A stretch of DNA of 64,000 nt, from contig JAKMXF010000299.1 in the NCBI GenBank assembly GCA_024704765.1, positions 434,001 to 498,000 of the forward strand, given 5' to 3'. This document shows positions 1 to 64,000 of this stretch, piece by piece. Each line of letters opens with the position of its first letter. Positions within the stretch are counted from its first letter, which is position 1. The DNA comes from Oopsacas minuta (Eukaryota; Animalia; Porifera). Both the position numbers and the translations under genes were made by a program. The notes beneath the pieces were generated by a model. The model saw nothing but the letters and a program-made list of their open reading frames with translations. It made no database searches and was not told the DNA's origin.

Positions 1-112
1 ATTATTCGGTTTGACCAACCTAGTACTGATGATATTCGGTTTGGGCCAACCTAATACTGATAATATCGGTTTGGACCAACCTAATTCTGAATACTGATAT
101 TCGGTTGCAACC
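1..112. repeat. Tandem repeat, ~30-31 bp unit, ~3.5 degenerate copies, truncated by the window start
   Basis: Unit approx. ATATTCGGTTTGG(G/A)CCAACCTA(A/G)TACTGAT, with an internal GGTT..AACC dyad. There are no unique spacers between copies. Confidence 0.85.
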
Positions 113-837
113 TTGGTATTTGATATAGTGATAATACACAACCATTTTACTGTACCGACTATACAATAGTATAGCTGCCTAGTATAGTGCTTTTCTCATC
201 TACCGCGACCAAATATTTTGTTTCTGTCGTTCCTATATTGGATATTATGAGATTTTGGTCAGAAATATCTGCGTATTTGACTGAAACTATATGCTATATC
301 TATATGCTATATCTACTTGGGTGTTTCAAATTCTGATCATTACGTACTTATTTTTATACTTTAAATATATTTATTTCTAATTGAATTTTATTATTTTATT
401 CATTGCAATCCAACATATGTACATGTAGAACATGTTTATGTAGCAATCGCAATCAATAAATATGGACAGTCATGCAGAAGTTATTAAATATATATGTTGT
501 TACTACTGGCTGTTAATAATATTAATGCGTAATAATTTTTCTCATATTTTCTGAGAGCTAGCACCAATTTCGTTTCGATAAGATTATCTTCATTATGCAG
601 TAGACACTCACATAAATTCTACAAATGAATACGTTGCTGTTTGTTTTGAGAATTTTAGTAAGAAAGGTTTCAACTGTCTATAGCGTGTGTAATTCTACGT
701 AAAAAGTAAACACAGTTCAACGAGTTTGATGTTATTATTTGCCATGTGGAAAATTGTTTTTCCTGAATAATATTTAATTGAGAAGCCTTCACACTAAACT
801 ACCTTAAAGTGAGTATTACTAATGGCCTAAGTTTTTA

Positions 838-1209
838 TTGTGGAACTTCGTTCATTAAAATTTTGTTCGCTTTTCCGGAGTTCGTATCAACTGGAGTAAT
901 GCCAATTGAAAAACCATAGTAGGGACCTAATTTTGTGTAAATACTGTGTTCATCTCAGAGTTGGAATCGAGTTCGAGTTTCTCGGTCGAGGCGCAATGCG
1001 CCGAGATCATCGCAAAACGACGAGCCCGTATTAGTTAAAATGTCAACAAAACATATTTTAGAGGAATTTCAGTTAATATCTACACTTCGGGTTCGGGTCG
1101 GGTTTGGGTTGAAGATCGTTGGGTTCTGAAAAGTGGACCTGATTCCAACTCTGGTTCATCTTATCTGGAAATTCGTATTAACCCCGTTAGTAATAACGAA
1201 GTTCCACTG
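838..1209. mobile_element. Decayed pogo/Tigger-like MITE, interrupted by a hAT MITE
   Basis: Left end (tt)GTGGAACTTCGTT at 838-852 is inverted to AACGAAGTTCCACTG|TA at 1195-1211. CAGT-type terminus with a TA target. Confidence 0.5.
956..1153. mobile_element. hAT-type MITE (198 bp)
   Basis: Perfect 13-bp TIR CAGAGTTGGAATC (956-968) / GATTCCAACTCTG (1141-1153). Perfect 8-bp TSD GTTCATCT (948-955, 1154-1161). Internal CGGGTT-type repeats. Confidence 0.88.
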
Positions 1210-3073
1210 TAATTGATTTCAATGGAGTCGAATAAATCTTTCATTTTAATCAAATATTGAATATTTAGCTATAAATATCTTTCTTGATGGAGGGCATCAA
1301 GAATCGTTTGATATAAAATATGATACTGACTCATTTTAGTTATCCCATCTTTAGTTATACGTGCTTGTTTAAGAATGTTAATAACCTTTGATGTGTATAA
1401 TCAGTATTAGACATTTATGTACAGTAGAATATATATATATGCCAGAATTAGTATAATCTTTTGTCATATACTTGACTTAGTTATGAGTATATCAAGGGAC
1501 ATTGAAAAGTTCGTGTGATCTTTATTATTATATTTCACTTGTTGTAATTCATTTTGCAAGAGATCTCAATAATTAGCATTGATCAATTACAGTTGACTGC
1601 GATTATATTATCTCGAACAGATTTTCATTTTCCCTTACAGGGGCGACGCAAACAGTCAGGCTATGGCCTGTAATGTTGTATGGCAGGGCCTGCACTTTAC
1701 AATAGATCAAGCCAATGGCCTGGCCGCTATTTAGTGCTTTCCGCGGCCCTTGCCTTAAGTTTGGAGATGCCAACTCTATTGTTATATTCCTACTTTTGAA
1801 GACATTCCTGATAGCTTATTAGTTACTAGATATTTATTATTTGATCTACCATATTTATTAATCACTTCCTGATTAGTTACACAATTAACTCTCATTTAAT
1901 AATTCGGCAATAGGTATGTACATGTGGAATCCCTAATTATTCCTAATTAGGTGAACATTATGCAATCACTTTTGTTTTTAGTAGTTAAATTTAGCATTTC
2001 ACACTATTACGCAACAACCACATTCTATAAATAGCATAGATACGTCAATCTTTTGCCTACTAAGAGAAATTCTTCACGATACGAAACACTTTGAAAGTTT
2101 TTACATTAGGAAGACCATTTTTTTTGAAATTATACTTTCGTATTTCAAAATACCTTTTTTCTGAGCAAAATATTCCATAGATTGTAATATACCCATTAAT
2201 TTAACTCTTATATAAATGACCTAAATTCAGTCCCTTAAATTCCTTTCAATGAGATAATACGAATTCCTGAATAAATTAGTACGGAGTACAATTTCCCATG
2301 GTATTTGTCTTATCGAGTGTCAAGTCCAGGGCGGCGCCACCGGTCCGGTTGCCCCGGTTCTAACCGGACTACTTATTGGTGTTGTTAGTACTGTTTCTAT
2401 GGTAAGTGACATTTCAACAGGATCACTTTCGTGAGGCTGCTATAATTTAACTGGACCACTTTAAAAAAAACTGTGCCGCCGGGCTTGATGCAACTAATAG
2501 TATTCATATGTTTATGTCACTTCTTTGTCAATACAATATCCGTGTACAATCCGTGTACAATTGTACATGTTTGTAGACGTACTTCTCTATTTCTAATGTA
2601 TTGACTGCATTGTTAAGCGTTCTTCACTGATATGAACGATGGCTAAATATCAATGTTTTGCTTGTAATATTTGGGTACTTCAGCTTTTTCAAAGTTTATA
2701 GTTCACGTACAATATGGAAAACTGAAACTGAGATTACAACAGTTGATAGATTTCAAGATAATTATTACTCTTTCATGTATGGTTGGTTATAGCTGGGAAA
2801 ATCGATGATTAAGCAAATATTACTTACTCACCTTTCCACGTTTACACTTGGTAGTTTGTGGTGACTAACCAATATACTGAAATGTTTAAACCAGTCACCT
2901 GTTGAGAAAATGCTCAAAGCATCATTCTTGTTATTACACTACACTTGTGACTGGAAGTGACACTAAATCTTATGATGTTCTAGTAGAATATGTTCTTATT
3001 GCTGTGTAATAGGTATATATGTTACGTATTGGTATTAGCCAATCTGTAATAAATATTCAGCTTTTCTTAGCAA

Positions 3074-3616
3074 TTAGACAATATATTTGTTTCGGTTTGA
3101 GTAAATTTCATTTTCAAGTTTTGATTTCTTTGATTTTCTTTGATTATTTCGGATCATTTCTGGTAAGTGGTCCCTTTCATATATTTATATATCTGTCATT
3201 TTGGAGTGTACAGCCCCCAGACACGTCATTGCAGTCAACATTTCCTCATCTGTGCTTTGTGCATAATTTGTAACCTCTTTTTTTCTAATCATCCGAAATT
3301 TCTGGGCTAGTTGCAAAGAGTTCAAATAATCAAAGTTACAGTGAAAGTGAACACGATTGATGATTACCCTAAGAATTATAGATATTGTTTCAATGAATTC
3401 ACGAACTTTGATTCCCGCGTTCATACGATTGTTTATACAAATGCATATATCAGTGAGTGCATTATACTTCTGGATAAATCATTCATTCAAATATGTTTCT
3501 ATCCGCTTTATTTCTCCAAAAATGTTCTTTGTTTCCTGTTGCAATGATTTGTTCATAAGTTTGATTAGTTAATTATCCCATGAATTAACAGTTTTTCTAC
3601 CAATTTTAGTCGCCAT
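3074..3616 (-). pseudogene. Possible decayed ORF of unknown identity (181 codons, 3 internal stops)
   Basis: One frame runs MATKIGRKTVNSWDN*LIKLMNKSLQQETKNIFGEIKRIETYLNE*FIQKY...SKMTDI*IYERDHLPEMIRNNQRKSKKSKLENEIYSNRNKYIV*, with K/E/N-rich coding-like composition. No family recognised. Confidence 0.22.
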
Positions 3617-6091
3617 ATTGTATAAACATTAATAATGGCCACAATTAAATCTTTCATTTTGCTTTTTCAGAAATTTTAATCTTTACAAAACGATATATGG
3701 AATTTGCTGGCTATGTGATATTGTACAATGCAAATAGACGAGTATCTCACACTATTTCACATTTATTAATTTTAATTTTCGCGGATTACGAATCATACCA
3801 ATACCAACGCGTTAGAAGCCTTCTATAATAAATTGAGAAAATCTTGTAATGTCTAAATTTAGAAAAATGGCGCTTTTTCGAATTATCCCCACATATTTCT
3901 AATTTTGTGGTTTGTAATTACATTTTACATCACTTTCCATAATTTTAATGATTTACTTGGGTCTTTACTCGTAGTTACATATAATTTTTAAGTCAAATAT
4001 GTTACTACGAAAATGTAGCAACCTTTAGTGACTTTGGGGATTTGTAATTAGTTGCTACGAATAAAAACTCTTAATTCATTTAATTGTATAATCCAAAACT
4101 TTTGAATATTTTTCTGTTTTTTATTGAAAATTTCAGTTTTACGTATGAATCTTTCGCCACTTTCTAAAAATCTCCTACGGAATCCAAATATTTCGTTCAA
4201 AACTTGCGAATCACTATTGAGATGGTTATGGAGCTTACTGCTCTTTATTGACCACGGTTACAATTACAAGTATTATTATTCTATTGGGAGTTATAGTTAA
4301 CTGCGGTCGTTGAATATTCAATTTTATTGGTTTTCTTACTGCATTTAGTTATGTAAATCAATTATCGACGTCTCTAACTGTCAGTATATTAAATTAATGT
4401 CGCAAAACCCTTTGGTCAATTCTCAAAAAGAGAAGAGAAATTGTTGCGGGCTATCTTTTCAGAATTATCCATCAAATATTTTTTCCATAATTAACTTGTA
4501 AATTCTACCTAATTAGTGGATGATGCAATTCTATTTTCAAATATAATTACATATGGCTGTTTTGATAAGTTTCCAACTACAATTCATATATTTATACTTA
4601 ATTTTCCTAATATGTGAAGTTGTAACACGTGCGTGTTATTTGTTGATCACGTTTTAAGTTGTTTTTATACTTTTAAGAATTATTTGCTATTGAAGCCTCA
4701 TATAATTGCCTGTCTTAGACAATACAAGACATTTAGCTATTATCTCTGAATATTAATTATTCAACTTATCATATGGAAAGTCACCGGATCCCATATTCAT
4801 TTTTATTATAGTTTCACGTATTGAATAGATTCCCATAATGACTGATAATTAGTTCAATAATTCTAATTTTACAATTAATTAACCTAGATAAATTCTATTA
4901 TTAAACTTGTTAAAAATTTGTACTAATTATATGTGATGACAAGTCACCTAAGTTGATGTAATGACCTGATATTGCACTGTGAATAACCAAATTTATGGAC
5001 GTATTAAATACATACCTTCCCTCTTTATGATTAAAATTTTATCTCTTTAAAAGAGCCACTATGTATACATAGTTTAATCATAGAAGTAAACAGGGACGTA
5101 GTTAAACCTTGGCCAATGAGACCTGGCCCTGGGTATCAAATTCGATATGTAATTTAATTCTTTGTTACTAACTAAATATTCAGGTATCCGGCCCAGTCCC
5201 GAAAACTTTCGTGGAACTTATAGAAATAACACTGTATACTTTCTGATATGTAATACAGTGGATTTCGCCTATTAGCAAGTCGTATTTGCACGAATTTCCC
5301 TTACTAATTCGCGAACTTGCTATTAGAGCGATTATTACAATACAAAATGGACTCGATGATTCTGAAAAAGTGGTACATGCTTAAAATTCGCGACCATAAT
5401 TATATATTAGGCGTAAATTTTCGCTACCACATTACGTCCAACAAAACTACACTCTGACTGTGAATTTTTTCTTTATCTGAAACACGATTCGTTAATAACA
5501 CAGAAATCTGCTCTCTCTAATTTCTTCCAAAACTGACCTCACTTAATCTAGTCACGGTTATTCTATTATATATTTTATATAAGATTACAGAATTACTGCT
5601 AGGATTCCCTATATACAATATTCAATTTGATGGAATTGCACATGCGCTGAATTTTCTGTCAATTGAGAGCATTGTATAATCAAAGTTGATTTATGTTCAT
5701 TATGCATCTCTGTAATTTCAATGTTGATTCCACGAATTATATTCAATGATGTGTGCTCTTTTGTGTTACAGTCTACTTGTAACAATTCTAAAAACATTAG
5801 TTTACAATTTTGAACTCTCCCTACAATATGCTCTACGTAATGAAGCTATTATACTTTTTGCTGTTATAGTTGGGTTTCCTTGAATTTTTCCTTCCATCTC
5901 AAAGAATATTATTCCAATACAATATGCCTTATACATTGGTTGAACACTCCATTAAATGCAGCTCTTGTATAAATAGACCAATTGTGTTCAACTGCATTAC
6001 TTCCAATTATACTTCGAATTCAGCTGTTTTTAACTTAATTTTACTCTCCAATGAATTATTACTATTTCTAATTCTACTTCAGATCTCGCTT

Positions 6092-9000
6092 ATGAATACC
6101 GAATCAATTCGATTTTTATCAACTCGTCTCAATCATATATGCAAAAAATCAATGGAATCGCTTCCCAATAAAGAAAAGAAAAGTTCTGGCACTCTAAACA
6201 AATTTTTATCGATGTTCAAGGTGAATACGCATCAGAGTCAGGGACAGTTTCACCAGAACGAGCGAGAAATAATTCAGCGAATAACTAACGGACACGTTCT
6301 CTCGATGCATGATCTCGATCCTCTCAATCAAGATCAGCTGTTAGAACGACGATGTGATATCCTCCACCATTTGGGCAATAGTGTTGCAACTAGACAAATA
6401 CCAACTCAGACAGTTGACAACCTAATGGATACAATAGTAGATCTACTCGATGCAAACCATTCTACTCATATACGCCGGGCTGTACTATCTTTCCTCTGTG
6501 ACTTGACTACAGGACAATATGCACATCTTCCATTACGTGGCCGCATATTAAATATTCTCATAAAACAACCGCTGCAGCCAGATGAAGGGGATCTCAAAAT
6601 GAAACTGTTGGCAGTTGTCACTCGAAACGCTCTTGATGTAGCGGATCTGAGTGATGAAATCCTCTCTTTCCTATACAAAATACTTGATAGTTTGGATTCA
6701 GTTCCAACAGATGTATTCATCTCAATTCTAATTTCGTTCATCACTAACGAAATGAATGATATCCCCGAAGAATCATTGTCTGAGTTAATATCAAAAGTAG
6801 CGAACAGAAGTTTGGGATCTGTTACAGGGGAAGAACATAACTTTTTGCCATTTTTTCACGACATTATTTCAAACATAAAGATCCCTCGATCCTGTCTCCC
6901 GGCATTAATACTCGCGTTATGCTACAATGTCAATCTATCTCAACATTCAGAAGAATCCTGGAACATAACAAAATTGACTATTGTCTCGTGTCAACTTTCG
7001 CCTGTCGTACGATCTCTGTGTGATCAAATAGAGCAGTCATATTCCTCTCACGAAAAGGTCGACGGAGAGGTGACAAGAGGCGCAATTCTGCTACTTTCTT
7101 ACTCTCTATGGGGACCCCATGCTCAGCCTGACCTAATGCATTACTTCTCAAATGTTCTATCGTATATATTGAGAGCTATAAGATGTAGTCCGCATCCATC
7201 TGTTTGGTATGAGATATGCTTGTCTATCAATAGTCTAGTACAGAAATACGGATACACAATCAATAATGATAAGATCTGGGAGAAAATACTGAACATTTGC
7301 CATAATTTAAAAACTCTTATATTTCCTAATTTGAAGAATTCGCCTGAAGTCATCCAGACTTTCAAACAGTTACTGGCAAGCTTAGAGAATTTCTGTTTTT
7401 CCGACGAGATTTCCTATTTCAAGCAACGTCCACTTATTGTATTACAACTTTTTGAAGAGATGAGGCCTTACCACTCCGAAGCAAACGTAATTGCATTTAT
7501 CAATTACAAAACACGAGGATTCCACTTCAATACAAATCAATGGATTGAGAAACTATACAATTTTGCATTATCTTTCTTTATACAAGAATCCCGTGTGAAT
7601 GTACGTATCAGATCTTTCCAAGTGATTCGTGAACAATTCTACTCCGCATGTAATATGTATGGGGATCAATTATTACGTGACGTCATTTTACACATGTTTA
7701 CTACATTCCCTCATGATCCACCTCAAGTTAAACTCTCTCTAATTCATTTCGTTACAGATTTATGTGCGATGAAGACAAACTATTTCGACACATTATTCTC
7801 TATTCTCTCACAACCTCTTGAAAAGGAACATCTTAAAAGAGTTGAATTCGAATCTCATTCAAAAGTTCTACTAGCTGTGGTAGAAGGTATGTGCCAGACA
7901 TTTCATAAAAAGATGGATCATTCTTCTTCAAAACACGTTCTACTCATTTATATCAAATTAATCGAATCATTAGAAAACATCTACAATTCTGAATCCATAT
8001 ATAAACAACCTTTAGCCATTGCCTTACGTGGAAATATATTCGTCACTCTTCTATCTCTTCGTGCTGATCCAAAAGGCTATGTTGGTTATCAAAAAGAAGG
8101 AGGAACAATTCGTTATTCATCTCATCTCCACTGCGGTAATTCTGAACCCAAGAGTACTACGAGTCATCTCGCGTCTCCCGTGGACCCTAACTCCCTCCCA
8201 CCTAAAGCAACAACCCTCGACTCAAACAAACTATTCGAGAAGGTTATAATGCTAGCATTTACAAGAGAACATGACTATGGAATGCTTCAGTGTGTGTTTC
8301 GTCACTTGAATGATCTTCTATACAACAAGATATGGGTATTATCTGGTGAGATTAATCTCAATACATTCTGTGAGCATCTAATCACTCTAACTAACTTCGA
8401 TAACATTTTGCTATCAGGTTACGAATACAGAGATTTCTCTGCTTCAGCCTACCTCACTTTAATACCCATTACATCATATATGAACTTACTCGATCCTAAT
8501 ACCCAGAATAAATTAATCCTAGCATTAGTTAACGGAGTAATGGATATTAAATCTAGTGCTAATGAGGAATGTCTAGATGCACTTACTATCTGCTCAGTTG
8601 AGACCCCAGGGATCCTAACTCGCTATATAGCTGATATTATAGACAATCTGAAACGATTATCTAATGTAAAGTCTATGGCAGTACCAATACTGAAATTCCT
8701 ATCATTGATAATACACGTTCCAGAGCTATATTCAGATTTCACACACCAGCAATACATGATAGTTCTAGCACTTACTAAATCGTTTACAGATAGTCAAGTG
8801 TTTACCCGGTACGTGGTTTCACTAGCTTACCAAATGATCGGAGCATGGTTTATTCGATCCAGATTGCAGTTTCGGAAGAAACTAGCCGCTTATCTCATCA
8901 AATCTTTCAGTAAGAATTTAGATGAACCATATATGGGACCTGACTACTCTAGCATTAAACTACCCTCCAAAAGTCAGGACAAACATCGTGCTCTCTCCAC

Positions 9001-10948
9001 CAGTGAGCTTCCTCGTCATCCAGACTACACAGCTGATCTGAAACAAGCCTGTATGGATATGCTAGTCCGGTACTGCTACTCCAATACATCTACACATATT
9101 GATAGATCTCCGTTAGCTGATTACTTGTTGTCTGGTGGACAGTACAAGACATGGATGATAGGTAGCATTCTAGTGACGATACAAACAAGCTCTGGCGTAG
9201 AGGGAGAGGAGAGAGAAGGAACATGTGAACGCTGTAACGCCCTGCAAACTTTAAACCATACAAATACACCACTCTTCAATCAAACAGCTTCTGAGCATTT
9301 ATCTCCAAATGCTAAAGCTTGTTTCAGTGCAGAACAGACAGATACAGCAGTAGTAGACACTAGTAATTGTTCTTGCTGGTGTAAAGGCTGGGCAGAGGTT
9401 AAAGTACGAAGACCTACAGGAGATTGTAACTGGTTAATGCGTATACAGAATAGACTGAATATATACAGATCTCCTAATCCAGGAGAGCCCATATGTCTAG
9501 CCGCGTTTATACAGGACATAAACCTCCCTAAGACAAGTAGATCCTCTTCCTCCGATTCTAGAGAGGGTACTCCCACCCTCCTCATGAGGTCTATAAAGAG
9601 TACCACACCCAGCCCTCTACTAGTACCGAAGCATAATAGCTCTCCTGACCTGAATGATACAAATCAACATATCTCTATAGACAGTGAATCCTTAGTACAT
9701 TCTGATTCTGATAGAACTGAGCATAGTGTATTACCGGGAGATAGCTCTTCTCTAAGTATTCCTACTTCTCCAGTATCTCCACCGCTTTCTCTTACACCAT
9801 TACTATCCTATGAACGTGACATTCTACAGACTGAAAGTATTAATAACTCCTCAGGGATTGATGAGACTCCGTTAGGGTTTGCTGGAAATAGGAATTCTCC
9901 TCTACTCACTAGTAGTCCCCCTCAAATCGTCAAACCTCGCTCTAACTCAACTGACTCAGATCATTTCTCATCACAATCCAGTTCTCCACCTCTCTCTGTC
10001 ACACCCTCCAGCACCATATGTCGTTCTCACTCCCCAGAAGCACCTGGAGGTAACAAACGATTCAGATTCACACCCAGTGAATACGAGCCACACAGCACTT
10101 CACTAGACCAACCAGCAATACGTACTTCTGATACAGACCCGTCCTTCATATTCCTACAGCTTTATCAAGGTGGTCAATTCGGTAACATGAATACTCCTAT
10201 ACTCCTTGACTGTCCTCAAGTAGAAGAAAAGCTACGTAAGCAAACCAAGAACTCTATCAAAGTGCTAGATCTTATTCTACCATTCTATAACCACGCGCTA
10301 GGCGTTATCTACATGGACCATGGACAGACTACAGAACGTCAGCTACTGAACAATACTAGAGGTTCAGAGAGGTATAACAAGTTCCTATGTGGCCTGGGAG
10401 AATTCATAGATGTATCCAACTCCGACAAATATCAACTTTGGGTTGGCGGACTCCAAAGTGACGACTGCCGCTATACATTCCATTGGCAAGATGACATCAC
10501 CCAGGTAGCTTTCCACATTGCTACATTTATGTCAAACTTACCTCATGACCCTGGTTGTACAAACAAGAAACGTCACATCGGTAATGATAATGTTATAATT
10601 ATCTACAAAGATTCTACCCGACCTTACCAACAAGGCTTAATTACGAGTGAAAAGACTCTAGTTGAAATCGTGATAGAACCTCTACCTTGTCTACTCAACA
10701 AGATAACTGTCTTATATAAGGAAGATATTGAGGGTATTCAAGCACTTAGATCCTGCTATGCAGTTGATAGTGTACTCGCGATTTATGTTCGCCAGCTTGC
10801 TATCCTTTCTGATGTCGCTGTTAAACTTTCTCGTGGTGAACCTTCTAACTGGGTTGCTCGACTACAACTTATCAAAAAGATACGAGAACGTCATGAAGCT
10901 GGGCAAACACTTCCCGAAACTCCTGCAGACTTTACCCTCTATACATAG
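6092..10948 (+). CDS. TSC2: Tuberin (TSC complex subunit 2, Rheb GAP), single-exon CDS
   Basis: Long ORF with an N-terminal helical region, the tuberin central segment (YVVSLAYQMIGAWFIRSRLQFRK; CWCKGWAEVKVRRPTGDCNWLMRIQN), a Ser/Pro-rich linker, the DPSFIFLQLY motif and a C-terminal Rap/RanGAP-like domain with the Asn-thumb motif KKRHIGND. Start is probably ATG 6092 (or 6152); the ORF-track extension from 5870 looks non-coding. Confidence 0.95.
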   Translation: MNTESIRFLSTRLNHICKKSMESLPNKEKKSSGTLNKFLSMFKVNTHQSQGQFHQNEREIIQRITNGHVLSMHDLDPLNQDQLLERRCDILHHLGNSVATRQIPTQTVDNLMDTIVDLLDANHSTHIRRAVLSFLCDLTTGQYAHLPLRGRILNILIKQPLQPDEGDLKMKLLAVVTRNALDVADLSDEILSFLYKILDSLDSVPTDVFISILISFITNEMNDIPEESLSELISKVANRSLGSVTGEEHNFLPFFHDIISNIKIPRSCLPALILALCYNVNLSQHSEESWNITKLTIVSCQLSPVVRSLCDQIEQSYSSHEKVDGEVTRGAILLLSYSLWGPHAQPDLMHYFSNVLSYILRAIRCSPHPSVWYEICLSINSLVQKYGYTINNDKIWEKILNICHNLKTLIFPNLKNSPEVIQTFKQLLASLENFCFSDEISYFKQRPLIVLQLFEEMRPYHSEANVIAFINYKTRGFHFNTNQWIEKLYNFALSFFIQESRVNVRIRSFQVIREQFYSACNMYGDQLLRDVILHMFTTFPHDPPQVKLSLIHFVTDLCAMKTNYFDTLFSILSQPLEKEHLKRVEFESHSKVLLAVVEGMCQTFHKKMDHSSSKHVLLIYIKLIESLENIYNSESIYKQPLAIALRGNIFVTLLSLRADPKGYVGYQKEGGTIRYSSHLHCGNSEPKSTTSHLASPVDPNSLPPKATTLDSNKLFEKVIMLAFTREHDYGMLQCVFRHLNDLLYNKIWVLSGEINLNTFCEHLITLTNFDNILLSGYEYRDFSASAYLTLIPITSYMNLLDPNTQNKLILALVNGVMDIKSSANEECLDALTICSVETPGILTRYIADIIDNLKRLSNVKSMAVPILKFLSLIIHVPELYSDFTHQQYMIVLALTKSFTDSQVFTRYVVSLAYQMIGAWFIRSRLQFRKKLAAYLIKSFSKNLDEPYMGPDYSSIKLPSKSQDKHRALSTSELPRHPDYTADLKQACMDMLVRYCYSNTSTHIDRSPLADYLLSGGQYKTWMIGSILVTIQTSSGVEGEEREGTCERCNALQTLNHTNTPLFNQTASEHLSPNAKACFSAEQTDTAVVDTSNCSCWCKGWAEVKVRRPTGDCNWLMRIQNRLNIYRSPNPGEPICLAAFIQDINLPKTSRSSSSDSREGTPTLLMRSIKSTTPSPLLVPKHNSSPDLNDTNQHISIDSESLVHSDSDRTEHSVLPGDSSSLSIPTSPVSPPLSLTPLLSYERDILQTESINNSSGIDETPLGFAGNRNSPLLTSSPPQIVKPRSNSTDSDHFSSQSSSPPLSVTPSSTICRSHSPEAPGGNKRFRFTPSEYEPHSTSLDQPAIRTSDTDPSFIFLQLYQGGQFGNMNTPILLDCPQVEEKLRKQTKNSIKVLDLILPFYNHALGVIYMDHGQTTERQLLNNTRGSERYNKFLCGLGEFIDVSNSDKYQLWVGGLQSDDCRYTFHWQDDITQVAFHIATFMSNLPHDPGCTNKKRHIGNDNVIIIYKDSTRPYQQGLITSEKTLVEIVIEPLPCLLNKITVLYKEDIEGIQALRSCYAVDSVLAIYVRQLAILSDVAVKLSRGEPSNWVARLQLIKKIRERHEAGQTLPETPADFTLYT

Positions 10949-13537
10949 TCTAGTTTTATCTGTACATAGATTCTCCTGGGATCTAACTTTAGGAATATTT
11001 AATTTCAAATTTAGGCTTTCCAATTATTCTTACTATTCTAACCTTCCTTAACTTAGGAATTGTATGTATATGTGACAACTTCCCAACATTACATTGCTCT
11101 CATAAATACAACTACTACTAATATATTGCATTACTTTGTTTGAATCTTTTATTTACAAAGTTTACTTTTCTAGGGTGTAATATAATATAATTACTATTCT
11201 AATTGGTTACTACAGTCAACATCTGGTAACTCGAACGAATATTCACGTTAGGCGGAGTTTACTGTATGTTCAATTTATTTTTAATGACAAACTCTGAAGT
11301 ACATGCAAATATGATTCAAATTCTTTAATCTAGGATGATTTAAATTTACACCTAAAAGTGTGACAATATGATAAATATGTACATTTTGAGATTAATATTT
11401 TGTAAAAATGCAATTCACGCCATACGGATCCGATTACCCCAGTTAACACTAACCCCAAGATCATTTGGAATTAAAATTTATCGCTTAAAGCTGCAGAATA
11501 TCCCAGATTTTAGTATACATTTTCAGCTATAAACCTACCCACATAATAATCTAACTATTGTGATAGTGTAATTCTTTGTAATAATATATATATTATATTA
11601 TGATATCACCGCACATAAACTCCTCTGCTATCGTTATACGCTTATGTACATGATTATTCAGAGATTGCTTTAATTACATTTCATTTATTTTTATGCAAGT
11701 GGGATATATTGTCCCACATACACATAGTTCTCACATTTTAGGAGATATCTATTTGTAATTCAAGTTTCCATAAATTCGAATATGCCAGCTTTAGATAGTA
11801 AATCATATAATATACCCTCGCTAATCCAAAAACATAGCATTGATTAGATTATTCCTAATTGATAATCATTAAATGATTCACTCTACAATTCTACAGTTCA
11901 CAAAATATTATATTACTTCCACCATAGTAATTGACTTATATTTTGTAATCCTGATTTCCTTGATTTCGTCTCTCCTTATCACTAATATTTGCATATAATA
12001 AAATGTGGAGTGTACTCGCTCACAGGGTCGAGTGTAGCCTTAATCCCGAATTCCAAGCCTGGGATTGGATCTCTGAAATTCCGGGATTCCGAATGACAAT
12101 CTATATCTCAAAATACATGTATATTATCATCAAACGTAGCCTAAAAATACGTAATATTCTCCCTATAATTAAACTTTAGTGCAAATATGCGATATCTGCA
12201 CATCAACATTTCCGACAATGTGAATTGGGAGCATTGTTAATACCGAAAAAGGAAAAAAACTCTCCTAAAACATGTTTGAATTTAATGCAAACTAAGCTGT
12301 AAGAAATTGGCATAGAAAGTTATCCTACATATTTGTACTCTATTTGGTATAATATCTTCTCTATTGTTTAGGCTTGGATAGGCCATTAATTTTATTGGAT
12401 AATAATAATATTTACTATTTTTCTAAGCGTGATACTAATCTCAGGATCTCGGGATTTGGAAAACAGTAATTCTAAGTGTAGTTCTGAATTTACCTGCATC
12501 TGTACATGAAATTCTTCACAAACCTGTATGTATGTGATCATGCATACTCGACCCGCTCAGCATCACCCTCGACTCTTTAACACCTCATATTTGGAACTTT
12601 TAAATTATCTTCTCATATTAAATCACTGAAATGTTAGGTTTAATCACTTTACACACATTCAATACCAAATTTCAAATTTCAATTCTTACTAGATCTTCAA
12701 ACTTTTACAAATACGTAACGAAAAAATAAGTATTATCAATTTACACAATACGTATATTATATGCTATGATAAGAGCCAATTTCGTATACAACGGTATTAA
12801 CATTGAATTTCAGAGCTCCTTTAATCAAGAATGATAATATAACATAAGAATTATCATGTGAATATTTTCTATTGTTTGAAGAGATGATAGTACAACCCAT
12901 AAATAGTGGCTTGCCTACGGTTCGATTAAAGGGAATATTCTCAAATTGAACTTGTATTGGGAGCATGCATATGTATTCTTATAGAATAGGGCACGAGTAG
13001 ATAATAAGAAATTCTAAATTATCTTGTTTTGGTTAGATCTCAGTTACAAAATATTATCACGAGTACTACTGCTAATTTTGCTACTGTTATGTTCAGTCGA
13101 CAGACTGGTACAGTCAATGCCAGTTATAAGAACATCATCGGCAGTGGTGGATTCTTTAAACAATTCTGGGGGGCAAAATTGAACTTCTCAGAGCTAGTTT
13201 TTTATTTCATTATAGACTACTACACAGTACACATACTAGAACTATAATTCGTTGAGTAAGTGATTTGAGGACAATTTCCTTGAATAGAGAAATTGTGAAA
13301 GAAATCAATTTATATAATGTGTTGAAAAGGTGGATGATGTAGAAGAAGCGCGTGATTCTATGCTAGCTAAGACGCCTTCATCCTTGTAGAATTTCCAAAA
13401 ATTATATTCTTTCTTGTTTACTAATTAATTTCAATTATTCGAATGTTGAAAAGGGGGGGAGCCCCCCTTGCCCCCCAGGAATCCGCCGTTGATCGTCGGG
13501 AACTGGGCATAATGTTCTTATATCCGGTAAAAATTCA

Positions 13538-16500
13538 ATGGAGTAAGATACAAAAGATTCGGTAAATCGAGTTATGGTTCTTATGACCGGTGTTCTTATT
13601 TCCGGCATCTACTGTAGTACAACTCGGGGCTCGGCAAGCGTACGTATAACAAAACGTGTTAATATATGATAAATATCCATTCTTGATATTTGCACTTGTC
13701 AGATTGGTAGGAGCGAATTCTACGCACATGAAGAATTCTACACCTGAGGTGCACATATACACTCAAAAATGTATCCAATCACAAATCTTCATGTGAATTG
13801 GACTTCTAAACCTTCAGACAAAGTAAAACTAGGTAAATAGCCTCATTTATACATTGTTATATTTATAGCTGGTTCCATGGGAAGCTTGATCGTGCAGAAG
13901 CTGAAATGCGTCTAACAGAGATTCTAACTCCTGGAGCTTATCTAGTCCGTCAAAGTGTGAATACTCCAGATACATACTCTATATCTTTCATATCTTCTCA
14001 AGGGATTATTCACTTCAGAATAATGTTCTATACTGGGTCTTACTTTATCGGAGGAAGGAGGTTTACTTGTCTATCAGATATTGTGGGTTATTACATTAGC
14101 TATTCTACTATTGTAGCGTCAGAAACATTAATAATTCCTGTACCACCAAAACAGGTGAGCAAAAACATTTTTTATGAAAAATTGGAAATTATATTTGTTG
14201 ATATTTTAGGCATTAATAAACATACAAACTCGTATTATTGCAACAGATAATTATGTACAAAACCTGGAAACGGAAGAACTAAGGTATGATTCAATGTCCA
14301 CTCTTGCAACAAATATATTCACTATGATTAACGAAAATATTTTACTTGCACATGACACCTTAGTTGGCTAATTAATCGGAATATTGTAAATGATTATGAA
14401 TTACGTATTCAATTCTTGGATTATAATATACTCAATATTTAAACACTATAATATGGGTTAGGCTTCTACAGGATATGATATGATATTTCAGTTTGCAAAC
14501 GGATGTAATGAATATAGTATTTGGAATTTAACATCTAAATTCAGTAATTCATGGAGTATTTCTTAAATAGTGAACTTACATAGCTTGGGACATATTGGCC
14601 TTGCCTACTGGTGAAAAACTAGACAACGTTAAATGTCCATATTTGACCACTGCAGTCATTCATGGACAGGAAAATCAAAGCGCATGAAAGTAATTTCCCC
14701 GAAATTGTAAGATACATTTGTAATAATAATAAAGAATGTGATTATTAGAAGGTTACCTTTCGAATTTATTATTTCAAATATTTCATCAATTTTATTGTAT
14801 AGTTTTCGTCGTGGAGATATATTTGTGATTCTATCAGAAATAAATGAAGCTTGGTATTGGGTGAAATCTAACAAAACTGGAGAAACTGGGATGGTACCAA
14901 GAGATCTGTTCATGGATGTGGTCAGTCTGTAAGTCAAATAGAAATATTATACGTAAATCATTTCCGATTTTACAATGGTAAATTTCCCGCATTGAATAAA
15001 GCATTTAATATTGCCTCTACTGCTAGATCTCTCACAATGTATATTATACAGGAAATTAATAAATGATTAAAATACTCGCATACCATTACTTCTGTATTTC
15101 TAAGTACAGTTGAACCTCCGAGATGCGGACAGTCGGGATATTCCTGGTTCTAAGAAATACCCCTACCTCTATGGTGGTTCCAAAGTATTTCTAATCCACA
15201 ACTTCGCAGTTTATTGTCATGGTTTGAATTGAAAATACAGCTAAGGTCAACTCTATTATATGGAAAATTACATGAAAATGGGGAATATATTTTGAACTGA
15301 TTGAAAACATTGTGCTAAGATCTTGGAGTTCGACTTGTACCATGAATATACATACTACCTAGTTTAAATCAGTTAGAATATCCATGGTATTCAAGATACA
15401 AACGTGTGCTCTTAATTTTATGAGAGTGGAATATTTCTATTTATTCATTTGATATAACGTGTTTACGGAATCTTTAAATATTTATGTAATTTTGTTTAAT
15501 TGAATGTTCCAATTTTAATAGACAACAAAGATTGATATTTGTGCTGGAAAGCCTTGGTTTCATGAAAATATTGATCGAGACACAGCTCTAGAACTTGTTT
15601 CACGAGGTAGTTAGTTTATCCAATACTTTTCGTAACACCGCACATCGTTCATACCAGGGGCGGATCTGGCATACCCGGGCCCTACTTGGGCCAAAATCTT
15701 ATTCTATTATAGGCAGTGGTGGCCCGAGGGCCTGACAGACCCCAGACAAATGCCCAGTTTGCCACCCCTTGGACCGCCACTGGTTCATGCCACAATTGTA
15801 TTAAATCTGTCCCGATTAATTAAGCCGGGCTAACCTTATGTATATAATGAATATTATCATTATGTCTTTTGCCTGATTTATATAGTAACTTATTTTGTAG
15901 AAAAAAGAATTGGAAGCTTCTTAGTGAGGGCACATGAAACAGTCAATGTTTATGTATTGATTGTACGGTGAGTTATCATATTTGCTTAAAACTTATTCAT
16001 ATACTTAGTTTATCTGAATTTGCTTAAAGTGGTGTATCTGGACCTCTCAAATTCAAAATTCTCAAAGAAGACTATTATTTCCTCGGAAAACGTCCTTACA
16101 ACAGGTGAATACTAAATACAATAGACTCTCGACTGCCAATAATGCTGCTACGTATATTGTATTTATTTTTTGTTTATAAATGGGGGTTTCCTTAGCATTG
16201 AAGAGATTTTGAAACATTACAAGAAGGAACCTATCCATGAACAGATTTGTTTAGGCTTTCCAATACCTAAGGTAAATTAATATTATTTCGTTACATCATT
16301 TGAATAGTTCTAATCTAAATTGGCTAATTCATGATTTTATCATTTATTGAATTATTTGAAAACAACAATTTTTCCATAATACTTTTGAGCATAGTCTTTG
16401 GATCAATTGGATGGATAACACTGGACAACATTTTACAACTTATTTTTTATTCCTTGCTCGTTTCAAGTTTACCTAGACTAATATGGCCATGCTGAATCCA

Positions 16501-19500
16501 AATCTGGCCTTAGATTTTTTCTAACACGTCACGTTTTTGAGATATGACATATGCATACAACAACCCGTAATTGTCATTTTGGCTAATTTTGGTTGTGCAG
16601 AACAAAACATTACATGTAATAAACACAGTGATTGCTAGTGAAAATAACAGAATTATCATTTTGCACAATTTAACACAACCCAGGATGATTAAACCAGACA
16701 AAAATAACATTGTGTCCTCTCAAAAGTGCTTTATACACTTGCTCTTTCGAGCATGTTCAGTGTCAGTTTCACGCTGGAGAAACCAGCAGTAGTCCCCCAT
16801 CATGTTTGGGTTAAATCGACCTCCATACCGCGATTCCATCACGGTATAGAGGTCGAAAATCCAGCAATATTTGTTGTGCAAAAATAACAATCCAACGTAT
16901 GGTTTTAGGTTCTCGCCAAATCATAGGTACCGCAAATGGCATGGATTTCTTCTTTCCATTAAGCCATTGGATTAGACTGGCATAGCAGACGGTACAGCAG
17001 ATGTGAGGTGCCCAGTTCTTGTCTTGGTCACCAACTTTGCAACCAAAGTAATACTTGTAGCCAATCTTGACACGATTGGCAATATTTCTTCGCTGGGGCT
17101 TCGGCGTAAATTTTCCACAAATATAGCAGAAGTTATCTGGGTGGTTCGTGCATTGTCTTCTGCTCGTATTCATTGTAAACAAAAAGCTTAAATACACAAT
17201 CAGTTACAAACTAAAAATTCTGTAAAACAGTGATGTTGTTGGTTTATCGATACAGTCTACAATCCACCCGCAAGTAGGCTAAATAACCCCTCCTTATAGC
17301 CATGGCCAAGAACACTCAAGAATGCATTAATTGTCAAAAGATAGAACATTACATTTACAAAATAATGTTAATATTAACCGTACATAATATGCATTGTTGA
17401 CCAACAATTCGCTGGGAAAGAAAATTGTACAATAGGCCTAACTTGTACTGTATAGTACCTTATAATATAGTGCCAATCAATGCAAAATCCGAATTTCGTG
17501 AATTTTCATATCTTGAAATCCTGACGTGATAGACCAATTCTGATTTCAGATTTGGAATCAGCATCCCAAAGTTAGTCTAGGTAATCTATTTTCATTTGAG
17601 GAATAAATTTGATGTTGCCCAGTGTAATCAATACTATTATGTCGTTATATGGGACCTAGTAATATGGCTTTGCTTTGTCTTACATAATTCTATACTATCT
17701 TCAGTAAATTTAGTTATAGCCTTTTTATTTTTAAGAGATTCGACTGTTTACCAATTGAACTTCCTCCAATCGCTCAAGAAGACAGAGAGAAAAATCTGAA
17801 GGCTTTTAAAGAGAAGCTTCGTAGTGCAAAAATCAGAGAGAGGGAAATGATTGTTAAGGCTGGTACTCTAACTCGTAAAGGTACTAGCACTATACAACAT
17901 AATTCAACTGTGTAAATACATATAACTACCGTTATCGAATACCGGAATTCATTGCAAATTTGTTATAATTAACGAGTATACAAATATTCCTCATACAATT
18001 TTATGTAAATTTTTTCAGAGAGAATATCATTCCGCACTAAATGGAAGCCTTATTACGTTCAGCTGCATAAAGACCACAAAGTTATATTTAAAGACAATGA
18101 AAAGGTTTGTACTATTATCCTTTCCTGTATAATTCTCTCCTAATTCCTCCCATTTATATGAATCTTCTAACACTCGTTTTTTCCAATTTAATACATATTT
18201 TATTCAACTGTATTTCTCAGGCAACAAAAGCCAAACATCTTCTGGACTTAAAGAATTGCTCAATAAATCACGTTCATCATTCTATGTTTTTCAGGTGAGT
18301 TTATTAATACGTATACACTTGAATACATCAGCAGCAGGCGTAGATAATGCTTTGTTTTAACTTTTTCCCCTCTTGTTTAGAGATCATATATTTCTCGTGG
18401 TCGACTACTCCCTCTCACAAAAGAGGACTCACCTTTTTTTAGCTTGTCAGACGAAAGAAGAGTATGAAGTAAGCAAAACCTTTTCAAAATCTATTTTTCA
18501 TTATTTACTATTGGATCAACGAATTTCTTAGTACCAACATTTACATATTATCCATGGTTTAATATAGACAGTTATTTGTATTAGGAAATTACTGTACGTA
18601 TACCTCATGTTTGTATTCGCCCACATGAATTCCGATCATTTTGACAAATCTATATGAATAGTGTATATATTTTGTAGGTGTGGTTTGACGCATTAAGAAC
18701 AGCTGGTGATCTTGCATCAGGGAAAACACAACCTAATCAACAGTACAAAACAATTCGTAACCTAACAATTGGAGTACAGTCATGTGAAATGCAGGGCGCT
18801 GGTACTAACTATAGCCCAGGCTATTGTATGATATCTCTGGACGGTTTTAACCTAGGCCGTACTGATATTGTGCTTCCAATGGATTCATACAAGTGGGATA
18901 AAGAATTCACTTTCACGTATGTTATTTGTATTATTAGTTTTGATAATCTTTGGATTTATAAATTACTTTTGATCGAAATAAATTGAATTTATTTCTTACT
19001 AGGAACCTATCTGGAGATCTATCAACTATTTCTGTAAAATTCTTTACGAAGGGAAATCTTCTACGGAATGCTGGGGGTGTATTCCAAGGTACTATAGTTA
19101 TATTGTCAAATAATTTTGCACAGGGTTATGTTGCTTAATTAACCTCAGCTAACAGTACTTGTATTACAAAATAGTATTATAATTTTCTTTGGCATTTTTG
19201 TCAAAACCCTACTGGAATCACTTTACAAAAATTGTTTCAGCTTTATAATTTATACGTATTACATTTTCAAAATTCGTTCTATTCCACTACACATCAACTT
19301 TTGTAATACAGCTAGAGTGCACTTTATTTTACTAATAATTATTTGTATAGGTGAGATTACACTGTATCTCAACGCATTAACATCTCATGAGAAGATTGAT
19401 AATTGGTATAAACTCAATTGTAAAACTGGAGTTAGAGGGAAGCTAAAGTTGAAAGGGAATTTTCAGGTTTGTTAATATTTACTCAATTCTTAGATGTAGC

Positions 19501-22500
19501 ATAATCATGCTATAGAATTCGTCTGTAAGTTGTAAATATATTTATTTTCTATAATTATCGAAGATTATTTTGGCCATATCCATGCGTATATCTGTTATGC
19601 TCTATTTTGATTTGGCGAATTAATTCAGCTATTTGTACACGCGAAAATTTGAAAAACACAACTATATAATTAGTGTAGTGCTTCATGTCTAGTTTAATGT
19701 TAAAAAGAGTTAGTATTTTGCGAATTGTTTTGAAGTGTTTTACACTTTTAGTGTAATGTTGTGTATCTGTTATATTCCCAATTAGAACGAAGTTGTATTA
19801 CCGGTTAAAGAGTACGAAGTTTTTCAAGCAGCACTACTTGATGAATCGCTAGTTGCACTCCACACCCTTGACAGCATAAAATCAGACGATAGGAATTCAT
19901 TAGGCGCTTCTCTAGTTAAGATTATGGGATGTTGTCATTCTACTCACATTCTAATTCCTAAGATTATGGCGTTAGAAGTTAAGAGATCTCTAATGGGTAT
20001 GCAATTAGTTTACTATTTTAGATTTATATAGAAATTTAGCCTTTTATCTATTCGAGCTCTAGTGTATATGAGGATTGCAGAAATGTTATCTGCGGGATCT
20101 TTTGAGATGGGAAAACATTCAATGATGCACATGTTAATTAAGATGTAACGGCCATTTATAGGTTTATCTTTGCTATCGATTCATTTTTCATTGGGTATAA
20201 ATGCACTTAATGAGATGCTATGGAATATGCAATAAATATATTTTGTGATTTTTACAATAAGAACCCATGTAATTATATGAAACACTTGATTTAACTAGTT
20301 TGATAGTTTTTTGCTGCACCAAGATGATTCAACTAATATGTGTTTGAGAACAGAAGATAATAAAAGCAAATGTTTTATTGAAATTACAATTTCAGTAACT
20401 ACCCTTCTGAATTTTTCAAGTGAGATGACATTTAATTTGAAAGCGGAAATCTATTCCTTCGTAACTTGCCTTGCTGGTTTCCTTGGGATAGTTTCTACAG
20501 GAATTAATTCAGGGATGATTTCTCCAATAATTCCGGAATTGATGAAAGACGAATTGGTTACAACAGAATTACTGCCTATTTTCACTGGTTCGTATTTCGT
20601 AGGAACTTTTATAGGACATATAAGCACTGGATGCGTAGTGTTACTTGGTAGAAAGAAAGTTCTCATAATCTCCCTCTCATTTATATACTACTTTGTAAAC
20701 TACATTTTCCTATTCGGCTTGAACTCTCTATCTGTTATTGCTGCTCGCTTGGTTCTAGGGATACATGACTCAATTGTGTTCGATCTATTTATAGTGTTAA
20801 CTGGTGAGGTTGTCATGGATACGAGAAAAAGTGTATATTGCACAAGTATGGGTATTTCACTTAGATTGAGCGTTTTATTGGCTTACCTTCTAGGTATTTG
20901 GATAAGTTACAGATATATTGTGATAGTTTCTATGTCATGCTATACATTATGTATAATATTGATGGTATTGCAACCTACTTCACCACATTGGCTAATTAAG
21001 AAAGGTCATTTTGAGATGGCGAATAGAGTTTTGTTTCGTATCTATCAAAATCAAACTGTTGCAGATGAAAAATTTAATGAAATATATGAACAACAATGTA
21101 TTAGCGGCCAAACCTATCAAAATATTGACAATTCTAATAAATTGTTGGAAAAGTTTAGATCCATTTTCAATTGGCCTGTTTTGAAACCTATCCTGATTAT
21201 CTCATCACTACAAATCCTTAAGGAAATGTCAGGTCATGAAACAATTGTAAGTTACTGCTCTTTAATATTATCTGTAAATGCTTCTGTTACAAACTCTACT
21301 AGTATATTGGCGGATAAAAATGTACAAGCATTAGCATACCCTTCACTGCTTGGATTAGGGAGTGTTCTCTCATTGTTAATTGTATCACCGAAACGCCTCA
21401 AGGCTATTTTAATAGTCACTACAGTGGGACAGTTAATTGCTCACTTATCAATGACGTCATATTTCGTTGTCACACAGTACAACTTACTCAATCAAACTGG
21501 GATAATAATGCATTACTTATTTATATGGGGGGAATTAAGCATTGCGATGTATGGTCTATTCTTTTCATTAGGGTGGGGATCTATCATCTATTATCTCTAC
21601 ATTGAACTGTTCCATCCCAAGCATAGAGAATTTTCTACATCTATATGTTCTTTAGCAATGGCTGTAACTTCAATATCGAGTGTGACTACTAATGGATATA
21701 TCCTTGAAGTGTTTGGTGGTGTTGTGATGTTCTCATCTTTCAGTATTACTTGTATTGTGGCGGTTATATTTCAAATATTCCTACTTCCAACCTTACAGTA
21801 AATTTGTAAACTAATTTTCTTTTCTTTACTTTATCTTTGTGTCAATTTCCAGCTTAGTTCTATCAATTTGCTCGCTACGAAGTTACCATTTAGAGTTTTG
21901 CATTGTGTGTTATATTATATTTGGTGTGTATATGAAAATCCTGTAACATTTGTGTTCTCTCAATCTTTATTCATTTATTATTATACTGGGAATGCATATA
22001 TAGATTCTAGAATTTTGTCTTTGAGAGACATTTGCGATTTACAATATTTCTAGTACTGCAACTTTACAACCTTTTTCATAATGTAGATGCAAAATCTTCT
22101 CTGTTCCGTAACACTACCCTCGCTACCTCTCTGATGGACCATCTAATGCGTACAGTTGGTAATGTGTACATAAAAGATATCCTTAGTGAGAATATTACCA
22201 ATGTTATTAATGAATCGCATTCTCTTGAGGTCAGTATCATATACTCCTTACTTTATATATGAATGTATGTATCGCATAAATTAGTACACTTTAATCTACC
22301 AAATATTCTGAAATAACGAGCTTTTGTATCGGCTATTTTTAGTGCGACTCTAATGGCATGGACGATGTGCGACGTCCGTACGTTCGTCCGCGCGGTCGTG
22401 CGAAATCTAGCATCGTGCCAATCACACGAAAATTGGTACACATACATATACATTTTGGGTCGGAGATTTGCACGTTGGGTATGAATTCTTTCTAAAGTCA

Positions 22501-25030
22501 ATATTGCACTCCTTTTTGGTGATTACTCATATTTTCACACTTTCTATGTAAATACAAAGGAAGCTAGAGATTAGGTTTCAACATGTTATTAGGGGGTAAT
22601 TGGGTGCGTAGAGTCAGATTTTGAGAATTCCAGAGTCTGAAAGTTACAAATTAACAGATTTATCATATGATTAATCAATTTTCACACCTTTTTGTATATT
22701 CCTCAAAATCATGCTAAAGATTTCCTTTTAACTGCAAATCAGAGGTTATCGAGTTTGTAGATTCCAAATTTGACATTTTCAAATTTATATTTACATGATT
22801 TAACATATTTTAACATCTTTTTGTACATATTTCCAATTGATGTTAGAGATTCGTTTCTAAAGTTAGACAGGGTAATTGCAGGATAATTATTTAGAATTTT
22901 ATCAATAGGATTGGGGATAGAACATGAAGTTCAGTAGGGGACGAGAATATTGAATGTCCTCCAATAGCCCAAAATCATTCGTGGTCCAGTGCATCGTGGC
23001 ATCTACAAGGTGGGGTCAGGGGGGCATCCCCCCTGAAAAGAACAAAAATACTAACATGGCCATGATACATACAATTTACATATAATACAGTGTTTATCTT
23101 GTAATTTATTTGGTTAGATAGATCCATTGAAAACATCAGAATCTCTTGTGCAAGAAAACTTAAGTATTCTCCTTCATCATATCCGCTTATTATGGGATAA
23201 GATCCAGACTTCTGTTAAACTGATACCGAAGTTAGTTTCATCATAATTTCTATATGAGTAAATGTAATGTCAACCGATATTTGGCTCAATTATTATGTTA
23301 TTAATGTGTTTTTCAGGATCTTGAGATATATATTCTATATGGTCAGATGTCAGGTATCTGAGAAATGGCCTGAAGACAAACTAGTGGGTCATAGGATTGT
23401 CAGGTTAGATAGATTCATATAATCATTGTCTTGGCCTGGTTTATATATGTAGATTGTTCTATCCTTAATTTTGTTGTATCAACCAATATTTTTTCGTGTA
23501 AGTTTCCGTTTTGATATTTGCCAAACATATCTTAACAAATATTTGAATTTTATTTATTCTTTTCCTGTTTAGCTGTTTCTTGTTTTTGAGATTTATCTGT
23601 CCTGCTATCACGAATCCTAAACTATATTCTATTGTAGAAGGTAAATTTCTTTAATTTCTAACTCTAATTCTATGAGCGCAGATCAAAACGTCTACAAACC
23701 GACCAATTATTGCTATGCGATTCCTCAAAGGTTTTTTATCGAATTTCTGAGAGAATTAGTGTTATTGTTGTATTTGTGCATTTACTACATTATTGGGATA
23801 CTTCTTTGGAATTTTGTTGGCATTAGTGTCTATCTTGGCTCGGACTGTTGTTCGGACTTCTTGACCACCCCGTGGTTTTTGGCACGTGAATTTTAATGGG
23901 TTATTGGCGATACTGTAATGACTATTATCGAATTAGTATTTTTGAGGAATTGCATTTTTGTCTAAGAATTTCATCTGTGCCATTTGTTAACGTTTCAGTA
24001 TGTAAACGTTTTAACCGTAATCAATTCTATTACTCTACATATTTATATCAGATTTAATGTACGTATATCTAATTTTGTAGATCTTCCAGTAGACTCTTAC
24101 CGCTCTCTTACATTAGTAGCTAAAACTTTACAAAATCTTGCAAACTTTGCTATTTCACCAAAGGTATATTACTTCGTACCGTATTTCCCTGAATAAGTGT
24201 CGAAAGCAAGAAAATGTCTCCAAGAATTATCACCATGACCCTCTAGAAGAATTTGTGTGAAATTTCCGCCTCATTTGGTTATGCAACAAATTAGAGTAAT
24301 TTGTTTCCCAAAATCATTTGTATTTTTTAAATTGTAAATAATTTCTACGAAAAGAATAACCCCCTGTGACTTATTCAGGAAATACAGAGAGTATATTTTT
24401 ATTCAATATATTTGCATGGAAATTTTTATTCTTGCATATTATTTGTAGGAACAGTATATGCGGGTGTTCAAACATTTTCTTGAAGATAAACAGAAGGAAA
24501 TGAAAAATTTTTTAGATCTTATCTCTTCCGAGGTACATTCTTTCGTTGGAAATACAGTCTAACCTCCTTTAACGAGTGCCAGAGAGGCCGATGCTACCTC
24601 CTCTTCCCGTTTGTGGAGGTTGATTTGTATTGTACTAGGATTTTGCCCTGTAATTTTTCACTTCTCAAAAAATATTGAGTCTCTCTCTTTCTCTCTGGGT
24701 TTATAATATATACCTATATTATTTTCTTATTTGTAGGAAGCAGTGCCTTCCTATCCACCAATGGAGCTAGATTGTTCTAATGATCTAGCTGCACTACACC
24801 ATAAGATACAAGTAGTTAGAGACAAACTCATACCAGATGCAACACCTCAGGTTAGAATATATGTAATACTACAAAACAGAAGTATTTGCATATTTGTCTA
24901 AACTCAATCATTAAGTTTACTTATTTTATATTTTCTACATTATAAGGTTCTATCTCTTGTTAAAGCATCGGACAATATCTTTCTCAGAGAAGTCACACTT
25001 TGTAAAGGTGCTCATGTCACTCAATTATGA
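13538..25030 (+). CDS. RASA1: Ras GTPase-activating protein 1 (SH2-SH3-SH2-PH-C2-RasGAP), 24 exons, ~868 aa
   Basis: Phase-consistent GT-AG exons: 13538-13542 (inferred), 13869-14154, 14210-14283, 14803-14920, 15522-15606, 15901-15967, 16030-16104, 16196-16271, 17736-17880, 18019-18104, 18221-18294, 18381-18468, 18678-18916, 19003-19088, 19351-19466, 19786-19996, 22087-22229, 23118-23230, 23317-23403, 23573-23640, 24081-24163, 24449-24532, 24737-24850, 24947-25030. Motifs: WFHGKLDR, YLVRQS, WFHENIDR, FLVR, arginine finger LFRNTTLAT, FLRFICPAI, AKTLQNLAN. Confidence 0.93.
15655..15782. mobile_element. hAT-type MITE in a RASA1 intron
   Basis: Imperfect TIR CAGGGGCGGATC / GGACCGCCACTG. 8-bp TSD GTTCATAC (15647-54) / GTTCATGC (15783-90), 7 of 8 identical. 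Confidence 0.75.
16419..17624 (-). mobile_element. Internally deleted, non-autonomous DNA transposon with transposase remnants (superfamily not assignable here)
   Basis: Long diverged TIRs starting CACTGG(A/G)CAACA, both ends flanked by TAA. The minus strand encodes the Cys-rich N-terminus MNTSRRQCTNHPDNFCYICG...GDQDKNWAPHICCTVC...PFAVPMIWREPK from 17173. A frameshift near 16905 continues NHTLDCYFC, then joins directly to the family C-terminus MESRYGGRFNPNMMGDYCWFLQRE...HF* (stop 16722-16720). The central region is missing. Confidence 0.85.
20425..21801 (+). CDS. MFS sugar-porter family transporter (SLC2/TRET1-like), intronless, ~458 aa, nested in RASA1 intron 19997-22086
   Basis: About 12 hydrophobic segments. 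Sugar-porter motifs LGRKKV, ARLVLG, PTSPHWL (PESPRWL-like), QILKEMSG, FSLGWGSI..IELFHPKHR. Likely start ATG 20425 (MTFNLKAE). Confidence 0.9.
   Translation: MTFNLKAEIYSFVTCLAGFLGIVSTGINSGMISPIIPELMKDELVTTELLPIFTGSYFVGTFIGHISTGCVVLLGRKKVLIISLSFIYYFVNYIFLFGLNSLSVIAARLVLGIHDSIVFDLFIVLTGEVVMDTRKSVYCTSMGISLRLSVLLAYLLGIWISYRYIVIVSMSCYTLCIILMVLQPTSPHWLIKKGHFEMANRVLFRIYQNQTVADEKFNEIYEQQCISGQTYQNIDNSNKLLEKFRSIFNWPVLKPILIISSLQILKEMSGHETIVSYCSLILSVNASVTNSTSILADKNVQALAYPSLLGLGSVLSLLIVSPKRLKAILIVTTVGQLIAHLSMTSYFVVTQYNLLNQTGIIMHYLFIWGELSIAMYGLFFSLGWGSIIYYLYIELFHPKHREFSTSICSLAMAVTSISSVTTNGYILEVFGGVVMFSSFSITCIVAVIFQIFLLPTLQ
22336..22490. repeat. Possible Helentron-associated (HINE/DINE-like) fragment
   Basis: T-rich start followed by GC-rich CGTCCGTACGTTCGTCCG (GTCC-like microsatellite) and an AAAATTGGTACACAT tract. 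A similar GTATGT...AAATTTGGCATG tract lies near 28000-28060. Assignment is by resemblance only. Confidence 0.3.
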
Positions 25031-25340
25031 GCATTTCTTCACATAGGATAGATATAATTATTAAGTTCTATGAATTCCAATTCCACTAATGCTAGCTTAT
25101 ACTTTATTCATTAGATTAGCTCGATTTATTTTCTAATTTTGCAATTGGTATTGCTGTATATATATTAGTTGTTCGTGATTATTATTTTCCTCTTTCATAT
25201 GCTTTGCTATATTGTTGTGTTGTTGTTATGTTTGATATGTTTTGCTGAGATATTAACTTTCTGCTCATTTAGTTTATTGAGTCACAGGTTTTTTAGTTAA
25301 CAGAATATTCCAGCATTTTATAATGCTACAATTTCATATA

Positions 25341-25510
25341 CAGTAGAACTCGGATAAGACGTACACTCGGTTAAGACGTACTATTTCTTATATCCCAAAA
25401 TATCAGTCATCATTATTTGTAATGCAAACATATTCGGATAAGACGTACACTCGGTTAAGTCGTACTAATTTCTGTTTCCCGCGGGGGTACGTCTTATCCG
25501 AGTTCTACTG
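25341..25510. mobile_element. pogo/Tigger-like MITE (170 bp), between RASA1 and Rac1
   Basis: Perfect 24-bp TIR CAGTAGAACTCGGATAAGACGTAC with TA on both sides. Decayed relatives near 49410-49530, 51703-51730 and 57590-57745. Confidence 0.9.
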
Positions 25511-25954
25511 TACGTAATTCTGGATTTAGTATACTATTGTAGATATGGAATTCTCTCAGCTCTTTGAATTTTGTAAATATCAATCCAGGATTCTCGTAAC
25601 TAATCTATTCATCTTGTAGGTCGATTTCATTAGTAATCATACAATAATTCTCTCTGCTGAATGAGAATATTTTCAGCTGGTCCATAGTTCATCTTTTCTA
25701 TCATACTATTAGCAGTCTATCTCATTATTAACCATATCAATCCACTATGAAGTCAGGAGCAGATTCTTGTTACTGTGATTATGGAGCATATTATATTATT
25801 TCTACAATAAATATTGTAATAATACCAGCATTTTACACTGACAACGTATAATCACGTATTAATTCCATTAGTTTAGAAATAGGTTTAGTTATATATTAGC
25901 AAAAGTGAAATAGCCGAGAAATACAATTTGAGTTTTCCAATCCTTTCTTGTTGG

Positions 25955-32284
<6,330 letters not shown>

Positions 32285-32349
32285 GATATTCCCTTATTCT
32301 CATATTCTATATTGCTAGCTGGCTCTTTTCAATTACCACTAATAAACAC

Positions 32350-32384
<35 letters not shown>
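32350..32384. repeat. (TTA)n microsatellite in the Rac1 3' region
   Basis: Direct reading of the ttattattatt run. Confidence 0.9.
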
Positions 32385-33679
32385 TATTTATTTGTTTAGT
32401 TATGTGTTAAGTTGATTAAATTATTCCAAACTCTTTCCCTTACTATCAAAATTGTATTTTCTCGCTTCTCTTATGAAGTGATTTCGAAAAGAATACAATT
32501 TGACTACTTGCTTTGAGGACTATATATATATATATATATTATATCGTGAAATCAATCGCAATTTTCAGCAACTTATTGAATAGAAATTAAAGTTACTATT
32601 AAACCAACTTTTTAGCTTCATTTTGTTAGGAGAAATCCTATTGGCATGGACATTGTCATAATGTCATTTGTCAATTATTTTGTCCATGAGAAAATATTTT
32701 TATGACAATCAGGAATTGGTACTGGTACGACCGGAACTGTTGTTGTATGTTGCATTATCCGGTCTGTCAAAATGACAGTTTCAATCCTTGCTCAGTACTT
32801 TTTTGGATATACATACGTATACCGAGTATTATTCTCACGTATACAATTATACTTTATTTCTACTTATCTGAATAATTATTTAATTGTAATTCATTAGAGA
32901 ATCTTATAAGTGATTTTTACACTTGATTAATGAGATTTTATAGATACAATGTCACCCACGTGCCCACGCCACATATCGTGAATTGTCGATTAAAATCATT
33001 TTAAGTATATTATGCAACCCATTAATATTGATATTAACAAAAAGAGATTGCGATTGCATCAAGTAATCGAGAAACATAATTTTTACATCTCAATATGGGA
33101 AGGGTCGACATTCAATTTGTAATAAGCAATTATTGAGTTGAAAACAACTTAAATAATTCATTGCTTACCACAGATAGAATTGCATTTGATCAAACACGAT
33201 TAATATATCGTTAATACACGTACCGCAGCTCTACAAATTGTAGAGAAAATGAATTCCATCACAAAGATTATATTTGGAGAGTGTATGTATATACCTAGAC
33301 TATCCTATCAGGACGGTACATCCTTTAAATATTTGGTATGGCGAGGCCGTATCAGTTTTATATATATTTCCCTGATTATGTCATTAACTACTCATATTTA
33401 CATATTTTTATTGAAGGAGTATATACTCAATCCATTTCATCGCATGTTGTGACAAAGAGCTAAAATTAAAACACGATAGATTTGAAAATGTAAAAATTGG
33501 TATAGAGCTCGCCATACCTGCCGCACCGCTTGTGAGGCCTCTGCCTTAGGGGTCACAGTCCCGGGATTCGAGATTGGTGGAACAATTAGTACGTGCCTAT
33601 AAATATTTTTCGGGAATAGATATAACCGTTTAATAGCACATTAAGATTATTTTTGTATAATATTAATTATTTAAAACTA

Positions 33680-34297
33680 CCGTAAAACCTCCCAAAGATG
33701 GACACCTTGTCTCGGTCCAAAATGTTTTCCATTGCTATGCTCATGAAAAGTGAACACCTCTCGTATGTGAACATTTTGGCTGGTCCCTAGGGTGTTCACT
33801 TACTGGATGTTTTACTGTATATAAATATAATGAATATACACTCGGACACCGTTAATTCGAACTTTCACTAGAGTGAACAAATTTGACTTCCCTTGAAAGG
33901 TATCAAATAGTATAATGGTTGGATAATTCGAAATCCTACAAATTGTAACAAATTTTGTTATTCATTGAAATCATATGAAAAATTCCATAATATCCCTCTG
34001 AGATACCAGTAGATCCTCGATTATCCGAACATCAGGAACACATTTAGTTTTAGAAATTGGTTCAAATTTCATCTCAGAATGAGTTCCGACTACTTTAGTA
34101 CTAATTTTTTCGTAGTATGTGGTGATATACGCCCATATTTATAGAAATATGCAGTGAAATATTCCAAATTACAAAATCCATATCCTCGTATATCCCAGAA
34201 CAGTGAATTTCATATTTCAAAATATACTATTTCAGTTATCTGAACACCCAACTTGGATTTGAATGACGAAGGTGTTCGGATAACCGAGGGTATACAG
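33680..34297. mobile_element. Cluster of decayed pogo/Tigger-like MITEs
   Basis: TA|CCGTAAAACCTCC...GATGTTTTACTG|TA (33680-33817) and CAGTAGATCCTCGATTATCCGAAC...TTCGGATAACCGAGGG (34007-~34297). Confidence 0.55.
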
Positions 34298-34836
34298 TAA
34301 TTCGTACATCAATACAACTTTGATCCTATGTGTAATTGTGTATTTCATCTATGTTTCAGTTATCTTTTTGATTTACTAATCGTGATTATTTTTCTTAAAA
34401 CACTTAAACATGATCAATTCAACTAATAATTGATGACCTTACAAAATTTACTTGAAAATTGGCTTATTTATCAGGCGAAAAGATACATTTGACATTTCTC
34501 TCATTGTTTTGTTAATATCAGAGAAATAGATAGATCCCGGCATTGGGACTCATACTCTGCCTATATTGCAAGAATTATTACGTGTTTAAATTGGAATAAT
34601 ATTATTTATATTCGTTTACAATAGCAAAACTAGCGCGCTTTCGCTTGCTCACGACAAATATTCACGATTTGTAGTTGAAAATGTCATATTATCGCTATAT
34701 ATCAGTTGAGAGCAAGTCTCTAAGTATATTTCGAGATTTCAACTATTTCATAAAAACAACAAATAATTCACACATGATTAATTCGATAGTGTGAAAATCA
34801 GAATCAGCATACTCGATTACTCTTATTATTGTTTAC

Positions 34837-35776
34837 TAGGCCGGATCGAGAAAAGTATACATCGTCGCTTCGACTTCTACCTAAGGCAAAAGTTGCCTTT
34901 ACTCTTTTCTAGGAAAATGCGAGACATAAATTTGAAAAATATTTCGAGTTGACCCTTGCGGTTTTATATTTTTGCTGTGTCACTTTCGCAAACTTGACTT
35001 TAAATTGTCCGAATTTTCTAATTCCTTTGACCTAGCCCCTTTAGATATATTATTTGGTAATACAGTGGAACCTGCATAATCCGACACTCGTTGGGAAACG
35101 AAGAAAATGTCGGATGAGTAAATTGTCTGATTATCGAGTAACCTCCGTAATCCGACATTTGTTGAGAACGAAGAAAATGTCGGATTATACAGGTGTTCTC
35201 GTATATACTAATGTAAAATTCAAGACATATGGTTGTCAAATATCAAGTATGCAGTATACTATATTTACATTGTAAGCGATAATGTTGGATTATGAAGGTA
35301 AAATCACCTCCATAATCCGACATTTGTTGAAATATGTACATCTCAGATAAATTAAAGCTAAATCGCTAAATTGTCGGTTTATAGAGATCGAATTTAAATT
35401 ACTTGATCATCATTAAATTGTCGATTACGGAGTAGCGAGGTTCCGGGTTATTGAGGTTGTTTTCTATACAAAAACTATCCGTGAAAAGAAATAATGTCGG
35501 TTTAGCGAAATTCCGGATTACAGAGGTGTCGGATTATGCAGGTTCCACTGTATTACCAAATAATATATCTAAAGGGGCTAAGTCAAAGGAATTAGAAAAT
35601 TCGGACAATTTAAAGTCAAGTTTGCGAAAGTGACACAGCAAAAATATAAAACCGCAAGGGTCAACTCGAAATATTTTTCAAATTTATGTCTCGCATTTTC
35701 CTAGAAAAGAGTAAAGGCAACTTTTGCCTTAGGTAGAAGTCGAAGCGACGATGTATACTTTTCTCGATCCGGCCTA
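34837..35776. mobile_element. Foldback (palindromic) element with 224-bp arms, 8-bp TSD and a MITE at its centre
   Basis: Arms 34837-35060 and 35553-35776 are reverse complements; I saw one mismatch (gacCtagc vs gacTtagc). Termini TAGGCCGGATCG. TSD TTGTTTAC at 34829-36 and 35777-84. Confidence 0.92.
35063..35550. mobile_element. pogo/Tigger-like MITE (488 bp) at the apex of the foldback element
   Basis: 25-bp perfect TIR CAGTGGAACCTGCATAATCCGACAC. TA at 35061-62 and 35551-52. Internal repeats of (A)TCCGACATTTGTTGA and ACGAAGAAAATGTCGGAT. Confidence 0.9.
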
Positions 35777-36527
35777 TTGTTTACTTTTCATATATCATCA
35801 ACAGAAGGATGTGTTATTCCTATATTGTATACAGATCATCTTACCCTATGATTACAATACAAAGTAGACAAACAAACAAACAAACAAACAAACAATAATT
35901 GAGATTTCACATAAAAGGTATTTACAATTTCTCAAAATATGATGCAATTTATGTTTATATTTGATCGGGATGTCCGTGAATATCCAACTACAATAAAAAT
36001 TCTGTTGCCTATTTCTCTGTTTAGATCTCTCAATCTGAAGCTATTCATGAAATCAATTCCTTTCTCATTAACTATTAAATACTCTCTTTGTTGTATGACA
36101 ATGATTATGAACGTAATCAATCCATTCTTTCAAAACTAAATGTTTGATCTTTTACTCATTAGTTTATCACCTTCAAAGCGCAATTGAAAATGCTTCATCT
36201 TCAACTACAAATGGTAATGAAACAATTAATTAAAGTATGCAATTACCGCATACGAATATCTTTTGAATGCGATTATGTATTAAGTGTGCACTCTCCATCT
36301 ATTTCTTCTATACTTGAAACTCGAGTACGCTTCAATAGAGAATTTGCATTAGAACTTGTTTTATGAGTTCAGGGCTATTAATACGTACGAGATCAAAGGA
36401 AAAGCTTTACTGGCTAAGTATAAATACTTCTTGAGTGTTGTTAATTTGTTCAATCATTACTTACTTATTTACTGTCAGAAATTGTATTTTTACGAAAGAT
36501 ATTTCATAAATTCTTTCATTATTACCG

Positions 36528-39500
36528 ATGTCTATTCTAACTGAAAGGAGAACTAATGATTTGGATATCTGTGCAGAACAAGCTATTGATAGGTATGCTT
36601 TCTATTTGCATTATCAATTGTACATTTGAATTGTTTGGGAATTGTAGTTTCACTTTAATAATTATGAGGGAATATAATATTGTATGCATTTTTCAAATAC
36701 TAACCACTGTTGGGGGCCTACGTCCACAGTTCTCCATTATTAATTTACTGCGGTTCATACAAATTTAGTGATCTTCTTATCTAATTCTCCAAATTTGACT
36801 TTCCAGCAATAAATTTATAACTTCTAAACTTGTGCAGTTATGTATGTCAAATTACATCACAAAGTTTTAACATAACTTGATTAGACAAGCTATCCTAAGT
36901 AAAAGGAATTCTGTTACGTATGCTCGGTTATTTTTTATGGAGCTATGCAGCGGTTATATTCCAAAATGTTTGTAAGTTACATTATAGATATTGAATACCA
37001 CTCTAATCGGAAATTCTGCTGTTTTGACAAAATGATGATCAAATTTTCCCTATTAAGCAAGGCCGAGTTGAGTTTATGTGGTTTAAAATACAGCCAAAGG
37101 CGAGTTTCATAACTCCTATCATTTGTGGAATTTGTTTATACAAAAATTACGACTAATTGCTAATTATTGCCATAATATTCCTAATTACATTTTGTTTATT
37201 CAATACTTCAATAATTCATCCACGCGTTAATTTACACGTATCATTTAGTTATATTCATAACATTTTCGGAGAACTTTTCATTTATCCCCCAGGAAAATTA
37301 TGTTTTTGCTGTATTTTCAAATCCTGTATTCATCTCTATGATTTTATTGAAGTTATGCATGTTTTAGACTATTTTGTAGTATTTTTAATTAATTCAAAAA
37401 CTTTCGCGATTCGTAAGGATCTAGGATAAACTATACTCATTACTCAATGTTATTATGCTTGATAAGTTTCTGCAATAGCCCATTTCTTAGAAAAACGATG
37501 AGGTTACTCTGTCTATTGATTGCTTAATAGATAATTGTTTCATATCTGTATTGATTATTTAGAGCTTTAATATTTGTAGACCGTCTATACTCTCATAGAA
37601 CCAAATACAAAATATGGTAGATAGAACACGAATAACTGTTCGCAAATACAATAAACTCCCTTTATAACCAAGTGATTCTTTACCCCTGTAACTTGAAAGT
37701 ATTGATTTTATTCCGCTTACAACAAAATATCGCTTTTAACGAAGGGAAACTGAGGTCGGAAGTATTTTGTTATAACGAGGGTTTACTTTAAGTTCATTGT
37801 TGTATTTCTATCATTCAAATTACGAACTCGTCACTTAAACACAGTAAACTTTGCTAATACGTATAAAACTTGATTAACCTGATATTGAGGGAATAGGAGG
37901 ATCCCCTTCTACAAATTTCTTTCATCTACAAAATTTAATATAACTTAACACATCTTATATTAATGTAAATGTAATATAATCAAGATGTTACTTATATGAT
38001 AATTATGGATAAGATTATTTGATGTTTGTAGCTTCGACCATTGAAAATGACTTATTTGATTTCCTAGTTATGAGCCTGTAAGCATGTAACATTAGCGAAT
38101 ATATGACGTAATACAGTGCAATAGGTTAGGCCAGTTTTTCCGTATATTATATGTATTTCATTTTGTAGTATAATCTCAATGATCCCGAGTGACACTGAGA
38201 TGACAGGTGATGAAACATCAGATTCCGACTCATCACATCACTCAATGGTATCTCCCAGTTTCACAGAAAATATTTATTCAAGCCTCTTACCACTTGCTCC
38301 TATTACAATGCATCCTAGAGCTATCAACAGAGTAATTTTAAATCACAAATCTAGCCTCGAAAAATTCATTCTATTCTTAAATATCAATAATGATGCGAAA
38401 AACCTTGTGGAATTCTGGATAGCTTGCGAATCTCTCTCAAAGTAAGTAAATTTGTAATAATCTTTAATCTAATAATATGATATTTCCGTACAACTGTTAC
38501 ATAATATCTTTGAAGTTTATAAGTTCAATTTACAATATTAATTCCGACTAATATATGTCATTATCAAATTTCAAACAGTTCAATAATTTCCCTTTTATGT
38601 GGCTGTTTTATAATTATGTTATTTTCAGTCAAACAACCTCTTTCAAAATTGTGACCACCCACCATACATCACTAAATATTTAATAATAATTCTGTACATC
38701 TCTTATACTTCAAAAGCAGTGCTAATAGAAAACGCTATTGAAAAATATGTTTCACAGTTAGTATAATTATCAAATAGCTAAATTATATAACGCACAATAA
38801 TTGTTTATTAATAGCAGATCTCATTATGTTCAATTGGAATTTTTTCTTTGTAGTTTGCTTCGCTATGAATTGGAGTAATTTGTAATTTAATGTTAACATA
38901 ATGTACATTGTATTAATTCCATAGAACTCTAGACTGAATTTATTTGACAAAAACGGAGGATGAATTTAGGATTATATTTTGGTGCTTTGAAAGTGTTCAG
39001 ACTTTTTCTAACGAGACACAAATTGTAGAATGCCAACCGTTTCACAATTGTTACTGCCACAATAGAATGGAAATTTCTACCCAGCTTGTGAATATGAGAT
39101 AAGATTGTATATCCATAGATTATTTTGTGGATCTTTGAACTTTTGTCGATCTTCTTCCTTTGTCTTTTGTAATTTATTCATTTGTTTAATCTATACCCTA
39201 TCTCATTTGATAACTAACTAATTAATGATATGCAATACAATGTAAATATTTCTATTTCTACTCAATTAATTGAAATATAATTTACATAGAACGAAAGACA
39301 ATGATTACCGTAAGAATTCTAAGCAAGTGTACTACAGATTCATTCGTAGTAATGCATTGCAGAGAGTTACCCTTTCCAAAGGATATTCAGATGCAATAAA
39401 GAATGCATTCCATGGCAGCGGTGATATAAGATCTGCTATGGAGTTTGCACAGACTGATGCATTCAACATTCTACAGGTCAGTAAATCTCGCTGTTTTACG

Positions 39501-42500
39501 ATAACGTATTAAATGGTTGCCGAAATATCCATCTTTCTTTATATCTAAGTTCTCCCTTTTGCCACTTAAAGTTATGAAAATGGTCATATTTGTAAAATTT
39601 GGGTGATAGTTTTTGCAAATATTGGTATCATTTCTTAAGTACTAGTAATCATTAATGTCGTTAATTTATACATTTTCGTTTATTATTTGTAGCTAGAAGC
39701 ATTTCCTCAATTCAAATCTACATTATACTATCAAACTCTTCTCAAAGATCCTTTATTCCTTAGTTTGTGTTCAGTGCCACCACCACCCCCTTCTTCCGTC
39801 TGCTCCAGCTGTTTCTCCATACAAAGCAGTATATGTACTAAGTTCTCAGATAGTTCTATCTCTCCTGAATCGGAGAAGAGCAGTCACAGGTTTGTTACAA
39901 ATTCTTACATCAATTGACTTTGAAATTCATTCAAAGATCATATAAAGACGTCCAAGAGGAACAATGTATTATACTACGTAACTTAAGCATGAATTATTTT
40001 CATAACAATACACAGATATTTGTAAAATATCATTAATTACTTATCGCGAATTTTATCAGAATAAGTTCATTGCTCTTGCGTAATACGTACTAAAATTACA
40101 TAAAGTTTCTTGTAAGAATTGTATTTCAAAGCTATGTGTAAGTCTTCGTTAAAATGTGAATGCTTTGAACATTTGTAAACTTGCGTTGATAAGTTACTTT
40201 CTCTCTTAATTGTCAATTTATCAAAAAGAACCCAGTTAATGGCTAGATCAGAGGTATAGTAAATGCTGTGAATAGCGTTACTTATCTTAAATGGTTTGAT
40301 TTTTAATTAACTTTGCATTAGCAACAACGAACTATCCATTAAATCTGATTCTTTTCATATTTTGTTTCAATTGTTACGTGTAAGAATAACATTGTCACCT
40401 TTGTGCAGTATTCATTGTAATTTACAAGATGATAATTTATGGTTAGATTGCAAGGGTTCAACACAAAATGCAACACTTAGATTTGAGTATATTGAAATTT
40501 ATATGGACTATGGGCGACTTATTCGGGAAGCTTATTGATTCTATGATTTCAATCGCTTTTCTCATATTTACTAGAATTCCGAAATTTCGTTCCAGGGCAT
40601 TCCGCAAATCTATGATAAACCCCCACTCTAACAACAACAGGAGTGCCCCAAATTGACCTGATTAACAAGGAATTCAAAACAAACTTCATGTTAACTAAGA
40701 GAGCAGATCATCAATTATATTATCTAATAATTTCTCTATAACTTATTTGCATATTCTTAATTACTTTATTTAGGCATGAAATACAGCATGAAGATTGCTT
40801 ACCTAAGAAAAACTACTCACGATCTAAGGTATGTTATCTAATATACTCATTGGAAAAGTTGTATTATTTCCATAGGGAGGACCTTAGTATTCCTCAACTT
40901 CATTTAGTATATGCTTCTTTTCTACTTTATGAATTGTAATTTCCTTAGCGACGCAATGAAATCACTAACGTGGATCAATTTGCAGCTCAGATAGTTAGTC
41001 ATATAGAGAAAGAGATTGAAAATAGAATTAAATTCACAAGAGAAGTTCAAGAATCTCTTCGAAGTGAAGGCAAACACGAAGAAATCATAAATGTAAGTAT
41101 ATTTTACTCATTAACCTGTTAGATTATTTCTCAAATAAAATATATTAAATAAACAAAATTTTTCGTACAAGTTAACATGCATTCGATGAATAACATGACA
41201 ATCTAGGAGTCACTAATAAGTCCTCTATCTTACTTTCAAACATACGCACATCCATTTCATTTTGTTGGTTCAATTTTATTATTAGTAAATTTTGTGTAAA
41301 CACAATTATTATTATTATTATTCTATGTTAACAAGCTAGAGTTTGTACTTTTTAATTAATGGCTTACTATACAAATATCCCACTTAAGATGAATACATAC
41401 CAATTCTCCCATTTAATGGATATAATTGTACCAATTATCTCTGATTTGATACAACGTATGTGCTTTATAGGAATTCGCGATTCTTATAGAAAATGCATTG
41501 AAATTTTTTCGTCTCATCCTGACTTTCGTATTAGCTATACATGCATAGAGTAGATTTTAATTAGAAAACTACTGTAATAACCTGTGTTAAAGTACACTCC
41601 CTGGCCAAAAGTATTGGAACACTCTGCCACAATTGACACATGACACAAATATGAATTTACTCTAGTTGTATAAGCTAAAATTTATTTCAAACATCTGTGA
41701 TCATATTTCAATCATTACTTTTATCATTACAATCGCCTTTCTGATATATTTTCAGATTATTCAGAACGTATATTCTCGCAATGTACCATATGCCACATGT
41801 GTCATTAATGGTCTGGTGTTCCAATACTTTTGGCCAGGGAGTGTATATTAAATCTATTATAAACGGTCATGCGTTAAATAATATACTGTACTCTTGTTAA
41901 ACTCTTACAACCCTCTCTACAATGTATGTAATCACTCCTAACATATTATTTATTAATTGTAAGCTTAGCGCCCTTGAAGGTAATCTACCCATGACATATT
42001 CCTTAGTACATCAAAGGACATCATATGGTGTAATTTAGTTAACATTCTATCAAAGAGAAATAATTATATCCATCATAACACCTACTAATCTAATTTCCAA
42101 TTGTTAATAATATCAAAATGTACAAATACTACTGCTTTTCTATTGGTTACATCACCTTTTAAATTCGTTTAATCTCTGTGTTAATTCATTTAGTGCTCAG
42201 ATTGGACATCCCACCCTATTAGAATAAAATATATTCAATTAAATAGAGAGCCTGAGGAAAGTAATGTAGATGTTTATGACGTTATATCATCCACATCTGA
42301 AGATATACAGCACACATTTCAAAATGAACCAGAGATGCAAGCTGATTTCAAATGTGAGCCTGTTTTCAATTCAATGCAATTCATGGTGAGGATATTACAC
42401 GTTTTTATTTTGTTGTAATATTTGTAGTATATTTATTGATTTTATTTCTTAGATGAATAAACCACTCAGTCACATCGATTATAATACAAAGCAAGTGAGT

Positions 42501-43511
42501 AGCTCAGCTTCTGATATACTGCCGTTGGCAAATGCTTCATACGATAATATGTAAGTTATCAAATAAATATATTGATCATTGTCCTAATTCTCTGTGAAAT
42601 TCACATTTCTCCTTAAACTTTTCCAGTTATTATCCATCTTGTTTATATTTGCACATCTTTGTAGACAAATAAACAGATTCTTTCAAGGGATAGAAGCACG
42701 ACAGAATCAACCAGGCAGAGTAAAGAATGCTGGTGACGCAGCATTGCAATTATTACAAAATGCTCATGCGAATAGTAAGTTGTCTACAAGACTATATTTT
42801 CATTAAAATTACATACTTTATCGAATAGTAATTTATATATTCTTGCTTATTAGTGGATGTAGATTCTACTACAAATTGGGCAGAGAGAAAAAGTACTCAA
42901 AGAAAACGTCGACATTCCTATCACCGTAGTGGTAGTCAACGTAGCTTATTAGCCGATACTACATCAATAAACAGTGATTCGGTAGCATTTCTACCTCCAA
43001 GGCATTCCTCTAGAGTATGTTATTATCCTAATAGACAAGAATCAGACGTCTTAGATAATGGTTCTCAAATACATTACTATGCTACTTTGCCGAGAAAAGG
43101 CACACTTCAACATTTACAACAACAACAACATCTAGAACAACAGAGTCAACAACAACAACAACAACAACAACAACGTAATGAATTACAAGTATTCTATAGA
43201 GTAGGAGAGAATTCTCCGAATAATTTATTCACAAGAGTACAACACACGTCAAAAACACCTTTTGTATTGAGAGATTTTATTCATAAAGTTTTTAAACGAA
43301 GAGGCGATTTCAGGTAATCACCATCAAGATTATTATTGTTAAGTTTTATTTTTGTTATTTATTTATTTTAATTTATTTTAGATATTACTTCAAATCATTT
43401 AGCATGGACCTGAACGAATCAGTTTGGGAAGAGATTATTCATGAAGATTTTCCAGTTCCTGAACATAACGGAAAAATAATGGCTCTTGTAGTGCCTCATC
43501 CTTCCTCATGA
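36528..43511 (+). CDS. AXIN: Axin-like scaffold (RGS - GSK3-binding helix - polyQ - DIX), ~11 exons, ~617 aa
   Basis: Exons 36528-36592 (inferred first, phase-matched), 38169-38441, 39290-39476, 39693-39889, 40774-40828, 40949-41092, ~42251-42385 (acceptor uncertain), 42453-42550, 42665-42774, 42854-43313, 43382-43511. RGS (LVEFWIACE...AFPQFKSTLYY). VDQFAAQIVSHIE resembles the Axin GSK3 helix EPQKFAEELIHRLE. The DIX end GDFRYYFKSFSMDLNESVWEEI...PEHNGKIMALV matches Axin DIX. Confidence 0.85.
41595..41843. mobile_element. Tc1/mariner-like MITE (249 bp) in an Axin intron
   Basis: Perfect 28-bp TIR CACTCCCTGGCCAAAAGTATTGGAACAC with a TA duplication on both sides. Confidence 0.9.
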
Positions 43512-44891
43512 TTATCGCTCGAACATCACACTTATTCACCATACACACAATGATACAATATTGATATGCAGTATTAGCTACTTATTAGTGGCAAATTTCT
43601 TGTTGTTTTGATTGTATTTTTAATCATTTTACTGTAGTTTTAATAAAAATTTAGATTGCATTATGTTGGTAGTATTGTTACAATTTAATTACACGCGAAT
43701 ATGCTATGTAGTAGATTAATGCACTGGAGGATGGGATCATAATCGGGTGACCCAAAGACTACTGGTCTGTTGACGGTCATGAAAGTGACGCGATTTGGAG
43801 CAACATATTTTAGATACATGAAAGTAATTAGAGCGAATAAATTCTACGTATATGGTTTTTCTAAACCTAAGCCCTCATCATTGGATAATAACGTTTGTAA
43901 CTTATTGTTGTTCCTACCAATTGATAGCTGTACCATGAATAGTGCTAAATATGACTGTGTATGAAACTAAAGCGATTTGGAAAAAATCGCGTTAAATTCC
44001 TATAATACAGTAATAGACATCAGAATGAGACTGCTTGTCAGGGGTAATAGAGTATGTAGATTTCAAATTCACATTTTCATATCTATATTTACATGATTAA
44101 TCATATTTCACACCTTTACATATTATTCAAAATCATGCTAGAGAAATATAGCATTAGAACACAAACATATAACCCTGAGCTTCACTACGAGTCTGTCAGC
44201 TGGACATTTTTTTCGTTATTTCAGATAATTCCTGAAATGTTCTATATTTGAAATTAATTTTATGGAATTATTTAAACTCAGACTTATAGGATTTTAGATA
44301 GAAAATATCTCGCTGGCAGTACGAGCGCTGTAAGTAAAGAGATGGATACTTAGGATCTTGGGCAATTTCCGAATTCCAACATATTGTATCGGAAATTTAC
44401 CGATCCGGATATATTGATATTCACCAATTTTTGTTTATGATATTATTTTCAATTATCACAAGGTATAACACAATATGTAAGCACATAAACTGTACCGTTT
44501 GATGTCCAATTAAGCAATGTTAAGCAAGATTTTGTCTTTTTTTCTGGTAAAATAATCTCATTTATTTCCATCTTTTAGAAAGCAGAAATAGTAATTTGGC
44601 GCCTTGAAGATTGTAGTTAATATATTTCTATTTATTATGCACATTCTGATAACTCAGATGATTATATAATCTGTGAATTCTCCCAATTATCTGTTTATCT
44701 TTATATTATTCTATCTTCAAATTGCTTCATTGAAACAATTATTTATAAATATTGTTTGTAATATTTTGAGTTATTTTACTAATATTTGCATTATTCACTG
44801 ATTTTCCATTATTTTCCATTTTTGGATCTAAAATATTGGTAAGTAATTATTATATTTAATGGCCTAAAACTAATATGAAATATCATCAAAT

Positions 44892-45054
44892 GGGCAGTTC
44901 AAACGTTATGTAACGCTACCAGGGGAGAGGGGGGGGGCGGTTATGCGAAGTGTGACAGCCCCATTCTTTTTGTATTACAAAACGGTGAAAAAGCGTGACA
45001 CAGGGAGGGGTCATAATGTAGGGAATTTTGCGTTACGTAACGTTTGAATAGCCC
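44892..45054. mobile_element. MITE with GGGC termini (PIF/Harbinger-like), upstream of DDX6
   Basis: 25-bp imperfect TIR GGGCAGTTCAAACGTTATGTAACGC / GCGTTACGTAACGTTTGAATAGCCC. No clean TSD seen. Confidence 0.7.
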
Positions 45055-45407
45055 CTTTATTGTGGTTCATATGCAACTTCTACTTTTCCCCAGGCTGTTT
45101 AATTTTATCAGATATCCATAAAACTTTTATTATGAGCTATGGTTATAGGTTCAGTTAATCCACACGGATTATAGTATGTTCTGACTTGGATTAACAAATT
45201 ATGTATACTATCTTACAAATTAAGTCACTATTTTTGTTTAACAATTGCAGGCCCCTCGAATCCTATAAATTGCAATGGACTTTAGTTGATTAAATGCAAA
45301 CCTCTTGTTTGGACGAAATTGGCCCGTGGGGACCATTTTTGTCAAAATACTCTTCTGTATTAGTGTGCTACTACAACATTAGCTACAGTAGAATTATTAA
45401 ATTATTA

Positions 45408-45545
45408 CGGTAAACTCTCGTTACAATGAAATGCTCGGATCCAAGTTTCATTTCGTTATGAGCAGAATTTTTTGTAAATGAAGTAAAATCAATTACATCC
45501 AAGCTATTGGAGGAATAACCACTTCATTAAAAGGGGAGTTTACTG
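45408..45545. mobile_element. Decayed pogo/Tigger-like MITE ending 47 bp before the DDX6 ATG
   Basis: TA|CGGTAAACTCTCGTT ... AAGGGGAGTTTACTG|TA. Confidence 0.6.
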
Positions 45546-45592
45546 TATTTTGTAAATATATAACTCCTTAGTAACAGTATAGGCACATTGCA

Positions 45593-47068
45593 ATGACAGC
45601 AATAGTAGAACAACCAATGAACTTGATTACACAGGCTAATGGAGAGTTTTTAGCCCATAAATCTGTATCATGGAAGGAGGGACTAGTCCGTCCGATCAGA
45701 GACATGCGAGTACGTACAGAAGACGTAACTGTAACAAAGGGTCACGAGTTTGAGGATTACAATCTCCGACGTGATCTCCTCATGGGGATATATGAAATGG
45801 GATTTGAGCGGCCCTCTCCTGTCCAAGAAGAAAGTATTCCAGCTATACTAGAAGGAAGGGATGTACTTGCCAGAGCAAAGAACGGGACAGGAAAGACAGC
45901 AGCCTACCTGGTACCATTGCTACAGAAAGTTTCCCCTCTGAAACCGTTCATACAAGCTATAGTTATTGTACCAACACGTGAACTTGCAATGCAAACTTCA
46001 AGCATCGCGAAATCTCTCTGCAAACATTCAGATGTTCGTGTCGTAGTAGTAACAGGAGGTACAATCTTGAAAGAAGACATTCTGCGATTAGAAGGTGTAG
46101 TACACGTCATGATCGGTACGCCAGGTCGATTATTCGATTTGATTCGTAAGGGAGTAGCTAATATGGATCAGTGTAAGATAATGGTAATGGATGAAGCTGA
46201 TAAACTGCTATCTATGGACATAAACCATTGCATTATTCAGATTATTAATTTCTTACCACCTGCAAGACAACTGCTCCAATTCTCAGCAACATTCCCACTA
46301 TCTGTCAAGACATTTTCCGATAAATATCTACTCAATCCGCACGAAGTAAACCTTATGAATGAATTGACGCTGAAGGGGGTAACACAATATTATGCATATT
46401 TAGAAGAGAGGCAGAAAGTCCATTGTCTTAACACTCTATTCAAAAAGTTACAAATACACCAAAGTGTTATATTCTGTAGCTCTAGAAACCGTGTGGAATT
46501 GCTCTCAAGGAAAATATCAGAACTTGGTTATTCCTGTTTCTACATACACTCGGGCATGCATCAGACCTACAGGAATAAGGTATTCCATGATTTTAGAAAG
46601 GGGAATTGTCGCCATCTTGTGTCAACTGATTTATTCACCCGTGGTATTGATGTACAGTCTGTTAATGTTGTAATTAACTTTGATTTTCCATCTGTAGCAG
46701 AGACTTACCTACACAGAATAGGACGTACAGGTAGATATGGACATCTCGGCTTAGCAATCAATCTTATAACTGATAAGGATACTGATAACTTGTTCAAGGT
46801 AGAAGCTGAGCTAGGTACTCGAATTCTAGCTATTCCAGGAGAGATTGATAAACGAATTTATGTGAGTGAATTCCAATACCTTGAGGATAACGAACCGCTG
46901 CTGCCCAGTCTAATCCCCAAACTCGCGAAACCTGACGCATGTGAGGAGAAGAAAGTGACCAAAGAAACAACAGAAGTACAAACAATCAAAGTGAAGGAGA
47001 GCACTGAAAAGGTTCTAACAGAAGTGAAAGATGTTACCACCAGCACGGATATAGCTGATACAAAATAA
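45593..47068 (+). CDS. DDX6: DEAD-box RNA helicase DDX6/Me31B/Dhh1, intronless, 491 aa
   Basis: DDX6-specific N-terminus ([17 protein letters not shown] motif [10 protein letters not shown]), [46 protein letters not shown]. Confidence 0.97.
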
Positions 47069-47359
47069 CCAGCTCATAACAACGTATATATATTATAAGT
47101 AGTTTACTATGTCATAGCAAAATCACTTAGAAACAATCTCTTGCACTCAATAACGTACTAACCATATCTCACACAAGAAAATTTATTTAGATAGCCAAGC
47201 TTGATTATGTCTGCTATTTGTGCATTTTTGTTTGTTGTTGTTTGTGTCATTTATTGATTGAATAATAATACTGATGTAGCGTTTATTATGGAAGCTATCA
47301 ATTATATTTTTGTTGTTCAAATATTTCGAAATTGCACTACGTAGAGAATGGGACTCCCC

Positions 47360-47415
47360 TCACACTTCGCATACTTCCCCTCCCCTTGAAGCGTTACGTA
47401 ACGTTTGAACAGCCC
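47360..47415 (-). mobile_element. Inverted left-end fragment of the GGGC-terminal MITE at 44892
   Basis: The reverse complement GGGCTGTTCAAACGTTACGTAACGCT..GGGGAGGGG..TATGCGAAGTGTG matches 44892-44955. Confidence 0.7.
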
Positions 47416-47711
47416 ATAATTTTAAAAAATCGAAAAATATCGATAATAAATAATTGTCTCGATTGGATTACATCGCTAGCTTGTAGCATCTATAAAAACA
47501 TAATTCCTTGAAAAGCATGTAACTCGATACTAGTTCAGATCTGCTTTCTCAGTTCCGATCCTAGTTTGTATAATAATCGTGACTGAATCTGTACACTCCT
47601 GACTATATTAGCTAAATTGGTGCACCTGTAGACCCAAGGCGAGGACGGGGCACGAAAATCTTCACCCCCCTAGGACCGCCACTGCCAAAAGATTCGGAGA
47701 GAGACATTTGT

Positions 47712-48055
47712 GTACAGATTTTCTGGGTAAATACTTAGAAATCAGTCTAAGGTTACAGCTCCCTTTAACTCGGCGAACTGCACACCAGTAGAATCTTTCA
47801 TTTGCGATAATAAATAGAATTTCTCTTCTTATACAAATATACAGTCAACATCCGTTATCTCGAACCCTCATTGGAAATCAAATTCTGTTCGGGTTAACGG
47901 GCATTCGAGATAACGGATGTTGACTGTATATTTGTATAAGAAGAGAAATTCTATTTATTATCGCAAATGAAAGATTCTACTGGTGTGCAGTTCGCCGAGT
48001 TAAAGGGAGCTGTAACCTTAGACTGATTTCTAAGTATTTACCCAGAAATCTGTAC
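47712..48055. mobile_element. Second foldback element (127/128-bp arms, 8-bp TSD) with an 85-bp pogo/Tigger-like MITE (47842-47926) at its centre
   Basis: Arms 47712-47839 and 47929-48055 are reverse complements apart from a 1-nt indel in a T run. TSD ACATTTGT at 47704-11 and 48056-63. Inner 23-bp perfect TIR CAGTCAACATCCGTTATCTCGAA with TA at 47840-41 and 47927-28. Confidence 0.9.
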
Positions 48056-48407
48056 ACATTTGTCTTTGTACACAAGTGTTGTACTTCCCGTTCTGATTGA
48101 AAACAAATAGATACGTATAACTTTAATCACAACAATTAATAAGATACAAACAATACACGTATAAACTTATTTAGTAAAAAAATTACAGAAAATATGGCAT
48201 GGAAATCGAGTATTTCTACAGAACTGTATTAATCTTACATAAGTAAATAATTAATGTGTTGGTTCCAAATTATATAAAAAGTTTGTATCAAAAAAAAAGT
48301 ATTTAAGAACATTTTGAATGGGAATTCTGTTAGAAAGTGAATAAGTTGCTGCTGTATTTATATTTACAAACATGCAGTAAGGGAGTGTTAGGTTGCGAGG
48401 GAGTTAA

Positions 48408-51400
48408 TTAAACTGTATCATTCGATTTTACGATTATTCGTATTATCAGTGTATCATCTTTGAGGTATTGTACTTCTTCTGTTTCATGTAATAGCTCTTC
48501 ATGGGAAATAAACTGTGGACATCCGTGTCCTGTCTCGCCTCGTTCTTCCATTGGTCTCTGAAATGCTTTGTCTCCACTGTCTGAATTCTGCCAGTGATAG
48601 TGCTTGCCACCAGGGATGTAGTTTAGTAGAATGTATTTACGGCTTCCGGCAAATGGCCATGATAAATATGGATCATTTTTCCCTAAAAGGACAGTCATAA
48701 ATACGGGAAATTCCGATAATACAGAGAATTCAAATAAATGATATAAGTGAACCATGGATGTATTATACGTATATGTATCTGTATTTTTGGAAGATAATTG
48801 TATGATTGAATGAATATATGAAAGAATGAATACGAAAATTACCTTTTGGATGATCGCTAAATATATTATGTTTTATATCCATGGTTTTCAACTACAGTAT
48901 ACTCTGAGTAAAATAATATGCTTACCTCTCATCATAAACAGTCCCAGACCGATATGTGTATCCTCTCCAGGTCCGAATCCATTAAGAGCAACAGACACAC
49001 ATACTCTATATCCAGAAGGACTGGTGTAGAATGGATTTGAGTAGATAAACTGTTTCAATTTAAATTTCTCGCTAACACACTTAATAACCCACGTATAGTT
49101 ACCCCATACATTTAGCTCTTCGATTTGAGATACTCTCTTACTGTAATTACCGAGAAAAGTTTTCAAACGTTTGTTTTCTTCGTTAGCTTTCTGTAATTCT
49201 TCATGGAGATATTCTACTTCCTAGAAGGATACAATATAATATCATACACGTAGTTGTTCCATAACCAGTTGACATAAGTTATCTCGATTCTCTAATGCCA
49301 GTTTTCTCGACTATTCACTATCTAGAACAAAATTTCTTTCCCAGTCGAAAATAGTATTTGTCAAGTTTGAGAAATTATAATAGTAAATTTTTTTCAAAAA
49401 ATGAGATACATTAGAACTCGGATTAGTTCCCATTAATTATAATACAAATCCTACTTGGACAATACGTTGACTAGGATCGTACGTACTAAATTTGTTTCCC
49501 GAAGTAGCACGTCTTATCCGAGTTCTATGGTATACGTATATTGTTTGTATTTATAAAGCTAGCCTCCTGTTTGGTTTGATTCTTCTTATCCTTGGTGGTA
49601 GAAGAGTTGAACTTGTCTCCCTCTCCGGGGGAAATAGAGGAGGGGGTACCAACATTGTTTATAGTCAGTTTATCTTGTAGCTTCACTACCACATTACAAA
49701 TTTCTAAGAGTCTTTTCTCAAATCCTTCCAGCTTCCCATCTAGCTTTGTATCAAGCTCCATTAGGCTATCATTCATACTCTTGCTGGTGTCAAACAGTTT
49801 CTTCTTTATCCATTCTATTGCAACAGCTTGATCTGCTTGATTACGCTCACACTCTACTATCTTAGGTTCACAGTGCTTAACCACCTAACACAGAGAAAAG
49901 TATAAATACATTGTTATTGTAATAATGTAATTTAATTGATACATATATCAATAAAATTGACGGTAATATCCTAGGTTTGCAATAACATGTTATCTCTAAA
50001 CGAACATTCAAATACCTCAAACAGCTGATAACTAATCAAGTATATAGATATGCAACTTATACAAGGTAGAATAATATTCACAAATGGCACAAAGATCACG
50101 TAAGGTTATACCTGCAGAAATAGAACCACCAAGACAGCCTAACTATCGTAGAATGAGTAAACCGGTTGTCACTATGGGGCCGATAGGGAAATCACAAGGA
50201 TATGTTGATGGAGCACGGGGTGTAGCATACCGCGAGGATACTCGCGAAATATATGTGATTGATGAAGAAAATTCGCGAATACAGATTTTTCTAAATGACG
50301 GTCAGTTCGTCCACGATTTTGGAGAAGACGAATTGGATATGCCTTCTAACATACTCCTACATGACGGACACTTGTTTATAACGGACTGGGGGTGGCCAGG
50401 AACATCTCTATTCAAATACGAAGCGAATACTGCCAAGTTAAAAAAGAAAGCGGGTAGAAATAATTTCGATCCCGAAAAGGGTTATAATTTGTTGAGACAG
50501 CCATGTGCCGGTCCAAACGGACACATTTACATACCGGACAATAACAACAACAGGATATGTGTATTTACAAAAGTCCTGGAACGAGTAAAGGTGATAAATT
50601 GCGAAGGAATGACTAGTCCAGTTGATATTAAGTTCGGGAAAGATCTTATGTATATATTAAGTAATACAGACAAATACTGCATACACATATGTACTTTATC
50701 AGGCGATAAGATAGAGTCTGTGATTACTAGAGGAGAGTTTAGAGCTAGAATGCAGGTACAATTCTCAAACTATTTCTTGAGAGATCCAGATAATAACTTC
50801 ATTATATCTGACTACAATGATCATACTGTTAAGGTATTTAATGCTAGCGGTGAAAACCTGCTATATACGGTAGGAAAAGGAGAGCTCAAATATCCAATGG
50901 GTGTATTCTTAACAAGAGATGGCGAATTAATAGTAGCATCTGAAAATATGGGTTGTGGAGTACAGGTATTCTCATCGGATTAACTATTCGTTTCAATGTT
51001 TGTACGTATTTGATACTCAGTAATTCAATGTATGTAGAATAATTTTCTAATACAATTATTTATATAGAAATATTTTCACAAACATGTGACAGCAATTTAT
51101 TGTTAATGGAACTTGTATTAATGTTTACTTCCAATAGAGTTTGTGCAACAATGTGTCAGTAAATACCATAAATGTAGAATGGGTTAGTATGAGATATGAT
51201 TAATCACCAAATATGTGTGATAATTACTGTATGCACCTATGTGTGAAACTGTCAATTTTCATGTTTATCGTATATCCCTAAATTTCGGAAGTACGCACAT
51301 ACATCTCTACGGGAGATACACCATACAACCAACAGAATAATACTTATAAACTATTCTTACTACAAACTATATTTAACAATAACTAATATTCTACTCACCA

Positions 51401-53426
51401 AATCTAGATGTACGGGAACAGAGTTATCTATATGATCCTGTAGAGCCTCTCTGTAAGGTAGCTCTAAACATCCATGGTTAATATAGGGACATTGTTGTGT
51501 AGCCAGAGGACATACATTAGCTAAGTGATCAGCAACCTGACTACGTGGTAGAATATTCCTTCTGTCTCCGATCATACATCTGTTAGGACAGGGTATAGGG
51601 TATTCAGAACAGCCTGTAGAGGCGTGGTGTTCATTCAACAGTCTGCTCTCTATGTGCTGGGCACAGTACTCACAGACTACCTGTATGAAATCAAATGCTA
51701 TTACAGTAGAATCAGATAAGACGTACTACTACATCACAAAAATATGAAATCGGTTAACAATGTCTGCTATAAACATGGTGATTGATCTTACTGGAATAAT
51801 TCATACACCGAGACTAAATATAGCATACATGTTCATTACTACCAAAATCTACGAATACTTTTCGAGACAAACGAACATACAGACAAGAGGAATGTTCTGC
51901 CTTGAAGTATTGGAACAAGGGAGTGGAAGTTAGTGAAATAGAAGAGTTGACTAAAATGCAGAAAGTGCTCTCTTAATCATAATCAAAGTGAATAACAAGC
52001 GGAACAAACTATCCACTAGAATAAATTAAATTGAGAATTCAAATCAGATATTAGAAAGTGACTATGTTTCGTAATAGGAGACAATGCACGTAGCAATTGA
52101 TTTCTCACACAAATAGCTCAGATAGTCAATGGAACTATGAAATGATCCATAATCACGTGGACTCAGATTTTGGATTGATCATCAAATTGACGAATTTCCT
52201 AAACTGTATTAAATTGGATGGGAAAAGTTTGAGATATATATGGGTGACTGCGTTTTTAGGGCCTAGTCGTTCCAATTTTAGAAATATACAGAGTAAACTT
52301 ACATGAAACTGCGTATAACGACAAATTATTGAGTCTAAAAGTTTTAGTAATAACACCTTACTGCAATTTCTGTTATAAAATTGGTCTGAATTTCGAGGTT
52401 CCACCATATGTGTGTACCTGCGAAATTGGTCAATTAATTAGCTCAAATAAAAGATAATCAGATCAATCCAAAGTACTCTAAATACACTTTCTACAACGTT
52501 AGAAAACGAAACGTCAATATCATATCGCTAATTAAGAGTATTAAATTGATATATGAACTGACTAGTCTCTTGCCACATCTTTCCTTGAGGTGCCACTCAA
52601 TTTGTCCTCTCAGCTCATTCAATCCACATCCCACAGGACATGGGATACGTATCAATTCACATTCAGTTATATGTGTGCTCACCAGGTCTGCTAATGAGCC
52701 TATCCACGGACAGGACCTAGAGTGTAGGAGAGGACATGACACTTGTAATTTTGATACCTGATTTTGATGTCTAGTGTCAGGGAATTGACCGTCAGCTGGT
52801 AATCTAAAATAATGAATTCAATATATAATATTAATATGAAAGAGCTCAGCTCGGTTATCATAACTTCCATATAAGGAAATCATTGACATAAAACTTTCTA
52901 GATACTTATAATGTCGTAGCATATGAAAATGTTTCCAAAATTCTGACGTAAGTCGAATTAATCAAGTATTTTATGAATTTATAGGTATTACTTACCGTAC
53001 GCTGCATCCCTCTTTGGGACAATCAATCTTGATTTGTTCAATGGCTCCATGAGAGAAACCAGGATTACTCATCTTCTTTCTACGTCTATTAACCTTAGCA
53101 AATGCCTGCTCCATACAGCTCTTACAGCAGACAGCACCGCAGTGAATAGTCTGTACACTCTCCTTAGCTACTCCCTTACAAAGAGCACATATCATATCAT
53201 CTGATACAGGATCTCGCATGAGATCCAGTTTGTATCCTCCCCAATGTTGTGAATGAGGTGATCTAACGTATAGCATAGCGTCTAGCATATCCTCAGGTAG
53301 TGACCGACAAGGAGAGGTTGAAGTAGACCCAGAGATGTATCTCTGAGGAGATGTGGGTGCTGTTGGTGTGGGGGGAGATGTAGAAAGGGGGGATTGAGGG
53401 AAGTTCTCTTGTGTGGGAGATGCCAT
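48408..53426 (-). CDS. TRAF: TNF receptor-associated factor (RING - TRAF Zn fingers - coiled coil - MATH), 6 coding exons, ~621 aa
   Basis: Exons 53426-52996, 52803-52563, 51680-51399, 49884-49536, ~49213-48926 (acceptor ambiguous, 49220 alternative), 48682-48408. Motifs: CALC..CGAVCCKSC, FPDTRHQNQVSKLQVSCP, C-x-C-x-H-x-C fingers, MATH YSNPFYTSPSGYRVC...RGKNDPYLSWPF...GHGCPQFISHEEL...YLKDDTLII. Paralog number not assignable. Confidence 0.92.
50084..50983 (+). CDS. Stand-alone NHL-repeat beta-propeller protein, intronless, 299 aa, nested antisense in a TRAF intron
   Basis: Repeated NHL-like blades: RGVAY..EIYVIDEENSRIQIF; GHIYIPDNNNNRICVF; NFIISDYNDHTVKVF; PMGVFLTRDGELIVA. No RING, B-box or coiled coil. 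Confidence 0.9.
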   Translation: MAQRSRKVIPAEIEPPRQPNYRRMSKPVVTMGPIGKSQGYVDGARGVAYREDTREIYVIDEENSRIQIFLNDGQFVHDFGEDELDMPSNILLHDGHLFITDWGWPGTSLFKYEANTAKLKKKAGRNNFDPEKGYNLLRQPCAGPNGHIYIPDNNNNRICVFTKVLERVKVINCEGMTSPVDIKFGKDLMYILSNTDKYCIHICTLSGDKIESVITRGEFRARMQVQFSNYFLRDPDNNFIISDYNDHTVKVFNASGENLLYTVGKGELKYPMGVFLTRDGELIVASENMGCGVQVFSSD

Positions 53427-53777
53427 GTATTGTAACTTTTGTATTAGTATAATAACGCTAATATTAGTAAGCAAATAGTAAGTACAGTGATGCAGTTATT
53501 AATTGAGCGTGCAAAAGTGCAGCATTTGTTAGAAATGGGCAAAACGTAGGCTAAAAATTACTGATTCATTACGTAATCGGTCCAAATGGCCTGGTCCCGA
53601 AGTGACCCTTACCATCTTATTTCACATTCCTAAATATATTTAATAACTATCGCAAAATACATATACAAAGCACAATAGTCCAGCAACATTTATAACAATA
53701 CAGATATACTTACCATCTCCAGCTCTATACAAGTTACAGATATAGAGATGCAGGAAAATTGAATGCTATTGCGGTTG

Positions 53778-56700
53778 CTATTTGCTTAAGTTCTCATTTG
53801 AAAGAGAGGATTGGTCAATGAGAGATAAATTGGCTATCGTTGTGGGCATATTACTTGGGATAGTACTTATTGATTCAGAGTGATTGTGGATTGAACTAGT
53901 GTCCATGTAAGTTAGGGTGTCTGTGTGTTGTGGGTCGAGAAGTAGTGGAGGCACTATCTAGTGAAAGCAGGGATGTATATGAAATTTGTGCTGGAAATGT
54001 ATGCTTGTTGAAGCTCTCAACGGTTATATAAGGGTAACTGAGTATGTGGACTCAATTTCATAGCTTCAAGTTATATTATATGTAAATTTATTGTTGTTAT
54101 TATGAAAAATGTGAACAAATATTGAAATGTCTAAAATCTAGCAGAACCTTGGAAAAAGATCTCCAAGCAAGTGAAGTTTTACTGTACTAATGTAAACAAA
54201 TGAAAGATGCAAAATTTCTCAATAATACTTAAAATATTCCAAAATTTGCCAAATTTGGAGGAATTAAAATTTACATATAAATCTAAATTTAGAAAAACTT
54301 AGAAAATATTATTTGTGTGCAATTCTAGCTTATATATTGTTGATGATTTGTTTACTTTATGTCATGTAAATAATGAAAAAATGCTTACATTTACAAGCTA
54401 AATACAGGCTATATTCGTAAGTATAAAGGTGGAAGTATTAATTATTAGCTAATAATTATTTTGATGAATATTAATGATAAAATTGTGGTTTGATTCATTA
54501 CGCAAATGTAACCACCATTGAGGTATTCAGTCTTGAATAGTTTTACATAGAAAATAGCGATTCTCGTCAATTTAAACCGATAGTACACTAAATCACTTCT
54601 TTACAATATCTTTCCAATAAATACATATTTGATATGTAACAATTCGACGATAAAATATTTTAATAATTTCATGGAGTTCAACTTACCAATTCTGTTTCTT
54701 TTGGCTTGTCCACACGAGTAACTCGGAGCATTCCATGACCATTATGTCCTATTTTCTTTATAACTTCCATTCCGTCCTGTCTCACGAAGCAGCCCCCTCC
54801 CCCAGCACCCCTACCTCCTCCTCCTCCTGAGTAACCACCTCCCCCACCTCCCCCGAATGAGCCAATAGCTCCTCCTCCTCCAAATCCCCCGCACTCTCCT
54901 GACTCTCCTCCTAGAGACGATACAGGAACAAAGGAATGAATCAAATTCTCTGAATGAAACGTAACGCAAATCTATAGTATTAAATTAGCTTATTATTAAG
55001 ATTCCATCTAATAATTCATCAGAAATTGAAATACAAATTGGTTATGCAAATAAAATTCTATAATTCAGCATTTATATTTACCTTAGAATAAGCCCATCAT
55101 CTCAATAAGATCATATGCATAGGAAAAGCGTACGTTGATGTTTGTTTTATTGGAAAGTTCATATCAAGAGAGCTGCTGTAATTTGTATATAATACGTATA
55201 TGTAGCTTTGAATTGTACGAACTATGGATTCGAATTCGTAAATTAACTTTGCAAAAGTGATCGAGTCAGAATTCGAAAAGGACTGATATTTTAAAAACTA
55301 CTCACCTGATACAAATGAAAAACTTGTAGTAGCATTAGTATTGTAACCAGCTCCTCCATATCCAAATGAAGAATTCCTGAATATAGCATCTTTACCACAA
55401 CCACCAGCTGCTCCTCCCATAGCACATTCTTTACCAATACTACCTCCTCCTTCTTCCTATACAAAAGACACATAATTCATAATAATTCATAATAATATCA
55501 AGGTGAGTATTATAGCATTGCGTTGCTGTATTTACGGAAATTACCTCCAAGTTTCCAGGTTGTCCATCAGGATCATCCTCTTCATACCCTCTGGTACCTC
55601 CACCTCCACCAGCTATGATAAGAGGGTTCCTCCTTCCATTAATTGACACAAATGTTCCTCCAGCCCCTCCTGAACAACACCCTCTCTTCTGAGACATACC
55701 CCCGCATAAAATGTCCAAATAGTCATCTAAATACAAAAAGAATTTCAAACATTTTTAGAGAAATTAAGATATACGTAGTTTTACTCTACCTAGTCACTTC
55801 GTGTTTCTTCGTGTATACTGGCATGCATATTTTAAATAGTTATAGAAATATTTCCGTGCGTGAATACAAATCTTAAGAATAAGAAATGTCAGAACTACGG
55901 AACTTGTATCCACCAGGGAAAGGTGATAAATCTAAATAGATTTATACCAGCATAGGTGGCATGAATATACTTGAAAATAATGAAATTAGATTCTGTCATA
56001 CACACATCGTGCTAAGGGTATTTATAAATACCGGAAAATCCTCTCACTAGCAACTCGAGGAGTCCCTCAAGATAACATGAGTCAATCTATGTGTGGCACG
56101 AAATGCTATCAAAATTTGAGTTATTTAAAACGACTATTCGCATACGAGAATGAGTTCATTCCCTGGACTGATAATGATTGGATATGTATGCGAGATATAT
56201 CATATTCATTTGTGAATTTGCTACCTGATATCTGATACAAATATATACACAGCAATGAACACCTGTTCATTAACTAATTCGAGAAAAACGCTTCTCCCAC
56301 TGACATTATCACTTAGAAATAGACCACCCAACAACCACAGGGTGCTCAAGAAGTCCGGATATCAGTCGCAGCAAAGACAAATACTAATTCGAGGCAAAAT
56401 TCTTCCAAACTATCGTAATCGTGAATATAAAAGTACTTAGACAACAGTGAACGCCATATCATGAACTAATTGGATAAAATAATTCTCCCACTGCATAATA
56501 TAGCTTCAAAATAGATTGCTTCACATTCTTACATGCGAATAGTAATTTTTAAATATGCAAATTTTCGATGTCAGATAGTAAAGTGGCAGATACTATATAT
56601 ATATCAGTTATGGCACCAAAACAATATTTAATCTTAATTAATATTTGTATTTTTTGCATATTATTTTAGTATCCACAATCCTCAAGATAAATTTTTCCGG

Positions 56701-59700
56701 AACAAGGCAAATTTGCTTTCATAGAATAAATGAGAATAAAACGGAAATGAGTCGTTAATATTTGTTGTTATAAAAAGTCAAAACGTTAGTATTTTGCAAA
56801 TAACAATTCAATCTTAACTACATATAACGATATAACGATATAACGATATAACGATATAACGGTTCTTCAATTAGTGGATATAATCACTATAAAGTGAAAG
56901 CTATTGTTCATTATAACTATAGCTACTTAATAATCTATTCGGAATAACCAACAGCTGGTAATGCATTTGATAACTATTATATCGTCAAATGTATAATGAC
57001 ATAAAAAATTGGATAATGATTAATTAACTCACTCGCATTGAGAAGGAATGTAGCACATAATACAGCACCAGCTCCACCTAGTCTCATTTCTCCATCATCA
57101 GCTTTTGCCCCGAAACTCTCAAACCGATAATATCCTGAGTTAGGTATAACTGATTCCACGATCTCACCGCAATATGTAAACTCAAATGGGAAGTTAGAAT
57201 ATGTTGCAGAGAATGTATGCGACCACATTCCCCAGCCTGCAGCATTTTGAGAGCGAATCCTGAACCTTAATGTATATTCGCATAAAACAATATCATACGC
57301 ATTTATATAATAAAATCATAAGGATCTCGCGCGTGATAATACCCTATGAGATCATATGCTGACCATAACACGATTGCGCGACCATTCAATTACCCAACAT
57401 TAATTGCAGATTTAATGTTACTTAATAGTACTCTATTCTATGGGATTACACTACGATTCTAATTTAATGAAATTACGTAATAGTTTTATAAAGAACATGA
57501 AAGGAAACATAGCATGAGAATACATGTTATTTCGTAGTCACATGCTTGAGTTCACTAATTTAATTGTTACAAGACAATTGAGCGAAATAATGTAGAACTC
57601 GGGTAAGGCATACTTCTTTCAAACCATATCATAATTTCCCTTCATTTATGTAGTGCAATTCTTAGTATCATAAGTCGTACACTTGGATACTATGTACCAA
57701 CTTTTGTTTCCTGAAGGGATACATCTTATCCGAGTTCAACTATAGTACACATCCGTATCCATTTAAATGGCCGTATGAGATGGCCGGTTGGTTAGGCTGC
57801 AACTTGCAACAGTGAGTATGGAGAAAACTGAACCAATATTTCTGGGGTTTGCATAGAGTCTGAAGGTGAGTGATATCACCTACTTTCTCTTGATCCATAT
57901 TAGGATTCAGTGATTTATATTTTAGATACAAAATACTAAGAATCTTTTTAGTGTTAGAAAGTGAATTCATAACAATCTATCGCAATAATTTTATTACGCG
58001 TATCTTGAATCGTTTTTATCCAAATCACTATTACCATCACTTTATGTATTATCTGTTTTAGTGGTGAATTTAAGGCAAACACTTAAAGTGATTTCATCAT
58101 AGAATTATCAGAGCAGACTTTTTTTCACAGAATAGCAAATTACTGGTTTCACGTGTCATGGACAGATTGACGAGTTTTTTGAAATAACAACGAGTAATGA
58201 GCGACTTCATGACACAAAATACAACATACTGACGTCATATGAAAAGTCTGTGAATAAAGCACCTATCCTTTATATATTACAAAACGTGGGACAAGTCTAA
58301 TTTACAGAGATGATGCGTTACCTAATGTTTATGATAACATTTTGTATTACATTGGAGTTTGTTGTATATCAGCAAACTTTGGTTTTTGTTCTCAAACAGT
58401 TATTTATATGTAAAGTCACAAAGAGGTGCCAACCTTATTAGTACAAAATCTACACTTGGGACCTATGGGAAATTATCTCCATAGAAATCTCGGTTTAGTT
58501 CATCAACAAGGAAGGTGAATAATCAAGTAGTTGTGAGTTTGTATTCGAGGTAATATATAAATCAGAAATCGATTTGAATATAAAAGATAATCATATCCTA
58601 CCTGTAAGTACATCCAGGAGCTAATCCTATAATCCTAACACTAACTAGAGAACCATCATAGAACGTAACTTGACCATCTTCCTCCTTCAAGCAATGTTTC
58701 TCTTCCATTACAAGTTCTCTCTCTATTTCGTACTGTAGTACTTTCATGTCAGGAGGGTCCCATTGAATGTACAATGAACCTACAATGCATTATAACAAAT
58801 ATGAATACTTATAATAAGGGATTCCATAATCTAATCAGGATACTACAATACAATAATATGGATTTTCAGAAAGATGTCTGTTTGTGATAATAATATATAC
58901 TACATTGTAATTCTTATCAACATGTTTATTTTCAAATATATTCACGATATATAACTCAATCTACAATCATCACTATAAACTCAGGTTACATTGAAAAAGA
59001 ATTTTGTGCTTAAGTATATCAGTGTAGGATTGTACGTGTATCAGTTTGTTTGTATCGAATTGTATAAAAATGGTCATGAGAGACACTAACCATGATTATT
59101 AAAATACCATTAAGAAATGTCCAGGCGACGATGTGTACGATTACAGTTTGTATAAGTAAGACTAATCACCTTTAATATGCACAGCCTCGATATTTTTTGG
59201 TATAGGTCCTCCCCCTACTACACCAAAGTTCTCCACCAGCTGAATAAATGTAGTATCTAGATACACAGGAAGACCCGTGTTAGCTAGAGGCTTATGTAAA
59301 CCTTTATCTTCATCTCGTAGCGTCTCATCCAGCTTGTTAATCACTGAGTCACTGTTACGTAAGAACTCACTAGTGTCTTTCTGTAGGAGGACATTCGCAA
59401 AATCGATACACCTGTAAAAGCACAAATAATATCAATGGCTTAGGGATCATTTGAGTAGAATATTCCAAAAACAATTCGTGTAATCACATATTTAAACAAT
59501 TATAACATAACTAAAGATTATGCTTCCAAACAGTAAATATAACTTTACTAGTTTCCTAACTCACTTAGATATCCTGGTAGCAGCAACAGCAAGATGTTCC
59601 TGTTGATACTGTAGTCTAGCTGTTCTATTCTTCTCCTCTGTCTCTACCATACTGAGGAGAGCTGCTTGTCTCTTCTGTAACGCAGCCTCAAGAGCTCTAC

Positions 59701-61049
59701 ACTCTATACGAATACAGTCCATAGCTCTGTCTGCTGAAGGTCTTAGATCAGTTAGAATGCATTTTACCTGATACAACATAAGAATAATTAATTTGACATT
59801 CCAGGGAACGGTTGAGCCAATTGGGGTCATCCATTCTAATGGAGTTATACATCACTAATGATCTGAAAATTGTTTAAATGTGGACCCAAACCGTTTAAGT
59901 ATTTCATCGGGTCATATCAAAGTAATTATTGAGCTTCGAAGTAAAGGGAGTTAAAATTATATTTAATTTATGATTTTAAAGTTATATCAAATTCGATTGA
60001 TTGTATGTAATTACACTCACCTGCTCCATAGCACCCCTAATGGTGAATTGATATGCTTGTAGATGTCTCAGCTGTGATCTGAGTCTGTCTTTGTGAGAAG
60101 AAACTGCTTCCGGAATAGCTACAACATCTGACTCAGATATTCCAGATTCTTGTTTACAGATTACACATTTCAGAGATTTCTCAGACACACAATAGAATTC
60201 TAGTGGGTTGTTATGAGCAGCACATACTGGTCTAGCTTCATATTCTGTAGTAACACCGAGTGGTGTAGGATTGTGGAGCTCTGTAATACAAAGTAATAAT
60301 AAATTGAAATTGTATGTTGAAAGTATTGTTCAGTGTACAGTTGAAATAGGGTTTTTTTGTTCATTTGATTACACTGCCAAAGCAAAGGCTGTATATATTA
60401 GCTATAAATGTACCATTCAATTACTTTTGAAAGAACACTAAAATATGGGACAAATGAGTGGAACTAACTATAAATTGTCTACATCCTCAGAGAAACAAAA
60501 AAGTAAATAAGACAAAAATTCCGAATAAACAATTTATACAAAGATTTCAGGACAAATAACCAGATGACAAATAACGATATCTACTGTATGTGTAATAATT
60601 ATCTACATATAGAAAAAACACTCACTTGCGATTGGAGAAGGTCTATCATGCTCCACATTAGAACATCTCAAACAAAGTCTAAATCCATCAGGACCACAAT
60701 GTTCACAGTAAACTTGTGCTTCAGCCATTCTACAAGCCTCACAAAGAGGTACACGAGGTTTAGGTGTATAGTTATCCTGTTTCTCCAGTATTTCAAGAAT
60801 AGCATAGTTTATACGTAGTGATTGAGTACCAAATTCTACCTGTGTTTTTCTCATGCAAGCAGGACACTGTATATTTCCTATCTGTGATACTTCACCCATA
60901 CAGCGTGTACAAAATGTATGTCCACAGTCCAATATCCGAGGTTGTAGATCTCCTTCTACTTGATAAGGTTGATGACATACTCCGCATTCAAATGCTTTGA
61001 AACGTTTTGCGAAATTCACTGCATTTCCAACAGAATTGAATTCTGCCAT
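53778..61049 (-). CDS. TRIM-type E3 ligase: RING - B-box1 - B-box2 - coiled coil - FN3 - ALK/LTK-type glycine-rich domain, 10 exons, ~758 aa
   Basis: Phase-consistent exons 61049-60626 (alternative ATG 61070), 60280-60021, 59767-59565, 59411-59170, 58779-58602, 57265-57033, 55726-55545, 55456-55306, 54910-54687, 53957-53778. If exon 9 is not spliced, it stops at 54678. RING CGVC..CGHTFC..C..CPAC; B1 CEAC..CEHC..C..C..H; B2 CAAH..YC..C..C; FN3 WDPP..YEI..GLAPGCTYRFRIRSQNAAGWGMWS; then FTYCG..YYRFESFGA..NPLIIAGGGGG..GGFGGGG..GGGGGGYSGG..GHGMLRV. Confidence 0.88.
56133..56543. mobile_element. MITE (~410 bp) in TRIM intron 6
   Basis: 20-bp TIR ACTATTCGCATACGAGAATG / CATTCTTACATGCGAATAGT (17 of 20 matching). 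A second, inverted copy lies at 61145-61532. Confidence 0.8.
56823..56861. repeat. (TATAACGA)n microsatellite, ~5 copies
   Basis: Direct reading. Confidence 0.9.
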
Positions 61050-61144
61050 GATTGAGCTAAATAATTTCATATGTCGAGATATTAATACAATATATTTGAT
61101 GAGAAAATATATTTCTCCTACGAAAGGAAAAAGTATATTAAGGC

Positions 61145-61532
61145 CATGTATTTTGAAGCGATATTATATATTCGCAGTGGAAGAACGATTTTTATCGAAT
61201 TAGTTCATGATATGGCGTTCACTGTTGTATAAGTGCTTTTACATTCACGATTACGATAGTTGAGAAGGATTTTGCCTCGAATTAGTATTTACCTTTGCTG
61301 CGACTGATATCCGGACTTCTTGAGCACTCTGTGGTTGTTGGGTGGTCTATTCTAAGGGATAATGTCAGTGGGAGAAGCGTTTTTCTCGAATTAGTTAATG
61401 AACAGGTGTTCACTGCTGTACATGTGTGTATCAGATTTCAGGTAGCAAGTTCACAAATGAATTTATATATCTCGCATACATATCCAATCATTATCAGCCC
61501 AGCGAATGAACTCATTCTCTCATGCGAATAGT
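61145..61532. mobile_element. Truncated inverted copy of the 56133-56543 MITE, just upstream of the TRIM start codon
   Basis: Its reverse complement aligns by eye with 56133-56520 over ~390 bp at high identity. Only one TIR is visible (ending 61532). Confidence 0.8.
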
Positions 61533-62021
61533 AATTATATTACCTACTTATACTGGGGTAAACTCTCAGCGAATTTGATCTCATTTTTTGAGATATTTCT
61601 AGATATTTTCGGGTGGAATAGAGGCAATAACGTGAAATCCTGGGAAATTAGTGAAAAGGGGTTGGTAAGTATAATCATGAGCGTAGCTAGCATTGATGCA
61701 GAGGAGGCAATTGCCTCTCCATATCTTTATATTATAATCCCAAACTAATTGAGGCAAATATTCACCTATGCCATGCCTCCTCTCTCTAGAATCTCTAGTT
61801 ACGCCCCAGATAATAGTGTCCCGAAAGTTTGTGCAAGATTTTCTACCAAATTTCTGATAAAAATGAATTGTAAATTAATTAAAAGTGAAATCAAATCCGT
61901 AATTATTAACAGCTGTGTAGTATAACACATTACGTGGTAACAAGTTATTCATTACATATTTACTTACTGCGGTGTTTACATGGAAGAATGGGAGGGAATA
62001 ATTGAGTTACTGAATGAAAAA

Positions 62022-64000
62022 TTAATTATAAAATACGTCAGGATACTGACTAGATAGTTTACGATAGAAACTACGTAGATTGTTAGCAGCTCGTGAGATT
62101 GGTGAATTTGGTTTATTGTAAGTTGCACAATTTGTGAAGATAAGCTCCATGTCTTGATCAAATTCATTAGCAGATCGGTAGATATTTTGTGATATTTTAT
62201 CGCCAATAGTTTGGAGACACATTGGATGTTTTATTATCTGCGAATAGTCCGGTACATACCGATCCGATACCGGTTCTAGGAAGGGATCAGCCAAACGATG
62301 ATTTTGTACTTTTTCCAAAATTTCTTCACAAAGAACCATGGTAGCTACAATTTCGATTTTCTGCTTTTTACTTCGAGTCTTTTTCAGAGCAGGTTCATTA
62401 CGTTTTCTCTTTCCCGTAATGACAGTTTTACTTTCCTTCTTATTTCTTAATTTTTGTTTCTCACTTGAATCAGAGCTGTTTGAAGTTTCAGACGAATCAC
62501 TGCTTTCATTTGAGCTTTCTTCCTCACTACTCTCTGTATCAGAAGCACTAACTTTCTCAGTGTAAGCCCCTCTTGCTTTACGGGACTTTGGACGTACAGG
62601 GGAAGTAGGCTGACAATCTGGACAGAACCAGTCGGTTTTTGGTATGAACTTAAGTGGGGGTGTTAAGCAAAATGTGTGGTAACCTCGATCACACTTGTCA
62701 CAAAGTAGGAGGCAGTTTTCATCTTTACCTCTACGACATATCTTACAGCGAGCATTCATAAGAGATTTATTCCAAGCAATGGAATATTCTAGAACAGAGA
62801 GATGTAGAGCTATCTGAGATAGACTCGTGCATTTTGAGAGAGAACATCTCCAAGCTTTAGCGCAGCTATATTGAACGTCAGCTGTTTGTTTCTTTTTCCC
62901 CTGTAAAGTTATATTCGAATTTCCAAGAGGTTGTTTGAGATATTTCGAATCAATACCTTCCTGTAGATTCAATAAACACTTTGACATTTCATAAACAACT
63001 CCATAAACAAGTTTATCACTCTCAACAGTAGGATTTAGCCTTACATAAGGAGTTACGCCAAATGTATCATCTGGTAGAAGTTCTCCTGTTTCAGGGAGCT
63101 TAACCGTAGACCCTATAGCTGTCTTGCTAGGAGAGGTCAAAGGACAACCTCCCTTCATAAAATCTTCTCTCCACCCAGTACGGTTTACCTCTGACAATGC
63201 ACCGAATCCACTGGTATATACCTTCTCTTCCAAATCGAGAATTTGTTCCCGTAGTGCTAACTCTAAGTATTCAGAAGCTTGCTCTGTGTTAGCTACTAAT
63301 CTTGCTACAGGATTATCATTCTTATTATCCATGTCGTCACTTGGTGACGTCACATTTTCTTGAGTAATTTTCTCAATTCTATCGAATATAGCTGCTCTAT
63401 ATTTGTCAATATTTGCCAGTAAATGAGCTTCACGGATACCCCTCCTACTCAGAGATTGGTAGAAAGATTCTATTTCAGGTATGGTAGCGTAGCTTGACCA
63501 TTTCTTGATTTCTCCTTGAATATTGAAAGAACTGTTAATTTCAGGTTTATCATATGTTTCATTTGGTGATTGATCATTTATGGAAATCGGTATATCAACC
63601 ATTTGTTGTTGTTGTGAAATCGTATCTTCCTGATATGATTCTTCAGGCATATACAGTGTAACAACTTCAATAGGTCTCTCAAGTATGTATGCCTCATGAC
63701 TTAAGTCTGGTGGTAGGTTACAAATAGGATTTCCTATGTCCATATTCAAACTAGTTTGGTTTTCAATTGACATTTCAGAAACTATCTGAGAGGATTGAAA
63801 AATTGGTTCAGGTTGTTCAGGTTGTTCTAGAATATTCGATTCTATATTCTTATAGTGTAGCATTAGTTCATTGACTTCATCGGGTAATGCTATATCTTTA
63901 CTGGTCATAGGTTCAACGAATATGCCAGGTAGACATTGAAATAGCCAGTAACGAGTATGAAACCTGTCTCTACCCAGTATAACAGCTCTGAGACTTGCAT
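62022..64000 (-). CDS. BAZ1A: BAZ1A/ACF1-like chromatin-remodelling subunit, 3' part (WHIM2/3 - PHD - bromodomain); 5' end outside the window
   Basis: The frame is open to the window edge: [20 protein letters not shown] (WHIM2/WSD), [12 protein letters not shown] (WHIM3), [52 protein letters not shown], bromodomain [24 protein letters not shown]. Confidence 0.9.

What the first reader, a model, noticed from the sequence alone, without database searches (positions are those of the whole stretch)
53778..61049. Novel-looking E3 architecture: TRIM (RING-B1-B2-CC-FN3) fused to an ALK/LTK-type glycine-rich domain
Exon 57265-57033 carries both the end of the FN3 (FRIRSQNAAGWGMWS) and the start of the next domain (FEFTYCG..YYRFESFGA), so the fusion is in one reading frame and not a gene-model artefact. 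The downstream motifs (GGAGGTFV, NPLIIAGGGGG, GGFGGGG, GGGGGGYSGG, final GHGMLRV) parallel the ALK/LTK ectodomain region built from a TNF-like sandwich and polyglycine-II helices, which binds ALKAL cytokines. Class I TRIMs (MID1/TRIM9/36) have FN3 followed by SPRY. Here a normally extracellular ligand-binding fold appears to be the substrate-recognition module of a cytosolic ligase, with no signal peptide or TM seen. It may be a new intracellular sensor/E3 family and may bear on the origin of the ALK/LTK ectodomain.
Basis: partly seen in the sequence, partly recalled or inferred. Interest (0 to 1): 0.85.

Follow-up and report, generated by a model that had tools for sequence, protein, structure and literature searches.

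The report
Sponge TRIM ligase with ALK-type glycine domain
This is a real, spliced sponge gene for a cytosolic RING (TRIM-type) ubiquitin ligase whose target-binding end is the glycine-rich fold otherwise known from the outside of the ALK/LTK receptors; the same fold is also attached to two other kinds of ubiquitin-ligase scaffold in other eukaryotes.

Summary
A 10-exon minus-strand gene (61049 to 53778, 758 aa) encodes RING, two B-box-like zinc modules, a coiled coil, FN3 and a 238-aa glycine-rich domain (GRD, aa 457-694). All nine splice junctions appear in RNA-like contigs of one public run, including both sides of exon 57265-57033, which carries the FN3 end and the GRD start.

A profile of 31 homologous GRDs matches the window protein at E 6e-78. 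Its best solved-structure hits are LTK, ALK and nematode SCD-2. An AlphaFold model of a homolog's GRD aligns to human ALK GRD at Z 17 (191 residues, 2.9 A).

No signal peptide or membrane segment is present. Full-length relatives exist in glass sponges and demosponges, named "Midline-1-like", "TRIM23-like" or uncharacterized. Pfam scores for the GRD sit at or below threshold, so the architecture is largely hidden.

The nearest non-sponge GRDs sit in green-algal BTB-BACK proteins and in HECT proteins, and together they form one well-supported clade. The best reading is a cytosolic E3 ligase that uses the GRD as its recognition module; the target is unknown. I found no paper describing this. The link to the origin of ALK is weak.

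The parts
60626..61049 (-). Exon 1: start codon at 61049, C3HC4 RING (aa 21-65) and a B-box1-like zinc module (aa about 102-135).
   Evidence: Pfam zf-RING_5 scores 35.7 bits against a cutoff of 27.9. ANCHR-like B-box scores 14.8 bits, below threshold. The donor at 60626 is joined to 60280 in X4. An in-frame ATG also lies at 61070, and an upstream exon is not excluded.
60021..60280 (-). Exon 2: B-box2 and the start of the coiled coil.
   Evidence: Pfam zf-B_box scores 24.6 bits against a cutoff of 24.1. X4 shows the joints 60626/60280 and 60021/59767.
59565..59767 (-). Exon 3: coiled coil.
   Evidence: Pfam TRIM_CC scores 21.4 bits on this exon alone, below the cutoff of 30. The matching region of the closest full-length homolog is a 109-residue helix in its AlphaFold model. 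The joint is seen in X4.
59170..59411 (-). Exon 4: end of the coiled coil and a helical linker to the FN3. This is where a COS box would sit; that was not tested.
   Evidence: No Pfam hit. The homolog model has helices at 310-329 and 350-358 here. X4 shows the joints 59565/59411 and 59170/58779.
58602..58779 (-). Exon 5: most of the fibronectin type III domain.
   Evidence: Pfam fn3 scores 17.1 bits on this fragment. Homologs score 27-43 bits. X4 shows the joint 58602/57265.
57033..57265 (-). Exon 6: last FN3 strand plus the first 57 residues of the glycine-rich domain. This is the exon that bridges the two domains.
   Evidence: It encodes aa 436-513, and the GRD profile match begins at aa 457. 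X4 joins it on both sides, 58602/57265 and 57033/55726. 88 library proteins match this exon, many across its full length.
55545..55726 (-). Exon 7: glycine-rich domain.
   Evidence: Pfam ALK_LTK_GRD scores 16.6 bits on this exon alone. It lies inside the A1 profile match. The junction to exon 8 is supported by X4 loose ends at 55544 and 55458.
55306..55456 (-). Exon 8: glycine-rich domain.
   Evidence: It lies inside the A1 profile match. X4 shows the joint 55306/54910.
54687..54910 (-). Exon 9: the main polyglycine block and the closing beta strands of the glycine-rich domain, which ends at aa 694.
   Evidence: A1 profile match. The donor is TTG|GTAAGT at 54687, and the X4 loose end there matches the start of exon 10.
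53778..53957 (-). Exon 10: 59-aa Ser/Thr-rich tail and the stop codon (53780-53778).
   Evidence: The acceptor is cactag|ATAGTG. The X4 loose-end letters are the reverse complement of its first 14 bases. Longer sponge paralogs carry Ser/Pro/Gln-rich tails with a similar TIPE-like motif.

Best explanation
The gene encodes a cytosolic TRIM-type RING E3 ubiquitin ligase belonging to a sponge-specific multi-gene family. Where class I TRIMs carry a PRY/SPRY domain, this protein carries an ALK/LTK-type glycine-rich domain (GRD): a TNF-like beta sandwich interwoven with a polyglycine block.

The proposed mechanism follows other TRIMs. The coiled coil dimerises the protein. The RING recruits a ubiquitin-charged E2. 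The FN3-GRD end binds a still unknown partner, most likely a protein or peptide, and presents it for ubiquitination.

What is shown here: the spliced gene, its domain order, GRD homology and predicted fold, the absence of secretion or membrane signals, and the repeated pairing of this GRD clade with ligase scaffolds. What is inferred: ligase activity, dimerisation, and the GRD acting as the recognition module.
For: - All nine splice junctions are seen in RNA-like contigs.
- The RING and B-box2 score above the Pfam cutoffs.
- The closest full-length homolog folds as RING, two small zinc modules, a 109-residue helix, FN3 and GRD.
- The GRD profile A1 hits the window protein at E 5.7e-78.
- The top nine solved-structure hits of A1 are all LTK, ALK or SCD-2, with LTK at E 6e-5.
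- By Foldseek, all 21 hits with E <= 1e-3 are ALK/LTK/SCD-2 GRDs.
- VIA-align gives Z 17.0 to human ALK and 13.5 to SCD-2; the next unrelated fold is below Z 5.
- The highest 19-residue hydropathy is 1.31, and no N-terminal hydrophobic segment is present in the window protein or its homologs.
- No cysteine column is invariant across the 31 GRDs, which fits a reducing compartment.
- The same GRD clade follows BTB-BACK in green algae (Coccomyxa, Chlorokybus, Bryopsis) and sits N-terminal to a HECT domain in other eukaryotic proteins.
- These ligase-linked GRDs separate from 40 other GRDs with SH-aLRT 100.
Against: - No binding partner, ligase activity or localisation has been tested.
- The fold evidence comes from homologs (42-46% identical overall, 59% in the GRD), because the spliced window protein has no reference to hand to the structure tool.
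- Part of the polyglycine block is modelled at pLDDT below 50.
- Pfam PF12810 scores are only 17-26 bits against a cutoff of 24.5.
- Variable positions are not clearly concentrated on one surface of the GRD, so a diversified binding face is not demonstrated.
- RNA support comes from short contigs of a single sample, not from one full-length molecule.
Confidence: 0.65

Rival explanations
1. The GRD is not a substrate receptor. It is a rigid self-association or scaffolding module: the glycine lattice would drive higher-order assembly, or anchor the ligase to a cellular structure, much as the COS box and SPRY domain place MID1 on microtubules.
For: - The polyglycine block is almost invariant across paralogs and between sponges and algae, which suggests structural rather than ligand-driven constraint.
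- In ALK/LTK the GRD also makes receptor-receptor contacts (established knowledge of the 2021 structures listed).
- Variable positions are not focused on one face.
Against: - In BTB-BACK proteins, the position after BACK is normally the substrate-binding domain (Kelch, MATH). That is exactly where the algal GRDs sit.
- TRIMs already oligomerise through the coiled coil and B-boxes.
- The related folds in phage fibres and bacterial surface proteins sit in binding-type contexts.
Confidence: 0.17
2. The protein is an innate-immune sensor of the TRIM5/finTRIM type. Tandemly duplicated paralogs would use diversified GRD surfaces to recognise microbial or viral ligands.
For: - More than 100 distinct FN3-GRD proteins are in the databases.
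- Several pairs lie on the same contig, for example P0091/P0171, P0108/P0155 and P0163/P0169.
- At least four lie on one Dysidea avara chromosome.
- An earlier scan note reports a second copy in this genome.
- Related folds serve as receptor-binding tips of phage fibres.
Against: - No test for positive selection was run.
- Column entropy shows no hypervariable patch.
- High GRD conservation between sponges and green algae (about 48% identity) argues for a conserved cellular ligand.
- The window holds only one copy.
Confidence: 0.12
3. The fusion is a gene-model or assembly artefact: two neighbouring genes (TRIM-FN3 and a glycine-rich protein) are read as one, or the glycine-rich part is mere low-complexity sequence.
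For: The RNA evidence consists of short contigs from one sample, and no single molecule spans the whole gene.
Against: - The bridging exon is spliced on both sides at depths similar to every other junction, about 930-1340.
- Complete transcript ORFs with the same order exist in Vazella pourtalesii, and a 2669-nt Logan contig carries the same order.
- RefSeq models in Dysidea and Halichondria agree.
- The fold and profile matches exclude plain low complexity.
Confidence: 0.02

Closest known systems
Class I (C-I) TRIM ligases: MID1/MID2, TRIM9/67, TRIM36, TRIM46
   Same: Both have the order RING, B-box1, B-box2, coiled coil, helical linker, FN3, then a C-terminal recognition domain. RefSeq names one sponge member 'Midline-1-like'.
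   Different: The C-terminal PRY/SPRY is replaced by a GRD. The RING is nearest to TRIM23, TRIM32, TRIM2/3 and TRIM56 among solved chains, not to MID1. The COS box was not tested.
ALK/LTK ligand-binding glycine-rich domain (PF12810; PDB 7ls0, 7lrz, 7nx0, 7nx3, 7lir)
   Same: The predicted fold matches at Z 17.0 over 191 residues, 2.9 A and 33% identity.
   Different: There is no signal peptide, EGF-like module, membrane helix or kinase. No cysteines are conserved. The domain is about 240 residues against about 310 in ALK. The ligand is unknown, and ALKAL binding cannot be assumed.
BTB-BACK substrate adaptors of Cullin-3 ligases (Kelch-like/KLHL type)
   Same: Green-algal proteins place the same GRD clade directly after BTB-BACK, where KLHL proteins carry the substrate-binding Kelch propeller.
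   Different: The ligase scaffold and the organisms differ. They are relevant only as parallel evidence for how the GRD is used.
Phage receptor-binding fibre tips (cyanophage Pam3 fibre 7ypx; mycobacteriophage Bxb1 tail tip 9d93)
   Same: They are the next-best structural matches after ALK/SCD-2, at Z 8.6 and 8.1 over about 130 residues.
   Different: The match is much weaker, sequence identity is about 18-20%, and these are extracellular virion proteins.

Membership tests
TRIM / RBCC ubiquitin ligases | N-terminal C3HC4 RING finger | tested here: met
   Pfam zf-RING_5 scores 35.7 bits (cutoff 27.9), zf-RING_UBOX 32.2 and zf-C3HC4 28.3, all at aa 21-65. All eight zinc ligands are readable in the translation.
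TRIM / RBCC ubiquitin ligases | One or two B-box zinc fingers after the RING | tested here: met
   B-box2 scores 24.6 bits on PF00643 against a cutoff of 24.1, which is marginal. The B-box1-like module at aa about 102-135 reaches only 14.8 bits on ANCHR-like_BBOX, so B-box1 on its own is inconclusive.
TRIM / RBCC ubiquitin ligases | Long coiled coil following the B-boxes | tested here: met
   PF25600 TRIM_CC scores 21.4 bits on exon 3 alone and 26.3 bits in the Halichondria homolog, both below the cutoff of 30. The AlphaFold model of the closest full-length homolog has one 109-residue helix here. The window protein itself was not folded.
Class I TRIM (MID1/TRIM9 type) | FN3 domain after the coiled coil | tested here: met
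   Pfam fn3 scores 17.1 bits on the exon 5 fragment and 27-43 bits in homologs. Beta strands occupy 369-450 of the homolog model.
Class I TRIM (MID1/TRIM9 type) | COS box between coiled coil and FN3 | not tested
   I did not test this region against a COS-box profile. Two short helices after the coiled coil in the homolog model are compatible with a COS box but prove nothing.
Class I TRIM (MID1/TRIM9 type) | C-terminal PRY/SPRY domain | tested here: not met
   No SPRY hit was found in any exon or homolog. The C-terminal domain is a GRD instead.
ALK/LTK glycine-rich domain (Pfam PF12810) | Score at or above the Pfam gathering cutoff (24.5 bits) | tested here: inconclusive
   Only single exons of the window protein could be submitted; exon 7 alone scores 16.6 bits. 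Homologs score 17.2-26.2 bits over profile positions 6-235 of 243. P0094, P0097, P0019 and P0193 reach the cutoff.
ALK/LTK glycine-rich domain (Pfam PF12810) | Profile-level homology to solved ALK/LTK GRDs | tested here: met
   The top nine PDB hits of the A1 profile are LTK (E 6.1e-5), ALK (9e-4 to 1e-2) and SCD-2 (5.5e-3). The next hits are scFv linkers. The window protein matches A1 at E 5.7e-78.
ALK/LTK glycine-rich domain (Pfam PF12810) | Fold: TNF-like beta sandwich interwoven with a glycine-rich subdomain | tested here: met
   Tested on homolog P0027:174-418 (pLDDT 72.7, pTM 0.80). Foldseek gives E 5e-9 to 8e-6 for 21 ALK/LTK/SCD-2 chains and nothing else below 1e-2. VIA-align gives Z 17.0, 16.5, 16.2 and 13.5.
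ALK/LTK glycine-rich domain (Pfam PF12810) | Ordered polyglycine-II helix lattice | tested here: inconclusive
   Residues 148-198 of the model, the densest glycine runs, have pLDDT below 50.
ALK/LTK receptor tyrosine kinases | Signal peptide, EGF-like module, membrane helix and kinase domain around the GRD | tested here: not met
   There is no hydrophobic segment (maximum 19-residue hydropathy 1.31). No EGF or kinase Pfam hits were found. The GRD is followed only by a 64-aa tail.
ALK/LTK receptor tyrosine kinases | Binding of ALKAL/Augmentor cytokines | not testable with these tools
   This needs binding assays or complex modelling with candidate ligands.

The most novel reading that the evidence does not exclude
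The ALK/LTK-type glycine-rich fold has an unrecognised intracellular life. One distinct, conserved GRD clade would serve as a recognition module plugged into three unrelated ubiquitin-ligase scaffolds: TRIM RING ligases in sponges, Cullin-3 BTB-BACK adaptors in green algae, and HECT ligases in other eukaryotes. That would imply a conserved cytosolic ligand or degron class for this fold.
Probability: 0.45. Interest if true: 0.78.

Novelty: new variant of a known kind. Interest (0 to 1): 0.6.

Why it matters
TRIM ligases are classified by their C-terminal recognition domain, and a GRD would add a class not listed in the broad TRIM survey I could read (PMC3503706).

In animals the GRD has been treated as the hallmark ligand-binding region of the ALK/LTK ectodomain. 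Finding it in predicted cytosolic proteins, three times on ligase scaffolds, suggests a general binding function that could be tested directly with pull-downs and ubiquitination assays.

It also exposes a blind spot in annotation. Pfam scores for this clade hover at the cutoff, so architecture databases mostly miss it. A clade-specific profile would map it properly.

Tried and rejected
- **Gene model:** My first exon 2 acceptor (60244) and my first stop (54678) were both replaced by what the RNA-like contigs show.
- **ESM Atlas feature search with exon 6:** it gave no usable hit.
- **Sequencing runs:** no run on record as RNA holds the locus. X4 behaves like RNA by its depth and joints, but its kind is unrecorded.
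- **Literature:** ten searches found nothing on a TRIM, BTB or HECT protein with an ALK-type GRD. The prefix 'alk' produced many false hits, and subscription papers, including the 2021 ALK structure papers, were not searchable.
- **Synteny with Oopsacas minuta:** none was seen. Intron-position comparison by tblastn was too blurred by short introns to use.
- **Test for a variable binding face:** entropy of non-glycine columns is 1.50 in the N-terminal sandwich part, 1.45 in the glycine part and 1.97 in the closing strands. This gives no clear patch.
- **Long tails of some paralogs:** these are Ser/Pro/Gln-rich with no Pfam family, so they are not a further domain.
- **A second copy in the window:** none found.
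- **Left out:** whole-protein Pfam scanning and folding of the window's own spliced protein, because a spliced sequence has no reference and long sequences may not be typed. Homologs and a local profile search stood in for these steps.
- **ALK/LTK in the tree:** true ALK/LTK sequences could not be added, because the solved-structure search returns no usable protein ids.
Full report
**Observation**

Splice-site enumeration gave one frame-consistent chain of GT..AG introns.

Three of the runs behave like genomic DNA. The fourth, X4, has strongly exon-biased depth and contigs that skip the introns. Its joints confirm these junctions: 60626/60280, 60021/59767, 59565/59411, 59170/58779, 58602/57265, 57033/55726 and 55306/54910. 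Loose ends at 55544/55458 and at 54687 carry the first letters of the next exon.

This corrected two of my choices. Exon 2 begins at 60280. The product is 758 aa; an unspliced message would end at 54678 and give 701 aa.

Exon 57265-57033 encodes aa 436-513. It therefore holds the last FN3 strand and the first 57 residues of the next domain, and it is spliced on both sides at depths like those of the other junctions. No single molecule spanning all exons was seen.

**Domains**

Scanning the exons one by one gave these results:
- The RING scores above cutoff at aa 21-65.
- B-box2 just reaches its cutoff.
- The B-box1-like module, the TRIM coiled coil and the FN3 score below threshold.
- Exon 7 gives a weak ALK_LTK_GRD hit of 16.6 bits.

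The spliced protein has no reference, so I worked through relatives. A HMMER search of 1.84 billion representatives with the bridging exon found 88 proteins, and many match the whole exon at 45-55% identity. One of them, P0024, comes from a 2669-nt transcript-like contig. It aligns with the window protein along its whole length and has RING and FN3 hits.

Relatives hit PF12810 over almost the full profile at 17-26 bits, around the cutoff of 24.5. I aligned 31 of their C-terminal domains as A1, which has 67% mean column identity. Against all solved chains, the A1 profile ranks LTK, ALK and nematode SCD-2 in the first nine places; LTK scores E 6e-5, and the alignment runs from the first strand to the last. 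The same profile hits the window protein at E 5.7e-78 over aa 457-694.

**Fold**

An AlphaFold model of the first A1 sequence reached pLDDT 72.7 and pTM 0.80, with part of the glycine block below 50.
- Foldseek finds only ALK/LTK/SCD-2 GRDs below E 1e-3: 21 chains, the best at 4.8e-9.
- An exhaustive VIA-align search gives Z 17.0 to human ALK (191 residues, 2.9 A, 33% identity) and 13.5 to SCD-2.
- Two phage fibre tips follow at about Z 8, and TNF-family folds at about Z 4.
- In the ESM Atlas the fold recurs in bacterial surface proteins and in cnidarian PAN/EGF proteins, many carrying PF12810.

A second model, of the closest full-length homolog, shows RING, two small zinc modules, a 109-residue helix, two short helices, FN3, GRD and a disordered tail.

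**Location in the cell**

The window protein and its full-length relatives have no N-terminal hydrophobic segment and no stretch that could span a membrane. No cysteine column is invariant among the 31 GRDs. RING, B-box and coiled-coil modules are cytosolic or nuclear by established knowledge. A cytosolic or nuclear location is therefore the reasonable inference.

**Who has it**

A word-indexed search with the GRD region returned 121 proteins. The named full-length ones are all from sponges:
- Vazella pourtalesii transcripts. The window protein is 45.6% identical to these over residues 4-701 of the 701-residue working model (exons 1-9), and 59% identical within the GRD.
- Oopsacas minuta KAI6653699.1.
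- Dysidea avara XP_065906780.1 ('Midline-1-like'), XP_065906781.1 ('TRIM23-like') and XP_065908500/1 ('uncharacterized').
- Halichondria panicea XP_064404140.1.

Many unnamed hits begin in the coiled coil. At one such locus the upstream ORF carries the B-boxes, so these are prokaryote-style gene calls on eukaryotic contigs, not shorter proteins. Several paralogs share contigs. Earlier notes of this scan call this genome a glass sponge and list a second TRIM-GRD gene elsewhere in it. I did not check those notes, but the closest homologs being hexactinellid fits them.

Some paralogs have long Ser/Pro/Gln-rich tails with no known family. The RING is nearest to TRIM23, TRIM32, TRIM2/3 and TRIM56 among solved chains, so the resemblance to class I TRIMs lies in domain order only.

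**The wider pattern**

The nearest GRDs outside sponges lie in other ligase scaffolds:
- After BTB-BACK in green algae: Coccomyxa XP_005643233.1 (GRD at 299-537, E 1e-53 to A1), Chlorokybus, Bryopsis and metagenomic relatives.
- N-terminal to a HECT domain (P0188). A 4105-aa relative has two GRDs.

In a quick maximum-likelihood tree of 85 GRDs, the 45 ligase-linked ones separate from 40 bacterial, cnidarian and brachiopod ones with SH-aLRT 100. The window's GRD groups with Vazella and Oopsacas at SH-aLRT 92.

Three caveats apply to the tree. It is unrooted. The 'other' set was chosen by shared words with my queries. True ALK/LTK sequences could not be included.

**Interpretation**

The best reading is a dimeric TRIM-type E3 ligase that uses the FN3-GRD end to bind its target. 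The strongest indirect support is positional. In BTB-BACK proteins the segment after BACK is the substrate receptor, and in TRIMs the C-terminal domain plays that role.

The rivals are these:
- A scaffolding or self-association role for the rigid glycine lattice.
- An immune-sensor version, driven by the size of the family.
- A gene-model artefact, which is now essentially excluded.

The idea that this gene illuminates the origin of the ALK/LTK ectodomain gains little. The fold is old and widespread, and the ligase-linked clade stands apart.

**Novelty**

The proteins are in public databases, but their GRD is mostly below Pfam's cutoff. The searchable literature, including a broad TRIM survey with no mention of glycine, does not describe the architecture. 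I class it as a new variant of a known kind: a TRIM ligase with a new C-terminal class.

Noticed in passing
window 56133-56494 and 61174-61532: A dispersed repeat of about 360 bp lies in intron 6 of the gene. An inverted copy (91.7% identical) lies 125 bp upstream of the start codon, and a short third match is at 23809-23882. The DNA runs show depth spikes over the intronic copy.
   Followed up: partly
window 57863-58060: X4 holds one low-depth contig (3.8) that skips 196 bases with GT..AG on the plus strand inside intron 5. This may be a rare antisense spliced transcript.
   Followed up: no
window 48411-53474 (minus) and 50084-50980 (plus): The next gene downstream looks TRAF-like: a cysteine-rich RING-like ORF at 52992-53474 (no Pfam hit) and a MATH domain at 48411-48755. 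An intronless 299-aa NHL-repeat ORF lies on the opposite strand between them, apparently nested.
   Followed up: partly
window 62025-63908 (minus): The upstream neighbour is a BAZ-like chromatin protein exon with WSD, PHD and bromodomain in a single 628-aa ORF.
   Followed up: partly
P0187, P0229, P0085, P0189, P0193, P0241, P0088, P0234 (proteins, not in the window): Green-algal and metagenomic BTB-BACK proteins end in a GRD of the same clade as the sponge TRIMs, about 48% identical to sponge GRDs.
   Followed up: partly
P0188, P0224 (proteins, not in the window): HECT-domain proteins from unidentified eukaryotes carry one or two GRDs of the same clade. P0224 is 4105 aa long and has two.
   Followed up: partly
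PDB 7ypx_A and 9d93_Qa versus model m40e7af0d8aaf: The cyanophage Pam3 fibre and the mycobacteriophage Bxb1 tail tip are the only non-ALK structures with Z above 8 to the GRD model. This hints that the fold is also a phage receptor-binding tip.
   Followed up: no
P0023, P0011, P0043, P0025, P0021, P0175, P0016, P0035, P0216 (tails after the GRD): Many sponge paralogs carry Ser/Pro/Gln-rich tails of 240-500 aa with a recurring TIPE-like motif. The window's 59-aa tail has STIPSN.
   Followed up: partly
L002 and L003 (ENA ERZ25072258 contigs): Two long contigs of one assembly carry the same FN3-GRD protein with the same neighbours. These may be allelic or duplicated haplotypes of an unidentified host, probably a sponge.
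   Followed up: no
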